From positions 352,001-416,000 of the forward strand of contig CBDBOV010000001.1 of assembly GCA_965208575.1 (NCBI GenBank): a DNA stretch of 64,000 nt. Reading direction: 5' to 3'. The notes below the pieces were generated by a model, which worked only from the letters and a program-made list of their open reading frames with translations, had not been told where the DNA came from and ran no database searches. Positions 1 to 64,000 of this stretch are shown here, piece by piece. This stretch comes from Spirochaetia bacterium (GTDB lineage: Bacteria; Spirochaetota; Spirochaetia; SZUA-6; Bin103). Position 1 is the stretch's first letter, and every line of letters starts with the position of its first letter. The translations under genes and the position numbers were made by a program.

Positions 1-639
1 GAAGCGTTTCTCTTGCCGCCGGGAACACGGCATCGGTTTCGCGCGCTGCCGCGGCGTCGCTGGGATCATTGCTGGGTGCGCTACGAGGAGCCCCCAGGAC
101 AGAGACCCATCGCGGCGGCGAGCTCGCCGATTATCGCGAGCTTCGATTCCGGGCCGCTGCGTCACGCGATTCTCGGGCTTCATGGTGAGTGCTCCACGGC
201 GACGGCGCCGGAGACCGCGGACGGGTGGGCGGAGCTCATTCATCGTTACGTCACCAGATTCGCCGGGCCCGCCGCGATGGATGCGCGTCTGTGGCGGCTA
301 TGGGAGACCGTGGCCACGGACTTGGGCCATCGTTGGAACACATCCGCGATGGCGCGCGTTGCCAACGTGAGCGAGAAGCACCTCGAACGACTCGCCAAGC
401 GAGAGCTTGGGCGAACCCCGCGCCAGCAGCTTATCTGGTTACGGATGCGGCGGGCGGCCGAGCTCTTGGCCGATGAAAGGCTGACTATCGAGAACGTCGC
501 GGCGCAGGTGGGATACGAGAACCCATTCGTATTCTCGACCACGTTCAAGCGAATCATAGGCTGGCCGCCGTCGAAGTACCCCGGTCGACGGTCTATCGAT
601 GCCGTCGCGCCGCGCGCCGCGAGCCGGGTCAGCCCTTGA
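1..639 (+). CDS. AraC-family transcriptional regulator (5' partial)
   Basis: Frame is open from base 1. C-terminal AraC double HTH: MARVANVSEKHLERL...IENVAAQVGYENPFVFSTTFKRIIGWPPSKY. Confidence 0.9.
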   Translation, partial: EAFLLPPGTRHRFRALPRRRWDHCWVRYEEPPGQRPIAAASSPIIASFDSGPLRHAILGLHGECSTATAPETADGWAELIHRYVTRFAGPAAMDARLWRLWETVATDLGHRWNTSAMARVANVSEKHLERLAKRELGRTPRQQLIWLRMRRAAELLADERLTIENVAAQVGYENPFVFSTTFKRIIGWPPSKYPGRRSIDAVAPRAASRVSP

Positions 640-819
640 TGGCGCCGAGCATGATGCCCTTGACGAAGTACTGCTGGATGAACGGGTGGACCGGCACGAT
701 CGGCCCGATGGCGAGCAGGACGCCTGCACCGGCACCATGATGGTCCAGTAGGCCGCACCGTCGATGATCGCGGAGTCCTCCATCGACTGATCGACCATCA
801 TCAGGAAGTTGCGCGTCAC
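629..819 (-). pseudogene. Remnant of carbohydrate ABC permease (internal deletion)
   Basis: EAA-loop-like RNFLMMVDQSMEDSAIIDGAAYWTI is joined out of frame to a typical permease C-terminus, LLAIGPIVPVHPFIQQYFVKGIMLGAIKG*. Confidence 0.75.
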
Positions 820-895
820 GATGCGAGGGTCCCGCGAGTCGCGTTGACCGTACCGGTTGCTTGCAAGGACGCGCCTCGCCCGCGAATTGCTTGGC

Positions 896-2002
896 TCAGA
901 TGAACATGGTCTTGGTGTCGTAGTCCCGGAGGATCGCAGCGCGGGCGGCCTCGTTCCAGCGGTTGTCGTCCGGTTCGTCGGCCAGCGGTTGGTAGCGGTA
1001 GCTGCGCTCGAGCGGAAAGCGCTGGTGGCGGGCGTCGATGGCCAGCGCGATGATGCGCGAGCGCTCGTGGATGCGCGCGGCGTCGTAGGTCACCGGCGGG
1101 TCCCCGCGCGTTACGCCGAGCAGCGACGAGCGGCGGTGAAAGCCGAACACCAGCGTCACCCGCAGCTCCTCGGACTCGTTGGCGAACGCGCCGTGCACCA
1201 CCTGGCGGTTGTTGATCGCCACGTCTCCGGGGTTGCACAGCATCGGCACCGCGCCGGGCAGGCGGTCGGAGCCGCCGTTGGCCGCCACGTGAGCGGCGAT
1301 GTCGAACCGGCTGCGGTGGGTGCCGGGCACTACCCACAGCGCGTTGGCGGGAGTGGTGGGGTAGAGCTGGGCCATCGTGTTGTAGCCGTGGGTGCCGGCG
1401 TCCAACTTGCCGCTGTCCCAGTGCGTGGTGCCGTCCTGGTGCCACGCCGTGGACGGCCCGAGCCCCGGTTGCTTGACGAATATCCCCTCGTTCCAGGGCA
1501 CGAAGTCGGGGCCGTTGATCCGTTCCGCCACTGCCAGCAGGTCCGGATGGCCGTACAGCCTCAGGTAGGCGTCCATGAGCTGCAGCGCGCCGCCGCCGAT
1601 GAAGCTCAGCACCTCCTCCGGCGCCTCCCGGGAGGCCTCGGGCTCGGTCATCTTTACCGGGTGGCGGCCGTCGCTGGCCGCGGTGCCCCCGGCCGGGTCG
1701 CTGAGAGGCTTCGCGAACTGGAACTGCGGGCGCTCCAGGTCCACGCCGAGCGCGGGCCGGCCCTGCGCATCGGTATCGGCCGCAGGTGCGTGCGGCGCCC
1801 GTTCCAGCACGCGCGCGAAGTCAGCCTTCAGCTCGCTCAGCTCCTCGTCGCCCACCACGCCCTCGAACACGTAGAAGCCGGTGCGCCAGTAGGCGTCGAC
1901 AATCTCCTGCGCAAGCTTGCCATTGCCGTCGAACCGCAGCGGTCCGCGGTTGCCGAGTTCACAGGCACGCCGTTCGCCCTCTACCAGGTACGCGTCAGTC
2001 AC
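896..2002 (-). CDS. Phytanoyl-CoA dioxygenase (PhyH) family 2OG-Fe(II) dioxygenase
   Basis: AWHQDG (HxD), WVVPGTH and VVHGAFAN motifs; GTG start after GAGGGG; close paralog at 16010-17116. Confidence 0.9.
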   Translation of the reverse strand: MTDAYLVEGERRACELGNRGPLRFDGNGKLAQEIVDAYWRTGFYVFEGVVGDEELSELKADFARVLERAPHAPAADTDAQGRPALGVDLERPQFQFAKPLSDPAGGTAASDGRHPVKMTEPEASREAPEEVLSFIGGGALQLMDAYLRLYGHPDLLAVAERINGPDFVPWNEGIFVKQPGLGPSTAWHQDGTTHWDSGKLDAGTHGYNTMAQLYPTTPANALWVVPGTHRSRFDIAAHVAANGGSDRLPGAVPMLCNPGDVAINNRQVVHGAFANESEELRVTLVFGFHRRSSLLGVTRGDPPVTYDAARIHERSRIIALAIDARHQRFPLERSYRYQPLADEPDDNRWNEAARAAILRDYDTKTMFI

Positions 2003-2225
2003 CGCATCCCCCCTCGCCGGGGACATTATTGGACGCGTCAGTCGGCGGCGCAACCGATCGGCACAAGAGCGGGCGCGCGGTAGCCGGCGAGGGCGCGTCC
2101 TTGACGGATTTCCGGTCCGGTCCGACACTGCGCGCAGTGTCGGACCGCATCACCTTCAGGCAACGGCGGCGCGGCGTCGGAACGGAAGCGCCGCGGGTCG
2201 CACCGGAATCGGTCGGCGGGCGATC

Positions 2226-3659
2226 GTGCTGACTCGGCTGCGCGTTTCGGGCTTCCGGAACCTGGTCGACGCCGATGTCCGGTTCGGACCGTTCACCTGT
2301 GTCGTCGGGCCCAACGGCGGCGGCAAGTCCAACCTGTTCGACGCGATCCGGTTCCTGAGCGCGCTGGCCGATGGCACGCTCGACGAGGCTGCCGACGTGG
2401 TGTGCGGCGGTCACGGCGGCGCCGACGTGCGCGACCTCTTCCACCGCTCCGGCAGCGGCGTCGCCGACCGTATGACGTTCGTGGCCGACATGGTCGTTCC
2501 CTGGCGAGCGGTCGACGACTTGGGCCAGGAGACCAGGGCCAACAGCACGTTGCTGCGCTACTCCCTCGAACTCGGCCGCCGCCAAGTGCGGGCCGGGTTG
2601 GCACACGGCGCCCTCGCCGTCATCAGGGAGGACTTGATTCATCTCCGCCAGCGGGACGCGCCGCACCACCTCCTGTTCCCGCACAGCGCAAGCGAATGGC
2701 GCCGGGCGGTGGTGGGCGGCCGGCGCTCGGCGCCATCCTTCATCTCCACCGAGGGGAACGGAGAACAGCGCGTCGTGGTGCTGCATCGCGACGGCGGCGG
2801 CGGCGTCGGTCCGGTGCGCCTGCGAGCGGTCGACCTGCCGCGCACCGTGCTGTCGACGGCCTCCGGCGCGCAGAGTCCCACGGTGCTCGCCGCCCGCCGG
2901 GAGCTGCAGTCGTGGCAGTTGCTGCACCCGGAGCCGGCCGCGCTGCGCCGGCCGGATCGATTCGGCTCACCGTCGCGCATGGCAGCCGACGGCGGCCACC
3001 TGGCCGCGGCCCTGTACCGGCTGACCAACAGCCATGGCGGCGACGCGCGCAACCTGGATCGGGCACCGTTGGAAGCGATGTCCGATCAACTTGGCGAGCT
3101 GATCGACGGCGCGCATGCGGTGCAGATCGAAGTGGATCGCGAACGCGACCGGCTGGTGCTTTCCCTGCTTGACCGGAACGGGACCCCTCATCCCGCATCG
3201 ACGCTTGCGGACGGCGTGCTGCGGCTCCTGGCGTTCCTGGTGCTGGCCCACGATCCGCGGACGTGCGGCGTGCTGTGCATGGAGGATCCGGAACGCGGCA
3301 TCCATCCGGCTCGGATTCCGGCTGTCCTCGACCTGTTGATCGGGATCGGCGTGGATGCTCACCAGCCGGTCGGGGAGCGCAATCCACTCCGCCAGGTGAT
3401 CGTCAGCACCCATGCGCCGGCGGTCCTGCAGCAGGTCCCTGACGAGAGTGTCGTGTTCGTGCGATCTCAAGGCGGGAGCGCGCAGTTTTCGTGCCTGCCG
3501 GATACTTGGCGAGCCGGGGACAGCCGGCATGTGTCACGCGACGATCTGGAGGCGTACCTGCATCCGGTGCCGTCGCGGGATGCCGGTGCCGGCGGCGCGC
3601 GCTACCGGCGCGTAGTCGATCGGGAAGACTCGGAGCAGTTGCCGCTGTTTCTCAACTGA
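2226..3659 (+). CDS. ABC-type (AAA_21/AAA_15-like) ATPase
   Basis: MLTRLRVSGFRNL N-terminus, Walker A GPNGGGKSN, signature LADGVLR, Walker B LCMEDPE, H-loop STHAP. Confidence 0.85.
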   Translation: MLTRLRVSGFRNLVDADVRFGPFTCVVGPNGGGKSNLFDAIRFLSALADGTLDEAADVVCGGHGGADVRDLFHRSGSGVADRMTFVADMVVPWRAVDDLGQETRANSTLLRYSLELGRRQVRAGLAHGALAVIREDLIHLRQRDAPHHLLFPHSASEWRRAVVGGRRSAPSFISTEGNGEQRVVVLHRDGGGGVGPVRLRAVDLPRTVLSTASGAQSPTVLAARRELQSWQLLHPEPAALRRPDRFGSPSRMAADGGHLAAALYRLTNSHGGDARNLDRAPLEAMSDQLGELIDGAHAVQIEVDRERDRLVLSLLDRNGTPHPASTLADGVLRLLAFLVLAHDPRTCGVLCMEDPERGIHPARIPAVLDLLIGIGVDAHQPVGERNPLRQVIVSTHAPAVLQQVPDESVVFVRSQGGSAQFSCLPDTWRAGDSRHVSRDDLEAYLHPVPSRDAGAGGARYRRVVDREDSEQLPLFLN

Positions 3660-3690
3660 GCCTGAAGCGCACGGCAGTTGGCCGGTCAGG

Positions 3691-4221
3691 TCAGACCGAG
3701 GCCATCCGGCGAACGGTCGCCGCGACTTCGGCGACCGAGCGGTGGTCGGTGGTGAGGTGGGTTGCGAACCGCGGCGATTGCAAGGCTGTGGTACAGCGCT
3801 CAACGCGCTGCAGCGCCCACCGCGTCGCGCGCGGATCGAGGGGGCGCAGCAGGAGCCGCCGGCGGATGGTCTTCGGGTCGGCGACCAGCGTGAAGTGGTG
3901 CACTGTTATGCCGGCTCTCCGCAACTCCCCCACCGTCTCGTCGAAGTATCCGGCATCCACCACCGCCATCGGCACCAGGAGCAGTCCTGGATGGTCCTGC
4001 AGCACGCCTGCGACAGCGGCGACGGTGAGGCGCCGCCACAGGTGCAGGTCCTGGAAGTCATCGCTGCGCCGGGCCGCCGGGATCGCCCTGCTCAGCATCC
4101 CGCCGATGTCTTCCGGATCCAGCGTCATGGCGTCCGGCAGGAGCGTGGACAGCCTCCGCGCCACCGTCGTCTTGCCGACGCCGAATGCCCCGTTCAACCA
4201 GATTACCCGTGGCTTCGACAT
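3691..4221 (-). CDS. P-loop NTPase, TmrB/AAA_33-like
   Basis: IWLNGAFGVGKTT Walker A; DFQDLHLWRRL and HHFTLVAD resemble tunicamycin-resistance TmrB-like proteins. Confidence 0.75.
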   Translation of the reverse strand: MSKPRVIWLNGAFGVGKTTVARRLSTLLPDAMTLDPEDIGGMLSRAIPAARRSDDFQDLHLWRRLTVAAVAGVLQDHPGLLLVPMAVVDAGYFDETVGELRRAGITVHHFTLVADPKTIRRRLLLRPLDPRATRWALQRVERCTTALQSPRFATHLTTDHRSVAEVAATVRRMASV

Positions 4222-4249
4222 GGGTGACCGTGTGTTATGGTATTGGGCA

Positions 4250-5011
4250 GTGGAAACTTCGCACAACGGCTTGTCGGTCGAACAGAAGGCGCGCTACCGG
4301 CAAGATGGCTACGTCGTCCTGGATCGCGTGTTCGCGGCTGACGAGTGCCGGCGGTTCGTCCGCCACGTGGACGACCTGAGCGCCGGAAGGAAGCGGCTCG
4401 ACGGGTTCGGCCAGCAGGAGAACTACGGCCAGCGCACGTTCAATCAGCACCTCTACGATCCGGTCGCGCTGCAGTTCCTGATCGACGAGCGCCTGCACCG
4501 TCCGCTCGCCGACTGCTTCGAAGACGAGCCGGAGGCGATCCAGACCATGCACTTCTTCGCAGGCTCGGAGCATCCCCTGCACCAGGACCAGTACTACCTT
4601 CCCGACTGCATGTCGGCGTGGATCGCGATGGTCGACGTCGACCAGGACAACGGCCCGCTGGTGGTTCAGCCCGGTTCGCACACGGGCCGGCTGGTCACCA
4701 AGAGCGACGCGCGCCACGAGCTGCAGCCGGGCGAGACCTACATGGACCAGCAGCACGGCCGCTACTTTCCGCTGGTGCGGGAGGCGTTCCACGACAACGG
4801 GCGGGACCAGGCGCAGGTGCTGGTGAACCGGGGCGACGTGGTGCTGTTCCACGGCCGGCTGATCCACGGCGGCGCCCCGGTGCGGCGCCCCGGCACCCCC
4901 CGGCACGCGCTGGCGTGTCACTACATTCCGCACGGGAGCGAGAACTGGGACCGCGACTGGCCGCGCATCTCGTTCGACGGCACGCGCCGCGTCCACTACC
5001 GCGCCGCGTAG
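4250..5011 (+). CDS. PhyH family dioxygenase
   Basis: YRQDGYVVL, LHQDQYY, NGPLVVQPGSH and LFHGRLIHGG motifs; start codon uncertain. Confidence 0.88.
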   Translation: METSHNGLSVEQKARYRQDGYVVLDRVFAADECRRFVRHVDDLSAGRKRLDGFGQQENYGQRTFNQHLYDPVALQFLIDERLHRPLADCFEDEPEAIQTMHFFAGSEHPLHQDQYYLPDCMSAWIAMVDVDQDNGPLVVQPGSHTGRLVTKSDARHELQPGETYMDQQHGRYFPLVREAFHDNGRDQAQVLVNRGDVVLFHGRLIHGGAPVRRPGTPRHALACHYIPHGSENWDRDWPRISFDGTRRVHYRAA

Positions 5012-5040
5012 CCAGCCTCGGCATCGCACTCGCCGGCCGC

Positions 5041-5484
5041 ATGCGCCACCTGCCCCGGTTCTTGATTGCCTGCGGCGTCGTGCTGCTTGCCATCGGCTGC
5101 ACCGGCGGCCGGCAGCCCATGCCCGCGCTGGCGCCGGTGGTCCTGGGCGGGGACACTCGACAGACGGATGCCTTCCAACTCAACGCCGCCGCGGTCGATG
5201 GCGACGTGCTCGCCATAGAGGTGTCCTACGCGGGCGGCTGCCGCAACCACGAGTTCTTGCTGCGGGCGTCGCGCTCGTTCCAGGTGGTGGCCGGCTCGGT
5301 GCGGCTTGAGATTGCACTGATCCACAACGCCAACGAGGATCCCTGCGAGGCCTTTCTCACCGAGCAGCTCCGCTTCGATCTGGATCCGGTCAAGCGCCTC
5401 TACCGTCAGACGTACAGCCAGGAAACCGGCACTGTGTACCTCCGTCTCGACGGCCACGCGGGGCCTCTCGTCTACCGTTTCTGA
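5041..5484 (+). CDS. Lipoprotein of unknown function (possibly NigD C-terminal-like)
   Basis: Signal peptide with lipobox LAIGC; SYAGGCRNHEF...HNANEDPCEA Cys pair. Confidence 0.65.
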   Translation: MRHLPRFLIACGVVLLAIGCTGGRQPMPALAPVVLGGDTRQTDAFQLNAAAVDGDVLAIEVSYAGGCRNHEFLLRASRSFQVVAGSVRLEIALIHNANEDPCEAFLTEQLRFDLDPVKRLYRQTYSQETGTVYLRLDGHAGPLVYRF

Positions 5485-5530
5485 CTCACGACGGCGAGCA
5501 GGTCAGGCGGCTGGCGGAAGGCTGGGGCGT

Positions 5531-6133
5531 TCAGCAGTCGGGAAGGCGCGGGCGCGGTCTGGTCCTGGTGTCGCAGCCGTGTGTGCGCTCAAGATCGACA
5601 TTGGTCAGGTTGGCGCCACCGAGGTCTGCCTCGTCCAGGACAGCGCCTGCTAAATCCGCTCCATGCAGATTTGCCTCGCTCAGATCGGCTCCGTTCAACG
5701 CCGCACTGCGCAGATCCGCCTCGTGCAGGTTCGCTCGTCGCAGGATCGCCGCCACCAGGGATGCGGCGCGCAGATTGGTGCCGCTCAGGTCCGCCCGCCG
5801 CAGGTCGGCATCCACCAGGTCGGCACCGATCAGGTCCGCCGCCGCCAGGGAGGCATCGCGCAGCATCACGTTGCGCATCGTCGCCCCGGTCAGGATTGCT
5901 CTCTCCAGGTCCGCGTTGATCAGGTCGGCGTTCGTCAAGTCCGCGTTGACCAGGAGGGCGCCCGACAGGTCGGCGCCGGTGAGATCCACGCCGCGCAGGT
6001 CGGCGCCGCGCAGGTCGGCGTCGCTCAAGTCCGCATACTCGCAGTCCGGCAAGCACTCCGGCAGAGCCGCTACATACGTGGCGGCCGCCAGCAAGAGTAC
6101 CACAATCGAAGGCAGGTTCCTCTGAAGCGTCAT
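5531..6133 (-). CDS. Secreted pentapeptide-repeat protein
   Basis: Hydrophobic N-terminus followed by a long run of A(D/N)Lxx pentapeptides. Confidence 0.92.
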   Translation of the reverse strand: MTLQRNLPSIVVLLLAAATYVAALPECLPDCEYADLSDADLRGADLRGVDLTGADLSGALLVNADLTNADLINADLERAILTGATMRNVMLRDASLAAADLIGADLVDADLRRADLSGTNLRAASLVAAILRRANLHEADLRSAALNGADLSEANLHGADLAGAVLDEADLGGANLTNVDLERTHGCDTRTRPRPRLPDC

Positions 6134-6412
6134 GCGCCAAGTATCGCACGTCGCACGGACCATGAACCACCACCGTCTGAAGGCCGGCAGAGATGAGGCT
6201 CAAGGTTCACCAGTTCAAACGGCGTCTGGATACCACACGAATACCGTATGTCCGCATCAAGGTGCGATACATGGATGAAATTGGGCATTGGACTCCTGTA
6301 TGGTCGGGACAGGGGAGCGACGACGTTGCGCGACTACCGCTCTATCGACTCCACCGAGCGAGTGATTGACCACGTGCGAGGGGGCGGCCGACACTGCTCG
6401 GGGAGCCGTGCC

Positions 6413-7138
6413 ATGCAGTCACTGTCGGAAAGGGTCGCCGTGGTAACCGGTGGCGGGCGCGGTATCGGCCGCGCCATCGCCGTCGCCTTCGCCCGCGAGG
6501 GTGCGGACGTGGCGCTTGCCGCGCGCAGCGATTCGGAGTTGGCCACGGTCGCAAACAAGATCCGAGGGCTCGGCCGGCGGGTCCTGGCGGTGCCGACCGA
6601 CGTCGTCCGGCGCGACCAGGTGGACGCGCTGGCGGACGCGGTGCGCGGGGAGTTCGGGCGCCTCGACATCCTGGTTAACAACGCCGGCGGCGGCCTGGAA
6701 CCCAGCAGCATCCTGGTCAGCGATCCCGGCCTGTGGGTCGAGGACGTTACCGTGAACTGCATCAGCGCCTACCTGGTGTCGCGCGCACTGCTGCCGCTGA
6801 TGATCGAGTCGGGCGGCGGGCGGGTGATCAACATCGGTTCGGGCATGGGACACCGGCCTACCGCGAGCGGCTCCGCATACCACGTCGGCAAGGCGGGCCT
6901 GTGGATGTTCACCCGCTGCCTGGCCGAGGAGGTGTGGCAGCACAACATCGCCGTGAACGAGTTGATACCGGGTCCGGTCGCGACCCGGATCACGCCGCGT
7001 GAAGGTCCGCCGCCCTACGCGGCGAGCGAAGTGATCAAGGAACCGGAGGAGGTGGCGCCGCTGGCGTTGTTCCTGGCCACCCAGCCGGACCGCGGCCCCA
7101 CCGCGCAGAGCTTCAGCCTCACCCGCCGCCCGATCTGA
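6413..7138 (+). CDS. SDR family oxidoreductase
   Basis: TGGGRGIG, NNAG and YHVGK (YxxxK). Confidence 0.92.
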   Translation: MQSLSERVAVVTGGGRGIGRAIAVAFAREGADVALAARSDSELATVANKIRGLGRRVLAVPTDVVRRDQVDALADAVRGEFGRLDILVNNAGGGLEPSSILVSDPGLWVEDVTVNCISAYLVSRALLPLMIESGGGRVINIGSGMGHRPTASGSAYHVGKAGLWMFTRCLAEEVWQHNIAVNELIPGPVATRITPREGPPPYAASEVIKEPEEVAPLALFLATQPDRGPTAQSFSLTRRPI

Positions 7139-7233
7139 CCGGCTCGCGACGGATCTGCGGGGCCTCGGGCCGTGGCGTGGAGGTCGCGCGCGCTGTGGGC
7201 GAGCGGCCGCGAATTTCGTATCCTGACAGGGAC

Positions 7234-8967
7234 ATGAATTCCCACTTGTTGTCCGACGCCGCGATCCGCCAGTTCATCGTGGACGGCTACGTGCAGGTGC
7301 AGACGGAGCTGTCCGAGTCGGTGCACCGCGCCATCTTCGAGAAGACCGACGCCATATTCTCCAAGATCCGCAGCCCGGAGGTGGAGTGGGCGTACAATCC
7401 CCTCAACAACGTGCTGCCGGTGGTGCCGGAACTGCAACAGGTCATGGATGCGCCGCAGGTGCGCGGCGCGCTCACCAGCCTGCTCGGGCCTGGCTACGTG
7501 ATGCTGCCGCACCGCCACTGCCATCCCAACTTCGCCAGGCCGGAGTCCTCCGTCGCGGACGGGCGCAAGCTGATCATGGGCATTCACAAGGACGGCCACG
7601 CCGGCGGCCAGAAGCCGCGCCACCGGGTGCCGCGCTGGGCGATCCTGTTCTACTACCCGCAGGAGTGCCCGGACGAGCAGGGCCCAACGGTGATCGTGCC
7701 GCGCTCCCACTTTCAGCACAACCTTGCCCGGCAGGGCGACGCCGACCCCAATCTGACCCTGGCGGCTCGCGGCGACGGCACCTACGGATTGCCCGAGCAC
7801 TACATCCACCGCACCCTGCTGCCGCTGGCCGGCGGTCTCGGCGCGGTCTCGATCATGCACTTCGACGTCGGCCACTCGGTGATCGAGAACCTCGCCCGGC
7901 AGCACCGCTACGGGCAGAAGTTCGTGTTCATGCGCACCGAGGAGCCGGAAGCGGCCACCTGGGACAATCGGGTGGAGGATTGGGAGCAGCCCGACGTTGC
8001 CGCGATTCCGGACCATGAGATTCTGTGGACCTACATCTGGAACTGGATGCGCGGCGGGGATGACCGCTTCCGGCGCGGGGCGGGAGCCCGGTTGCAGCGC
8101 CGCGGCGCCGCCGAGCTGATTCGCTTGCTGGAGGCACCGGAAGCGCCGCAGCGGCTGCAGGCGGCCAACGAGTTGGGCTTCCTGCGTGCGGCGGCGGCCG
8201 ACACCGAGGGCACGGTGGCCGCGCTGGTGCGGGCGCTGCGCGACGAATACGAGCCGGTACGCCTCAACGCCGCCTATGCGCTCGGCGCCATCGGCGCACC
8301 GGCGCAGGCGCCGCTGCTGGAGCTGCTTGCCACGGATGCCGCGTTCTACGAATTCGACCCGGTAACGCACGTGTCGATCGCCGCCCATGCCCTGGGCGCC
8401 ATGGGCGGGCCGGCCGTGGACGCACTGGCCGAACGGCTGACCGCCGACGGCGAGCACACCCGCTCCTGGGCCGCCTATGCGCTCGGCGAGATTGGGAGGC
8501 CGGCGGCCGCCGCGTTGCCGCGTTTGCTGGCGGCGGCCCGCGACGCATCGCCGAACGTGTGCCGGCATGCGCTGTCCGCGATCGGCATCATAGCCAACCC
8601 CGCCGACCGGGTGGAGGAGGCCCTGGTGGAGCGGTTGGCGAGCGAGTCGGACAGCGAGTTGCGCCAGTACGTGCTGCAGGCACTGTTCCGCATCGGGCCG
8701 TCGAGCAGTTCTGGTGTGCCGGTGGTGGCCGCCGCGCTTGGCGACGACGACGGCTACGTCGGCGCCTACGCCGCCGAGCAGTTGTTCCGCACCGGCACGC
8801 CGGAAGCGTTCGCGGCGCTGGTTCCCTACCTGCGCGGCCAGCGCTGGTTCCCGCACGAGCCGATCACCGAACAGCGTATCACCGAGCGGCGCGGGCGCGC
8901 CCGGACGCAACGCCTCGCCAAGCTGCGCCGCGCCCCGGAGCTGACGGTGACCGTCGGCGGCGGCTGA
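7234..8967 (+). CDS. PhyH-like dioxygenase fused to HEAT/PBS repeats
   Basis: N-half has FIVDGYV, IHKDG, GPTVIVPRSH and HFDVGH; C-half has repeated VRLNAAYALGAIG and RSWAAYALGEIG. Confidence 0.8.
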   Translation: MNSHLLSDAAIRQFIVDGYVQVQTELSESVHRAIFEKTDAIFSKIRSPEVEWAYNPLNNVLPVVPELQQVMDAPQVRGALTSLLGPGYVMLPHRHCHPNFARPESSVADGRKLIMGIHKDGHAGGQKPRHRVPRWAILFYYPQECPDEQGPTVIVPRSHFQHNLARQGDADPNLTLAARGDGTYGLPEHYIHRTLLPLAGGLGAVSIMHFDVGHSVIENLARQHRYGQKFVFMRTEEPEAATWDNRVEDWEQPDVAAIPDHEILWTYIWNWMRGGDDRFRRGAGARLQRRGAAELIRLLEAPEAPQRLQAANELGFLRAAAADTEGTVAALVRALRDEYEPVRLNAAYALGAIGAPAQAPLLELLATDAAFYEFDPVTHVSIAAHALGAMGGPAVDALAERLTADGEHTRSWAAYALGEIGRPAAAALPRLLAAARDASPNVCRHALSAIGIIANPADRVEEALVERLASESDSELRQYVLQALFRIGPSSSSGVPVVAAALGDDDGYVGAYAAEQLFRTGTPEAFAALVPYLRGQRWFPHEPITEQRITERRGRARTQRLAKLRRAPELTVTVGGG

Positions 8968-8984
8968 CCGCGCTTCCTTCGCGA

Positions 8985-10787
8985 GTGCAGAGTACCGAAC
9001 GAGTCGGCCAGCGGGTGTCGACGCTGTTCGGCAGCACGTTGCGCCACACTCCCGCCGAGGCGGACCTGGAGTCGCACGCGCTGCTGCTGCGCGCCGGCTA
9101 CGTGCGCCAGTTGGCCGCGGGCATCTTTTCCCTGCTGCCGCTCGGCTGGCGTGCGCTGCGCAAGATCGAGCAGATCCTGCGCGAGGAGATGGACCGCATC
9201 GGCGGACAGGAGCTGTCGCTGCCGGTGGTGCATCCGGCCGACTTGTGGCAGGCCACCGGGCGCTGGCAGCAGATCGACGCCACCCTGGCGCGGTTCCGCG
9301 ACCGCCGTGAGCGCGACCTGGTGCTGGCCATGACCCACGAGGAGGCGGTGGCGTTCCACGCGGCTGCCGAGATCACCTCGTACCGGCAACTCCCGGCCCT
9401 GGTGTACCAGGTGCAGACCAAGTTCCGCGACGAGTTGCGCCCGCGCGGCGGGCTGATCCGGGTGCGCGAGTTCCGGATGAAGGACTCCTACTCGCTGGAC
9501 CGCGACCAGGCCGGGCTGGAGCGCCAGTACCGCGCCCATTACGAGGCCTACCAGCGTATCGGGCAGCGCACCGGCGTGCCGCTTACCGCGGTGCGCAGCG
9601 ACACCGGTATGATGGGCGGCGCGGTCGCGCACGAGTTCATGTACCTCACCTCCGCCGGGGAGGACAGTCTCGCGCTGTGCGGTCAGTGCGGTTACGCCGC
9701 CAACCGCGACGTGGCCGAGTTCGTCCTCGAACCGGCAGCCGGCGAGCAGGCAGCGCTGGAGGAGGTGCACACCCCCGGCACCGCCACCATCGACGACCTG
9801 GCCGCCTACCTGGGCATCGCGCCGCGGCAGACGGCCAAGATGGTGTTCTACGCCGCCGCCGCGACCGATGCGGGCGGAGCCGGTCATGCGTCCGGGACCG
9901 GCGCAGAGAGAGTTGCGGTGGTGGCGGCAGTCGTGCGCGGCGACCTGGAGGTCAACCCGATCCAGGTGCAGCACCTGGCCGGCGTGGGGGAGTTGCGGCC
10001 CGCCCACGAGGACGAGATCGCGGCCACCGGCATGGTGCCGGGGTTCGCGTCGCCGGTGGGCATCGACCCGGGAGCGGCGGCCTTCGTGGTGGACCGCCAG
10101 GTGGCGGAGAGCACCAACCTGGTGATGGGCGCCAACCGCGCCGACTACCACCTGCGCAACGTGTGCTGCGGGCGCGACTACCAGCCGACCGTGGTGGGCC
10201 CGGTGGCCGCCGCCTTCGACGGCGCGCCGTGCGCCGCCTGCGGCAGTCCGCTGCGGCTCGTCCGCGGCGTCGAGGTGGGCAACATATTCCAGCTCGGCAC
10301 CCGCTACGCCGAAGCGCTGGAAGCGCGCTTCACCGACGAGGCGGGCAGCGCTCACCCCATCGTGATGGGGTCCTACGGCATCGGCCTGGAGCGGCTGCTG
10401 GCCTGCGTCGCCGAGGAGCACCGCGACGAGCACGGCCTGGTGCTGCCGGTGTCGGTGGCACCGTACCAGGTCGCCCTGGTCGCCCTGGCACGCAAGGAGG
10501 AGACCTGGCAGGCGGCCGAGCGCGTGTTCGCCGACCTGGTGGCCGCCGGCATCGAGGTGCTGTACGACGACCGCCGCGCCCTGAGCGCCGGCGTCAAGTT
10601 CAACGACGCCGACCTGCGCGGCCTGCCGCTGCGGGTGGTGATAGGCGAGCGCTCCCTGGCGGCCGGCGGCGCCGAGCTGTCCCACCGCGGCCAGCGCGAC
10701 CGCCGCACCATCCCCCTGGACGAATTGCCCGACACGCTGCATGAAGAAATCACCGCGCTGCACGCCCCTCTCACCCTTGCACCATAG
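8985..10787 (+). CDS. proS: Proline--tRNA ligase (bacterial type with INS editing domain)
   Basis: SHALLLRAGYVRQ, QTKFRDELRPRGGLIRVREF, GVEVGNIFQLG, MGSYGIGLER and GVKFNDADLRG; start uncertain (8985 or 9015). Confidence 0.96.
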   Translation: MQSTERVGQRVSTLFGSTLRHTPAEADLESHALLLRAGYVRQLAAGIFSLLPLGWRALRKIEQILREEMDRIGGQELSLPVVHPADLWQATGRWQQIDATLARFRDRRERDLVLAMTHEEAVAFHAAAEITSYRQLPALVYQVQTKFRDELRPRGGLIRVREFRMKDSYSLDRDQAGLERQYRAHYEAYQRIGQRTGVPLTAVRSDTGMMGGAVAHEFMYLTSAGEDSLALCGQCGYAANRDVAEFVLEPAAGEQAALEEVHTPGTATIDDLAAYLGIAPRQTAKMVFYAAAATDAGGAGHASGTGAERVAVVAAVVRGDLEVNPIQVQHLAGVGELRPAHEDEIAATGMVPGFASPVGIDPGAAAFVVDRQVAESTNLVMGANRADYHLRNVCCGRDYQPTVVGPVAAAFDGAPCAACGSPLRLVRGVEVGNIFQLGTRYAEALEARFTDEAGSAHPIVMGSYGIGLERLLACVAEEHRDEHGLVLPVSVAPYQVALVALARKEETWQAAERVFADLVAAGIEVLYDDRRALSAGVKFNDADLRGLPLRVVIGERSLAAGGAELSHRGQRDRRTIPLDELPDTLHEEITALHAPLTLAP

Positions 10788-10922
10788 CGACGCGCGCTTT
10801 CAGCAGACGGGTCCGAACGCCGGAAACGGCAGAATTCGCATGGCCGGGATCGACGACAGACAGCTTGCAGGAACGCACGACGGACGGCCAACTCCGCACG
10901 CGGCCACGGCGTGGAGGCGGCG

Positions 10923-13250
10923 CTACCGCGCCGGCTCGGGCGGCGGAGCTGGTCCGTAGCCGTGGCACATGCGGTGGTGCGCCAGGCACGCAAGAACCAA
11001 GTTCTCCGGCTCCGGGCCGCCCCCCTCGGCAACCGGCAGCAGGTGGTGGATCTGTAGCAGGTGGGACGAATTGCAGCGGCGACCGGTGAGCGGGTCCCGA
11101 TAGCGGCAGCGCCCCCCGTCGCGTAGCCAGACGTGACGCCGGACAGCCGCCGGAATGGAGCGCCGCGGCGGCGGCCGGCGCGCGCCGAGCGGAACATCGC
11201 GGGTGCACCGCGGCGATGCTCCCCCCGGCGAGCCGCCCGCACCACGCGCCGGCGGCACGCCGCTGGCCAACTTCGGCGCCGCAGCCGCGGCCGACCGGAT
11301 CCGCGTCGCACCAGCGCCATCGGCGGAGTCGCCGCTGCGCAACTTCTGCGCCGCAGCCGCGGCCGGCCGGATCGGCGTCGCACCAGCGCCGTCGGCGGAG
11401 CCGCCGCTGCGCAACTTCTGCGCCGCAGTCGTGGCCGGCCGGATCGGCGTCGCACCAGCGCCGTCGGCGGGGCCGCCGCCGGCGCTCTGACCCGCCGGCG
11501 CCGCAGCAACGGCGGGCGCGGCCGAAGCAGCGCCACCTGCGCGGGTGCCAACTGCCCGTGCACCGCCCGCCGGGGCGACGGGCGCAACGCCGCGCACCCC
11601 GCCAGCGTTGCGGGTCGTCGCGGCCCGCGCCTGCGCCCCGGCGGCCGCGGCCGCCGCCACGACCGAGGCTGTGCGGGTCCGCTCCCGCCGCGACGATGCC
11701 GCCGTGCCGCCCGTACGCCCCCGCCTGCCACCGCCGCCCCGCGGGTCGTGCCGCGCCACCGCCTCGCGCACCAGGAGCGCCACCAGATCCCCCCACGACA
11801 TGCGCGGGTCGACGTGCGACCGCAGGTCCTTCAGTTGGCGCAGTCCCTGCTCGCACTCCTGGTCGATGCTCACCTTCAACGTGTAGCGGTCCGGCGCCAC
11901 CGCGCGCAGCGTGTCGCGCGGCGGTACCACCTGGGGAGCGGCACTCGCCAGCAGGCCGGCGACTTGGCGCGTGGTCATGCCGGCGGCCTGCTCGATCAGT
12001 TCGCGCTGGCGCCGCGGGTGCAGCAGCGCGGCGGCCGACACCGGCCCGGCCGACCGCTCCGGGCCGGAACACGGTTCCGGGTTGGAACACGGTTCCGGGT
12101 TCCGATCACCCCGCGACGGCGCCGGTGCGAGCGCAGCGGTGCGCCGCGGCTCCGATGGCGCCGCGACCGGCAACGGTACCGGCTCGGCGCCACCCGCCGG
12201 CGGCAGCAGCGGCGCGGCCGGGCCCTGGTCCGAGGCGGCCACGGCGGGATCGGGAGCGCGCACGGGTGCCGGACAGTGCCAGGCGGCTCCGCTCGGCTCC
12301 CGCCGCGCCGGCAGCGCATCGGCATGCCGGGCGCCGAGGTGCTGCGCAGCCGCGTGGCTCGCCACCGGCACTACCGGCGTGGTCGCCGCCTCATTACCCG
12401 TGAGACCGGGCCGCGGAACACACCCCGGCGCCACACGTGGCGCGTGCAGGGTGGCGGCCGTCGAAGCCGGTGCAGCGCCCGAGGTGGCGGCACTCGAGTC
12501 CAATCGGCCCACCGGCTGCGCACCCGCCGCTGCCGGGCGGGCACCGACTGCCGCCGAGTCGTCCGCCTCGTGGCCTCCGGCGTCACCGAGCGACCGCGCC
12601 GCCGGCTCGTCCGGCGGTCGGCTGCAGCCGTCGCTCACGGTGTGCCGGTCTTCGCGGCCCCCGGCGGCACGGGACGACCGCGCCGACGAGCCGTCCGATG
12701 ATGGTCCGCAACGGTCGCTCACCGTATGCCGGTCCTCGCGGCCTCCGGCGTCACCGAGCGATCGCGCTACCGGCTCGTCCGGCGGTCGGCTGCAGCCGTC
12801 GTTCCCGCCATACCGGTCCTCGCGGCCCCCGGCGGCACCGAACGACCGCGCCTCCTGGTCGACGGCGGCCACGCCGGGCGGCGCCGATGCCGTCACCGCC
12901 GCGGCACCGGCCATCCCCGCTCCCGACGCTTCGGCATCCTGGTCACCCGCTCCGCTCAGCGCAGCAGGCAGCCCATGCAGACCTTCGCAGCGCTCCTGAT
13001 CGACGCGCGCGCTCGCTCCCCGGCACTGGCGCTCGGCCGCCCCAAACGCGGTCTCCAACTGCGCCGCCGACGTCACACTCAGTTCGCCGCTGTGCAGCAT
13101 GGCCCGCACCCAGCCATGCCGCCGGCACAACCTCATGGTCTGAATACGCCGTTGCGCGGCCGCGTCGGTGAACCGCAACTCCCGCACCGCGTAGTCGAAC
13201 AGGCTCGAGAACCCGCGCCGCAGCGCCAGCCCGCGCCGGTCGATCTCGCA
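10923..13250 (-). CDS. HNH endonuclease-domain protein (DUF222-like N-region), 5'-truncated, with long Ala/Pro/Gly-rich linkers
   Basis: EIDRRGLALRRGFSSLFDYAVREL N-domain; C-terminal RSIPAAVRRHVWLRDGGRC...C...QIHHLLPVAEGG...NLVLACLAHH. The ORF part above about 13250 is antisense PLD sequence. Confidence 0.75.
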   Translation of the reverse strand, partial: CEIDRRGLALRRGFSSLFDYAVRELRFTDAAAQRRIQTMRLCRRHGWVRAMLHSGELSVTSAAQLETAFGAAERQCRGASARVDQERCEGLHGLPAALSGAGDQDAEASGAGMAGAAAVTASAPPGVAAVDQEARSFGAAGGREDRYGGNDGCSRPPDEPVARSLGDAGGREDRHTVSDRCGPSSDGSSARSSRAAGGREDRHTVSDGCSRPPDEPAARSLGDAGGHEADDSAAVGARPAAAGAQPVGRLDSSAATSGAAPASTAATLHAPRVAPGCVPRPGLTGNEAATTPVVPVASHAAAQHLGARHADALPARREPSGAAWHCPAPVRAPDPAVAASDQGPAAPLLPPAGGAEPVPLPVAAPSEPRRTAALAPAPSRGDRNPEPCSNPEPCSGPERSAGPVSAAALLHPRRQRELIEQAAGMTTRQVAGLLASAAPQVVPPRDTLRAVAPDRYTLKVSIDQECEQGLRQLKDLRSHVDPRMSWGDLVALLVREAVARHDPRGGGGRRGRTGGTAASSRRERTRTASVVAAAAAAGAQARAATTRNAGGVRGVAPVAPAGGARAVGTRAGGAASAAPAVAAAPAGQSAGGGPADGAGATPIRPATTAAQKLRSGGSADGAGATPIRPAAAAAQKLRSGDSADGAGATRIRSAAAAAPKLASGVPPARGAGGSPGGASPRCTRDVPLGARRPPPRRSIPAAVRRHVWLRDGGRCRYRDPLTGRRCNSSHLLQIHHLLPVAEGGGPEPENLVLACLAHHRMCHGYGPAPPPEPAR
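11259..11475. repeat. 72-bp tandem repeat x3 inside the HNH gene
   Basis: Unit gccgctgcgcaacttctgcgccgcag...gcaccagcgccgtcggcggag starts at about 11259, 11331 and 11403 (24-aa unit). Confidence 0.85.
12064..12103. repeat. 18-bp tandem repeat inside the HNH gene
   Basis: ggaacacggttccgggtt occurs twice (NPEPCS NPEPCS). Confidence 0.8.
12560..12852. repeat. 84-bp tandem repeat, about 3.5 copies, inside the HNH gene
   Basis: 28-aa unit ARSxGxAGGREDRxxxxDxCxxxxDxxx repeated. Confidence 0.8.
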
Positions 13251-13514
13251 GACGGTGTCAGCGACATCGCCGCGTTGCGCAAATTGTTGGATTTCGGCGC
13301 GCCGATCCGAGGTATTCGTGACCTGCACGCCAAGGTTTACCTGTTTGGTACTCGGCGGGCAATCGTGACATCGGCGAATCTCACCGAGGCAGGACTGTCC
13401 CGCAATCCAGAATTCGGGATGATTACCGACGAAAGAGCGGCCGTTCGAGCATGCCGAAGCTATTTCGATGATTTGTGGCAACGCGGCGGTGGCGCACCCG
13501 GCGCACCCAAGTAG
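13248..13514 (+). pseudogene. Fragment of PLD-superfamily (PLDc_2) nuclease
   Basis: ADGVSDIAALRKLL...DLHAKVYLFG...IVTSANLT...NPEFG...YFDDLW contains HxK, SANLT and NxE; no start codon of its own; visibly lower GC. Confidence 0.8.
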
Positions 13515-13516
13515 AC

Positions 13517-13545
13517 TTGACCCTCAATCAGTAACCCCGTATTCT
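13517..13545 (+). promoter_or_regulatory. Sigma70-like promoter
   Basis: TTGACC-17 bp-TATTCT. Confidence 0.5.
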
Positions 13546-13680
13546 CATGGTTCAGGGTTCCTGATACGTAGACCCTGACTTCAACGGTGGCTCTGTTCGT
13601 TGCGGTCTTAGCAATCTGATAGTTTCTTACTCTTAATCTATTTGTAATATCTGAGAGATCAGAGTTGCTGCAACCGCAGT

Positions 13681-13848
13681 GGCGAAGTGGGCTATAGTTC
13701 CATTGGGTATATTGGGCCTCGGCTTCACGTAGTGATTTATACGGTCCGTGACGGTGCGAGGCGTATCATCAGCCTGCGCAAGGCGAACAAGCGGGAGGAA
13801 GCGAACTATGCCACCGCTCAAGCCGGACCATATCAGTCCGACGGATGA
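13681..13848 (+). pseudogene. brnT: BrnT toxin, C-terminal half only
   Basis: GEVGYSSIGYIGPRLHVVIYTVRDGARRIISLRKANKREE; in-frame TAA at 13645 and no start codon; overlaps the brnA start. Confidence 0.8.
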
Positions 13849-14131
13849 CGAGAACGCTGCAATCGACGCCGGCATCGCAGCCGATCCTGACACGTTTGAG
13901 TTGGACGCGGTGTGGTTCAGGCATGCGCGTCTCGCCTTTGAAGTCGATCCTGATCTAGCGACGCACCCCCGCGTTGCGAGTGACAGTCCGAGGTCTGCGC
14001 GAAGGGAGCGCGTCACGATCATCCTGGATGCCGACATTGCACAGCATTTCCGATCCACCGGGAGCGACTGGCAGGCTCGGCTAAACGAGACACTGCGTCG
14101 TGCCGTGTTCGGCACCGGCAGTCGAGCATAA
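13808..14131 (+). CDS. brnA: BrnA antitoxin
   Basis: AGIAADPDTFELD...RVTIILDADIAQHFRSTGSDWQARLNETLR. Confidence 0.88.
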   Translation: MPPLKPDHISPTDDENAAIDAGIAADPDTFELDAVWFRHARLAFEVDPDLATHPRVASDSPRSARRERVTIILDADIAQHFRSTGSDWQARLNETLRRAVFGTGSRA

Positions 14132-14248
14132 CTCTGCAAGGGATCGCTGGATAGTCCGCCGGGAGCGCCGGAGCGCCGCGGTTCGGATGGCATCCTCCCC
14201 AGATGGCGGCGCCGCCGGGGCGTCAACCACGAGCGCTGAGCGGATCAC
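14081..14248 (-). pseudogene. Possible VapC/PIN toxin N-terminal remnant
   Basis: GTG overlaps the antitoxin stop (GTGA); MIRSALVVDA resembles the first PIN strand, and the rest is not PIN-like. Confidence 0.4.
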
Positions 14249-14475
14249 CCCAGTTGCTCGTCGCGTCCCGCTCGCTCCTGTTCCAGCACTTGTGCTGCCG
14301 GGACGCCGAGCTTCGTAGTCGAACGTCCCGCGAACCGTCCCTGCCATTCCTGGCGCGCGAGTTCGCGTTCCACCGCGTCCAGGACCACCTCGCTCATTGT
14401 TCGCCTGCTCGCACGCGCGTGGCGGCGCAGGCGTTCGTGCAGTTCCGGGGGCACATTCTTGACCAGGAGGTCCAT
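14245..14475 (-). CDS. FitA/VapB-like ribbon-helix-helix antitoxin
   Basis: LLVKNVPPELHERLRRHARASRRTMSEVVLDAVE. Confidence 0.8.
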   Translation of the reverse strand: MDLLVKNVPPELHERLRRHARASRRTMSEVVLDAVERELARQEWQGRFAGRSTTKLGVPAAQVLEQERAGRDEQLG

Positions 14476-14559
14476 GGGATCCTTATAGCATGACGGGAGG
14501 GTGGCAGGGACAAGTGCCGGCCCACCGAGTCTGCCGTAAGCTTCGGGGTAGCATAGCGA

Positions 14560-15708
14560 TCAGAGGCGGTCGGGAGAGGGGATGTGGAAGGGGAGGGGAC
14601 ACCATGAGCAGAGGGTGGCGGAGACGGCGCCGGGTGCGGGGAAGGCGCCCGGAAGTGGGCCGGCGAGCGCGCGCAGTGCTTCCGCGGCGGTGAGACGAAG
14701 GTGTGGCGCGGCGTTGGCAGGCTCGCAGCCGGCCTGCGCGCGGTCCACCCACAGCCGCAGGCTGCCGCCGCCGGCGATCCGGACCACCGCCTCGCCGGCG
14801 GGCAGGGGCTCGGAGTGCGCCCGCTCGGCGAGCAGTGCGGTCAGCACGGCGGGCCAGTCGAATACCTGCCAATTGCCGCAGCATTGCACGCGCGTGGAGT
14901 CTGCCAGCGCGCCGAGCCGGCGAGCCAGGGCGCGCTGCCATGGCGAGACCGCCACCTTCACCTGCGGCGCGGACCGTTCGGCGCGCCAGGCCGCGGCCAC
15001 CCGCACCGCGGTAGCGGCGTCCACGGCCACCAGTTCGGTGACGGTGCTCCGGTCACGGCCCGCCACCATGTAGGCGACCAGTTCCTCCGCCTCCAGGGCC
15101 GCGTGCAGGGCGCCGTCCCAGCTCGCACAGATGCGGGGCAGCTCCGCCGGCGGCCGGCGCCAGTGCACCCGTTGGCTGGCGTGCAGCCGTGCGGCCCGTT
15201 CCAGCAACGCATCGCCCTCCAGCAGCCGACGGAACCGTACCACATCCGCGGCGGCGCCGGCGCCGGCGAAGTCGCGCTCGGTGAGCCGGAATGTGATCTC
15301 GGCGCCGGCGCGCTCGTAGCCGAAGTGACGGTAGCGGTGGCCGAGGCCGTCCAGCCAGGAGAGGTGGCAGCCGTCCGCCCGCGCTTCGGCGACGCAGTGC
15401 CCGACCACCGCGCGCATCAGGCCGCGCCCGCGGTGGCGCGGGTGGGTGGCCACGGCGCCGATGCCGGCCACCCGCAGCGCCGTGTCGCCGACCTGCCAGG
15501 TCAACGGGTAGCTGCCGGCTATGGCCACAAGGGCGCCGTTCTCGCGTACGCCCCAGTGGCGGCGCACCAGCTCCGGCTCGGGCCGGTACAGCTTCGGCAA
15601 CATCTTCTCGAAGTCGTGCGGCCCGTAGGTGTGGCTGAACACGTAGTTGATGAGGTCGATCGCTTCCTCAAAGTCGTCGAGGGTCAGTTGCAATACCTGC
15701 GTGCTCAT
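14560..15708 (-). CDS. Eis-like GNAT acetyltransferase
   Basis: AGIGAVATHPRHRGRGLMR acetyl-CoA motif and YRHFGYE; GGAGG RBS. Confidence 0.85.
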   Translation of the reverse strand: MSTQVLQLTLDDFEEAIDLINYVFSHTYGPHDFEKMLPKLYRPEPELVRRHWGVRENGALVAIAGSYPLTWQVGDTALRVAGIGAVATHPRHRGRGLMRAVVGHCVAEARADGCHLSWLDGLGHRYRHFGYERAGAEITFRLTERDFAGAGAAADVVRFRRLLEGDALLERAARLHASQRVHWRRPPAELPRICASWDGALHAALEAEELVAYMVAGRDRSTVTELVAVDAATAVRVAAAWRAERSAPQVKVAVSPWQRALARRLGALADSTRVQCCGNWQVFDWPAVLTALLAERAHSEPLPAGEAVVRIAGGGSLRLWVDRAQAGCEPANAAPHLRLTAAEALRALAGPLPGAFPAPGAVSATLCSWCPLPFHIPSPDRL

Positions 15709-16009
15709 CGCGGCCTCCACGACGGGCGGCGGATCGCCACACCATCGGCGGCCACGTTACCCGTCAGCCTCCCGGCAGACAACTCGCAAGGAACATCCCC
15801 CAGCCCTCCGACTGACGAAGTACAGGCGCCGGCAGCTCTCCACGGCACGCCGATTCGACGGCACGGCCGCGGCTTCGGAAGCGGGGCTTGCACTGTTGGC
15901 GGATGCTGCGGGCCTACGGCAGGCACGTTGCGCCGCACGCGCTGCCGCACTGCTGCTGCGGCGCAGCCAACTTGGTCAGCGTGGCGCAAGCCGCTATGAT
16001 GGTCCCGTT

Positions 16010-17116
16010 ATGGGTGACGCATACGTTGCGGAGGGAGTGCGGCGGGCCGCCGCGCTGGGCAATCGCGGACCGCTGGAGTTCACGGACGACGGCGCGCTGG
16101 CGCCGCACATCGACGACGCCTACTGGCGGACCGGGTTCTACATCTTCGAAGGCGTGTTCGGCGACGACGAGGTGGCCGACCTGGTAGCCGACTTCGACCG
16201 CTTCCTGGAACGGACGCCCACTTCCAGCACGGCGACCACCGACGCGGCGGGCCGCCCTGCCTTGTCACCGGGGCCAGGCGGCAGGAAGCGCTTCACGTTC
16301 GGCAAGCCGCTCGGCGACCCGTTCGGCGGCACGGGTGCCGCGCGCGGCCGCTACCAGGCCCGGATGACCGAGTACGACGCTCCCGACGACGCACCCGAGG
16401 AGGTGCTGGTCAACGTGGTCGGGGCGCTGCAGTTCATGGACAGCTTCCTGCGCCTGTACGGCCACCCGGAGTTGCTCGCGGTAGCGGCGCATGTCAACGG
16501 CCCCGACTTCGTGCCGTTCCGCGAGGCGCTGTGGATCAAGGAGGCGGGCCTCGGGCCGTCCACCGCCTGGCACCAGGACGGCACCACCCACTGGGACAAC
16601 CCGGAGCTGGACGCCGGCACGCACGGTTTCAACTTCATGGCGCAGCTTTATCCCACCACCGCCGAGAACGGGCTGTGGCTCATCCCCGGCTCCCACTGCA
16701 CCGGCAAGATCGACATCAAGGCGCGCGTGGCGGCCAACGGCGGCTCCGACCGCCTGCCGGGCGCGGTGCCGATGGTGTGCCGGCCCGGCGACATCGCGCT
16801 GGTCAACCGCCAGATCCTGCACGGCGCCTTTGCCAACCGCTCCGAGCGCCGCCGCGTGTCGCTGACTTTCGGCTTCCACCGCCGCGCCAGCATCGCCGGC
16901 GTCGTGGGCGAGCAGCCGGAGCCGTATAGCGACGAGCGCATCCACCGCCGCGCCCGCGTCATCGCGCTCGGCATCGACGCCCGCCGGCAGCGCTTCCCCG
17001 ACGAACCGACCTTCGCCTACCGACCGCTCGCCGCCGAGGCCGCCGCCAACCGCTGGAACGAGGCCAACCGCCAAGCCGTCCTGACCGACTACGAGCAGTA
17101 CGACCTCGGCATCTGA
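16010..17116 (+). CDS. PhyH family dioxygenase (paralog of 896-2002)
   Basis: GLGPSTAWHQDGTTHWD, LIPGSH and ILHGAFAN. Confidence 0.9.
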   Translation: MGDAYVAEGVRRAAALGNRGPLEFTDDGALAPHIDDAYWRTGFYIFEGVFGDDEVADLVADFDRFLERTPTSSTATTDAAGRPALSPGPGGRKRFTFGKPLGDPFGGTGAARGRYQARMTEYDAPDDAPEEVLVNVVGALQFMDSFLRLYGHPELLAVAAHVNGPDFVPFREALWIKEAGLGPSTAWHQDGTTHWDNPELDAGTHGFNFMAQLYPTTAENGLWLIPGSHCTGKIDIKARVAANGGSDRLPGAVPMVCRPGDIALVNRQILHGAFANRSERRRVSLTFGFHRRASIAGVVGEQPEPYSDERIHRRARVIALGIDARRQRFPDEPTFAYRPLAAEAAANRWNEANRQAVLTDYEQYDLGI

Positions 17117-17154
17117 CGCGCACCCTGCCGGGTTCCCGCTGGTAGGCCAGCTCC

Positions 17155-17832
17155 CTACCGGCGCGCGATGCGGCACGGCCGCCACCGCTTCGACCAGTGT
17201 TCGTCCGACTGCACGTGCCCAACGCGCACGCTCTTGCAGACGCTGCGCGGGAACTCCGCCGCCGGGAACCCTGCGGCAAGGCGCAGCACGACTCCCTCGC
17301 GCTCACCGCCGAGCGCTGACGGCTGACCGTGCGCTTCGCTGACGAAGTCGCGCACCTGCCGCACCGAGTCGAACGTCCCCTCAAACAGCACCGGCACGAC
17401 CGGGATGGCGTGCGTCGTGGCATACTCCGTCATCTCGTGGAACGAGCCGAACGACCCACCCTTGAGCCGCAGTGCGAACGCGTAGAACGTCCTGTCCTCC
17501 GGCACCGGGTCATACTCGATGCTGTGCACGCCGTAGATATCCTCGCCGTAGAGAAACACGTCAGGCTCGGTGACCTTCCATGCGTGGTGCTTCCTGACCA
17601 TCCCCAGCCACTTCGCCGCCGCAGGAGCCGAGACACTGCGCGCATACACCTCGCCCCGATGCAACAGCGTGTTGCTCCCATCCAGCTTCTCGGTAACCAC
17701 GACCGCCGGCCCCACGAACGGCTCCGGATCAGCGACTACATCGCCATGCCGGGCTTGCGTTGGCGAATAGAGCAAGTACGGCATCCGAGGATACTTCCAC
17801 CCCCGAGAGGCTACCAGGAGAGTTGCGCTCAC
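17155..17832 (-). CDS. ATP-dependent RNA ligase family protein
   Basis: KYPRMPYL N-motif; motif I TEKLDGSN; YARS; LYGED; FYAF; REGVVLR; VCKSVR. GTG start overlaps the upstream TAG. Confidence 0.85.
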   Translation of the reverse strand: MSATLLVASRGWKYPRMPYLLYSPTQARHGDVVADPEPFVGPAVVVTEKLDGSNTLLHRGEVYARSVSAPAAAKWLGMVRKHHAWKVTEPDVFLYGEDIYGVHSIEYDPVPEDRTFYAFALRLKGGSFGSFHEMTEYATTHAIPVVPVLFEGTFDSVRQVRDFVSEAHGQPSALGGEREGVVLRLAAGFPAAEFPRSVCKSVRVGHVQSDEHWSKRWRPCRIARR

Positions 17833-18317
17833 TATTCGGTTGTCGCCTTTGATGCATGCTGCGGGCAAAGCTGCCGGACCCTCACTCCCAAGTCGCGCAC
17901 GAGCGTTTCCTGCTCACTCCAGTCGCTGTCCGTGGCGTTGAGAATCTCGGCCTTGCCCACCACTGCGACCGCCAGGAACTTGCGATCGGATGGATCGAAC
18001 TCGTTCTCCGGTAGTTCCTCGAAGCTGCGGTTTTGATCGTTGCAGGGAGTGATCGCAACCCGACGCACTCTCGTCCCACCGTACATGTGATCATGAACGT
18101 GCTTGAAGAATGCATCTCCTACTCCTGGCGCTCCTGCGAAACTCAACCGACTCCGGTACTCATCGAAAATGAGACTGTTGTCGTCAAGCAGTATTGCCGC
18201 GTTCCCGCAGACGGCTCTCAGTTTTTCGACGCACGCCAGTTGACAAACTAGATCTGCGTGAGTGTCCTTTCCGTTGGCGGCGATAGCAACGTTGGTATCG
18301 ACAACGATATTGGTCAT
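17832..18317 (-). CDS. PIN-domain nuclease
   Basis: IVVDTNV, IFDEY, DPSDRKFLAVA and NATDSDW acidic active-site residues; ATGA overlap with the ATPase. Confidence 0.8.
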   Translation of the reverse strand: MTNIVVDTNVAIAANGKDTHADLVCQLACVEKLRAVCGNAAILLDDNSLIFDEYRSRLSFAGAPGVGDAFFKHVHDHMYGGTRVRRVAITPCNDQNRSFEELPENEFDPSDRKFLAVAVVGKAEILNATDSDWSEQETLVRDLGVRVRQLCPQHASKATTE

Positions 18318-19678
18318 TTCGTCGCGTCTATCCGCCTCTTGAGCGATGCCTCGGCAATCGCCGCGATCTCCCCCATATCGTCTCCGAAGAAGCGGTCGGG
18401 CCAGTTCTCTATTTCGCCAAACTCATTGAGGGAAAGGTCACTGAGTCTCGCTGCGCCAGCATCGTTGCCTACGAAGTAGAGTTTGATATCGGACGAAGCC
18501 GCTTCGCCTTCAGCGGCACGCCGTTGGAAGCGGCGAAGGAGATGCTCGCTGTGGCTCTCCACGACAATTTGCACGTTCCGTCGTCTGGCCACCGAGAGCA
18601 TGACATCGGCCAATCCGCTCTGCACCGAGGGATGCAGATGGATCTCCGGCTGCTCCATGAGCACGATCGAGCCCTCAGGTACATAGTACAACAGCACAAG
18701 CACGGGCAAGACTTGGGACACTCCGAAGCCGACATCAGTCAGCATCGTTTCCGGACTGGACTTATTCACTCGCACTCGGGCGTGATAGTAACTTGATCCT
18801 TGCGCGATCTCCTGGATCTCGAATGATTCGATCAGGCCGAGTTCGCGCAGCCAATGAGCAATCATCTCCTGGAACGTCATGAGGCGCATTCGCCATTGAA
18901 GGTTCCTCAACTCATTGTTAGCTGTGGCGGCCAGAATGGCGTCAATCGTGCGTTCTCCAGCACGCCCAACATCCTGGGGACCGACGCCGGACCATCGATA
19001 CTCGCGTTGAGGATGCTCGCGAAGAGGGCCAAGATAGTAGATACGGTCCATCAACCCCTCATATTCGGTTTCGAAGTCGCTGAGAAAACCTGTATCCTGA
19101 AATAGTGTTCGCACTCGGTCGGGGAAAAGATGCGTCTTGACCGGGCCTGGTAGCGCCCAACCACGGCCTCGGTTACGAGTAAAATATACCGGATGGTCGC
19201 CATCGGATCGGAGTACGTACTCGGTGCCATCCTCTGACCTAGGCTCGATCGCAAAGTCAGTGTTAGCGAATCGATAACGGAGACGTCGGGCAGTCAGAGT
19301 CGATCGCTTCAGGCCTACAGAACAGTTCAATTGAAGGTTGCGTCCGTGCATGAGAACTGCTGTCCGTTGCCCCGATGGATCGCTGACCTTCAGTGAGTCA
19401 GGAAGTCGCCACCTCAAAGTCCATTCGATATCGACTCTCTCGTCTCCGTTGTGGACAACATCCTGGAATCGTCCGAGGTTGACCAGCTCTGTGGGACCGC
19501 CAAAATCCAGTACCAAGCTCCGGTCGGTCGCGTTTTTTGTCTGCTTGAGCAAGAGCAGGAACTGAAGCAGGCTGCTCTTTCCGGAGCTGTTCGTACCGAA
19601 GACTCCGGTGATCCGGCCCAGCGGTATTCTCAGTCTACGCCATGCTTTGAAGTTGGTGAGGTGGAGTTCCTTCAACAT
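18314..19678 (-). CDS. ABC-type ATPase (AAA_15/AAA_21) with DUF3696-like C-terminus
   Basis: LTNFKAW, Walker A GTNSSGKSS, YLGPLR, DVGFGVSQVLP, Walker B LMEQPEIHLHP, VESHSEH, and C-terminal LNEFGEIENWPDRFF. Confidence 0.9.
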   Translation of the reverse strand: MLKELHLTNFKAWRRLRIPLGRITGVFGTNSSGKSSLLQFLLLLKQTKNATDRSLVLDFGGPTELVNLGRFQDVVHNGDERVDIEWTLRWRLPDSLKVSDPSGQRTAVLMHGRNLQLNCSVGLKRSTLTARRLRYRFANTDFAIEPRSEDGTEYVLRSDGDHPVYFTRNRGRGWALPGPVKTHLFPDRVRTLFQDTGFLSDFETEYEGLMDRIYYLGPLREHPQREYRWSGVGPQDVGRAGERTIDAILAATANNELRNLQWRMRLMTFQEMIAHWLRELGLIESFEIQEIAQGSSYYHARVRVNKSSPETMLTDVGFGVSQVLPVLVLLYYVPEGSIVLMEQPEIHLHPSVQSGLADVMLSVARRRNVQIVVESHSEHLLRRFQRRAAEGEAASSDIKLYFVGNDAGAARLSDLSLNEFGEIENWPDRFFGDDMGEIAAIAEASLKRRIDATK

Positions 19679-19686
19679 CCGTCGTT

Positions 19687-19714
19687 CTCCTATGTATAGG
19701 CGGCGAGTATATCA
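19687..19714 (-). promoter_or_regulatory. Extended -10 and RBS of the ATPase-PIN-ligase operon
   Basis: TGaTATACT (19714-19706) and AGGAG upstream of ATG 19678 on the minus strand. Confidence 0.5.
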
Positions 19715-19718
19715 CTTC

Positions 19719-20445
19719 TCATCGGATTAGATTCTGACTCCCAGGGAAGGGGTTGGTGCCCCAGATGTCGAGGTCGCGGACCAGGGTGCGGCCGGGAAGG
19801 CGGGCGAGGTGGACGATGGTGGCGGCGATGTCGGCGGCATGCAGGTAGATGCCGGGGGCCGTGCGGCGGGGTGGTGTCCTCGCCGGTGTCGGTCTGGCTC
19901 GGGTTGATCACCATGACCCGGATGTTGGAGCGGCGCACGTCGTACAGCAGCGCTTGCGCGAAGCCGTGCAGGCCGAACTTGCTGGCCGAGTAGGCGGCGG
20001 TGCCGGGGTCGGCCTTCTTGCCGTTCATTGAACTTATGATGAAGATGTCGCCGCGCTCCTTGCGCAGCATGCCCGGCAGGAACTTGCGCGTGGTGTAGAA
20101 AACGCCGGTCAGGTTGACGTCGATCACCCGCTGCCACGCCTCCAGCGACATGCTCTGCACCGGGCCGCCTCCGCCGCCGCCAGCGTTGTTCACGAGGATG
20201 TCGGGCGCGCTCCAGGTCTCCTCGACGGTGCGGGCGAGCGCTTCGATCGCGCGGGGGTCCGCCTGGTCGCACACCACGGGCATGCATTCGCCGTCGATGG
20301 ACGCAGCCGCCGGCTGCAGGCGCGCGGGCGAGCGCCCCGTCATCACCACGCGTGCCCCCGCCGCCGCGAACGCGCGCGCGATGTGCAGGCCGATCCCCCG
20401 GCTGGCGCCGGTCACGACGGCGACCTTGTCAGTCAGATCATACAT
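19719..20445 (-). pseudogene. SDR oxidoreductase with +1 frameshift near the 3' end (real or sequencing error)
   Basis: TGASRGIG, NNAG and YSASK. Removing one base from the G5 run at 19854-19858 restores HGPGIYLHAADIAATIVHLARLPGRTLVRDLDIW. Confidence 0.8.
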
Positions 20446-20550
20446 GGTCCCGCACCATACTCGTTTCGCGTAGGCACGGTCACTTCGCGGCTTCTTGCCG
20501 TCCCGCACTGGGCCCCGCAGTGGCGGACGACCCGAGCACTTGGACTTCGG

Positions 20551-21666
20551 CTACGGCGTGCCGAGGGCGGCGCTGGAGCGCGGCGGGTCGGCGGAGGGGG
20601 TGCGCGGAAGGCGGTCGGCGACGGCGGGGAGCGGAGGCACCGGGCACGGTCCCTTCTGGTACCAGTAGGCGGTGGAGGAGTAGTCGTCGGCGCGGTGGTT
20701 GTTGTGGCCGTGTTCGAGGGTGACGCGGATGCTGCGCCGGAACGGGATGGGGTCGGGCACGTGCCAGCGGTACATCGACCAGCGGCCTTCCCAGTCGCGG
20801 TGGCCGTGGTTGTACAGCGAGGTGCCGAAGTACGGGTACTGCACGTCCTGCATCCCCCAGCCCTGGCCGAAGTACTCCTCCTGGCCGGTGCCGTGCAGGG
20901 AGCCGGGAAACGGTTCGCCGTCGACGAACACCATGTCGTCGCCCTCGCCCCACCAGCCGCCGGCGTGGTTGTCCACGCTCAGGTGGCAGCCGAAGTAGGT
21001 GCCCTCGCCGGTGGTGTCCAGGATCACGTAGTTGCTGTCGCCGGTCAGGTTGGGGCCTTCCTTGCCGCCGGGTTCGAGCGCCGTCGGCTCGCACGGCATC
21101 TCGCAGCGCCAGCTCGCGTGGAAGTGGTACAGGCCCGCCGGCAGGCGCTCGCAGCGCTGGTAGTCGACGTGCCAGAACGCACGCAGGTCCTGCTCGCCCT
21201 CGTTGCACAGCACGACCCGGGCGCGGTTCAGGAACGGCATGCGGAACCAGGAGATGAGCGAGCCGCGTCCGTCGCCCGGGTGGGCGCTGACCTCGACCAG
21301 GGCGCTGCTGAAGCTGCGCATCGCGCCATGGCCGAGCGCGAAGAAGTCGCCGACCGGCACGTCCACGCTCGGATAGTCGGCGCCGTCCCAGGAGATGCGC
21401 AGCGCGGTCTTGCGCAGCAGCAGGGGGTCGGAGACCTTCAGGCGATGTCCGCGTGACGCCGCGACTCCGGTATCGATGGCGAACCAGAGCCGGGTGATGA
21501 ATCCGCATCCGTGAATGTCGGCCAGCAGCAGCTCGTCGCCAGCGCCGACGGCGCGCCAGTCGCGGTTCAAGCCGTCGCGCGACCAGCTTGCCTCCCGCCC
21601 GGCCGTGAACGGCAGTGGGCGCCAGGGTTCGGCATGGTGGATGGAGGGCATGGCTTGTTCAATCAT
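20551..21666 (-). CDS. DUF2961 / glycoside hydrolase family 172 protein
   Basis: LRISWDG...PSVDVPVGDFF, RMPF, WWGEGDD, HGTGQEEYF, YRWHVPDPIPF and YSSTAYWYQ. Confidence 0.9.
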   Translation of the reverse strand: MIEQAMPSIHHAEPWRPLPFTAGREASWSRDGLNRDWRAVGAGDELLLADIHGCGFITRLWFAIDTGVAASRGHRLKVSDPLLLRKTALRISWDGADYPSVDVPVGDFFALGHGAMRSFSSALVEVSAHPGDGRGSLISWFRMPFLNRARVVLCNEGEQDLRAFWHVDYQRCERLPAGLYHFHASWRCEMPCEPTALEPGGKEGPNLTGDSNYVILDTTGEGTYFGCHLSVDNHAGGWWGEGDDMVFVDGEPFPGSLHGTGQEEYFGQGWGMQDVQYPYFGTSLYNHGHRDWEGRWSMYRWHVPDPIPFRRSIRVTLEHGHNNHRADDYSSTAYWYQKGPCPVPPLPAVADRLPRTPSADPPRSSAALGTP

Positions 21667-21849
21667 TCTCTGCTCCGGTCGGGATGGACTCGCGCGCAGT
21701 GTTTCAATAGCTTAAGCGGCAACGCACGCGGTTGCGCAGCGCGGTTCGGAACGTACCGCCAGGCCGCACCAGCGACCGCTATTCAATCATAAACAATAAG
21801 TTACCGGTGTGCGGATCCGCTCGACCCGGTTAACTGTCCAGGAGAAGTC

Positions 21850-23043
21850 ATGAACCTCGTCGATACCGGATTCGTTCTCATCTGCTCGGCGCTCGTCTTT
21901 CTGATGACGCCGGGCCTCGCGTTCTTCTACGGCGGACTGGTCGGGCGCCACAACACCCTCACCATCATGGCCCAGAACCTGATCGCGCTCGGCCTGGTGA
22001 GCGCCGTGTGGATCGTGATCGGCTTCTCGCTCGCGTTCGGCGACACCGTCGGCGGCATCATCGGCGACCTCAAGTACTGGCTGTTCCGGATCCCGGTGGA
22101 CGAGGTGTTCGGCGAGACCACGATTCCCACCTGGACCTTCTTCCTGTTCCAGATGATGTTCGCGGTCATCACGCCGGCGCTGATCACCGGCGCGTTCGTC
22201 GACCGCTTCCGCTTCAGCAGCTACCTGATCTTCATCTGCCTGTGGAGCGTGCTGGTGTACTCGGTGCTGGCGCACTGGGTATGGGGCGGCGGCCTGCTGG
22301 CCCAGCTCGGCGCGCTCGACTTCGCCGGCGGCACCGTGGTGCACATCTCGGCCGGCATGGCCGCCCTGGCCACCGTCAGCGTCCTGGGGGCGCGCCACAC
22401 CCACACGCCGCCGCACGACATCCGGTTCGTGGCGCTGGGCGCCGCGCTGCTGTGGTTCGGCTGGTTCGGTTTCAACGGGGGCAGCGCGCTGTCGCCCAAT
22501 GAGATCGCCTCGGTCGCCTTCATCAACACCGACATCTCCGCGTCCACCGCGATGGTCACCTGGATGCTGCTGTCGTGGCGCCACAAGGGCAAGCCGAGCA
22601 TCATCGGCGCGCTCACCGGCGCGATCGCCGGCCTGATCGCCATCACCCCGGCCGCCGGCTTCGTGACCCCCGGCTGGGCGGCGCTGATCGGCGTGCTCGC
22701 CGGGGCGGTGTGCTACGGCGCGGTCATTTTCAAGGAGAAGATGGGCTGGGACGACGCGCTCGACGTGTGGGCCGTGCACGGCGTGGGCGGCATCCTCGGC
22801 TCGATTCTGACCGGCATGTTCGCGACTCCGGAGACCGGCGCCGCCGGGCTGGTGTACGGCGGCGTGGGCCTGTTCTTCGCCAACCTGGCCGCCACCGCGA
22901 TCAGCATGGCGTACGCGTTCGGCATGACCTGGCTCATCCTGAAGGTGCTCGGCGCCATCAAGCGCCTGAAGCCGGAAACCGACGAGCTGGAAGCCGGCCT
23001 CGACCTCACCTTCCACGGCGAACGCGCCCTCGACCACGACTGA
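21850..23043 (+). CDS. amt: Ammonium transporter
   Basis: MTPGLAFFYGG, DFAGGTVVH, LWFGWFGFNGGS and DDALDVWAVHG (twin His); AGGAG RBS. Confidence 0.96.
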   Translation: MNLVDTGFVLICSALVFLMTPGLAFFYGGLVGRHNTLTIMAQNLIALGLVSAVWIVIGFSLAFGDTVGGIIGDLKYWLFRIPVDEVFGETTIPTWTFFLFQMMFAVITPALITGAFVDRFRFSSYLIFICLWSVLVYSVLAHWVWGGGLLAQLGALDFAGGTVVHISAGMAALATVSVLGARHTHTPPHDIRFVALGAALLWFGWFGFNGGSALSPNEIASVAFINTDISASTAMVTWMLLSWRHKGKPSIIGALTGAIAGLIAITPAAGFVTPGWAALIGVLAGAVCYGAVIFKEKMGWDDALDVWAVHGVGGILGSILTGMFATPETGAAGLVYGGVGLFFANLAATAISMAYAFGMTWLILKVLGAIKRLKPETDELEAGLDLTFHGERALDHD

Positions 23044-23063
23044 CCGGGCGCGAGTCGCCACGG

Positions 23064-23104
23064 CTGGCGGCGGGGCGACACGGCTCGCTTCGGCCGCCGC
23101 CGCC
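23064..23104. terminator. GC-rich hairpin between convergent genes
   Basis: tggcggcgg...ccgccgcca inverted repeat; no U-tract. Confidence 0.3.
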
Positions 23105-23181
23105 ATGACTACGGAACAGTTGGCAACGAATCTGTAGCCAAGACTCTGTCGGAGCCCGCCTCCGACGGCTTCTGCCTCCGT

Positions 23182-23617
23182 TCAAGAACCGGGCACTCCC
23201 GTTGCGATGTACCGTTCCCATGCGTGTCGCGGCGACCACACGACCACCGGCCCACGGCAGGCAGCCGGGAAGTGGGCCAGATTCCCCGTAACGAGCGTCC
23301 GTGCCGAGGTCTGAATCGCGACCTCCAGGAACATCGTGTCATCCCCGTCGGGCGGTGCCGAACCGGACCACGGAAGCGCGGTAACGTGTGCTTGAAACTG
23401 GAAGATGGCCTGAACGGCGGCCTGCCGGACGGCAGGTATGCCAAGTTTGGGCCGCGCGAGAACCTCGCGATATTCGGCCTCGATGCGGTCGTCGATCGCG
23501 ATCCGGAGATGCCGGCCGAGCAGCGCATCGACGAGGCGCCCGGGCGGTCCGAATGGTGACAGAAGTCCGGAAACCAGGACGTTTGGTGTCCAGAACCCAG
23601 ACCGGAGCGCCGCTCAA
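23182..23617 (-). pseudogene. PIN-family TA toxin with +1 frameshift
   Basis: Removing one base from the T3 run at 23582-23584 gives WVLDTNVLVSGLLSPFGPP...EAEYREVLARPK...PDGDDTMFLEVA...LVTGNLAHFP*. Confidence 0.85.
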
Positions 23618-23913
23618 ATGCCGTCTTTGCGCGTCCGCGAGCGTCGCACCTCTCTGATCTCCCGATCGATATCCGCGCTGCTCAATCCGTCCTTACCGCC
23701 GGCACGAGCCTGAGACCGAATCTCTCGCACTGCCCGGCGTGCCCGCGCGAACACCAATTCCTGTACGTCCTCCAACAGCGTTGCATCGCTGGTCGGGACC
23801 ATGATGCTGCGAGGCAACCCATCCTTGGTGATCACGATAGCGCCCTCGCGCTCAAGGTCCTCCCAGACCCTCCCGGGGCGGGCGGCGAGTGTACGTGAAG
23901 GGATCATCTTCAT
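23614..23913 (-). CDS. Phd/YefM-like antitoxin
   Basis: IPSRTLAARPGRVWEDLEREGAIVITKDGLP; stop overlaps the toxin TTG start. Confidence 0.8.
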   Translation of the reverse strand: MKMIPSRTLAARPGRVWEDLEREGAIVITKDGLPRSIMVPTSDATLLEDVQELVFARARRAVREIRSQARAGGKDGLSSADIDREIREVRRSRTRKDGI

Positions 23914-23946
23914 GTGCTCTACAATCCTGCAATCAATCGCAGAGCG

Positions 23947-25173
23947 TCAACCAGAAGTGAGGCGGAGTTTGGTGAGGCCGCGGATGACGAAGGTGGGGTG
24001 GTAGACGGGTTCGGTGGCGAGTTCGATGTCGGGGAAGTTGGCCACCAGGTCGGCGAGGGCGATGGCCAGTTCGTGGCGGGCGAGGGGGGCGCCGACGCAG
24101 AAGTGGATGCCGCCGCCGAAGCCGATGTGGGTGGGGTCGCCGCGCGCCACGTCGAAACGGTCGGGGCGGTGGAAACGGCGCGGGTCACGCTGCGCCGAGC
24201 CGAACAGCATGGCGACCTGCTCGCCCACCGCCAGCGGTTGGCCGGCGATCTGCACGCCCGGCTCCAGCACCCAGCGTGCGAACATCTGGAGAGGGGAATC
24301 CCAGCGCAGCAGCTCCTCCACCGCGGTGGCGGCGTCCACCTCGCCGGTGACGAGGCGCCGCCACTGGTCGCGGTGCTCCAAGAGCGCCTTCATGCCGTTG
24401 CCCATGGTGTTGACCGTGGCCTCGTGGCCGGCCTCCAGCAGCACCATGGTGGTGGACACGATCTCGTCGTCGCTGAGCCGCTCGCCGTCCTCGGAGACCT
24501 GAGCCAGTTGCGAGACCAGCCGCTCGTCCGGTGAGCGCCGCTTGGCCGCGATCAGCTCGCGGGTGTAGTCGATGAACGCACCGGCGGCGGCGTTCGCGCG
24601 CGTCTTCAGGTCGTCGGGCGCCGACAGCTCGTACATCTTGACGATGGCGTGCGACCAGTCCAGCAGGCGCTGCGTGTCGGCGCGCGGCACGCCGAGCACC
24701 TCGCCGACCACCGCCACCGAGTAGCGCTGCGCGTAGTCGGCCAGCAGGTCGAACGTCCCCATCTCCCGGCAGCGGTCGAGCAGTTCCCGCGACAGCCCGG
24801 CGATCACCGGTGTCAGGCGCGTCACCGAGCGGGACGTGAACACCTTGGAGACCAGCTTGCGGATGCGGGTGTGGTCGGGTGGCTCCAGGCTCAGCAGCGA
24901 CCAGCGCTCGTGCCGGTGGAACGCGGCCCAGCGCGGGTCGGGTTCCGGCTGGCCCAGTTCGGCGTGGCGGTAGCGGTGGTGGTAGACGCGGCCCATGCGG
25001 CGGTCGCGCAGCGTCTCGTACACATCGGCGAACCGCGTCAGCATCCACTGCCCGGTTTCTTCGTTACGGAAGATCGGCGTCGCCTCCCGCACTCTCCCCA
25101 GCGCCGGATACGGATCGGCCAGGAACCCGGGATCGTAGAAGTTCAGCTCGGCCGCCGGATCCATCGTCGCCAT
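23947..25173 (-). CDS. Cytochrome P450
   Basis: EPPDHTRIRKLV, AGHEAT, EELLR and heme motif FGGGIHFCVG. Confidence 0.96.
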   Translation of the reverse strand: MATMDPAAELNFYDPGFLADPYPALGRVREATPIFRNEETGQWMLTRFADVYETLRDRRMGRVYHHRYRHAELGQPEPDPRWAAFHRHERWSLLSLEPPDHTRIRKLVSKVFTSRSVTRLTPVIAGLSRELLDRCREMGTFDLLADYAQRYSVAVVGEVLGVPRADTQRLLDWSHAIVKMYELSAPDDLKTRANAAAGAFIDYTRELIAAKRRSPDERLVSQLAQVSEDGERLSDDEIVSTTMVLLEAGHEATVNTMGNGMKALLEHRDQWRRLVTGEVDAATAVEELLRWDSPLQMFARWVLEPGVQIAGQPLAVGEQVAMLFGSAQRDPRRFHRPDRFDVARGDPTHIGFGGGIHFCVGAPLARHELAIALADLVANFPDIELATEPVYHPTFVIRGLTKLRLTSG

Positions 25174-25283
25174 CCAACGACTCCTATGCTATCGTAGCCT
25201 TCGTCGACGGTTCACCCCGTTCAAGGTTGAGTTCAGCCATGTCTATCCGGGCGAACTGGTGGTGCTGCGCGCCGGGTGGGCGG

Positions 25284-26126
25284 TTATAGCTCGGATTCGT
25301 CGTCGAAGTCGTCGTCGAACGGGGACGAGGCCATCATCATGGCGTTGTCGGCGGCGTCGGCGATGTCGGTGTCTTCGGAGTCGCTCAGTTCGGCGAGCAG
25401 CGGCTCCGCCTCTCGTGGACGGATGGCGCCGGCCGCTTCTATGGCGGCGAGCAGGAGCACTTTGTCGGTGGCCGGCGCGGTGAGCAGGGCGGATACGTGG
25501 GGCCAAGCGGCATCGATTTCCCAGTTGCCGGCGGCCCATACCGCTTCGTAGCTGATCTCTTCGTCGGGGTCGTCGAGCGAGGTGACGACCTCGTCGTCGA
25601 AGCCGCTCACGAACCGCATCGCGAACACCGCGGTGAGCCGCCAATCGCGGTCGTCACCGGAGTATGCCGCTCGGATCGCGTCCCGGTGCCAGTCGGCGGG
25701 AGCGCGCACCGAGGCTTCCAGGATGCGGCGCCGCACTTCCTTCGGGATGCCGTCTTCCAGGTAGCGGGCGTGGAGCGACTGCCGGATTCTGTGGAACGTG
25801 TGTTCGGAGATCGGCGGGGCGTCGAACGAATCGTCGTCGAGGCCGGGCAGGTCGCCGATGCTGTCCGTGTCCATCTGCTCCAGGACCGGTCCGAGCGACA
25901 GCGCCGCCCGGCTGCGCAGCTCCTCCGAGGCGGCGGCGTCGCCGACGATCGACAGCAGGCCGCCGGCGAGGTCGTCGTTGATGGCCACGATCTCGCCGGC
26001 CATTTCGGCCGCCAGGAGGTGGTCAGATTCGTCCGCCTCCCGGTCGCGCAGAACCGCGAGCAACGTGTTGGCGATGTCCGGGGGCCAATTCCAGGGCGGG
26101 AAGTTCGCAAGCCGCTTCAGATCCAT
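25284..26126 (-). CDS. HEAT-repeat protein
   Basis: Repeated helical units LRSRAALSLG, WRLTAVFAM, YEAVWAAG and LAAIEAAG; acidic tail. Confidence 0.7.
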   Translation of the reverse strand: MDLKRLANFPPWNWPPDIANTLLAVLRDREADESDHLLAAEMAGEIVAINDDLAGGLLSIVGDAAASEELRSRAALSLGPVLEQMDTDSIGDLPGLDDDSFDAPPISEHTFHRIRQSLHARYLEDGIPKEVRRRILEASVRAPADWHRDAIRAAYSGDDRDWRLTAVFAMRFVSGFDDEVVTSLDDPDEEISYEAVWAAGNWEIDAAWPHVSALLTAPATDKVLLLAAIEAAGAIRPREAEPLLAELSDSEDTDIADAADNAMMMASSPFDDDFDDESEL

Positions 26127-26136
26127 ACGCCCGACC

Positions 26137-27162
26137 TCACGATGAGCCGGTCGACAGGAGATTGATCTGCGGCTCGTACAGTTCCTCCAGGTAGTCGATT
26201 TCTTCCGCGGCCAGCGTGAGGGAGGCGCCGGCGGCCAGGTCTTCGAGCTGGGCCGCGCGCGAAACGCCGACGACGGGGGCGGCGATTCCGGGTTTGCCGA
26301 GCAGCCAGGCGATGCTGACCTGGGCCTGCGAGGCGCCGTGCTTGCGCGCCACCTCGGCGACCCGGTCGGCGATACGGAAGGCGCTCTGGCCGCCGTACAG
26401 CATTTCGCTGCGCTCCCGGTCGCGGCCGTGGGAGCGGGTGGTCGATCCCTGGTCGAATCCGCCCCGGTAGGAGCCGGTCAGCACGCCGCGCGCCAGCGGC
26501 GACCAGGGGGTGAGCGCGACGCCTGTGTTGACGCAGTAGGGATTCATCTCCCGCTCTTCTTCCCGGTAGAGCAGGTTGTAGTGGTTCTGCATGGCCACGA
26601 AGCGGGGCCAGCCGTGCATGCGGGCGGTGAGCTGCAACTCCGCGAACTGCCAGGCGAACATCGACGAGGCGGCCAGGTAGAGCGCCTTGCCGGCGCGTAC
26701 CACGTCGTGCAGCGCCTCCAGCGTCTCCTCGATCGGCACGGCCGGGAATCCCGCCACGCCGTGGGGATGGCGGTGGATCACCAGCACGTCGACGTAGTCG
26801 TGGCCCAGCCGCCGGAGGCTGGCGTCCACCCCTTCGATGATGTGCTTGCGCGACAGGCCGCCCTGATGGGGGCCGTCACCCATCGGCATGGCGACCTTGG
26901 TCTGCGACACGTACTCGTCGCGGTGCAGCAACTCCCTGAGGAGGCGGCCCACCACCGCCTCGCTGGTGCCGCGGCCGTAGACGTCGGCGCAATCGAAGTA
27001 GAACAGTCCGCGGTCGATCGCGCTTGCCACGATCGCCCGGGCCTGGTCCGGGTCGAGCGCCCAGTCGCCCTGGCTGCCCTGGCCCGGCTGCCCGAAGTTC
27101 ATGGTGCCCAGGCACAGCCGCGATACGGTCAGGCCGCTGCCAAGTTGAACACGCTTCAGCAT
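26137..27162 (-). CDS. Aldo/keto reductase
   Basis: VSRLCLGTMNFG, FDCADVYG, QNHYNLLYRE and PWSPLARG. Confidence 0.95.
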   Translation of the reverse strand: MLKRVQLGSGLTVSRLCLGTMNFGQPGQGSQGDWALDPDQARAIVASAIDRGLFYFDCADVYGRGTSEAVVGRLLRELLHRDEYVSQTKVAMPMGDGPHQGGLSRKHIIEGVDASLRRLGHDYVDVLVIHRHPHGVAGFPAVPIEETLEALHDVVRAGKALYLAASSMFAWQFAELQLTARMHGWPRFVAMQNHYNLLYREEEREMNPYCVNTGVALTPWSPLARGVLTGSYRGGFDQGSTTRSHGRDRERSEMLYGGQSAFRIADRVAEVARKHGASQAQVSIAWLLGKPGIAAPVVGVSRAAQLEDLAAGASLTLAAEEIDYLEELYEPQINLLSTGSS

Positions 27163-27168
27163 CGTCCG

Positions 27169-27654
27169 CTATTCTCCATCAGGATCGACCTTGAGATCCT
27201 TCACCGTCGCTCCGCTCACGTCGCGCAGGCGGGCGGGCGCGATCGGGAACACGCTGACCGGGCTCCCGCCCGCCGCCCACACCTCCGCGAAACGGAACAG
27301 GTCGGCGTCGATGAACACGTCGACCGGCGCGGCGTAGCCCAGAGGAGGAACGCCGCCGATGGCGAACCCGGTGGCCGCCCGCACGAAGTCGGCATCCGCG
27401 CGTCCCACCGGTTCGCCGAGCGCCGCCGTGAGCTTGCCGGTATCGAGCCGGTTGCCGCCGCTCATGATGGCGACGGCCGCGCGGTCGCCGGCGCGAAACA
27501 CCAGCGTCTTGGCGATCTCCGCCACCGAGCAGCCGACCGCGGCCGCCGCCTCCACCGCGGTGCGGGTCGAGCCGGGCAGGATGTGGATCTTGCACTGCAG
27601 GCCGGCCGCCTCGAGCGCGGCGCGCACCCGTTCATGCCCCTTCATTCTTGCCAT
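27169..27654 (-). CDS. YbaK/EbsC family aminoacyl-tRNA deacylase
   Basis: TRTAVEAAAAVGCSVAEIAKTLVF, TGFAIGGVPPLG and VWAAGG. Confidence 0.9.
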   Translation of the reverse strand: MARMKGHERVRAALEAAGLQCKIHILPGSTRTAVEAAAAVGCSVAEIAKTLVFRAGDRAAVAIMSGGNRLDTGKLTAALGEPVGRADADFVRAATGFAIGGVPPLGYAAPVDVFIDADLFRFAEVWAAGGSPVSVFPIAPARLRDVSGATVKDLKVDPDGE

Positions 27655-27715
27655 GTGTCGGCGTGCATTGTAGCCGACGGCACGGTTCAAAGGGAGCACC
27701 CGCGGCGAGGCGGCG

Positions 27716-28540
27716 TCAGCGGCGGACGGCGACGAAGAACAGGCGGCGGAACGGGTACAGGGTGATGCCGTCGCCGCGCCGGGGATACGCGTCGCGCAGC
27801 CGTCTCCGGTATTCGGCGAGGAAGATGGCGCGCTCGGCGTCGCCGAGACCGGCCAGGATCGGGCGCATGCTGGTGCCGGTGACCCATTCCAGCACGGGGT
27901 CGGCGCCGGTGAGGGCGTGCAGGTACTCGGTGGCCCACACTTCGATGTGGGCGGCGCCGGGTGCCAGCAGGTCGTAGTAGAAGCCGGGTTCGTGCAGCCA
28001 GCGGTTGTTTGCCGCCTGCCGCAACCGGTCGTTGCCGAGCCGGGAGCCGCCGGCGCCGCCGTCGGCCAGGGTCTCCCGCATCAGGCGGTGGGATGGCTGG
28101 TCCCAGCTCAGCGGCGCCTGCACCGCCAGGCAGCCGCCGGCCGGCAGCAGCGACCAGAGGCGCGGAATGAGGGTGGCATGATCGGGCAGCCATTGGACGA
28201 CGGCGTTGGAGAACAGCAGCGACGGGGTCGCGGCGGGTTGCCAGTCCGCCAGGTCGCCCTGCTCCCAGCGCACGCCGGAGGGGGTTGCCCGCGCCTTGGC
28301 CAGCATCTGCGGCGAGTTGTCCATGCCCACCACGTCGGCGGCGGGCCAGCGGTCGGCGAGCAGGCGGGTAACGTGGCCGCTGCCGCAGCCGAGGTCGTAG
28401 ATGCGCCGCGGCTCGGCCAGCGGCACCCGCGCCAGCAGGTCGAGGGCGGGCCGCAGGCGGTGGTCGGAGAACTTGAGGTACTGCGCGGGATCCCACGATT
28501 CTCCGGCGATGTCGCGTACGTGTGCGGTGGCTTGGGTCAT
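27716..28540 (-). CDS. tam: Trans-aconitate 2-methyltransferase
   Basis: WDPAQYLKFSDHRLRPALDLL, DLGCGSG, SNAVVQWLPDH and YPFRRLFFVA. Confidence 0.9.
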   Translation of the reverse strand: MTQATAHVRDIAGESWDPAQYLKFSDHRLRPALDLLARVPLAEPRRIYDLGCGSGHVTRLLADRWPAADVVGMDNSPQMLAKARATPSGVRWEQGDLADWQPAATPSLLFSNAVVQWLPDHATLIPRLWSLLPAGGCLAVQAPLSWDQPSHRLMRETLADGGAGGSRLGNDRLRQAANNRWLHEPGFYYDLLAPGAAHIEVWATEYLHALTGADPVLEWVTGTSMRPILAGLGDAERAIFLAEYRRRLRDAYPRRGDGITLYPFRRLFFVAVRR

Positions 28541-28986
28541 GGCGATGCGGGAGGCGCGGAATCATACCACACCCGCACCCACGGCCATGCCGGCGCCGGC
28601 TGCCGCTCCTTGTGCGGTGCATCTACCGCAGGGGGCCGGCACGGTCGAGCGCGCCGGTTCGCCGGCGCGGAACCGGGAAGAGGCGGGCAAGGGCGGCCCG
28701 GCACCTGCGCCGGCGGCGCGACGAGTGGGGCAGGCTCGATGCACCGGCTCGGCATGCGCCCCGCGCAGCTTGGAATGCGGGCCGCCCGACGCGGGCGCCG
28801 GCGCCGCGGACCCGCGCGCGGTCGCGGCACGCCGGAGCGGTGCCGGAGCCGCAGCCGGTCAGGAAGGTGGCGGCGGTCTGGACAGACATCGCGCGCGTGC
28901 GGGCAACTCCGTGCTCCAGACGCACCGGGCCATGCCGATTCGGCACTTTGACACCGCCGACGCTGTCGGGCAGCCTCCGGGCAGCG

Positions 28987-30471
28987 ATGAATCGACCCAA
29001 CATCCTGCTCCTGATGAGCGATCAGCAGCGCTGGGACACCCTGGGCTGCTACGGCTGCACCGCGATCCCCACCCCCGCCCTGGACGGCCTGGCCGCCGGC
29101 GGCGTGGTGTTCGAGCGCTGCTACGTGGACGTGCCGATCTGCACGCCGAGCCGCGCCTGCATGCTGACCGGCCGGCTACCCGCCGGCCACGGCGTGTACG
29201 GCATTCACGACACCCTGCCCGACGACCAGGTGCTGGTGCCGGAGCACCTCGCGCGCCTCGGCTACCAGACCGCGCTGGTGGGCAAGCTGCACGTGTCCGG
29301 GCGTGCGGTGGAGGCCGTCCGGCGCCATCCGCACGACGGCTTCGAGCGCTACGAGTGGAGCATCGACCCGCAGGTGCACCTCGACTCGCCGTTCAACGCC
29401 CACGCCGCGTGGCTGCGCGAGCGCCACCCCGAGTTCCTGGACCGGTTGCTGACCGGGTCACAGGATCATCACCCGGCGGAGGCGCACTTCAGCACCTGGG
29501 CGGCGGAGCGGGCGATCGCCTTCCTGGAAGAGCGCGAACCGGGGCGGCCGTTCTTCCTCAACGTCAGCCTGTTCGATCCGCACGGCCCCTACTTCGACTA
29601 CCCGCTTGCCGCGGGTGAGTTGGTCGATGGTTCGCGGATTCCGCCGGTGCAGCCCCTTACCGCCGCCCATGAGCCGGTTCCCGGCGGCGTGGCGCGCGAG
29701 CGGGCGCTGTTCCACGCCGGCCAGGGCAGGGCGACCGACCCGCGGCGCCGCGACATCGAAGCGATCCGCCACGGCTACCTGGCGTCGATCGCCTTCATGG
29801 ACCAGCAGGTCGGGCGCATCTTGGCCGAGCTGGACCGGCTCGGCCTCGCGCGCGACACGCTGGTGCTGTTCGTGTCGGATCACGGCGACATGATCGGCGA
29901 CCTGGAACTGATCGCGAAGGGCGCGTTCTTCTACGATCCCGGCACCCGGGTGCCGATGATCCTGCGCCTGCCGGAGGGGGAGCTGGCCGGCACGCGGCTG
30001 CGCGACCTGGTGCAGCCGCACGACCTGGCGGCCACCCTGCTGCGCGCCGCCGGCATGCCGCCCGCCGGCGTGGCGGCGCTGATGCCGCAGTCGATGGACC
30101 TGGCCGCCCTGGCCCGCGCCGGCGCCGACTACCCGGAGCGCCGCGATCATGCCATCACCCTGTACCGCAACTCCGGCATCGGTCCCGGCCAGCAGTTCTG
30201 GGATCCGCCGATCCACGCCTCCATGTTCCACGACGGGCGCTACAAGCTCACCCTGTACCAGGACCCCGCGGCGCGCAGCGACCCCGAGGGCGAGCTGTAC
30301 GACATGGACGAGGATCCGGGCGAGACCGCCAACCTGTGGGCCGACCGCGGCCACGCCGCCCGGCGCGACCACCTGGTCCACCGTCTGGGCGCCGCTCTGG
30401 TGGCCAGCGAGGTGCAGCACCTCGCCGGCCGCGGCGGCCGGAGCTGGCCCTACGCGCACGATCCGCGGTAG
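28987..30471 (+). CDS. Sulfatase (formylglycine type)
   Basis: RPNILLLMSDQQR, CTPSR, GKLH and SDHGDM. Confidence 0.95.
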   Translation: MNRPNILLLMSDQQRWDTLGCYGCTAIPTPALDGLAAGGVVFERCYVDVPICTPSRACMLTGRLPAGHGVYGIHDTLPDDQVLVPEHLARLGYQTALVGKLHVSGRAVEAVRRHPHDGFERYEWSIDPQVHLDSPFNAHAAWLRERHPEFLDRLLTGSQDHHPAEAHFSTWAAERAIAFLEEREPGRPFFLNVSLFDPHGPYFDYPLAAGELVDGSRIPPVQPLTAAHEPVPGGVARERALFHAGQGRATDPRRRDIEAIRHGYLASIAFMDQQVGRILAELDRLGLARDTLVLFVSDHGDMIGDLELIAKGAFFYDPGTRVPMILRLPEGELAGTRLRDLVQPHDLAATLLRAAGMPPAGVAALMPQSMDLAALARAGADYPERRDHAITLYRNSGIGPGQQFWDPPIHASMFHDGRYKLTLYQDPAARSDPEGELYDMDEDPGETANLWADRGHAARRDHLVHRLGAALVASEVQHLAGRGGRSWPYAHDPR

Positions 30472-30505
30472 TCGGGGAGCGACGCCGGCCCGCGCCGGCG
30501 CGACG

Positions 30506-31381
30506 TCAACAGTCCACGCGTGCCGCCGCCTCGCCCCGGGAGAGTTGCATGACCTGGTCGGTAGACAGTGATCCCGGTGCCCGATGGCGTCGGAGGTGAT
30601 CGACGACCTCACGTCCCCGCCCGGAATCTTCCGGAGGCGGGGAGAGGCGGTTGAAGCCCATCGTGTCGGCGCCGTGGATTACCTGCAGGGCGTGGCCGTC
30701 GGTGTCGTAGCGCAGCACCTTGACGATCGGGATGATCGCCCGCACCGCCAGCCCGATGCGGCGCACGTTGGAGTGGTTGGCCTCCGAGTGGTGCAGGGTG
30801 CGCTCGTTGAACAGGATGAACTCTCCGGGCTGCATCTCCAGGTCGGTGAGGTCGCGCGGATCGTAATAGCCGGCGTCGGCCATCTCGTCGAACTGCATCT
30901 CGGGAGTGGCCTCGACGTGCGGGACGATGCTGCGGTGCGAGCCGGGGATCACCTGCAGGTTGCCATTCTGCCGGGTGGAGGGGTCCACGGCGATCCAGGC
31001 GGAGATGATTACCGGCGGCTCCAGCGGCCAGTAGTTGAAGTCCTGGTGCCACGGAATCGCCTTGCTGCCGCGGTTCTTGACGAAGAAGTTGGTGCGCCAC
31101 AGCAGCAGGTCGGGTCCGTACAGGCACACCATCCGGGACACGATCTCCGGGTGGGTGGCCAGGTCGTACACCGCGCGGCTGTCCAGGTGTCGATTGTGCT
31201 CGCGGCGGTCCCCGTGCCACGGGTCGGTCGCCAGGACCCGTTCGATCGCCGGTCTCAGCGCGGCCATCTCGTCCGGCGAGCACATTGGATAGGGTCCGAG
31301 ATAGCCGTCGCGGCGAAACCGCGCCATCTCCGCGGCGGACAGCGCGGCGGGTGCCGAAGCCGGTGCCGTGGGTGTTGCCAA
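30506..31381 (-). CDS. PhyH family dioxygenase with foreign C-terminal tail
   Basis: FRRDGY, PWHQDFNYW, GNLQVIPGSH and TLHHSEAN; TTG start after AAGGAG. Confidence 0.88.
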   Translation of the reverse strand: MATPTAPASAPAALSAAEMARFRRDGYLGPYPMCSPDEMAALRPAIERVLATDPWHGDRREHNRHLDSRAVYDLATHPEIVSRMVCLYGPDLLLWRTNFFVKNRGSKAIPWHQDFNYWPLEPPVIISAWIAVDPSTRQNGNLQVIPGSHRSIVPHVEATPEMQFDEMADAGYYDPRDLTDLEMQPGEFILFNERTLHHSEANHSNVRRIGLAVRAIIPIVKVLRYDTDGHALQVIHGADTMGFNRLSPPPEDSGRGREVVDHLRRHRAPGSLSTDQVMQLSRGEAAARVDC

Positions 31382-31406
31382 TTGCTGCTCCTTGCTTGCC
31401 GTTGCG

Positions 31407-32261
31407 CTACCGTTCGGCCTCGATCCACTCCGATCCCTGCGTCTGCAGCCGGTCGCGGAGGTCCGCTTCCAGCCGTTCCACCGTCGCCGCGGAGTTGGTC
31501 GCCGCCGCGCCGCGGTCGGCGACCAGGTTGTGTCCGGTGACGGCCGCCGACTCGTCTGAGGCGAGGAACAGCAGCACCTCGGCCACCTGCTCCGGCAGGG
31601 CGGGGCTGCCGAGCGGATAGATGTGCCGCTGGCGGCGCACCTCGGCGGGGTTGTGCTCCAGCATGGCGAGCTTCTTCTCGGTGAGCATGCGCGCCGGGGT
31701 AACGGAATTGACGCGGATCCCGTGCGGGCCGCAGGCAACCGCGAGGTGCTTGGAAAAGCTGATCATGCCCGCCTTGGCCGGTCCGTACGACGAGATGCCG
31801 GTGTTGCCGAACAGCGCCGTGTTGGAAGACACGTTGACGATGCTGCCGCCGCCCTGGCGGATCATCGCGGGAATCACCTGCTGACAGAACAGGAAGGGGG
31901 CGGTCATGTGGCAGAAGATGCCCTCTTCCCAGTCCTGCAGCCTGACCTGCTCGATCGATCCTCCCGGGTTGTCGATGATGGCGTTGTTCACCATCACGTC
32001 GATCCTTCCGTAGCGCTGCAGGGTGTACTGCACCAGGTCGGTGATGTCGTCCCGGATCATCACGTCGCACTTCCGGTAGGCGATCTCCCCGCTCAGCCCC
32101 TGCGCCTCGCGCAGCACCGCCTCGCCGTGCTCCGGCGTGCGCCCGCGGTCGCAGACCACCACCGAGGCGCCCTCGCGTGCGAACAGCAGCGCCGCCGCCT
32201 TGCCCAGGCCCAGGGTGGCGCCGGTGATGATCGCTGCCTTGCCCGCCAGTCTGCCTGCCAT
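31407..32261 (-). CDS. SDR family oxidoreductase
   Basis: TGATLGLG, VNNA and YGPAK. Confidence 0.92.
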   Translation of the reverse strand: MAGRLAGKAAIITGATLGLGKAAALLFAREGASVVVCDRGRTPEHGEAVLREAQGLSGEIAYRKCDVMIRDDITDLVQYTLQRYGRIDVMVNNAIIDNPGGSIEQVRLQDWEEGIFCHMTAPFLFCQQVIPAMIRQGGGSIVNVSSNTALFGNTGISSYGPAKAGMISFSKHLAVACGPHGIRVNSVTPARMLTEKKLAMLEHNPAEVRRQRHIYPLGSPALPEQVAEVLLFLASDESAAVTGHNLVADRGAAATNSAATVERLEADLRDRLQTQGSEWIEAER

Positions 32262-32280
32262 GCGCCGAACCGGACCGCCC

Positions 32281-32592
32281 CTATTCCTGCTCGGCCTTCT
32301 GGATGAACTTCTGCTTTGCGTAGTCGCTTACGCCCTCGGCGGCCTTGGCGGCCTGCTCCCACTCGCCGCGCTTCTCGTGGTAGTGCATCGCCTTGTAGGA
32401 CTCGGGATCCTCGGCCAGGTCGCCGGTGCTGCCGATATTCGGCGAGGCGAAGGTATGGCTGGCGTAGTCGCGCGGCGCGGCGGCGCCGCAGGAGGGGCAC
32501 CGCGTGCGCGCGACCTCATCGCTGTTGACGTTGAGCAGCAGTTTCTCGAACACCTGCTCACAGGCACTGCATCGATAGACGTATACCGGCAT
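32281..32592 (-). CDS. FmdB-family zinc-ribbon protein
   Basis: MPVYVYRCSACEQVFE...CPSCG. Confidence 0.85.
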   Translation of the reverse strand: MPVYVYRCSACEQVFEKLLLNVNSDEVARTRCPSCGAAAPRDYASHTFASPNIGSTGDLAEDPESYKAMHYHEKRGEWEQAAKAAEGVSDYAKQKFIQKAEQE

Positions 32593-32689
32593 GATCCTGG
32601 ACCTGTCTCGAACGTGCGGCAGCTTACCACGCCCACGCGGGCGGCGTCACCGTCACCGTCCCGCCGCGACCCGCCACGGCCGGCTCGAC

Positions 32690-34303
32690 TCAGCGGGCGG
32701 TCGCGGGCTGCTTGGTGACGGTGCGGTACCAGGTCTGGTCGAAGGCCGGGCCGGTGACCAGACCGGTGACGGTGCGGCGCCGGGCGATCTGCTCGGTCTG
32801 CTGAAACATGATCACGTACGGCCCCGCTACCTGGAGGCGCCGCTGCAGGTCGCGGTACAACTCGGCGCGCCACGCCGGATCGCGTTCGTTGCGCGCCCGG
32901 ATCACCGCGGCATTGACCTCGTCGTCGGCCCACCCGTTGCGCCACGCCAGCACGCCGGTCAGGTTCGCTTCCGCGCGGTTGTCCGGGTTGCGAGCGAAGG
33001 CGTCCGCGTTGGAGTGCGGGTCGACGTAGTCGGGTGACCAGGGTGCCAGTATGAGCTGGTGCCGCCGGGCGCGGTAGCGGGGCCAGAGCGTGCTCCCCGC
33101 CACCGCTTCGACCTGGGCTTCGATGCCGGTCTCGGCAAGCGTGTCCGCCACCGCACGCGCGATCGCCGGGAACGGTGGGCTGGAGAGGGTTTCGAGGCGC
33201 ACCGCGAAGCCCGGGCCGTGGCCCGCCTGGGCGAGCAGTTCCTTGGCCCGCGCGAGGTCGAGCCGGTAGGGTGTGGCGCTGTACGAGGCCCAGAGCCCAA
33301 GCGGCCAGAACGCCTGGTGAACCATGAATTGGCCGGCCAGAAAGGAATTCGCCATGCCGTGGTAGTCGACCGCATGGCGCAGCGCGTGCACCACCAGGCG
33401 GTTGCCGAGAATCGGATGCGATGCGTTGGCCGCCAGGTAGATCAGCGTGCCGCGCGGGTGGCTGTCGACGGCTATCTGTTCGTTGCCGGCCAGCGCCTCG
33501 ACCAGGTCCGGGGTGAGGTCGCGGGCCAGGTCGGCGTTGCCGCTCTCCAGCAGCAGCCGCTGCTCGGACGGCTCGGGCGCGTGGCGCAGGACGATGCGCG
33601 GGACGCCCGGAGCGCCGCGGCGATAGTCGGCGTTGGCTTCCAGCACCACCGACTCGTTGGCCTGCCAACTCCGCAGCCGGTACGGCCCGGAGCCGGCGCT
33701 GTTGGTCTGCAGCCACGCGGCCCCCAAGTCTCCGTCCTGCTCGTGGGCCAGCACCAACTCCCGGTCCACCACCGATCCGACGCCGGCCGACAGCGCGTGC
33801 AGCACCAGTCCGGGAGAGAACTCCTCGACGACGGTGATGCCGATGTGACGCTCGTCGACCACCTCGACCAGGCCACCGACGTTGTCCGCGTTCCAGCCGA
33901 ACTGGGTGAGAATGAATGCCGGCGATCCGCCGCGCCGCACGGCTCGCTCCAGGGAGAACTCGACATCCTCGGGCCGCACCGGGTTGCCGGAGTGAAACGT
34001 GAGGCCGTCCCGAATCCGCAGGGTGACGGTTCTGCCGTCGTCGCTCACGGTGTGGCTCTCGGCGACGCCGCCGGTCAGCGTGCCGGGATCCTCCGGCTCG
34101 AACGTCATGATCCGTTCGTAGACGTTGGCCAGGATCTCGCCCGCGGTGAGCTCGAACGACTCGGCGGGATCGAAGGTGATGATGTCGCCGATGTCCTTCG
34201 CGATCACCACGGCATCAGGCGGAGTATCGGCGGCGGCGGTTGCGGCAGCCAGGGCCAGCAGGCCCGGCAGTACGATGGGCGGTGGCGCACGGAACCGGAA
34301 CAT
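32690..34303 (-). CDS. ABC substrate-binding protein family 5 (Dpp/Opp-like), standalone
   Basis: Signal peptide, TFDPAE, TFHSGNPVRPEDVEFSLER, AGSGPY and WSPDYVDPHSN. Confidence 0.92.
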   Translation of the reverse strand: MFRFRAPPPIVLPGLLALAAATAAADTPPDAVVIAKDIGDIITFDPAESFELTAGEILANVYERIMTFEPEDPGTLTGGVAESHTVSDDGRTVTLRIRDGLTFHSGNPVRPEDVEFSLERAVRRGGSPAFILTQFGWNADNVGGLVEVVDERHIGITVVEEFSPGLVLHALSAGVGSVVDRELVLAHEQDGDLGAAWLQTNSAGSGPYRLRSWQANESVVLEANADYRRGAPGVPRIVLRHAPEPSEQRLLLESGNADLARDLTPDLVEALAGNEQIAVDSHPRGTLIYLAANASHPILGNRLVVHALRHAVDYHGMANSFLAGQFMVHQAFWPLGLWASYSATPYRLDLARAKELLAQAGHGPGFAVRLETLSSPPFPAIARAVADTLAETGIEAQVEAVAGSTLWPRYRARRHQLILAPWSPDYVDPHSNADAFARNPDNRAEANLTGVLAWRNGWADDEVNAAVIRARNERDPAWRAELYRDLQRRLQVAGPYVIMFQQTEQIARRRTVTGLVTGPAFDQTWYRTVTKQPATAR

Positions 34304-34362
34304 GACTCCGGAGTGTACCGCAACGCGCAGCCGGGTTCCGATTTCGCGGGCCGCTCCCGCGG

Positions 34363-35511
34363 CTACTGATCGTAGGGATTGCCCATGAACCGCTCGAAGC
34401 GGAGTTGCTCCGGGTGGATCCCGATCGACATCCCGTAGTCGCGGGCGGCCCGAATGGTCGCCGGCGCGTCGGCGTTCATCTCCATCACGCGGCCCGGGTA
34501 GGCGACCTTGATGACGCGGTTCCGCTCCAGGTGGAAGTACCAGCCCGGCGACCGCAGTCGCGCCGCGACCCTTCGCAGCAGGGAATCCACGTCCTCGTCC
34601 GCGACTTCGACGTTGCAGAACGTGAACTCGCCGCGCGAGCCCTCCCGCTCCAGCCGCTGCCCCGACCTGCCAGTTACCGTAACCAGGTCCCAGATTCCCG
34701 GGTCGTCGTGCAGCGACTGCGCGATCAGCACCCCTCTCCAGCGGGTCGGTGCAATGCACATGCGCACCTCGGCGCCGCCGTCGAAGCGGGCCACGGCGCT
34801 GCTGCCGGGCACGACCGGGTGCGGCTCGGTGAGCGAGCCGGTCAGGATCACCGACCCCGCCGGCAGGCCGATGCCGCGCCGGCCGAGGCTGTTCACCAGC
34901 CAGGCGAACACGTCCAGGGGATGGCGCCGCCAGGAGCCGCGGTAGGTCGGGACGGGGGCGCCACCGTCCACCCGCACGTCGACCGCGGTGCCTGTCAGGT
35001 CGCGGTCGCGCCAGTCGGGGACTTGCGTCCCGATTACCGCACCGCCGCTGTTGCCGCTGTCGGCAATCTCGGCGAGCGAGTCCGGCGCCACGGAGTAGCG
35101 CGACTGGGTGAGGTCGAACGCCGCCAGCAGCTCGCTCACCGCCGCGAGGTCGGCGGCCTCGTACGCGGCGCGTCTGGGTGGAAGCTCGGCCCGCGTCCGG
35201 ATCGCGAACTCGGTCTCGAGCTTGGCGGCGGGGAAGTCCGCCGCCGGCAGCGCCGCGCCGTCGGCGTACACCCGCGGGCCGAACAGCGGCCCCGGAATCG
35301 GAGCATCGAGACCGCGCTGTTTCATGATGGCGGGAGTTGCGGCACCTACCTTCCAGCCGACTACCGGCAGCCCAAGAAGTTCCGTCACGGTGTCCTGAAC
35401 GGCATACGCTTCGCGCCGGCTGCGCGGACGAGCGTCGCTCAGATCCGGAATCCGTGCGCCTGACCGCCATGCCTTGGTCAACTGCCGCGCCGCCACGTCG
35501 ATGCGCTTCAC
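34363..35511 (-). CDS. 2-keto-4-pentenoate hydratase-like (FAH family) protein with extra C-terminal domain
   Basis: AYAVQD, GWKVGA, LETEFA, IADSG and VILTGS, followed by a roughly 125-aa unrelated domain. Confidence 0.8.
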   Translation of the reverse strand: MKRIDVAARQLTKAWRSGARIPDLSDARPRSRREAYAVQDTVTELLGLPVVGWKVGAATPAIMKQRGLDAPIPGPLFGPRVYADGAALPAADFPAAKLETEFAIRTRAELPPRRAAYEAADLAAVSELLAAFDLTQSRYSVAPDSLAEIADSGNSGGAVIGTQVPDWRDRDLTGTAVDVRVDGGAPVPTYRGSWRRHPLDVFAWLVNSLGRRGIGLPAGSVILTGSLTEPHPVVPGSSAVARFDGGAEVRMCIAPTRWRGVLIAQSLHDDPGIWDLVTVTGRSGQRLEREGSRGEFTFCNVEVADEDVDSLLRRVAARLRSPGWYFHLERNRVIKVAYPGRVMEMNADAPATIRAARDYGMSIGIHPEQLRFERFMGNPYDQ

Positions 35512-35518
35512 TTGCGAA

Positions 35519-35626
35519 CTACCCTACCTGCTGCAGGACGTCGACGCCGCGGCGATGCAGCTCCGAGCCGGTGCCGCCGTCCGGCACCAGCCGCGCGCCG
35601 GCCCGCAACCGTTCGACGATACTCAT
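35519..35626 (-). pseudogene. N-terminal remnant of a homocysteine S-methyltransferase-like gene
   Basis: GAGGAG RBS then MSIVERLRAGARLVPDGGTGSELHRRGV and an early stop. Confidence 0.6.
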
Positions 35627-35638
35627 TCCACTCCTCGC

Positions 35639-35875
35639 CTAACGGCGGGTCGTAGTCCGTGCAGCCGCGGCGCCAGCAGCCCAGTACTCGGCAGCCGCTC
35701 GGTCCGCCGGCTCCACCTCCAGATTCTGCAGCAGTGCCAGAATCGTCCTCCCGGTGGAGTCGCTCGGACCGAACCTCGCCCGCCGCACGGTGGCTGAGAA
35801 GGACTCCCCGGGCCGCCTGGCGGCCTTGAGCTTTTCATATGCGTCCAACTCGAGCGATATGGTTCTGGTTGCCAT
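35639..35875 (-). CDS. Orphan VapB-like antitoxin (DUF217-type)
   Basis: MATRTISLELDAYEKLKAARRPGESFSATVRR; no toxin downstream. Confidence 0.8.
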   Translation of the reverse strand: MATRTISLELDAYEKLKAARRPGESFSATVRRARFGPSDSTGRTILALLQNLEVEPADRAAAEYWAAGAAAARTTTRR

Positions 35876-35917
35876 ACCTGAACAGTACACGAAGACCTGC
35901 TATGTCATCCGTGGTGC

Positions 35918-36688
35918 TTACGACATGATCAGGCCGCCGTCGACGTTGATGGTCTGGCCGGTGATGTAGGCTGCGTCGTCGGAGGCGAGGAAGGCAACCA
36001 GGCCGGCCACATCCTCCGGCGTTCCCGCCCGCTGCAGGGGAATGCCCGCGACCCACTCGGCCATCAGCTCGCCCGGCCGGTAGTCGCCGAGCAGCGCTCC
36101 CCAGGCGCGGTCGTTGTAGGCCCACATCCCGGTGTCGATGATGCCGGGGCAGAAGGCGTTGACCGTGATCCCGTCCGCCGCCAGTTCCTTCGCCAGGCTG
36201 TGCGTGATTCCCACCACTCCCATCTTGCTCGCCGCGTAGTGCGGCGTGTAGATAAAGCCCTCGCGGGCCTGCCCGGAGGCGGTGTTGATGAGCCGCCCCC
36301 AGCCGTTCTTGCGCATGTAGGCTGCCGCGGCCTGGCAGCACAGGAACACTCCCTTGGTGTTCACCGCCATGATGCGGTCCCACGCATCCTCGCCCAACTG
36401 CTCGAGGCGGGAGATGGTGATGACCCCGGCGTTCTGCACCGAGACATCCACCGAGCCGTAGCGCTCGAAGGCGGTCGCGTAGAGTCGATCGACGTCGCTC
36501 TTGCGGGTCACGTCGCACACCAGGGAGGTGGCCTCGCCGCCATCCTTCCCGATCTCCTCGGCGACCTCGTGCACGGCCGCTTCGTCCGCGCTCACGACCA
36601 CTCGCGCGCCGTCCGCCGCAAACCGCCGCGCTATACCACGTCCAATGCCGCGGCTCGCACCCGTGACCACGACCGTCTTCGCCGACAC
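35918..36688 (-). CDS. SDR oxidoreductase (polyol/acetoin dehydrogenase-like)
   Basis: TGASRGIG, QNAG, HYAASK and TGQTINVDGG. Confidence 0.92.
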   Translation of the reverse strand: MSAKTVVVTGASRGIGRGIARRFAADGARVVVSADEAAVHEVAEEIGKDGGEATSLVCDVTRKSDVDRLYATAFERYGSVDVSVQNAGVITISRLEQLGEDAWDRIMAVNTKGVFLCCQAAAAYMRKNGWGRLINTASGQAREGFIYTPHYAASKMGVVGITHSLAKELAADGITVNAFCPGIIDTGMWAYNDRAWGALLGDYRPGELMAEWVAGIPLQRAGTPEDVAGLVAFLASDDAAYITGQTINVDGGLIMS

Positions 36689-36713
36689 TCCAGATTCCGC
36701 CTTTGGAGACCGG

Positions 36714-37619
36714 TCAGCCCTCGTACTCGTCCCGCTCGCGGGCGAAGCGCTTGAGCTTGGCGAAGAAGTCCTCGTGGATGAAACGCGCGTCGATGTCCTC
36801 GTAGACGCGAATCGGCCGATTCGCTCCGGTGTGACGGTAGTGCATCGTGGGCTCGAACTCCGGCGCGGGCCGCCAGCTCCATGCGCCGCAGTCCGGGTAC
36901 ATCATCACGCCGACGCACGGAGAGTCGCCGAGCGAGCGATACGGCATGGCGGTCGGCCGCGTGTCGGCGTTGTGCTCCACCAGTTGATCGACCAGGTAGC
37001 GGCCGATCTTGCCGCATGGGTATACCTTGTCGAACAGTTCCGCGTAGCTCACCGGCATCCTGCGGTACACGTTCTGCGGGATCTGCCACACGTCGAGCCG
37101 CGAGCGCATGACGACGTTGGCGGCGGCGACGTCGTTGGACAGGTTGAATTCGCGCCCGCCGAGCGGCCACGGCCCGCCGCCGATCCAGATCACCACGACG
37201 TTGCGCGATTCGATGGCCGGCTCCAGGAGCAGCGCGGACGCCATGTCGGTGAGCGGACCGTAGAAGGCGACGTGCAGGGGCCGCGGGTCGTCCTTCAGGG
37301 CCTGCTCGATGATCAGGCGCGCGCCCGGCGAGTCGACCGCCGTGTGTTCGTCGGGCAGGGCATGCGCGCCGCCGTCGGCCACGTGGACCTGGTCGCGGAG
37401 ATCCATCAGGTCGAGCAGCAGCATGGTCTCATCGTGACTGTCGCGAAGACTGTGCGCCGACTTTCCGGTCCCGAAGTGGGCGGGCACGACACCGTGCAGC
37501 TCGAACGCCGGCGTCAGTATCGCGTGCACGATGGCGTACTGATCGTCCGCCTCGTTCTTGGCATCGGTATTCACGATTACGCGAATCTTCTTGTCGTCTG
37601 GGAACTCGTAGTGCATCAA
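36714..37619 (-). CDS. Nucleoside hydrolase (IU-NH family)
   Basis: VNTDAKNEADD, GPLTDMASAL, WIGGG and EFNLSND. Confidence 0.88.
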   Translation of the reverse strand: MMHYEFPDDKKIRVIVNTDAKNEADDQYAIVHAILTPAFELHGVVPAHFGTGKSAHSLRDSHDETMLLLDLMDLRDQVHVADGGAHALPDEHTAVDSPGARLIIEQALKDDPRPLHVAFYGPLTDMASALLLEPAIESRNVVVIWIGGGPWPLGGREFNLSNDVAAANVVMRSRLDVWQIPQNVYRRMPVSYAELFDKVYPCGKIGRYLVDQLVEHNADTRPTAMPYRSLGDSPCVGVMMYPDCGAWSWRPAPEFEPTMHYRHTGANRPIRVYEDIDARFIHEDFFAKLKRFARERDEYEG

Positions 37620-37642
37620 ATCCTCTCCTCGGAGTCCGTATG

Positions 37643-38455
37643 TTACCCGTCGACCGCGGCAACGACGACCTCGATGCCGCGGCGCTCGAACTCGGCGCGC
37701 TCGTCCGCACCGATGCCGTCGTCGGTGATGAAGGTGTGGATCAGGTCCAGACCGCCGAGCGCCGCAAGGGCGGACGTGCCGAGCTTCGTGGAGTCGGCCA
37801 CCAGGTACACCTGCCGTGCCGAAGCGATCATGGCGCGCTTCACGTGGATGTCGCTGAATCCCGGGTAGGTGAGACCGGCGGCGAAGGAGACCCCGCCCGC
37901 GGCGAGAAACAGCTTGGCCACGTGAACCTTGTCGAAGAACGCGGCAGCCTTCTCGCCGGTCAGGGACAGCGTGGGAGCCTTGAACTCGCCGCCGGTGACC
38001 ATGACCTCGAAACCGAAGTGGCCTCCCAGCAGCAGCGCGATATTCAGGGCATTGGTAACCACCGTGAGGTTGCGCTTGCCCTCCAGGTGCTTGGCCGCCT
38101 CGGTGACGGTGGAACCGGCGTCCAGGATGATGGTATCGCCGTCACTGACAAACTCCGCGACCTTGCGGCCAATGGCGCTCTTGCGCTGCATGTTCCCGGT
38201 GTGTTGCAGGCTGAGACTGCGCACCTGGTCGGGTATGCTCCTGAGGAACGCTCCGCCGTACTCGCGGATGATCAGGCCATCCTCCTGCAGGCGGTCCAGG
38301 TCCAGGCGGATCGTGGGTTCCGAGACGGCGAATACCCGGCTGAGTTCGCTCACCCGCGCGCTGCCCTCCTCCTGCAGCAACTCGAGGATCCTCACCCGCC
38401 GCCGCTGGCCAAGGAGATTCGCCTGCCCCTTGCTCGTATTCGCCTTGTTTGCCAT
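37643..38455 (-). CDS. DeoR/GlpR transcriptional regulator
   Basis: RRVRILELL...VSEPTIRLDL, ILDAGST, VVTNAL and VADSTKLG. Confidence 0.95.
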   Translation of the reverse strand: MANKANTSKGQANLLGQRRRVRILELLQEEGSARVSELSRVFAVSEPTIRLDLDRLQEDGLIIREYGGAFLRSIPDQVRSLSLQHTGNMQRKSAIGRKVAEFVSDGDTIILDAGSTVTEAAKHLEGKRNLTVVTNALNIALLLGGHFGFEVMVTGGEFKAPTLSLTGEKAAAFFDKVHVAKLFLAAGGVSFAAGLTYPGFSDIHVKRAMIASARQVYLVADSTKLGTSALAALGGLDLIHTFITDDGIGADERAEFERRGIEVVVAAVDG

Positions 38456-38543
38456 CGGACGGAATTATAACGAAGAATAGTGAGCAACAATAGGTTGACT
38501 GTCATCATCGATTCACTTACGGTAGGCTGCGGATTTCAGAGAA
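38456..38543. promoter_or_regulatory. Divergent promoter region deoR / transketolase operon
   Basis: AT-rich; minus-strand TATAAT (38469-38464) 8 nt before the deoR ATG; plus-strand TTGACT-17-TACGGT (38495-38523). Confidence 0.6.
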
Positions 38544-39395
38544 GTGCGTGACAGAACGACGGATCGAGAGCTGGCTCTGAAGTCGGTCCGCTACCGCCGC
38601 ACGCTGCTGCGGGCCATCAAGGAGGCGGGGGCGGGCCACACCGGGGGCAGCCTGTCGTGCATCGACATTCTCAACGTGTTGTACAACGACGTGTTGAATG
38701 TCTTCCCCGCTGCCTGTGCCGATCCCGCGCGCGACCGGTACATCCACAGCAAGGGGCACTCCGTGGAGGCCCTGTACACCGTCCTCGCCGACCGCGGGTT
38801 CTTCCCGGACTCGCACCTGCGCACGTTGAGCCGCTACCGGTCGCACTTCGTCGGGCACCCGACTCGGAAGGTCAACGGCATCGAGCACAACACCGGCGCG
38901 CTCGGCCACGGCCTGCCGGTGGCCGCCGGCCTGGCGCTCGCCGGCGCGCGCAGCCGGCATCGATTCCGCGTGTTCGCGTTGCTCGGCGACGGCGAACTCG
39001 CGGAGGGCTCGGTGTGGGAGGCGGCGATGGCGGCGGCTCATTACCGGCTGGACAACCTGGTCGTGATTGTCGATCGCAACGGACTGCAGATCACCGGGGG
39101 CACGGAGGACGTGATGGGCCTGGAGCCGTTGGCGCAACGGTTCGCGGCCTTCGGCCTGGAGGTGCGCACGTGCGACGGCCATGATGTCGGCGCCCTGCGT
39201 GCGGCGTTCGACGAGACCCCGTTTGCCGCGGGGCGGCCGAGTGTGCTGCTTGCCCGCACGGTGAAGGGCAAGGGCGTGAGCTTCATGGAGGGCCGGCCGG
39301 GGTGGCACCACCACGTGCCGAGCGACGAAGAATTGCGTGCGGCGCTGCAGGAGCTGCAGCGTGCCGAGGCCGAGCTGCTGGCGGTGTGCGTTTGA
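38544..39395 (+). CDS. Transketolase N-terminal subunit (AptA-like)
   Basis: GHTGGSLS, SKGH, TGALGHGL and ThDP motif GDGELAEG...DRN. Confidence 0.92.
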   Translation: MRDRTTDRELALKSVRYRRTLLRAIKEAGAGHTGGSLSCIDILNVLYNDVLNVFPAACADPARDRYIHSKGHSVEALYTVLADRGFFPDSHLRTLSRYRSHFVGHPTRKVNGIEHNTGALGHGLPVAAGLALAGARSRHRFRVFALLGDGELAEGSVWEAAMAAAHYRLDNLVVIVDRNGLQITGGTEDVMGLEPLAQRFAAFGLEVRTCDGHDVGALRAAFDETPFAAGRPSVLLARTVKGKGVSFMEGRPGWHHHVPSDEELRAALQELQRAEAELLAVCV

Positions 39396-40375
39396 GCAGC
39401 CGATCCGATGGCTGGCGGCACGTTTCCGCGCTGCCGGCCGGCCGGCCGAACCAGGAGGTGTTCGCCGAGACGCTGCTCGAGGCGGCACGGCGCGACCCCA
39501 CCGTCCTGGTAGTTACCAGCGACTCGCGAGGGTCCGCCAGGCTCGTGGAGTTCGCCGCCGAGCTTCCCGAACGCATCGTGGAACTCGGCATCGCGGAGCA
39601 GAACCTGGTCGGCGTCGCGGCCGGCCTGGCAGCCGGAGGCTACACGGTGTTCGCCGTCTCGCCCGCCTGCTTTCTCACCACCCGGTCGCTGGAGCAGATC
39701 AAGAACGACGTCGCCTACTCGGGTCACAAGGTGGTCCTGGTGGGGATCAGCGCAGGGGTGAGCTACGGCGCCCTGGGGTCGACCCACCACTCCCTGAACG
39801 ACTTCGCATCGCTCAGGGCCGTCAACAACCTCGACATCGTGGTGCCGGCCGACAACCGTCAGACCCGCGAGGCGGTGTTGGCGGCGCTCGGCCACCCGCG
39901 CCCCCTGTACTTGCGACTTGGCAAGCGTCCGGTCCCGGTTCTGCCCGCCGGCGCCGGCGAGTTCTCCATCGGACGCGGGGAGTGCATCGCCGAGGGCGCG
40001 GATGCCGCGCTGGTGGCCACCGGCGAGACGGTGTGGCGAGCCGTGGCGGCGCGCTCGGCGCTCGCGGAGGATGGGATCTTCTGCCGGGTCCTGTGCATGC
40101 ACTCGATTCGCCCGTTCGACGGCGCGGCGCTTGTGGAGGCAGCCCGGTCGGTACGCGCGGTCGTGTGCATCGAGGAGCATTCGGTGCACGGCGGTCTCGG
40201 CGAGCAATGCGCGGCGCTGCTCATGCAGGAAGGGGTGCGCGTGCCATTCCGGATCATGGGAATTCCGGACGAGTACACGGTGACCGGCAGTCAGGAGGAG
40301 ATACTGTCACACTACGGCATTTCTCCGCATGGCATCGCCGGCGAGATTCGGCGCCTGCTGGCGTGCCGCCGATAA
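39392..40375 (+). CDS. Transketolase C-terminal subunit (AptB-like)
   Basis: TSDSRGS, GIAEQNLVG, SYGALGSTHHS and IEEH; TTG overlaps the upstream stop. Confidence 0.92.
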   Translation: MSSRSDGWRHVSALPAGRPNQEVFAETLLEAARRDPTVLVVTSDSRGSARLVEFAAELPERIVELGIAEQNLVGVAAGLAAGGYTVFAVSPACFLTTRSLEQIKNDVAYSGHKVVLVGISAGVSYGALGSTHHSLNDFASLRAVNNLDIVVPADNRQTREAVLAALGHPRPLYLRLGKRPVPVLPAGAGEFSIGRGECIAEGADAALVATGETVWRAVAARSALAEDGIFCRVLCMHSIRPFDGAALVEAARSVRAVVCIEEHSVHGGLGEQCAALLMQEGVRVPFRIMGIPDEYTVTGSQEEILSHYGISPHGIAGEIRRLLACRR

Positions 40376-40389
40376 GGAGGTAACGCGAC

Positions 40390-41388
<999 letters not shown>

Positions 41389-41410
41389 GCCGGTTGCTCT
41401 GTTGAGCCCT

Positions 41411-42901
41411 ATGCATATCCTGGCCGTGGACCAGAGCACCGCGTCCACCAAGGGGGTGGTGTTCGACGAGCAGGGCATGGTCGTGGCGCGGGCGGCGCGG
41501 CCCCACCGGCAGCATCACCCGCGGCCGGACTGGGCCGAGCACGATGCGGAGGAGATCTACCGCAACGTCGTCGCGGTGATCCGAGACCTGGTCCAGGGCG
41601 CGGTGGAAGCCCGGTCGCTTGCCGGTCTGGCCATCACCAACCAGCGCGAGACCGTGGTGGTCTGGGACCGGAGCAACGGCCGTCCCGTGCACGCGGCGAT
41701 CGTGTGGCAATGCATGCGCGGCGCCGAGGTGTGCCGCGAACTGCGCGCGGCGGGGCTCGAAGAGCTGTTCCGGCAGCGCACCGGGCTGCTCCTGGATCCG
41801 TTCTTTTCCGCGAGCAAGATACGCTGGGTGCTGGAGCACGTACCCGGCGCCCGCCAGAAGGCCGAAGCAGGCGAGCTGCTGGCCGGCACCATCGACAGTT
41901 GGCTGGTGTGGAAGCTCACCGGCGGCGGTGTGCACGCCACCGACCTCTCCAATGCGAGCCGTACGCTCCTGTTGGACATACGGCAGCGCCGGTGGGATCC
42001 CGAGCTGTGTGCGCACTTCGCCATTCCCGTCGAGATGCTGCCCGAGCTGGTTCCCTCCAGCGGGCTGCTCGGCGAAACGACCGCGGAGGGTGCGCTGCCG
42101 GCGCCGGTACCGATTGCCGGCATCGCCGGCGACTCGCATGCCGCGCTGTTCGGCCAGCGCTGTTTCTCTCCCGGTGACGTGAAGGTGACCGTGGGCACCG
42201 GCTCCTCGATCATGATGAACGTGGGCGGCCAGGTGCGTGATTCCGGCCCCGGGCTGGTCAGCTCGATCGGGTTCGGGCTCGGGGACCGTGTCGACTACGT
42301 GCTCGAGGGCAACGTGCACGCGGCCGGCGACACCGTGCAATGGCTGATCGACGGACTGGAGCTGTTCGACGGCATCGACACGATCGAGCGGCTGGCCGGC
42401 TCGGTAGCCGGCAGCGGCGGGGTGTACCTGGTGCCGGCGTTCAGCGGCTTGGGGGCGCCCTGGTGGGACAATGGCGCCACCGCCGTGCTGGCCGGCATGA
42501 GCCGCGAGACCACCCGCGCGCACGTCGCGCGCGCCGCCGAAGAGAGCATCGCCTTCCAGGTGCGCGACGTGCTGGAGGCGGCGTGCGCGGCGGTGGGCGC
42601 CCGACTGGCCGACCTGCAGCCGCGCTTCGACGGCGGCGGCAGCGAGAGCGACTTCCTGATGCAGACCCTGGCGGATCTGATCGGGGTGCCGCTGTTGGCG
42701 GCGCCGCACCAGGACATGTCGGCGCTCGGCGCGGCTCTGCTGGCCGGCCTGGCGACCGGGTTGTGGCAGGACCCGGGCCGGATCGGTGAGCTTCCCTTCG
42801 CCCCGCGCCGCTTCCAGCCCGCGCTGGCGGCCGGCGAGCGGGAGCAGCGCTACGCGGACTGGCTGCACGCCGTGCGGCGCGCCAGGTTGCGCCCGGCGTA
42901 G
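41411..42901 (+). CDS. FGGY carbohydrate kinase (GlpK-like; AplK-like)
   Basis: LAVDQSTASTK, ITNQRET, GDSHAALFG, VPAFSGLGAP and DGGG. Confidence 0.9.
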   Translation: MHILAVDQSTASTKGVVFDEQGMVVARAARPHRQHHPRPDWAEHDAEEIYRNVVAVIRDLVQGAVEARSLAGLAITNQRETVVVWDRSNGRPVHAAIVWQCMRGAEVCRELRAAGLEELFRQRTGLLLDPFFSASKIRWVLEHVPGARQKAEAGELLAGTIDSWLVWKLTGGGVHATDLSNASRTLLLDIRQRRWDPELCAHFAIPVEMLPELVPSSGLLGETTAEGALPAPVPIAGIAGDSHAALFGQRCFSPGDVKVTVGTGSSIMMNVGGQVRDSGPGLVSSIGFGLGDRVDYVLEGNVHAAGDTVQWLIDGLELFDGIDTIERLAGSVAGSGGVYLVPAFSGLGAPWWDNGATAVLAGMSRETTRAHVARAAEESIAFQVRDVLEAACAAVGARLADLQPRFDGGGSESDFLMQTLADLIGVPLLAAPHQDMSALGAALLAGLATGLWQDPGRIGELPFAPRRFQPALAAGEREQRYADWLHAVRRARLRPA

Positions 42902-42961
42902 AGTCGCGCGCACGTCCCCTGTTCGGCGGTCGCTGGCAGTGGCGAAAGGCAAAGAGAACGC

Positions 42962-42990
42962 TTGACATCGAAAGCAGTCGAGCCTATGGT
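42962..42990 (+). promoter_or_regulatory. Sigma70 promoter of sugar ABC operon
   Basis: TTGACA-17 bp-TATGGT; AGGAGG RBS downstream. Confidence 0.75.
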
Positions 42991-43016
42991 CGTCCGATCA
43001 TCGTTAGGAGGTGTGT

Positions 43017-44342
43017 ATGATCAAACGAAGTCTCGTATTCGTTTTGGTGCTTTCGGTCGCGGCGGGGATGGGCTTTGCAGCCCCCGCGGACGAGTCAGGC
43101 TCGAGCGCCGAGGAGTTGACGTATTGGTACGCGGGCACGGACGCAGAGGTCGCGTTCGTACAAGCGGCCGTGGACGAGTACAACGCTCAGTCCAGCGGCC
43201 CGGTCATCAACATGGTCGAACGCCCGGACAGCAACGAGGCGATGGCGACCGCGATCGCCGGAGGTCAGGGGCCGGACATCATGCATTACAACCACAACAC
43301 CGTGTGGTTCTTCGGCCTGGATTCAATCTATGACCTGAAGGAGTTCGTGCTCGACGGCGAGATCGGGCTGGACTCGGGGTCGTTCATGCCGGCTCCGCGC
43401 ATGTCGGTGAACTACGGCGGCCAAGTGATCGCGTTGCCGATCTCGTTCGGCCTTGGAGCGGTGATGTACAACGCCCGGCTGGTCGAGGAGGCGGGGCTTG
43501 ATGCGAGCGATCCGCCGCAGACGTGGGCCGAATTCGAAGAGTGGGCGCAGGCGCTGACGATTCGCGAAGGCGAGGAGACGGTTCAGTGGGGCGTGACGGT
43601 GGACTCGGTGGACTGGCTGCTGCAGGAAGTGATGTTCGCGAACGGCGGCGACTGGAACAACGACGACATGTCCGAGTACGCACCGTTCAAGGAAGAGCTG
43701 ATCGGAGGAGTGGCCTGGATCGATCGACTGGTCAACGAACTGGAGGTGATGCCGATCCCGCGCGGGGTTACCTGGACAGGAACGTCGCAGATGCTCGCCG
43801 GCGAACAGGGCTTCGAGAACGAGACGATCGCGATGAAGATCGGCTACAGCGGGTTTGCCGATGAGATGGCGGTAAATCCCGATCTCCGCATCGGGCTGTT
43901 TCCGATTCCGCGCGGCCCGATGGCGGGCGACACGGTCCGGATCAGCACCGGCTACAACGGACTGCACGTGATGTTCAACTCCGCCGATCCGCGCGAGAGC
44001 TACCTGTTCGCCAAGTGGATGGTGGAGAACAAGGCAGCCGACCTGGCGGCCCTCACCACCAGTTTCCCGGCGTACGCCGGCAACCTGGACAGCTATCGGA
44101 ACGATCCCACCTTTGCTGCGATGGTGGATCACCTGCTGATGAGCCCGGTGCGGCGGTTTCACGTCTTTCCGGCGCGCCTCGACGTACGCTCACAAGAACC
44201 TGCCGTCGTGGAGAATGTCCTTCTTGGCCGCATGACTCCGCGCGAGTCTGTGGAGAACTTCAAGGAGCATGCCACGCGCGTGTTCGCCGAGAACCGCATG
44301 GAGCTCGACGAGTTCATCTCGATTCAGGAGCCGGTCTGGTAG
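43017..44342 (+). CDS. Carbohydrate ABC substrate-binding protein (family 1)
   Basis: Signal peptide, AIAGGQGPDI, ALP, MYNARL and PPQTWAEF. Confidence 0.9.
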   Translation: MIKRSLVFVLVLSVAAGMGFAAPADESGSSAEELTYWYAGTDAEVAFVQAAVDEYNAQSSGPVINMVERPDSNEAMATAIAGGQGPDIMHYNHNTVWFFGLDSIYDLKEFVLDGEIGLDSGSFMPAPRMSVNYGGQVIALPISFGLGAVMYNARLVEEAGLDASDPPQTWAEFEEWAQALTIREGEETVQWGVTVDSVDWLLQEVMFANGGDWNNDDMSEYAPFKEELIGGVAWIDRLVNELEVMPIPRGVTWTGTSQMLAGEQGFENETIAMKIGYSGFADEMAVNPDLRIGLFPIPRGPMAGDTVRISTGYNGLHVMFNSADPRESYLFAKWMVENKAADLAALTTSFPAYAGNLDSYRNDPTFAAMVDHLLMSPVRRFHVFPARLDVRSQEPAVVENVLLGRMTPRESVENFKEHATRVFAENRMELDEFISIQEPVW

Positions 44343-44346
44343 GCGC

Positions 44347-44374
44347 TCATCGTCTTGCAGGAGCGAGATGACGA
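44347..44374 (+). other. Stem-loop downstream of SBP gene (probable mRNA stabiliser)
   Basis: tcatcgtcttgc-agga-gcgagatgacga pairs with G-U wobbles. Confidence 0.35.
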
Positions 44375-44438
44375 AACTCGGCGCCTGTCCGTGTCCATGA
44401 GCGCGGGCAGGCGCCTTCGTACGTAAGGAGATTGGACC

Positions 44439-45365
44439 GTGCACAGCGGAGCCGGTCAGACCGCGCTGGCAGCGCATCAACGTTCAGGGCTTACCGCGAG
44501 GCGCCAGGAAATGATCTTCGGAATCCTGTTTGCGGCTCCCGTGGTACTGCACCTGGTCATCTTCAAGTACTACCCCGTGCTCTATTCCATCGGCCTCAGT
44601 CTCTACCGGGGATCGCTGCTGGACCCGTTTCAGAAGTTCTTCGGGTTGGGGAACTACCTGTTCGTGCTGCGCAACGAATACGCCATTCGCGGCTTCCTGA
44701 ACACCTTTCTGTATGGGGCGATGTACGTTCCCGGCACCGTCGTGCTGGGCATCATATTGGGCCTGCTGGTGTCCAAGGAGCGCGTCGGCAAGAGCATCTT
44801 CCGGGTAGCCTACTATACGCCGGTGGTGGTCTCCATCGTGGCCGCCGTGCAGGTCTGGTCGTGGGTGCTCAGTCCGAACAACTACGGCCTGGCGAACACG
44901 GTCCTGACAGCCGTGGGTCTCCCGGCCCTGGAGTGGTTCTATCACCCGACAACCGCGATGGCGTCCGTGGCGGTGCTGGGATTCTGGAGTGTCGGGCTCA
45001 ACATGCTCATCTTCCTCGCCGCTATCAAGAACATTCCCGCCCAGCTCTACGAGTCCGCCACCGTGGACGGCGCCGGCCCCTGGCGGATGTTCTGGCGAAT
45101 CACGATCCCGTTGCTGATGCCCACAATCTACTTCGTGACGATCACCTCCACGATCCTGTCGCTGCGGCTGTTCGAGCCGATCCTGCTGCTGACCGGCGGC
45201 GGCCCGTTGAACTCGACCACTACCGTTTCCTTTCAGATCTACGAGCAGGCATTTCAGTTTGCGCGCTGGGGCCGGGCGTCGGCACAGGCGGCGATCTTCT
45301 TCGTCATCGTGCTCGGCATCACCATCGTGCAGTACCGGGTGCTGCCGGAGTCGTACGAGAAGTAG
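44439..45365 (+). CDS. Carbohydrate ABC permease
   Basis: FGLGNY and EAA loop LYESATVDGAGPWRMFWRITIP. Confidence 0.93.
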   Translation: MHSGAGQTALAAHQRSGLTARRQEMIFGILFAAPVVLHLVIFKYYPVLYSIGLSLYRGSLLDPFQKFFGLGNYLFVLRNEYAIRGFLNTFLYGAMYVPGTVVLGIILGLLVSKERVGKSIFRVAYYTPVVVSIVAAVQVWSWVLSPNNYGLANTVLTAVGLPALEWFYHPTTAMASVAVLGFWSVGLNMLIFLAAIKNIPAQLYESATVDGAGPWRMFWRITIPLLMPTIYFVTITSTILSLRLFEPILLLTGGGPLNSTTTVSFQIYEQAFQFARWGRASAQAAIFFVIVLGITIVQYRVLPESYEK

Positions 45366-45381
45366 GAACGGAAGCAGGCAG

Positions 45382-46227
45382 ATGTATCAGAACCGGGTTT
45401 ACGTACTCAAGAGGCGTCTCAATGCCCTGGTGTGGTATCTCCTGTGCGTGATGTTCCTGTTCTTCTTCGTCGGCCCGTTCGTGTGGATGGTGACGACGTC
45501 GTTCAAGGCTCCCGCCGACATCATCCGCTTCCCGCCGCGGCTGTTTCCGGAGCTCTGGGTGGTCGACAACTACGTGACCATGTGGAACGAGCTGAACTGG
45601 CTGCCGATGTTCGCAAACAGTTTCTGGATCACCGGAGTGAGCGTCTTCCTGCTGGTGATGGTGAGCGCGCTCGGCGGGTTTTCGTTCGCCAAGATGCGCT
45701 GGCCGCTGCGCACGTTCTGCTTCCTGCTGATCATCGCCGGCCTCATCGTGCCGACCGAGGTGGACATGATACCGCGCTTCCTGATGATGACCAGTTGGGG
45801 GCTCACCGGCACCTACATTCCGGTGATCCTGCTGATCATCGGCCAGGGCTTCCAGACGTTCATGATCCGGCAGTTCATCGGCACCATTCCGGACGACTAC
45901 TTCGACGCGGCGAAGGTCGACGGGATGGGCTACGTGTGGATGTTCGTGAAGATCGTGCTGCCGCTGTCCAAGGCGGGAGTGATCACGATGGCGATCTTCT
46001 CCACGTTCATGGTGTGGAACCAGTACGTCTATCCGCTCATCTACCTCACCAAGCCGCACCAGTTCACGCTGCAACTCGGTCTTGGTCTGCTGCAGCAGCG
46101 CCTCGTCGGCCAGTTCGGGCCGCTGATGGCGGCCGCTACCATGGTCAGCATCCCGACGCTCATCATCTACCTGATGTTCCAGCAGCGCCTGACCAGCGGC
46201 ATCGCCATGACCGGCGTAAAGGGTTAG
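45382..46227 (+). CDS. Carbohydrate ABC permease
   Basis: PFVWMVTTSFK, IPDDYFDAAKVDG and GIAMTGVKG*. Confidence 0.93.
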   Translation: MYQNRVYVLKRRLNALVWYLLCVMFLFFFVGPFVWMVTTSFKAPADIIRFPPRLFPELWVVDNYVTMWNELNWLPMFANSFWITGVSVFLLVMVSALGGFSFAKMRWPLRTFCFLLIIAGLIVPTEVDMIPRFLMMTSWGLTGTYIPVILLIIGQGFQTFMIRQFIGTIPDDYFDAAKVDGMGYVWMFVKIVLPLSKAGVITMAIFSTFMVWNQYVYPLIYLTKPHQFTLQLGLGLLQQRLVGQFGPLMAAATMVSIPTLIIYLMFQQRLTSGIAMTGVKG

Positions 46228-46270
46228 CCAACTGGGAATCCTGTCCCCTCCTTCGGCAGCGCGTATCCTC

Positions 46271-47281
46271 GTGATCGGCGGTACCGGCATTATCAGCACG
46301 GGAATCAGCCGCCTGTTGATTGACCAGGGTCACGAGGTAGTTCTCTACAATCGAGGTCGGAGACACTCTCAGGTTGAGGGCCGCTACACGACCATGAGCG
46401 GTGATCGCAAGGCGTTCGCCGCATTCGAGAAGCAGATGGCGGAAGCAGGTACGTTCGACTGTGTAATCGACATGGTCTGCTATCTGCCGGCAGAGGCGGA
46501 AAGCGCCATTCGTGCCTTCCGGGGCCGCACCGCACAGTACGTGTTTTGCAGCACGGTCGATGTCTATACCAAGCCTGCCGCAGCCTATCCGATCACCGAG
46601 GCCGCCGAAAAGCTACCCTCGGAAAAGTTTGCGTACGGCTACAACAAGGCCCGTTGTGAGGAGTTGCTCTTTGCGGCCCACGAACGCGGCGACCTGGTGG
46701 TGACCAGCATCCGCCCCGGGCACACCTACGGTGAAGGCGGGAACAATCTCCTGCATGCGCTCGGCCGGGGCACCTATCACGTGGACCGCTTGAAGAAGCG
46801 GCAGCCCATCATTGTTCACGGCGACGGGAGGTCGTTCTGGCCAACCTGCCACCGGGATGACGTGGCGGTGGCCTTTGCAGGCGCCGTTGGCAACGCGAAA
46901 GCCTACGGGCGCGGATATCACGTGGCCGGCGAGGAATGGATGACGTGGGAAGGGTACCATCAAGGCCTCGCGAACGCGATCGGCGCCGAACCGCCGGAGT
47001 TTGTCTACATTCCCACCGACGCACTGGTGCGCATGGCGCCCGAGCAGGCCAGCTTGACGGAGGTCAACTTCAGCTACAACAACCTGTTCGACAACACGGC
47101 GGCCAGGCAGGATCTCGGCTTCCGCGTGACCATCGCCTGGGTTGAGGGCGCCCGCCGGACGATCGAGTGGCTGCAGGACCACGGCCAACTCGACAGCAGT
47201 GACGATTTTCCTTTTTACGATCAGATCATTGATACTTGGCGGAAGGCCACGGGCAACCTGACAGATCTCGGAGACCGATGA
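46271..47281 (+). CDS. NAD-dependent epimerase/dehydratase family protein
   Basis: (RILV)IGGTGIIS, YNRG, FCSTVDVY, YGYNK and IRPGHTYG; the expected ATG start is missing. Confidence 0.85.
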   Translation: MIGGTGIISTGISRLLIDQGHEVVLYNRGRRHSQVEGRYTTMSGDRKAFAAFEKQMAEAGTFDCVIDMVCYLPAEAESAIRAFRGRTAQYVFCSTVDVYTKPAAAYPITEAAEKLPSEKFAYGYNKARCEELLFAAHERGDLVVTSIRPGHTYGEGGNNLLHALGRGTYHVDRLKKRQPIIVHGDGRSFWPTCHRDDVAVAFAGAVGNAKAYGRGYHVAGEEWMTWEGYHQGLANAIGAEPPEFVYIPTDALVRMAPEQASLTEVNFSYNNLFDNTAARQDLGFRVTIAWVEGARRTIEWLQDHGQLDSSDDFPFYDQIIDTWRKATGNLTDLGDR

Positions 47282-47398
47282 ACCGGAGCTCCCCCGCGAA
47301 GAGCGTCACAGTGACATGATGCCTTACGGTTAGCCATCGGTGGCGCCGGCGGAGCCGCCGACTTGGGCCGCCCGCGCCGCCGTCGAAAAGGAGAAACG

Positions 47399-47806
47399 AT
47401 GATCCGCAAGCTGTCATTCGCCGTCCCCGGTCAGGGTCTGCACGAGTGCACGCGGCAGGTCGAAGAAGCGGTAGCAGCGGCCGGTCTGAACGAAGGCCTG
47501 TGTACGATCTTCCTCCGACACACATCCGCCAGCCTCACGATCCAGGAGAACGCGGACCCGTCCGCGCGCCACGACCTCGAGCGCTGGCTGAACCGCTTGG
47601 TCCCCGAGGACGATCCGATCTACACACACACGGCCGAGGGCCCGGATGACATGCCGAGCCACATCAAGGCGGCGCTGACCGCGACATCGCTGGCGATTCC
47701 GATCGTCGACGGCCGACTCGCACTCGGAACGTGGCAGGGGATCTACCTCTGGGAACACCGCCGCACGGGTGGCCATCGCCAACTCGTGCTTCACTTCGCG
47801 CCGTAA
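47399..47806 (+). CDS. yjbQ: YjbQ / UPF0047 protein
   Basis: HTSASLTIQENADP, HTAEGPDDMPSHIK and LGTWQGIYLWEHR; AAGGAG RBS. Confidence 0.93.
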   Translation: MIRKLSFAVPGQGLHECTRQVEEAVAAAGLNEGLCTIFLRHTSASLTIQENADPSARHDLERWLNRLVPEDDPIYTHTAEGPDDMPSHIKAALTATSLAIPIVDGRLALGTWQGIYLWEHRRTGGHRQLVLHFAP

Positions 47807-47845
47807 CCCCGCATCCAGGCGGTTCGCGATACGTCCGGAAGCGGG

Positions 47846-49216
47846 TTATCGCTCCCAGGGCGGGGTGGAGCGCTCGCCCCACTCGAAGGCGTCGAGACGG
47901 GCGCGCAGGCGCTGCAGGTCGGCGGCGTAGGCGGGATCGTCGATCAGGTTGCGGGTCTCGGCCGGGTCGGCGGCGAGGTCGAACAGTTGCTCCGGCCAGC
48001 CCTTTCCCAGGAACCGGAAATACTTGAGGTCGTCGACCTTGACCATCTCGGAGGGGCCGTTGAGTTCGTGGTACAGCTCGCAGTACGCCTCGTTGAGCCA
48101 GCCGTCCGCGTTGCCCTCCATCAGCGGCACCAGCGAGCGCCCGTCCAGGCCGTCGGGGGTCGGGAGGCCGGCGATGTCGCACAGGGTGGGAAACAGGTCG
48201 ACCAGCGACACATTGTGGGTCACGGTGCGCGGACCGCCGGCAACGCGGCCCGGCGCGGTGATGCTGAACGGCACCCGCGCGGAGGCCTCGAAGAACTGCT
48301 GCTTCTCCCACAGCCCCTTCTGGCCGAGCATCTCGCCGTGGTCGCTCAGGAACACGATCACGAAGTCGTCGAGCACGTTCAGATCCTCCAGCTTGGCCAC
48401 CACGCGGCCGTACTGGCGGTCCACCAGCTCGATCATGCCGTAGTAGGCGGCGGTGGCGCGGTGCGCTTCGCGCCAGGTTACGTCCTCGCCCACCTTGACC
48501 TTGAAGAAGTCGTCGCAGTCGAACTGCTCGGGCAGATCCTCCACGTTGGGCTCGACGCGGCGCAGGTAGTGTCTGAACAGGTCCTCCGGGCACTGGTAGG
48601 GGTAGTGCGGGCTGTTCAGGCTCACCGCCAGCATCAGCGGCCCCTCGCCGGGGCGGTCGTAGGGTTCGCCCACGAAGTACTCGTCCAGGTACAGCAGCGC
48701 CCCGTCGACCGTGTACAGGTCCTGCTCCATGTGCAGGCCCCTGCCCACGCGGGCGTTGGTGATCTCCTTGATGGTAGGCCACTTGCCGGTGCCCTGCACG
48801 TGCGGGCGGGCGGCGCTCAGGTGCGGCTCGCCGGTGCGCCGCGTGCTGAACTCGATGTTGCGTCCGATCCGCTCCCGCCAGCCGTGCATCTGGTCGCGCC
48901 CGACGAAGTGCATCTTGCCTGCGCAGGTGGGGTTGTAGCCGTAGTTGGCGAAGTGCTCCGGTATGGTGAGCACGTCGCTCGGCAGCGGCGTGTCGAAGCC
49001 GGTGCAGCCGCTGCGGCGCGCGTACAGCCCGGTCAGAAAGCTCTGCCGCGCCGGCACGCACACCGGCGCCGGCGTGTACGCCGACCGAAAGTAGGTGCCC
49101 TGCCCGATGATCCGGTCCAGGGTGGGCATGCGGATGTGCGGGTTGCCCTCTGCGGTCATCACGTCGGGCCGATGCTCGTCGTCGATCAGCAGGAGAATGT
49201 GGGGGTGGTCGCTCAT
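47846..49216 (-). CDS. Sulfatase (choline-sulfatase-like)
   Basis: PHILLLIDDEH, CVPAR, GKMHF and SDHGEMLG. Confidence 0.93.
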   Translation of the reverse strand: MSDHPHILLLIDDEHRPDVMTAEGNPHIRMPTLDRIIGQGTYFRSAYTPAPVCVPARQSFLTGLYARRSGCTGFDTPLPSDVLTIPEHFANYGYNPTCAGKMHFVGRDQMHGWRERIGRNIEFSTRRTGEPHLSAARPHVQGTGKWPTIKEITNARVGRGLHMEQDLYTVDGALLYLDEYFVGEPYDRPGEGPLMLAVSLNSPHYPYQCPEDLFRHYLRRVEPNVEDLPEQFDCDDFFKVKVGEDVTWREAHRATAAYYGMIELVDRQYGRVVAKLEDLNVLDDFVIVFLSDHGEMLGQKGLWEKQQFFEASARVPFSITAPGRVAGGPRTVTHNVSLVDLFPTLCDIAGLPTPDGLDGRSLVPLMEGNADGWLNEAYCELYHELNGPSEMVKVDDLKYFRFLGKGWPEQLFDLAADPAETRNLIDDPAYAADLQRLRARLDAFEWGERSTPPWER

Positions 49217-49471
49217 GATTGCCGCCTTGCTTTGGGTGCTGTTGCGGGCCGATGGTTTCACTCCCGGACCGGCGCGTCAACGCCGAGGCTGTCGATGGCG
49301 CACCACGGCGGCAGGTAGCACGGGCTGCGCCGCTTCAGTTCAGGCGCCCAGCCCCGCTGCCTCGAAGAGATCGGATACGGGGCCGTGAGTCCCGCCAACA
49401 GGGCCGATCTCGCGAGGCCGCCGCGCGCATGCACGCCGTGTTCCGCGCAGGTGTCGCCCGCGGACGCTTCA

Positions 49472-49501
49472 TTGACAGCCCCGGCATGGCGCAATTAGGC
49501 T
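49472..49501 (+). promoter_or_regulatory. Sigma70-like promoter
   Basis: TTGACA-18 bp-TAGGCT; AGGAGG RBS at about 49516. Confidence 0.5.
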
Positions 49502-49529
49502 CAGGGACTTACTACAGGAGGGACGCATA

Positions 49530-51569
49530 ATGATCGACAGACGATTGCTCGCCGCTGCCATCGGGCTGGCGTTGGCGCCGTGGCTGGCGCTGGCCGGAGG
49601 CGCCGAGGAGACCGCCGCGACAACCGAGGCCGACACCGCCGCCGCGGCCGCGCCGATGGCTGAGATTGAGGGCCTGGTGCCGGACATGGTGAACTTCTTC
49701 ACCACCGTGACCGAGTACGAGCAGGCGACCGGCAACCGCATCGCCAGCTTCCAGGAGGCGCCGATGCTGGCCGCGCTGGTCAAAGCCGGCGAGTTGCCGC
49801 CGCTGGAGGAGCGCATGCCGCCCGACCCGATGGTGATCGTGCCGCTGGAGAGCGTGGGCACCTACGGCGGCAGCCTGCGCCACGGTGCGCTGAGCCCGGT
49901 GACCGCCGGCGCCGAGTCGTGGACCGCGCGCACCCAGCCGCTGCTGATGGTGCACCCGAGCCTGCAGGCGATCGCCCCCAACGCCGCCACCGGCTGGGAC
50001 TGGAACGACGACTTCTCCGAGCTCACCGTGCACCTGCGCCCCGGCCTGCGCTGGAGCGACGGCGACCCGCTGACCGCCGACGACTTCACCTTCTGGTACG
50101 AGGAATTCCTGGGCAACGAGCAACTGGTGGCGTCGCGTCCCGCTTCGTGGCGTCTCCTGGACGCCCTGGAGCGCGTCGACGACCACACCGTGCGCCTGAC
50201 GTTCAGCAGGGCTTACCCGAGCGTGCTCAACATTCTCGGCACCGAAGCGCGCCGCTATCACGAGGTGCCGTTCCTGCCCTCCCACTTCCTGGCGCAGTTC
50301 CACGTCGACCACAACCCGGACGCGGCCGACCTGGCCAAGGCCGAGGGGCACGAGAGTTGGGCGCAACTGTTCCTGAGCAAGTGGCCGGTGGACGTGCAGC
50401 AGCGCATGGATCCGGCGATTCCCACCATCGACCCGTGGACCATGGTGGAAGTGGACGAGCTCGGCAACAAGTTCTTCTCCCGCAACCCCTACTACTGGAA
50501 GGTCGACACCGCCGGCAACCAGCTCCCCTACATCGACACCCAGGATCGCCTGCTGCACGAGAACCTGGAGGCGGTCACCTCCAAGATCATCGCCGGCGAG
50601 CTGGACTACGCGCTGCAGTTCACCACCATGGACAACTTCCCGCTCTACAAGGAGCACGAGGAGCGCGGCAACTACCGCACCAACCTCTGGTACGACGGCC
50701 GCGGCAACGTGATGCTGGCGATCCGGCCCAATTTCAACCACCGGGACCCGGTGATGCGTGAGCTGTTCCAGGAGCTTCGGTTCCGCGAGGCGCTGTCGGT
50801 CTCCCTGGACCGCGACGAGATCAACGAGGTGATCTGGCGTGGCTTGGCCACTCCGCGTGCCGCCACCGTCGATCCCACGGTGAGCTTCTACCAGCCGTGG
50901 ATGGGCTCCAATTTCATCGAGTACGACGTGGAACGCGCCAACGCGATTCTGGACGAGCTGGGCCTGGCCTGGGACGACCGGCAGGAGTTCCGCCTGCGTT
51001 CCGACGGCGACACGCTATCCATCCACATCGACTACTACCAGTTGGAAGAGAAGATGGAAGTGGGCGTGGAGCTGATCAAGCAGTTCTGGGAGGAGATCGG
51101 CATCAAGGTGGGAACCCGGGCCGTGGACGGGCCGCTGTTTGGGCAGCGCCGCAGGGCCGGCGAGCTGGACGTGTTCATCTGGAACTTCGACCAGACCACC
51201 GAGATCGGCTTTCACGGCCGCCCGACGTTCGCCATGCCGCCATTGGACAACGCCGTGGACTGGAACGCCTGGGTGGAGTCCGGGGGCGAGCAGGGCGAGC
51301 AGCCGCCGGCCGAGGTGACCCGCTGGATGGAGCTGGCCGAGGAGTTTCAGCAGTACCCGATGGGGCATCCGCGCTACATGGAAATCGGCACGGAGCTGCT
51401 CACCGTGGCATCCAACAACCTGTGGGACATCGGCATCGCCGGCATCACGCCCAAGCCGATGACCGTCAAGGCCAACCTGCGCAACGTGAAGGGCGACGGC
51501 GGCCTGTTCATCTACTCCTACCGCTTCTGGATGATCTATCACCCGGAGCAGTGGTATTACGAGCAGTAA
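49530..51569 (+). CDS. ABC substrate-binding protein family 5
   Basis: EAPMLAALVKAGELPPLEERMP, GTYGG, WSDGDPLTADD and RNPYYWKVDTAGNQLPYID. Confidence 0.93.
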   Translation: MIDRRLLAAAIGLALAPWLALAGGAEETAATTEADTAAAAAPMAEIEGLVPDMVNFFTTVTEYEQATGNRIASFQEAPMLAALVKAGELPPLEERMPPDPMVIVPLESVGTYGGSLRHGALSPVTAGAESWTARTQPLLMVHPSLQAIAPNAATGWDWNDDFSELTVHLRPGLRWSDGDPLTADDFTFWYEEFLGNEQLVASRPASWRLLDALERVDDHTVRLTFSRAYPSVLNILGTEARRYHEVPFLPSHFLAQFHVDHNPDAADLAKAEGHESWAQLFLSKWPVDVQQRMDPAIPTIDPWTMVEVDELGNKFFSRNPYYWKVDTAGNQLPYIDTQDRLLHENLEAVTSKIIAGELDYALQFTTMDNFPLYKEHEERGNYRTNLWYDGRGNVMLAIRPNFNHRDPVMRELFQELRFREALSVSLDRDEINEVIWRGLATPRAATVDPTVSFYQPWMGSNFIEYDVERANAILDELGLAWDDRQEFRLRSDGDTLSIHIDYYQLEEKMEVGVELIKQFWEEIGIKVGTRAVDGPLFGQRRRAGELDVFIWNFDQTTEIGFHGRPTFAMPPLDNAVDWNAWVESGGEQGEQPPAEVTRWMELAEEFQQYPMGHPRYMEIGTELLTVASNNLWDIGIAGITPKPMTVKANLRNVKGDGGLFIYSYRFWMIYHPEQWYYEQ

Positions 51570-51588
51570 TCCGCCGCCGGTGACCCGC

Positions 51589-51647
51589 CGGCGCCCGCCT
51601 CCGTGCGCCGCACCGGCACGCGCGGTGCGGGCGGCTGGCGGGCGCCG
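51589..51647 (+). other. Long GC hairpin between SBP and permease genes
   Basis: cggcgcccgcc/ggcgggcgccg outer stem with inner ccgcaccg/cggtgcgg. Confidence 0.5.
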
Positions 51648-51682
51648 CTGCGGTACGAGACCCTGACCACGCCGCCGCACCG

Positions 51683-52666
51683 ATGCTGAAGTTCGCCGCC
51701 AAGCGCCTGCTGTACATGCTGATCCTGGTGTGCGCGGTGGCGGTGCTCGGCTTCGTGGTGATCCAGCTACCGCCCGGCGACTGGCTGTCCACCTACATCC
51801 TGCAGGTGGAGATGAGCGGCGACCGCGTCGACCAGGATCAGGTCGAGACGCTCAAGCGCATGTACGGCCTCGACCGCCCCATGGTCGCGCAGTTCCTGAA
51901 GTGGGTGTGGGGCATGCTGCGCGGCAACTTCGGCTACTCGTTCTTCTGGAACCGTCCGGTGGCGGACCTGGTGACCGAGCGGCTCGGCTTCACGCTGCTG
52001 ATCAGCGGCACCACCATCGTGTTCAGCTACGTGGCGGCGATCGCGATCGGCGTGTACTCGGCCACCCGCCAGTACGGCATCGGCGACTACCTGGCCACCG
52101 TGTTCGGCTTCCTGGGCCTGTCCACGCCGCCGTTCCTGGTGGCGCTGGTGCTGGTGTACCTGTTCCTGGTGATCTTCGACGTCAACGTGGTGGGGCTGTT
52201 CTCGCCCGACTACCTCAACGCCGACTGGTCGCTGGCGCGGGTATTCGACATGCTGAAGCACCTGCCGGTGCCGGTGCTGGTGATCGGGCTGGGCGGCATC
52301 GCCGGCCTGCAGCGCATCATGCGCGCCACCCTGCTGGACGAGCTGCGCAAGCAGTACGTGATCACGGCGCGCGCCAAGGGGGTGGTGGAGACCCGGCTGC
52401 TGTTCAAGTACCCGGTGCGGGTGGCGATCAACCCGATCGTGAGCACGGTGGCGTGGGTGTTCCCGGAACTGGTGTCGGGCGGCGCCATCGTCGCCGTGGT
52501 GCTCAACCTGCCCACCATGGGGCCGCTGCTGCTGTCGTCGCTGCGCGGCCAGGACATGTTCCTGGCCGGCGCCATCATGACCCTGCTCAGCATGCTGACC
52601 GTGGTGGGGTTCTTTCTTTCCGACCTGCTGCTGATGCTGATCGATCCGCGCATCCGGATGGAGTAG
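51683..52666 (+). CDS. ABC permease DppB-like
   Basis: IQLPPGD, YGLDRP, YVITARAKG and DPRIR. Confidence 0.93.
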   Translation: MLKFAAKRLLYMLILVCAVAVLGFVVIQLPPGDWLSTYILQVEMSGDRVDQDQVETLKRMYGLDRPMVAQFLKWVWGMLRGNFGYSFFWNRPVADLVTERLGFTLLISGTTIVFSYVAAIAIGVYSATRQYGIGDYLATVFGFLGLSTPPFLVALVLVYLFLVIFDVNVVGLFSPDYLNADWSLARVFDMLKHLPVPVLVIGLGGIAGLQRIMRATLLDELRKQYVITARAKGVVETRLLFKYPVRVAINPIVSTVAWVFPELVSGGAIVAVVLNLPTMGPLLLSSLRGQDMFLAGAIMTLLSMLTVVGFFLSDLLLMLIDPRIRME

Positions 52667-52670
52667 GCGG

Positions 52671-53819
52671 GTGGCTGACACCGGCGCCGTGGGCGCGGTC
52701 GCCACCGAGACCGCCACCGCCAGCGCCGCCGAGCGCTACGAGCTCGCCTCTCAATGGCAGCTCGTGCGGCGCAGCTTTCTGCGCCACCGCGCGGCGCTGG
52801 TCGGCCTGGTGGTGCTGGCGCTGTTCTACCTGGTGGCGCTGTTTCCGGAGTTCCTGGCGCCGCACGACCCCTACCAGCGCAACTCCGGCTTCATCGACGC
52901 GCGCCCGCAGCGGGTGCGCCTGTTCCACGACGGGCGCCCGGTGCGTCCGTTCGTGTACGCCATGGTCAAGTCGGTGGACCCGGTGACGCTGGAGCGGGTG
53001 TACACCGACGACCCCAGCCGGCGGCTGCCGTTGCGGCTGCTGGTGCGCGGCGACGAGTACCGGTTCTGGAACCTGGTGCCGGCGCGGGTGCACCTGTTCG
53101 GCGTGGACGACAGTGACGGCGGCCACCGCCTGTTCCTGTTCGGCAGCGACAACCTGGGCCGCGACCTGTTCTCGCGGGTGATCTACGCCACCCGCGTGTC
53201 GATGTCGATCGGCCTGCTGGGGGTGGCGGTGAGCTTCGTGCTGGGGTCGCTGTTCGGCGGCCTGTCCGGCTACCTGGGCGGACGCATCGACGTGATCATC
53301 CAGCGCGTGATCGAGTTCCTGCTGGCGATCCCGAAGATCCCGCTGTGGATGGCGCTGGCCGCGGCGCTGCCGCCGGGGTGGGACCCGGTCAAGCTGTACT
53401 TCGGCATGACGATCATCCTGTCGCTGGTGGGGTGGACGCAGATCGCCCGCGTGGTGCGCGGCAAGATCATCAGCCTGCGCGAGGAGGACTTCGTGGCCGC
53501 GGCCCGCATCGGCGGTGCCGGGACCGGCGCCATCCTGCTGCGCCACCTGCTGCCCGGCTTCCTGAGCTACCTGATCGTGAGCCTGACCCTGGCGGTGCCG
53601 CAGATGATCCTGGCCGAGACCGCGCTCAGCTTCCTGGGGCTGGGCCTGCAGCCGCCCGCCATAAGCTGGGGGGTGCTGCTGCAGGACGCGCAGGCGATCC
53701 GCTCCATCGCCCTGCAGCCGTGGCTGCTGATCCCGGGCCTGTTCGTGACCGTCGCGGTGCTCGCCTTCAACTTCGTCGGCGACGGCCTCCGCGACGCCTC
53801 CGACCCCTATTCGCAATGA
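52671..53819 (+). CDS. ABC permease DppC-like
   Basis: FGSDNLGRDLFSR, FVAAARIGG, ETALSFLGLG and FNFVGDGLRDASDP. Confidence 0.93.
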   Translation: MADTGAVGAVATETATASAAERYELASQWQLVRRSFLRHRAALVGLVVLALFYLVALFPEFLAPHDPYQRNSGFIDARPQRVRLFHDGRPVRPFVYAMVKSVDPVTLERVYTDDPSRRLPLRLLVRGDEYRFWNLVPARVHLFGVDDSDGGHRLFLFGSDNLGRDLFSRVIYATRVSMSIGLLGVAVSFVLGSLFGGLSGYLGGRIDVIIQRVIEFLLAIPKIPLWMALAAALPPGWDPVKLYFGMTIILSLVGWTQIARVVRGKIISLREEDFVAAARIGGAGTGAILLRHLLPGFLSYLIVSLTLAVPQMILAETALSFLGLGLQPPAISWGVLLQDAQAIRSIALQPWLLIPGLFVTVAVLAFNFVGDGLRDASDPYSQ

Positions 53820-53913
53820 TCCTGAGGACGGCACCAAGATTCGGCAGGCATGAGGCTTGTAACGGGAAGATCTATGTACTACGTTTTGTCGCGACAGGAT
53901 GAGGAGGCGTGTG

Positions 53914-54246
53914 GTGAGGGAAATCTCGGTGTTCTCGGTGCGTGACCTGCGGGTGAGTTCAAGTGCGCTGGTGCGTGAAGTTGAGGCCGGGCAGGTCTCC
54001 ATCATCACCAAGCGAGGCAAGCCGGCCGTACTGGCGTTGCCGTTCGGGAGCCGGCTCCTGGATGTGGGCGTCGACAAGGATCTGGCACTCGCCCTGTTCG
54101 AACGCCGGCTGATCACCATGGCGAAGGCCGCCAAGCTCGCCGGCGTCACCCAGGACGTATTCATGGACCTGATTGCCGAAAGCGGACTGGTTGCGGTCGA
54201 CTACCCTGCAGAGGAGTTGGCGGACGAGTTGCGCCTCGACATTTGA
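53914..54246 (+). CDS. Antitoxin: Phd-like N-terminus plus UPF0175 domain
   Basis: SVRDLR...IITKRGKP then LFERRLITMAKAAKLAG; GAGGAGG RBS. Confidence 0.8.
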   Translation: MREISVFSVRDLRVSSSALVREVEAGQVSIITKRGKPAVLALPFGSRLLDVGVDKDLALALFERRLITMAKAAKLAGVTQDVFMDLIAESGLVAVDYPAEELADELRLDI

Positions 54247-54734
54247 GATCGCTGATCGTCTCCGATGCCGGCCCATTGATTGCACTGTCACGGATCGGGC
54301 GACTCTCCCTGCTACCGGATCTGTTCGCAACCGCGGCCGTTCCGCGCACCGTGGTCCACGAGCTTCGGCTCGACGAGCCGCGCGCGGGGGTAGCTGCGCT
54401 GGCCGCGGCCGTGCGGGACCAGACTTGGTTGCGCTCGATGGATTCGCCGGACGAAGTATCGATTCCCGGCCTCGACGCCGGCGAGTCCGCAGCGATCCGT
54501 CTCGCTGTCTGCCTGAATTGCACGCTGCTGATCGATGAGCGTCGAGGACGGAGTATTGCGCGGCACCGCGGTATACCGGTCATCGGTATCGGGCGCGTTC
54601 TCATCGCGGCAAAGCAGCGGGGGCGGATCGAGTCGGTAGCGGTTGCCCTTGCCGAACTGAGAGGAGCCGGTTACCGGCTGTCGGACCGTATCTGCTCGCA
54701 GCTTCTCACCATCGCCGGAGAACGACCGACGTAG
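54243..54734 (+). CDS. DUF3368 PIN-like protein (cognate toxin)
   Basis: IVSDAGPLIAL, LDAGESAAI, LLIDERRGR and GYRLS; TTGA overlap. Confidence 0.88.
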   Translation: MRSLIVSDAGPLIALSRIGRLSLLPDLFATAAVPRTVVHELRLDEPRAGVAALAAAVRDQTWLRSMDSPDEVSIPGLDAGESAAIRLAVCLNCTLLIDERRGRSIARHRGIPVIGIGRVLIAAKQRGRIESVAVALAELRGAGYRLSDRICSQLLTIAGERPT

Positions 54735-54779
54735 CAGGTTCAACGGCACGCGTCACCCGAGTGCCGCTCATGACCGCGG

Positions 54780-56396
54780 TTACCATGGAGCGACCGGTTC
54801 CATGTCCCAGGCCTCGACGACCGTGGCTAGCGCCGCGCCGCCGGATGCAAACAGCCGGACCTCGGTGCTGTCGGCGCGGGTGGGGTACACGCGCTGCGTA
54901 AGGGACTGGCGGCCGTTGGCGAACACCTCGATCACCGAGCGGTCGATGAACACGCGCAGTTCCAGGGCTTCCCCGGCGGCGAGCCGGAAGGGGGCGGCCT
55001 GCACCGCGCCGGTGGTACGGAAGGCCTCCACGCGGGCCGCGTCGTAGTCCCAGTACTCCAGGTTCTTCGCCAGGCTGGACCGGCGGAAGTCGACCTGCAG
55101 CCTTCGCTCGCCCGGAACGTAGGAGATGGCGGTCTGCTCGCTGCCGTTCGGTGCGCACAGCACCTTCACCCCCACCGCGGTCGCGTCGTGGGGTTCGATC
55201 CGTAGGAACAGTTCGAGGCTGTTCCCCGAGATTCCCGGAAGAATTATCTCGTACCCCGAGGGTACGGCTGATACCCTCTGCCGGCGCGGGTTGAAGCGCA
55301 GGGTCTCCAGCTCCGGCGCGGGAGCGATGGCAAGCGTGCCGTCGTCGGCCAGGGACAGCACCCGCGGCAGGCTCACCACCGAGGCCCAGGCGAGCAGGTT
55401 GCGCTCTTCCGGTGCTGACTCCGCGGCGCGTTCGTAGCCGTACAGGGTGGCGGCGCCGGGCCGGAAGTCGGCCATCCAGCCGAACATGATGTTGCGACCG
55501 CGGTCGTCGATCAGCGATTCCGGCGCCGAGAGCTGGCCGCCGATCCAGCTCATCCTCCCGTGCTGCTCCGGCGTGAAGTGCCGGTCGCGGTAGCTGCCCA
55601 GGTAGTAGTGGGTGGTGTTGCGGTAGGGGCGGTGGCAGTGCATCAGCAGCATGTGACGTGGAGTCGCCCCGGTTGGCGACTCCTTGCCGATCGGGAAGAA
55701 ATCGGGGCAGGCGGCGTCCTCCGCTTCCAGGGTCCACTCGCGGCGCGACCGGTAGAACGGGCCCCGGTACTCCCAGTGGACCAGGTCGGGCGAGGTGAAC
55801 AGGCTGGTGCTGTCGCCCGCGTAGCCCGGGCGCCGGTTCTTGTTGCCGATCAGCGCGTGGTAGGTGCCGTCCCCCGACTCCTCGTACCACCCGGCGGGGT
55901 CGAACACCACGAATTCGTCGCCCTCCCGGTGCAGCGGGATGACCGGGTTCTGCGGCAGCTCGCGCCACTCGTCCAGGTCGTCGTCCTCGGCCACCGCGAT
56001 GCAGGTGCCCTGGTGCGGGACGTGGTAGATCAGGGTCGGCCGCGGCGCGTTCTTGATCGCACCGCCGCTGTAGATGCCCATAGGGGTCGACCCGTCGCGC
56101 CTGGGCCTGATGGCCGGCGGGTGCTGGATCCAGTGCACCAAGTCGCGGCTGGAGACGTGGTCCCACACGGCGACCCAGAACTCCTCGCCGGGCCGGCGGG
56201 GATGCGGGATCGGCTCCCGCGCCAGGTAGAACAGGTGGTAGCGGCCCCTCCAGAACAGCGCGCCGTTGGGATCGTTGAAGAACCCCTCCGGCGGCACGAG
56301 GTGATAGCGCGGCCGGTGCGGATCCTGCCAGATCAACTCTCGCAACCGGCGGGCACCGCGGATCAGTGCCTGAATGTCGTCACTTGTGGTGCTCAT
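54780..56396 (-). CDS. Glycoside hydrolase family 32-like protein (non-canonical catalytic motifs)
   Basis: RPRYHL, FNDPNG, YHLFY, SRDLVHW, SLPRVL and LRVFIDRSVIEVFAN. Confidence 0.88.
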   Translation of the reverse strand: MSTTSDDIQALIRGARRLRELIWQDPHRPRYHLVPPEGFFNDPNGALFWRGRYHLFYLAREPIPHPRRPGEEFWVAVWDHVSSRDLVHWIQHPPAIRPRRDGSTPMGIYSGGAIKNAPRPTLIYHVPHQGTCIAVAEDDDLDEWRELPQNPVIPLHREGDEFVVFDPAGWYEESGDGTYHALIGNKNRRPGYAGDSTSLFTSPDLVHWEYRGPFYRSRREWTLEAEDAACPDFFPIGKESPTGATPRHMLLMHCHRPYRNTTHYYLGSYRDRHFTPEQHGRMSWIGGQLSAPESLIDDRGRNIMFGWMADFRPGAATLYGYERAAESAPEERNLLAWASVVSLPRVLSLADDGTLAIAPAPELETLRFNPRRQRVSAVPSGYEIILPGISGNSLELFLRIEPHDATAVGVKVLCAPNGSEQTAISYVPGERRLQVDFRRSSLAKNLEYWDYDAARVEAFRTTGAVQAAPFRLAAGEALELRVFIDRSVIEVFANGRQSLTQRVYPTRADSTEVRLFASGGAALATVVEAWDMEPVAPW

Positions 56397-56432
56397 GGCT
56401 TGAGCGACAGAATGCCGATCGAGGACCGGTCA

Positions 56433-56999
56433 TCAGGGAAACACGGCGCCGAGCACCCTCTGCATCACCGGGAACAGGACCGTGGCGGCTAACAGCACGG
56501 TCAGCAGCCAGCGCGTCTGTACGGTGATCTCCTTGCGCAGGTCCGCCCGTACCTCGCCGATCTCCGCCCGTACCTTGCCGATCTCCGTGCTGAGGTCCGC
56601 CCGTACCTTGCCGATCTCCGTGCTGAGGTCCGCCCGCACGCTGCCGATCTCGGTGGCCATGCCGGTAAGCTGTTGCTGCTGATCGAGCAACTGCTTCTGC
56701 AGGTCCAGGAAACCGGCGTGCATCTCGCTGCGCAGGGCGTCAAAGCCGGTGTGCATCTCGCGACGCAGGGTGTCGAGACCGGTATGCATCTCGCCACGCA
56801 GGTCGTCATGACCGGCGTGCATCTCGGAGCGCAGGGCGTCACGCGACTCTGCGACATGGCGCGCAAAGCGCTCCTCGACCACGGCGATCAGGTCTTGCCG
56901 CTGTTCGTCGCCGAACTGGTGCAGAAGATCCACCAGGGAGTCGGTGGCCGGGTCGCCCAACTTTTCGCGCAGTTCGCGTGGCACCGAGATGACCGCCAT
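56433..56999 (-). CDS. Hendecad coiled-coil protein with C-terminal membrane anchor (LA_3696/DUF1640/Bdr-like)
   Basis: VPRELREKLG...EERF head; 11-aa repeats; QTRWLLTVLL transmembrane tail. Confidence 0.75.
   Translation of the reverse strand: MAVISVPRELREKLGDPATDSLVDLLHQFGDEQRQDLIAVVEERFARHVAESRDALRSEMHAGHDDLRGEMHTGLDTLRREMHTGFDALRSEMHAGFLDLQKQLLDQQQQLTGMATEIGSVRADLSTEIGKVRADLSTEIGKVRAEIGEVRADLRKEITVQTRWLLTVLLAATVLFPVMQRVLGAVFP
56536..56842. repeat. 33-bp tandem repeats (two blocks) in the coiled-coil gene
   Basis: LRxEMHxGxDx x4 and VRADLSTEIGK x2-3. Confidence 0.8.
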
Positions 57000-57047
57000 G
57001 GCTCGACGCCAGCTTACGCCGTCGGGCGGCCGGCGTCAACAATTCGC

Positions 57048-57107
57048 ATTGACTCATCGAAAATCTAACCGTAGCGAAAGCATGCCTCATCTAAAAATCT
57101 AACCGAA
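57048..57107 (+). repeat. Left terminal repeat (two transposase-binding-like boxes)
   Basis: attgactcatcgaaaatctaacc, 12-bp spacer, tgcctcatctaaaaatctaaccgaa. Confidence 0.85.
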
Positions 57108-57170
57108 CGGGCTGGACCTTCCGGGTCCGGTTGGAGCCTCTCCGAGGGACGTGAGGAGGTTCCGGAGGAG

Positions 57171-58445
57171 ATGGGGTTGAAGATGAGTTCAAGGCGAGAG
57201 CTCACCGAGCAGCACGCGCAGCGGTATCGTCGGGCGGGCAAGAAGGAGAAGGGGCGCATACTCGACGAGTTCGTCGAGTCGACCGGGTACCAGCGCAAGT
57301 ACGCGATCCATCTGTTGACCTGGTGGGGACGGACCCGCATGGTGCGAGTCGACGGCACACTGGTGAAGCTGGTGGTCGGGCGTCCGCGGCCTGCCCAGCG
57401 CCGCGTGCGACCGCGGCGCTACGACCAGGAGGTGCTGGTCGCTCTGAAGCTGATCTGGTACGTGTTCGACTGCATGTGCGGCAAGCGCCTGGTGGTCGTG
57501 CTGCGCACCATGCTGCCGACGCTGGAGTCGTTCGGCGAGATCGAGCTGACCGCAGCGGTGCGCGGCAAGCTGCAGACCATCAGCGCCGCGACCATCGACC
57601 GGCTGCTGCAGCAGGAGCGCGCACGGCTGCGCCTGAAGGGTCGCACGCACACCAAGCCGGGCACCCTCCTGAAGGATCAGATCGCGATCCGAACCTTCGC
57701 TGACTGGGACGAGCAGGAGCCGGGCTTCTTCGAGATCGACTTGGTGGGCCATGAAGGCGGCAACGCGTCAGGCGACTTCTGCCACACGCTCACCATCACC
57801 GACGTTGACACCGGCTGGGTCGACCTGTACGGCGTGCAGAACAAGGCGCAGCGCTGGACCCACGAGGCGATCGACGCTGCCCGGCAGAGCCTGCCGATCG
57901 TGATGCGGGGGATCGACACCGACAACGGCAGCGAGTTCATCAATCATCATTTGCTGCGCTATTGCGAAGCGCACGGCATCACGTTCACTCGGGGTCGCCC
58001 GCATCGCAAGAACGACACCTGCTACGTCGAGCAGAAGAATGGCCACGTGGTGCGACGGGCGGTCGGCCACCTGCGTTACGACACCGACCGGGAACTGGCT
58101 GCCCTCAACGCGATATACCGCCCGCTGTGCCTGCTGGTGAACTTCTTCTATCCCTCGGTGAAGCTGGTGAAGAAAACCCGCACCGGCAGCAAGGTGCGCC
58201 GCATCTATGACGACCCGCAGACGCCGTATCACCGCATGCTGGCCTCCGAGTCGGTGAGCGAGAAGGTGAAGAACCGCCTCAAGCAGCAGTACGCGACGTT
58301 GAATCCGGTCGCCCTCAAGCGCGAGCTGACCAGGTTGACCGAGGATCTGCTGCAGCTGAACGTCAGCAAGACCGCCAAGGCCGCACCAAGCACGGTGCAA
58401 ACACCGAGCGAGGAGCGTGGTGGCAGCGGTCGCACGGCAAAATGA
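57171..58445 (+). CDS. DDE (rve-type) transposase
   Basis: RYRRAGKKEKGRILDEF, ISAATIDRLL, FEIDLV (D), IDTDNGSEF (D) and YVEQKN (E); GGAGGAG RBS. Confidence 0.93.
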   Translation: MGLKMSSRRELTEQHAQRYRRAGKKEKGRILDEFVESTGYQRKYAIHLLTWWGRTRMVRVDGTLVKLVVGRPRPAQRRVRPRRYDQEVLVALKLIWYVFDCMCGKRLVVVLRTMLPTLESFGEIELTAAVRGKLQTISAATIDRLLQQERARLRLKGRTHTKPGTLLKDQIAIRTFADWDEQEPGFFEIDLVGHEGGNASGDFCHTLTITDVDTGWVDLYGVQNKAQRWTHEAIDAARQSLPIVMRGIDTDNGSEFINHHLLRYCEAHGITFTRGRPHRKNDTCYVEQKNGHVVRRAVGHLRYDTDRELAALNAIYRPLCLLVNFFYPSVKLVKKTRTGSKVRRIYDDPQTPYHRMLASESVSEKVKNRLKQQYATLNPVALKRELTRLTEDLLQLNVSKTAKAAPSTVQTPSEERGGSGRTAK

Positions 58446-58505
58446 CCCTCTCAGGCGGGTCTGACGGTCGATAATCGGAGAATGGGCGGTCAGCGATGAG
58501 AAAAC

Positions 58506-58569
58506 GTCGCCTCAGCCGCGCTGTAAGGCCCCTCCACGACACGAGGTGGTGTCTGGATACCCCCGTGTC
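58506..58569. repeat. 64-bp palindrome-containing direct repeat, copy 1
   Basis: 60/64 identical to 60478-60541 by manual alignment. Confidence 0.9.
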
Positions 58570-58587
58570 TATGCATAACCATGCAAT

Positions 58588-60140
58588 TCAGTGCAACTTT
58601 ATCCGCGACCGTAAGCCGGGTGGCGGAGTCCCGGTGCCGTCCCTGCAGTGCCTCGGCGAGGCGATTGCGGACCGCTGCCAGCCGGCTGCGTACCCGCCTG
58701 ATGCTCTTTTCCAGGGCCCGGCGCACCGGTTCACGACCCGTGCGTCGGGCTCCGGCGGCGCAAGGTCATGGCTCGGCAGCGCGTCAAGGTTGAACTGCTC
58801 GCGCAGGTACTTGAAGAAGTTCTCCTGCGACCAGCGCGAGAACATGGCGCCGGCGACCTGCGCCAACGGCATCTGCGGGTGCGTGGTGATCACCGCCACC
58901 TGACGACCGTTGGCCAGACGCCGCCGGATCTGGCGCACCACCAGCCCGTTGCGCAGCATGATCGGCTGCTCGGCCAGATCAACCGCAGTCGTGCTGGTGC
59001 CGGCGGGACCATGGATCGGTACCTCGAAGGTGTGGAAGTCTTCCGGCAGCCAGTCCGCGCCGTTGAAGTTCTTGTGCCAGGTGATGCAGGCGATGCCACG
59101 CCGGGCCAGGCGCTTGAACAGGTCCGGGCTCCAGCCCTCGCGGTCGAACACCAGGGTCAGCTGCGGGGTACCGGCCGGTGCTCCGGTCAGGTCGGGGGCC
59201 GCTTCGGTCACCACCCCCAGGTGCTGCAACTGCGGCACCACGTCGTGCTTGATCGCATTCACCGGCTTCGGGTCCAGCGCCTTGTGCAGGCACAGCAGCG
59301 GTGCGCCGCCGAGGGCGTTGATCCAGTAGCTCACCGACGCCGGCAGACACAGCTTCTGGCGTGCGACGAAGTGTTTCGGCAACCGCCCGTTGCGCCCGGT
59401 GTACACCTTCACGTGGCCATCCACGGCCAGCGTCGTCCAGTCGTCGTCGTGCTCGCTGGCCCAGGTACGCGCCAGTACCGATTGCCAATCGCGCACGGTG
59501 TGCTCGGCGCTGGCCAGCAGCCTGATCTTGCGGCGCAGCGTCTTGGTCTCCGGACAGCGGTCGAGGCCGAGGATGGCGCCCCACTCGCCGGGTGCCTGGT
59601 AGCGCAGGCTCTCGGGGTTGCGCACCCGGGCCAGGGTCATGCAGGCGACGAACAGGAGGATGGTGGTCAGGCCGTAGAATCCGGCCGGCAGGCGGAACAG
59701 GCGGTTGGCGGCGGTGAGCAGGCCCTCGCGCAGCAGCATCGCCAGTGCGGCCAGCACGCCGCCGCCAGCGACCGCGTGGGCGGGCTCGACGAACGCTGGT
59801 GTGGCCTCGGTCAGCAGGCCGGCTCTGGCGAGCGTGCGGCGTTCCACGTCGCGCGCCGCGCGGCCCATGGGCGCGTGCTTGTCGCGGGCGTCGCGGCTGG
59901 CGCGCTCAGTGGCGACCGCCGGGTCGCTGACCGCGGCGGCGGTGCTGACCGGGTGATCAGTGGTGGTGGCCGCCGGCGCAACCTCGGCGCTGGCGGCGGG
60001 CTCCCGGGTGGGATCTGTGATGACGCCGGCGCGGCGGTTCTCGTTGAAGGTGCTCACCGGGATGCCGAGTTCGCGAGCGCAGGCTGAGCCGCTCATCCCG
60101 GAAGCGAGCAGCTTGGCTGCCTGGTCCGCCATCTCGGCGT
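58588..60140 (-). pseudogene. Truncated and frameshifted transposase (Transposase_29-like)
   Basis: GGVLAAL, PGEWGAILGLDRCPETKTLRRK, VDGHVKVY, VFDREGWS and MFSRWSQENFFKY; frameshift at about 58728; both ends missing. Confidence 0.82.
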
Positions 60141-60144
60141 CGTC

Positions 60145-60300
60145 CACGGTGGCCTCCACGGCACCGCGCCGGCTGACTCCGGTCGGGCTACGCCCTCCGT
60201 CCGTCAGCGGGGTACAGCATCTCCTCCGCCCCGTTCGATCCCGACGGCTCCGGTGTCGCAACCTCGTCGCCTACCCCGTCCCGGCGGTGGGGAATTGTCA
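60145..60300 (-). mobile_element. Possible IS3-family left-end remnant
   Basis: Minus strand begins TGACAATTCCCCACC at 60300, followed by TDGGRSPTGVS, which resembles some IS3 OrfA N-termini. Confidence 0.3.
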
Positions 60301-60477
60301 TGACCCTGCCCCGGGCAACGCACCTCGGTGCAGTTGTCCGGGGCGCCTCGCTCCGTGCGCTCCGCAGCAACCTGCGCGCCGCTCGCGGCGTGGGCGGCAT
60401 CACCCGGCTCGGCAAATGACTTCTGAGCGTCTCTGACGCCCGTATATCCGTGAGCCAGACGGTCGGCGTCAAGAAAT

Positions 60478-60541
60478 GTCGCCTCAGCCGCGCTGTAAGG
60501 CCTCTCCGCGACACGAGGTGGTGTCTGGACATCCCCGTGTC
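60478..60541. repeat. 64-bp palindrome-containing direct repeat, copy 2
   Basis: Matches copy 1 at 58506-58569. Confidence 0.9.
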
Positions 60542-60710
60542 ACCAGCACCGAAGTCGCCTCCAGACCCGTCCGCCCCCTCTTCGGTCAGCGACACGACAC
60601 GGCACCGACCACCTCCCTGCCGTTGACGCCTCCTCATCCGCGCCGACCAACCAGATACGCCCCCGGTCGCGTTGGTGTGCTTGAATCAACCCGGCCGGTC
60701 GCCCAGCAGC

Positions 60711-60727
60711 CTATCCACTTATCCACA
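60711..60727 (+). promoter_or_regulatory. Tandem DnaA boxes
   Basis: Perfect TTATCCACA (60719-60727) overlapping near-match CTATCCACT (60711-60719). Confidence 0.5.
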
Positions 60728-60775
60728 ATTTATGAGTCTCCCCCCTCGCGCTCCCCCCTCGTTCTCCGCCTCCCT

Positions 60776-60836
60776 TTCGGTTAGATTCTTACGTGAGGCA
60801 CGCTCACCGTAAGGTTAGATTTTTACGTGAGGCAAT
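60776..60836 (-). repeat. Right terminal repeat (two boxes)
   Basis: ttcggttagattcttacgtgaggca, 12-bp spacer, ggttagatttttacgtgaggcaat; the inner box is 22/25 identical to the left inner box. Confidence 0.85.
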
Positions 60837-60923
60837 AGGCAATTCACAACCGGGTCAACCGGGTCAACCGGGCCACCGGGCCAGCCCAGGCATAGCGCAA
60901 TCAGGAAGTGTTCGCGTGGTAAG

Positions 60924-62654
60924 GTGGCGGTGATGGTACGGGGGCGCGCCGGATGGCGAGGCCGGGCAGGGAGGGCGGCACTGGTGTGCCTGGCCATCAC
61001 GGTCGCGGCGGCGGGGGCGGAGGTGCGGCTGGCTACCTGCGACGTGGATGCGCGCCTGTGTCCGGAGGCGACCGGGCTCGTCCACGCGCACGCGCCGGCG
61101 GAGGGCACCCACGACGACTTCTCCGGCGGCGTGTCGGTGGGCGACTTCAACCGCGACGGCTGGCAGGACCTGTTCGTGGTGACCGGCGGCGCAGGGCCCG
61201 ACCGCCTCTACCTGAACCGGGGCGACGGCACCTTCCGGGAGGCCGCGGAGCGGGCGGGCATCGCGACCGTGCACCGCGGTCACGGCTCGGTGGTGGGCGA
61301 CGTCGACGGGGACGGCTGGCTGGACATCTTCGTGACCAGTTTCGGGCCGACCGCCGGCGCGCCTGCGATGGCGGGCCACCACCTGCTGTGGCTCAACCTG
61401 GGCAGCCGGCGCGGCGGGGTGCTGGCCGACGGCACGCCGCTGTTCCGCAACATCGCGCTGCCGGCGCTGGCCGCGACCACCTCTCCCGAGCAGCCCTCCG
61501 GCATGGGGGCGGCGTTCGGCGACTACGACCGCGACGGCGACCTGGACCTGGCGGTCGTTGCCTGGCTGCGCGATGCCTCAGGCAGCGTGCTGCTGAACAA
61601 CCAGGGCATCGACGAGTGGACCGGCCTGCCGCGCTTCCTGAACGCCACGCGGCGGGCACGCCTGTTCGACACCGACATGCACGGCTTCACCCCGCACATC
61701 GTCGACGTCGACGGCGACCGCTGGCCGGAAATCCTGGTGGCGGCCGACTTCGGCACCAGCCGCCTGTACCGCAACAACCGCGACGGTACCTTTACCGACG
61801 TAACGGACCAGGCGCACGTGGGGCTGGACACCAACGGCATGGGCAGCGTGCTCGCCGACGTGGACAACGACGGCCTGCTCGACTGGTACGTCACCTCGAT
61901 CTGGACCACCTCGCCGTTCGAGAACCCGCCCAACAACGGCAACTACCTGTACCGCAACCTGGGCGGGCTCGCCTTCGACCCGGGTCCCGAGACGCCCCGC
62001 CCGCTGGCCCGCGGCGGCTGGGGCTGGGGCACGGCCGCGGCCGACCTGGACCACGACGGCCTGGTGGAGTTGATTGCAACCAACGGCTCCGAGGACCGCA
62101 ACACCGACGAACGCCGGGAATGGCTGGAAGACGCCACCCGCGTGTTCCACAACCGCGGCGCCGACGGCTTCCGGGACGTGGCGCCGGAGGCCGGCCTCGA
62201 CCACCGCGGCCAGGGGCGCGGGCTGGTGCGCTTCGACTACGACAACGACGGCGACCAGGACATCCTGATCGTCAACAGCCGCGGCGTGCCCACCCTGGTC
62301 CGCAACGACGGCGGCACGGCATCCGGCAACTGGCTGTGGGTGGAGCTGCGTCCGGCGCGCGGCCTGCCGGTGCCGCCGGACGGCGTCGGCGCCGTGGTGC
62401 GCGTGCAAGCCGGCGGCGCCACGCAGACCCGCCACATCGAGACCGGCGGCGGCTACCTCGGCTCCTCGGAGCTGAGCGCCCACTTCGGGCTCGGCGGCGC
62501 GACGGAAATCGACGAGGTGCGCGTCGAGTGGTCGGACGGCTGTGATACCTCGCTCTACGGGGTGGCGGTCAACCGCCGACTGCGGCTCGAACGGCCGTTC
62601 GGCTGCATGATGGAAGCCGCGGTCCTGGACGCCGCCGTCCTCCCGGCGCGGTAG
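60924..62654 (+). CDS. CRTAC1-family protein (FG-GAP repeats plus ASPIC/UnbV)
   Basis: Signal peptide, several DxDxDGxxD repeats, and C-terminal GGGYLGSSELSAHFGLG...VRVEWSDG; start uncertain. Confidence 0.92.
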   Translation: MAVMVRGRAGWRGRAGRAALVCLAITVAAAGAEVRLATCDVDARLCPEATGLVHAHAPAEGTHDDFSGGVSVGDFNRDGWQDLFVVTGGAGPDRLYLNRGDGTFREAAERAGIATVHRGHGSVVGDVDGDGWLDIFVTSFGPTAGAPAMAGHHLLWLNLGSRRGGVLADGTPLFRNIALPALAATTSPEQPSGMGAAFGDYDRDGDLDLAVVAWLRDASGSVLLNNQGIDEWTGLPRFLNATRRARLFDTDMHGFTPHIVDVDGDRWPEILVAADFGTSRLYRNNRDGTFTDVTDQAHVGLDTNGMGSVLADVDNDGLLDWYVTSIWTTSPFENPPNNGNYLYRNLGGLAFDPGPETPRPLARGGWGWGTAAADLDHDGLVELIATNGSEDRNTDERREWLEDATRVFHNRGADGFRDVAPEAGLDHRGQGRGLVRFDYDNDGDQDILIVNSRGVPTLVRNDGGTASGNWLWVELRPARGLPVPPDGVGAVVRVQAGGATQTRHIETGGGYLGSSELSAHFGLGGATEIDEVRVEWSDGCDTSLYGVAVNRRLRLERPFGCMMEAAVLDAAVLPAR

Positions 62655-62861
62655 GGCGCTCGCGGGGGAGGCCGCACCCGCGGCCGGTGGCGTAACTTCT
62701 TCCCCATCAAGTGCGGCGCCGCATCCCGGCCGGCTGTGTTGCGCGTCGCTCACCTGCACCCGATGGGCTCGTTTGCCGCGGCTTGCAGCCGGATGCCGCG
62801 GCGCTCTCGGTGCGGCGCCCCACTCCGACACCGGATGTCGTCTCCGAACGGCTCGTTCCGG

Positions 62862-62890
62862 TTGACAGGGCCGCGGCGTTCGGCTATCAA
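62862..62890 (+). promoter_or_regulatory. Sigma70-like promoter
   Basis: TTGACA-17 bp-TATCAA. Confidence 0.45.
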
Positions 62891-62925
62891 TAATCGGCCC
62901 TTCGGAAGGGCCTTCCCGTGACCGT

Positions 62926-63915
62926 ATGCGAGCCTACCTGATCAGACGACTGTTGCTGGTGATTCCGTCGGTGTTCCTCATCAGCGCCATCATCTTCCTG
63001 CTGATGCGCTTGGTGCCGGGCGACATCGTCGACGGGATCATGGCGCGCATGGAGGAGTCGGGCGAGGTGTCCGAGATCGACGAGACCATCCTGTCGCGCC
63101 AGTTCGGCCTCGATGCACCGCTGATCGTGCAGTACGGCCGCTTCCTGGGCGTGGTGAAGCAGAAGGACGGCGTGTTCGCCGGCCTGGCGCAGGGCCACCT
63201 GGGCATTTCCTGGTTCACGCGCGAGCCGGTCACCGAGAGAGTGCTCGCCAAGCTGCCGGTGACCGTCGAGCTGGGCTTCTTCAGCCTGATCATCTCGCAG
63301 CTCATCGCCATACCGATAGGGGTGATCTCGGCGCTGCGCCAGGACACGGCGGCCGACTACCTGGGGCGCAGCTTCGCCATCCTGTTCATCTCGATCCCGA
63401 GCTTCTGGCTGGGCACCGTGGTGATCCTGTTCGCTTCGATCTGGTGGGGCTACCTGCCGCCGATCCGGTGGACTTCCTTTGCCGACGACCCGATCAAGAA
63501 CCTGGGCAACATCATGGTCCCGGCGGTGATCAATGGGCTGCTGATGGCGGGCGGCACCATGCGCATGATGCGCACCATGATGCTGGAGGTGCTGCGCCAG
63601 GACTACGTGCGCACGGCGTGGTCGAAGGGCCTCCGCGAGCGGATCGTGGTGTACCGCCACGCCCTGCGGAACGCCCTGATTCCGGTGGTCACCATGGTCG
63701 GGCTGCAGATACCGATCCTGATCGGCGGCACGGTGATCATCGAGCAACTGTTCACCCTGCCGGGCATGGGGCAGATGATCATCGACGCGCTGCGGCAGCG
63801 CGACTACCCGACGGTCAACGGCGTCATGGTGATTACCTCGTTCACCATCGTCGTGGTCAACCTGCTGGTCGACATCACCTACGGGATCATCGATCCGAAG
63901 GTCAAGTACACGTAG
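62926..63915 (+). CDS. ABC permease DppB-like
   Basis: YLIRRLL, LVPGD, QDYVRTAWSKGL, RDYPTV and IDPKVKY. Confidence 0.94.
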   Translation: MRAYLIRRLLLVIPSVFLISAIIFLLMRLVPGDIVDGIMARMEESGEVSEIDETILSRQFGLDAPLIVQYGRFLGVVKQKDGVFAGLAQGHLGISWFTREPVTERVLAKLPVTVELGFFSLIISQLIAIPIGVISALRQDTAADYLGRSFAILFISIPSFWLGTVVILFASIWWGYLPPIRWTSFADDPIKNLGNIMVPAVINGLLMAGGTMRMMRTMMLEVLRQDYVRTAWSKGLRERIVVYRHALRNALIPVVTMVGLQIPILIGGTVIIEQLFTLPGMGQMIIDALRQRDYPTVNGVMVITSFTIVVVNLLVDITYGIIDPKVKYT

Positions 63916-63917
63916 CC

Positions 63918-64000
63918 ATGGCAGACCGCGGCATCGCCGGCGCAGATGCGCCCACCCAGACGAAGCAGCCTTCGAAGTTCGCCACGTTCTTCAAGCGGCT
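63918..64000 (+). CDS. Probable DppC-like permease (3' partial)
   Basis: ATG 2 nt after the dppB-like stop and open to the window end; call rests on synteny only. Confidence 0.55.
   Translation, partial: MADRGIAGADAPTQTKQPSKFATFFKR

What the first reader, a model, noticed from the sequence alone, without database searches (positions are those of the whole stretch)
17155..19714. Translationally coupled ABC-ATPase + PIN nuclease + RNA ligase operon: candidate cut-and-repair defence system
Seen: three minus-strand genes locked by overlapping stop/start codons (ATGA at 18314-18317, TAGTG at 17830-17834) with their own extended -10 and RBS. The ATPase and PIN genes are visibly lower in GC than the flanks, and the low-GC sequence starts abruptly in the 3' tail of the upstream SDR. 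Catalytic motifs look intact in all three. Known: ABC-ATPase sensor plus nuclease effector is the layout of PARIS (AriA/AriB), Septu/PtuAB and PrrC/RloC, several of which cut tRNA; T4 Rnl1/Pnk repairs PrrC breaks. Metal-dependent PIN nucleases are generally reported to leave 5'-P/3'-OH ends, which an ATP-dependent ligase can seal without a healing enzyme (reports vary among VapCs). Inference: an ATPase-gated PIN RNase with a built-in ligase that reverses or limits self-damage. I know of no named system with this trio. The ligase looks closer to host GC, so it may be a later or chance addition.
Basis: partly seen in the sequence, partly recalled or inferred. Interest (0 to 1): 0.82.

Follow-up and report, generated by a model that had tools for sequence, protein, structure and literature searches.

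The report
HEC-03 phage-defence cassette with RNA ligase
The three overlapping genes are real: the first two are a known, tested anti-phage pair (a sensor ATPase plus an RNA-cutting PIN nuclease, called HEC-03), and the third is an RNA-joining enzyme that travels with one branch of that family and probably reseals the cuts, an idea already in print but never tested.

Summary
Three minus-strand genes overlap at ATGA and TAGTG, all have intact catalytic motifs, and they sit on a cassette of about 1.9 kb with low GC.

The ATPase and the PIN protein match PADLOC's HEC-03 models end to end (E 4e-210 and 8e-67). HEC-03 is a two-gene system shown to protect E. coli from phages (Payne et al., bioRxiv 2024).

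The ligase is not a chance neighbour.
- In a tree of 88 HEC-03 ATPases, the ligase-bearing loci form one supported clade: 24 of 26 rows. One exception is a decayed locus and the other is a contig end. The clade spans at least seven phyla.
- The linked ligases form a matching clade of their own.
- The GC step between PIN and ligase recurs in 14 of 15 trios from other phyla, so it says nothing about a later addition here.

Within the window's own family the module is decaying. Six genomes keep an intact ligase alone, still under purifying selection, and one sister genome carries a deletion scar at this same locus.

Resealing of PIN cuts by the ligase is plausible but untested. Matelska et al. 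2017 attribute such a proposal to Burroughs and Aravind 2016, which I could not read. This scan has met the trio at least six times before. Verdict: a new member of a known kind.

The parts
19706..19714 (-). TGaTATACT, an extended -10 look-alike upstream of the ATPase gene
   Evidence: Read by eye. The consensus scan reports no -35/-10 promoter on this strand, so this is not evidence of function.
19685..19690 (-). GGAGAA ribosome-binding site, 6 nt before the ATPase ATG
   Evidence: A related GAGGAG plus ATG survives in the deletion scar of L042.
18314..19678 (-). ABC-type ATPase with a DUF3696 tail (454 aa): the HEC-03 ATPase, predicted sensor and regulator
   Evidence: PADLOC PDLC04148, E 4.2e-210, residues 1-452 on profile positions 1-455 of 458. 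Pfam AAA_15, AAA_21 and DUF3696. P-loop and the other invariant columns are kept.
17832..18317 (-). VapC-like PIN nuclease (161 aa): the HEC-03 PIN, predicted RNase effector
   Evidence: PADLOC PDLC04147, E 8e-67, residues 3-157 on profile positions 2-157 of 159. AF2 model pLDDT 92. The best PDB folds are VapC/FitB PIN toxins, probability 0.99-1.00, TM 0.43-0.52. Acidic residues D7, D45, E53, D111, D130 and D132 are kept.
17155..17832 (-). Minimal ATP-dependent RNA ligase (225 aa, nucleotidyltransferase domain only). GTG start overlaps the PIN stop (TAGTG).
   Evidence: Pfam PF09414, E 4.8e-19, 69.6 bits against a cut-off of 27. Motif columns are invariant across 28 relatives. Foldseek top hits are all ATP-dependent RNA ligases, but weak (E about 1e-3, TM 0.34-0.42, model pLDDT 67). 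Start codon set by conservation.
17833..19743 (-). The ATPase-PIN block (about 1.9 kb) that is missing from three syntenic sister genomes
   Evidence: blastn and alignment against L040, L041 and L042. L042 keeps the RBS and about 55 nt of the ATPase 5' end joined to the ligase start.

Best explanation
This is a three-gene variant of the HEC-03 anti-phage system, carried on a horizontally spread low-GC cassette.

Shown here.
- The ATPase and the PIN protein are full-length members of the HEC-03 families.
- The ligase is a conserved, co-inherited third gene of one HEC-03 clade.
- All three keep their catalytic columns.

Inferred from relatives.
- The ABC ATPase, probably through its C-terminal DUF3696 helices, holds the PIN nuclease in check and releases or activates it when a phage cue is sensed.
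- The freed VapC-like PIN cuts RNA, most likely tRNA or rRNA, and stops translation.

Inferred, untested.
- Metal-dependent PIN cuts leave 3'-OH and 5'-phosphate ends. These are exactly what an ATP-dependent RNA ligase joins without a healing enzyme.
- The co-translated ligase would therefore reseal the system's own cuts. This would buffer leaky toxicity and let cells recover after an aborted infection.

My odds.
- HEC-03 identity: about 0.95.
- Real functional linkage of the ligase: about 0.9.
- Resealing of PIN cuts as the ligase's job: about 0.5.
For: Identity.
- PADLOC HEC-03 models match both proteins end to end.
- Payne et al. (bioRxiv 10.1101/2024.01.29.577857; passages read) report three things: HEC-03 lowers plaquing, both genes are needed, and expression with IPTG was apparently toxic.

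Linkage.
- Among the 80 best of 556 ATPase relatives, a PIN follows in 78 of 80. A ligase follows the PIN directly in 20 of 80, or 19 of the 69 loci with at least 700 nt after the PIN.
- In the ATPase tree, the ligase-bearing loci form one clade with SH-aLRT 98. It has 26 rows: 24 with a ligase, 1 decayed (L081) and 1 contig end (L066). Ligase presence needs only 3 changes on the tree. When the group labels were shuffled, 0 of 500 shuffles clustered the ligase group as tightly.
- The clade covers Acidobacteriota, Latescibacterota, Thermodesulfobacteriota, Binatota, Gemmatimonadota, Alpha- and Gammaproteobacteria and the window's own family.
- Reverse test. Of 25 metagenome ligases at 60-80% identity, 17 have both ATPase and PIN upstream, 6 have a PIN or a PIN remnant, 1 has an ATPase fragment, and 1 has only 236 nt upstream. 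Of 68 at 57% identity or less, none has a PIN.
- The ligase tree puts the linked ligases in one clade (SH-aLRT 99) with the same sub-groups as the ATPase tree.
- No other recurrent third gene follows the PIN in the 50 ligase-free loci.

Architecture.
- The ATPase matches NsnB (E 2e-61) and has DUF3696.
- In Menshen, AlphaFold 3 models place the PIN-like domain between two DUF3696 tails (PMC12065111; passages read).

Chemistry. ATP-dependent RNA ligases join 5'-PO4 and 3'-OH ends (PMC9931718; abstract as listed).

Pattern of loss in the window's family.
- Intact ligase alone: 6 genomes.
- Ligase intact with a broken PIN: 1 genome.
- Intact ATPase-PIN with a destroyed ligase: 1 genome.
- This asymmetry is what is expected if the ligase is the protective partner.
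Against: - No experiment on any ligase-bearing HEC-03 is known to me.
- The HEC-03 that was tested is described as a two-gene system, and 'ligase' occurs 0 times in that paper's main text. The ligase is therefore not needed for defence in at least some branches.
- G415 (L134) keeps an ATPase and a PIN that align end to end while its ligase is internally deleted. Cells can evidently tolerate the pair without the ligase, unless the pair carries point defects I cannot see.
- Orphan ligases stay under purifying selection. L040 against L041, which share one junction, gives dN/dS 0.139 at dS 0.49. The ligase therefore has some use without this PIN.
- The end chemistry of this PIN's cuts is assumed from the family in general.
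- The ligase model is mediocre (pLDDT 67), so nothing can be said about its substrate.
Confidence: 0.55

Rival explanations
1. The ligase is a stand-alone RNA-repair gene of the host. It merely sits next to, or hitch-hikes with, an ATPase-PIN cassette and has no functional tie to it.
For: - Six genomes of the family keep an intact ligase with no ATPase-PIN within 8 kb and no HEC-03 PIN anywhere in the genome.
- Orphan ligases are under purifying selection, with dN/dS 0.14-0.15 among L040, L041 and L042.
- The ligase has higher GC than the other two genes.
Against: - 24 of 26 rows of one ATPase clade, spread over at least seven phyla, carry the ligase directly after the PIN.
- The ligase tree mirrors the ATPase tree.
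- Stop and start codons overlap.
- The GC step is a property of the cassette everywhere, seen in 14 of 15 trios.
- Ligases at 57% identity or less never sit beside a PIN: 0 of 68.
Confidence: 0.07
2. The ligase controls the PIN or the ATPase as a protein partner, not by sealing RNA. It could act as an antitoxin-like inhibitor, or as a bait that a phage anti-repair factor attacks and so trips the system.
For: - Translational coupling suggests matched amounts of the two proteins.
- Orphan 'antidote' genes outliving their toxin is the toxin-antitoxin pattern.
Against: Every catalytic column of the ligase (K49, D51, G52, E97, E179, G180, K200) is invariant across all 28 aligned relatives, the distant L006 included. 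A mere binder would not need this.
Confidence: 0.12
3. The ligase is part of the attack. After PIN cleavage it mis-joins, circularises or AMP-caps RNA ends, so that phage repair enzymes cannot restore them.
For: - Phages carry related ligases. Sister ligases at 25-48% identity occur in 28 viral-contig loci, so RNA-end chemistry is contested ground.
- Catalysis is conserved.
Against: - Orphan ligases persist and are selected without the nuclease. That is odd for a pure accessory of the attack.
- There is no precedent that I know of (from recall, not searched).
Confidence: 0.08
4. The trio is mainly an addiction or stress module, a toxin-antidote set that stabilises a mobile cassette or drives dormancy, and not a phage defence in this organism.
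For: - The cassette has low GC, is patchily distributed and is often decayed.
- Here it sits between metabolic genes, an SDR and a PhyH, not in an obvious defence operon.
- BrnT/BrnA and FitA-like toxin-antitoxin remnants lie 3 kb away.
Against: - The homologous pair was shown to reduce plaquing.
- ABC-ATPase plus nuclease pairs are a recurrent defence layout (discussion passage).
Confidence: 0.1

Closest known systems
HEC-03 (Hma-embedded candidate 03; Payne et al., bioRxiv 10.1101/2024.01.29.577857; PADLOC-DB v2 models PDLC04147 and PDLC04148)
   Same: - An ABC ATPase followed by a VapC-like PIN protein, in the same order and on the same strand.
- Both proteins match the models end to end.
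- The pair was validated against phages, and both genes were needed.
   Different: - Described as a two-gene system; here a conserved RNA ligase is a third, translationally coupled gene.
- Not embedded in an Hma system here: the flanks are an SDR and a PhyH.
- The window's ATPase is only 37-49% identical to most ligase-free relatives.
- Supplements are closed, so I could not see whether the tested locus had a ligase nearby.
PIN + 'ATP-grasp' RNA ligase + ATPase (+ HNH) conflict system of Burroughs and Aravind, NAR 2016 (gkw722), as summarised by Matelska et al. 2017 (PMC5499597, table entry PIN_3.COG1569)
   Same: The same three kinds of protein, and the same idea that the RNA ligase neutralises the nuclease's toxic action (passage read).
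   Different: - I could not read the 2016 paper, so I cannot say whether its operons are this exact family.
- An HNH nuclease is listed there and is absent here.
- The window's PIN hits Pfam PIN_3 only weakly: E 2e-3, 19.3 bits against a cut-off of 27.
Menshen (NsnA/B/C)
   Same: - The ATPase matches NsnB (E 2.2e-61) and shares the ABC fold plus the DUF3696 tail.
- In NsnC a PIN-like domain is predicted to dock between two DUF3696 tails (PMC12065111).
   Different: - No ParB-DUF262 NsnA gene lies next to it.
- Menshen's PIN-like domain lacks the acidic residues and carries a separate effector; here the PIN itself keeps them.
- Menshen has no ligase.
PARIS (AriA/AriB), Septu (PtuA/PtuB), Gabija, OLD
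   Same: The same layout of an ABC ATPase sensor with a nuclease effector. Partial AriA, GajA and Old model hits (E 7e-28 to 4e-10).
   Different: - Their effectors are Toprim or HNH nucleases, not PIN.
- The matches cover only parts of the ATPase and are far weaker than the HEC-03 match.
- None has a ligase.
PrrC / T4 Pnkp + Rnl1, and bacterial RNA-repair operons (RtcB/RtcA, Pnkp/Hen1)
   Different: - There the ligase belongs to the phage or to a separate repair operon and needs end-healing enzymes.
- Here the nuclease and the ligase are in one host operon and no kinase or phosphatase is present.
VapBC type II toxin-antitoxin pairs
   Same: The PIN fold is closest to VapC and FitB toxins.
   Different: There is no VapB-type antitoxin. 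The upstream partner is a 454-aa ATPase (Payne et al. say the same for HEC-03).

Membership tests
HEC-03 | ABC ATPase matching the HEC-03 ATPase model over its full length | tested here: met
   PDLC04148, E 4.2e-210, 696.5 bits, residues 1-452 on profile positions 1-455 of 458. The next best hit, NsnB, has 206.6 bits.
HEC-03 | PIN-domain protein matching the HEC-03 PIN model | tested here: met
   PDLC04147, E 8e-67, residues 3-157 on profile positions 2-157 of 159. It is the only PADLOC hit. The control search over 14 well-known genomes gave 0 matches.
HEC-03 | The two genes adjacent, co-directional, ATPase first | tested here: met
   ATGA overlap at 18317-18314. The same order holds in 78 of 80 related loci.
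HEC-03 | Protection against phages that needs both genes | not testable with these tools
   Shown for another homologue by Payne et al., not for this copy.
HEC-03 | Embedded in an Hma system (how it was discovered; probably not required) | tested here: not met
   The neighbours are an SDR (adh_short) and a PhyH dioxygenase.
VapC-like PIN nucleases | PIN fold with the conserved acidic active-site residues (the D-E-D-D pattern as cited in PMC12065111) | tested here: met
   Model pLDDT 92. Top PDB folds are VapC and FitB. D7, E53, D111 and D130 (plus D45 and D132) are conserved in 24 relatives. The Pfam PIN_3 score is below its cut-off.
ATP-dependent RNA ligases (Pfam PF09414, covalent nucleotidyltransferases) | KxDG lysine motif and the further nucleotidyltransferase motifs (motif names recalled) | tested here: met
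   PF09414 scores 69.6 bits against a cut-off of 27. E48-K49-L-D51-G52, G96-E97, E179-G180 and K200 are invariant in 28 sequences.
Named RNA ligase families Rnl2, Rnl3, Rnl5 (DraRnl/NgrRnl) | A family-specific extra domain beside the nucleotidyltransferase domain, and sequence membership | tested here: not met
   The protein is only 225 aa. The PDB sequence search gave 0 hits at E up to 10. TIGR02306 (DRB0094 type) scored 19.2 bits against a cut-off of 151. Fold matches to Rnl3, Rnl5 and Rnl2 are weak, with TM 0.34-0.42.
Menshen | NsnA (ParB-DUF262) gene, and NsnC with an inactive PIN plus an effector domain | tested here: not met
   Only the NsnB model is hit. The neighbours are an SDR and a PhyH. 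The PIN keeps its acidic residues.
PARIS / Septu | Toprim (AriB) or HNH (PtuB) effector next to the ATPase | tested here: not met
   The effector is a PIN. The AriA models match only residues 254-381. NCBIfam PtuA scored 24.5 bits against a cut-off of 500.

The most novel reading that the evidence does not exclude
The ligase makes this branch of HEC-03 a reversible defence and not a suicidal one. Cells would stop translation by cutting RNA and then mend it.

The same enzyme would also work alone as a portable antidote. Lineages that have lost the nuclease keep the ligase under selection, because it repairs cuts made by PIN-type nucleases arriving on other mobile elements or phages.
Probability: 0.3. 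Interest if true: 0.6.

Novelty: new member of a known kind. Interest (0 to 1): 0.33.

Why it matters
Most nuclease-based phage defences are thought to work by killing or arresting the infected cell. A defence operon that carries its own RNA-sealing enzyme could show how a cell limits the cost of such a system, or recovers from it.

The enzyme would also be a minimal, single-domain RNA ligase with a natural substrate. The idea has stood untested since 2016, and the validated HEC-03 pair now gives a ready experimental frame.

For this window the result is mostly a correct annotation. It is a known defence pair plus its conserved ligase, not a new kind of system.

Tried and rejected
- Ligase start at ATG 17784, which would leave a 47-nt gap. 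Rejected: the upstream residues are conserved as protein, and orthologues have ACG at that place.
- 'Insertion into a host ligase locus'. Rejected as the simple story: L042 keeps the RBS and about 55 nt of the ATPase 5' end at the same junction, so the pair was there before and was deleted. The L040 and L041 spacer shows no remnant.
- Complex prediction on PIN + ligase, with my own alignments: no verdict, score 0.00. It is no evidence either way.
- The look-up of sequencing runs: no RNA holder listed, so nothing can be said on expression.
- Read laying on contigs of four runs.
  - One run of another organism code has a 2268-nt contig over 17509-19776 with 11 differences.
  - Joints that skip the ATPase-PIN block appear in metagenome runs. 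They were laid at 85% likeness with short sides, so I draw nothing from them.
- PDB sequence searches: the ligase gave 0 hits and the PIN only chance hits.
- The promoter and terminator scan found nothing on the operon strand beyond shuffled expectation.
- Search for an alternative third gene in the 50 ligase-free loci: none recurs in more than 4 loci.
- Papers not held: Burroughs and Aravind 2016 and Krishnan et al. 2020. Their content is known to me only through citing sentences.
- Seven literature searches turned up no experimental paper on an HEC-03-type system with a ligase. From these I read passages of seven papers.
The tested HEC-03 locus and any census tables could not be checked.
Full report
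**1. What is there**

Searches show three minus-strand genes.
- An ATPase at 18314..19678 (454 aa).
- A PIN protein at 17832..18317 (161 aa).
- A ligase ending at 17155.

The ATPase stop and PIN start overlap as ATGA. The PIN stop and a GTG overlap as TAGTG.

I first took the internal ATG at 17784 as the ligase start, because tblastn matches began at residue 2 of that form. The alignment of the junctions and the translated upstream stretches show otherwise.
- The residues before it (W/L-K-Y-P-R) are conserved as protein.
- L040 and L041 have ATG exactly where the window has GTG 17832.
- L040, L041 and L042 all have ACG where the window has ATG 17784.

**2. Families**

- Pfam: AAA_15, AAA_21 and DUF3696 for the ATPase; a sub-threshold PIN_3 for the second protein; RNA_ligase PF09414 (69.6 bits, cut-off 27) for the third.
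- PADLOC: the ATPase matches PDLC04148 at E 4.2e-210 and the PIN matches PDLC04147 at E 8e-67, both end to end. The ligase matches nothing.
- These two models are HEC-03. Passages of Payne et al. (bioRxiv 10.1101/2024.01.29.577857) describe it as an ABC ATPase plus a VapC-like PIN. It is a two-gene system that lowers plaquing, with both genes required, and it was apparently toxic when induced. 'Ligase' occurs 0 times in the main text.
- The paper calls the ATPase 'A' and the PIN 'B'. The PADLOC model names are the other way round.
- NCBIfam adds nothing above its cut-offs.

**3. Structures**

- The PIN model is confident (pLDDT 92). Its best PDB matches are VapC and FitB toxins (probability 0.99-1.00, TM 0.43-0.52).
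- The ligase model is mediocre (pLDDT 67, pTM 0.72). Its best matches are all ATP-dependent RNA ligases: Rnl3-type archaeal enzymes, Naegleria RNA ligase and T4 Rnl2. They are weak (E about 1e-3, TM 0.34-0.42).
- The ligase has no sequence relative in the PDB. It is a nucleotidyltransferase domain with no accessory domain.

**4. Is the ligase linked? The window's own family**

The ligase query found full-length orthologues at 65-89% identity in nine relatives, and pieces in four more. I fetched 8 kb on either side of twelve of them. tblastn gave three states.

- G406, G401 and G403 have the same neighbourhood as the window (Amt, DUF2961, SDR, ligase, PhyH and, in two of them, GNAT), but the SDR runs straight into the ligase.
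- G405, G412 and G418 have ATPase-PIN-ligase in the window's order in other neighbourhoods. The PIN is in two pieces in G405.
- Six others have a ligase alone: intact in G421, G409 and G411, broken in G422, G420 and G423.

The PIN model over the same 61 genomes matched G000, G405, G412, G418, G415 and fragments in G423 (a separate, more distant pair; see Noticed in passing). In G415 the ATPase and PIN align end to end, but the ligase is reduced to its first and last few dozen codons.

At the window's locus the homology to L040 and L041 stops at 19744 and resumes at about 17833. In those genomes 85 nt stand in place of about 1.9 kb.

L042 differs. It keeps the RBS, the ATG and about 55 nt of decayed ATPase 5' end, joined to the last bases of the PIN gene. 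That is a deletion scar. The pair was therefore present at this locus before G403 and the window's genome diverged.

**5. Is the ligase linked? Other phyla**

One genome of another family in the same phylum (L006, GC 0.40) also has ATPase-PIN-ligase, with a ligase only 25% identical.

With an alignment of eight ATPases, the genome collection gave 556 relatives, of which the best 80 were kept. This sample leans towards the window's near kin, so its fractions are not frequencies.

Home-made HMMs run on six-frame ORFs found the following.
- A PIN after the ATPase in 78 of 80 loci.
- A ligase directly after the PIN in 20 of 80, or 19 of the 69 with at least 700 nt of room.

In the ATPase tree (88 rows, IQ-TREE quick search, SH-aLRT only) the ligase-bearing loci form one clade with support 98.
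- It has 26 rows, 24 of them with a ligase.
- L081 lacks one. Its PIN alignment stops at residue 105 and no ligase remnant was found.
- L066 ends inside the PIN gene.
- The only ligase-bearing row outside the clade is L006, on a branch of length 2.08 whose place is unsure.
- Ligase presence needs three changes on the tree. When the group labels were shuffled, none of 500 shuffles clustered the ligase group as tightly.

In the 50 ligase-free loci no other gene recurs after the PIN.

**6. The reverse test**

The ligase alignment pulled 65 metagenome and 28 viral-contig loci, which I scored.

Of the 25 loci at 60-80% identity:
- 17 have both ATPase and PIN upstream;
- 6 have a PIN or a PIN remnant without an ATPase hit (two of these are on short contigs);
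- 1 has an ATPase fragment abutting the ligase;
- 1 has only 236 nt upstream.

Of the 68 loci at 57% identity or less, none has a PIN, and one (L203) has an ATPase fragment.

In the ligase tree (99 rows) the linked ligases and the six family orphans form one clade with support 99.
- It has 53 rows: 41 linked, 6 orphans and 6 others.
- Of those 6 others, four have under 710 nt upstream. L168 and L173 have about 3.4-4.0 kb upstream and no PIN or ATPase hit, so they look like true orphans.
- The clade is nested among unlinked ligases.
- Its sub-groups repeat those of the ATPase tree: the window's family with L052, L053, L055, L054 and L062; the three Gemmatimonadota; the proteobacterial set.

The three genes have therefore been inherited and transferred together.

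**7. The GC argument**

The step from about 0.56 (ATPase, PIN) to about 0.66 (ligase) is real. It recurs in all four trios of the family and in 14 of 15 trios from other phyla, where GC3 is 0.08 higher on average. It is a trait of the cassette, not a sign that the ligase joined late here.

**8. Mechanism**

Shown: family membership, conserved linkage, and intact catalytic columns in all three proteins.

Inferred from relatives.
- The ATPase is related to NsnB and carries DUF3696.
- For Menshen, AlphaFold 3 models place a PIN-like domain between two DUF3696 tails, as solved for Septu and PARIS (PMC12065111; passages read).
- The ATPase therefore probably holds and gates the PIN.

Inferred from general enzymology (recalled). 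Metal-dependent PIN nucleases hydrolyse to 3'-OH and 5'-phosphate ends. ATP-dependent RNA ligases join exactly these ends (PMC9931718; abstract in the listing). No healing enzyme would then be needed.

The pattern of decay fits a protective ligase. Orphan intact ligases are common (six in the family), whereas an intact pair with a dead ligase was seen once.

Two facts argue that the ligase is neither strictly required nor used only for this purpose.
- G415 is the one case of an intact pair with a dead ligase.
- Orphan ligases are still under purifying selection. L040 against L041 share one junction, so all their divergence accrued in the orphan state, and they give dN/dS 0.139 at dS 0.49. Trio pairs give 0.15-0.27.

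**9. Novelty**

- The pair is a named, validated system.
- Matelska et al. [quoted passage not shown] They cite Burroughs and Aravind 2016 for proposing this as a conflict system in which the RNA ligase neutralises the nucleases.
[quoted passage not shown] I take the latter to mean ligases of this type.
- I could not read the 2016 paper.
- This scan has reported the same trio on other DNA at least six times, and two of those reports were later marked as in print.
- My seven literature searches found no experimental test of the ligase.

What this window adds is the history within one bacterial family: the deletion scar, repeated loss of the nuclease pair, and selection on the orphan ligase.

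**10. Verdict**

This is a new member of a known kind and of moderate-to-low interest. The resealing role is the best available reading, at about even odds.

Noticed in passing
window 19853-19857 (minus-strand SDR gene 19720..20508): The SDR upstream of the cassette has one extra C in a C-run compared with L040, L041 and L042. The listed ORF therefore runs into a wrong-frame tail, while the true C-terminus (…GIYLHAADIAATIVHLARLPG…) is in the +1 frame and stops at about 19720. Contigs of two other runs lack the extra base. In the probable source run the main contig has it and a depth-2 contig does not. It is either a real frameshift or a homopolymer error.
   Followed up: partly
window 13687-14131 (+) and 14245-14475 (-): About 3 kb beyond the ligase, in a low-GC patch, lie three toxin-antitoxin remnants: a BrnT toxin fragment (only profile positions 44-77 of 77), a BrnA antitoxin, and a FitA-like ribbon-helix-helix antitoxin with no PIN partner beside it.
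   Followed up: partly
window 12726-13514 (+) and 10923-13481 (-): A PLD-like nuclease domain (only the C-terminal part matches) overlaps on the other strand an 852-aa repeat-rich ORF whose end looks like an HNH motif by eye.
   Followed up: no
L043 (G405) 10377-10808: This genome has a second, broken copy of the ligase about 2 kb after the first, beside a trio whose PIN is in two pieces.
   Followed up: no
L136 (G423): A second, more distant ATPase (46% identity) plus a broken PIN (31-35% identity) sits elsewhere in a family member whose ligase is also broken.
   Followed up: no
L179-L185, L208, L210-L212, L216: Sister ligases (43-47% identity), several of them on very large 'viral' contigs, lie in a conserved block. 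Its genes include a nucleoside 2-deoxyribosyltransferase-like protein, an isochorismatase-like protein, a cytidylyltransferase-like protein and several unknown proteins. Another sister group lies next to an Hsp20 gene.
   Followed up: partly
PADLOC models PDLC04147 and PDLC04148: The model named HEC-03A matches the PIN and HEC-03B matches the ATPase, whereas the paper's text calls the ATPase HEC-03A and the PIN HEC-03B.
   Followed up: yes
window 17509-19776: A run filed under another organism code holds a 2268-nt contig with only 11 differences over the cassette. Partial holders are marine and sponge metagenomes.
   Followed up: no
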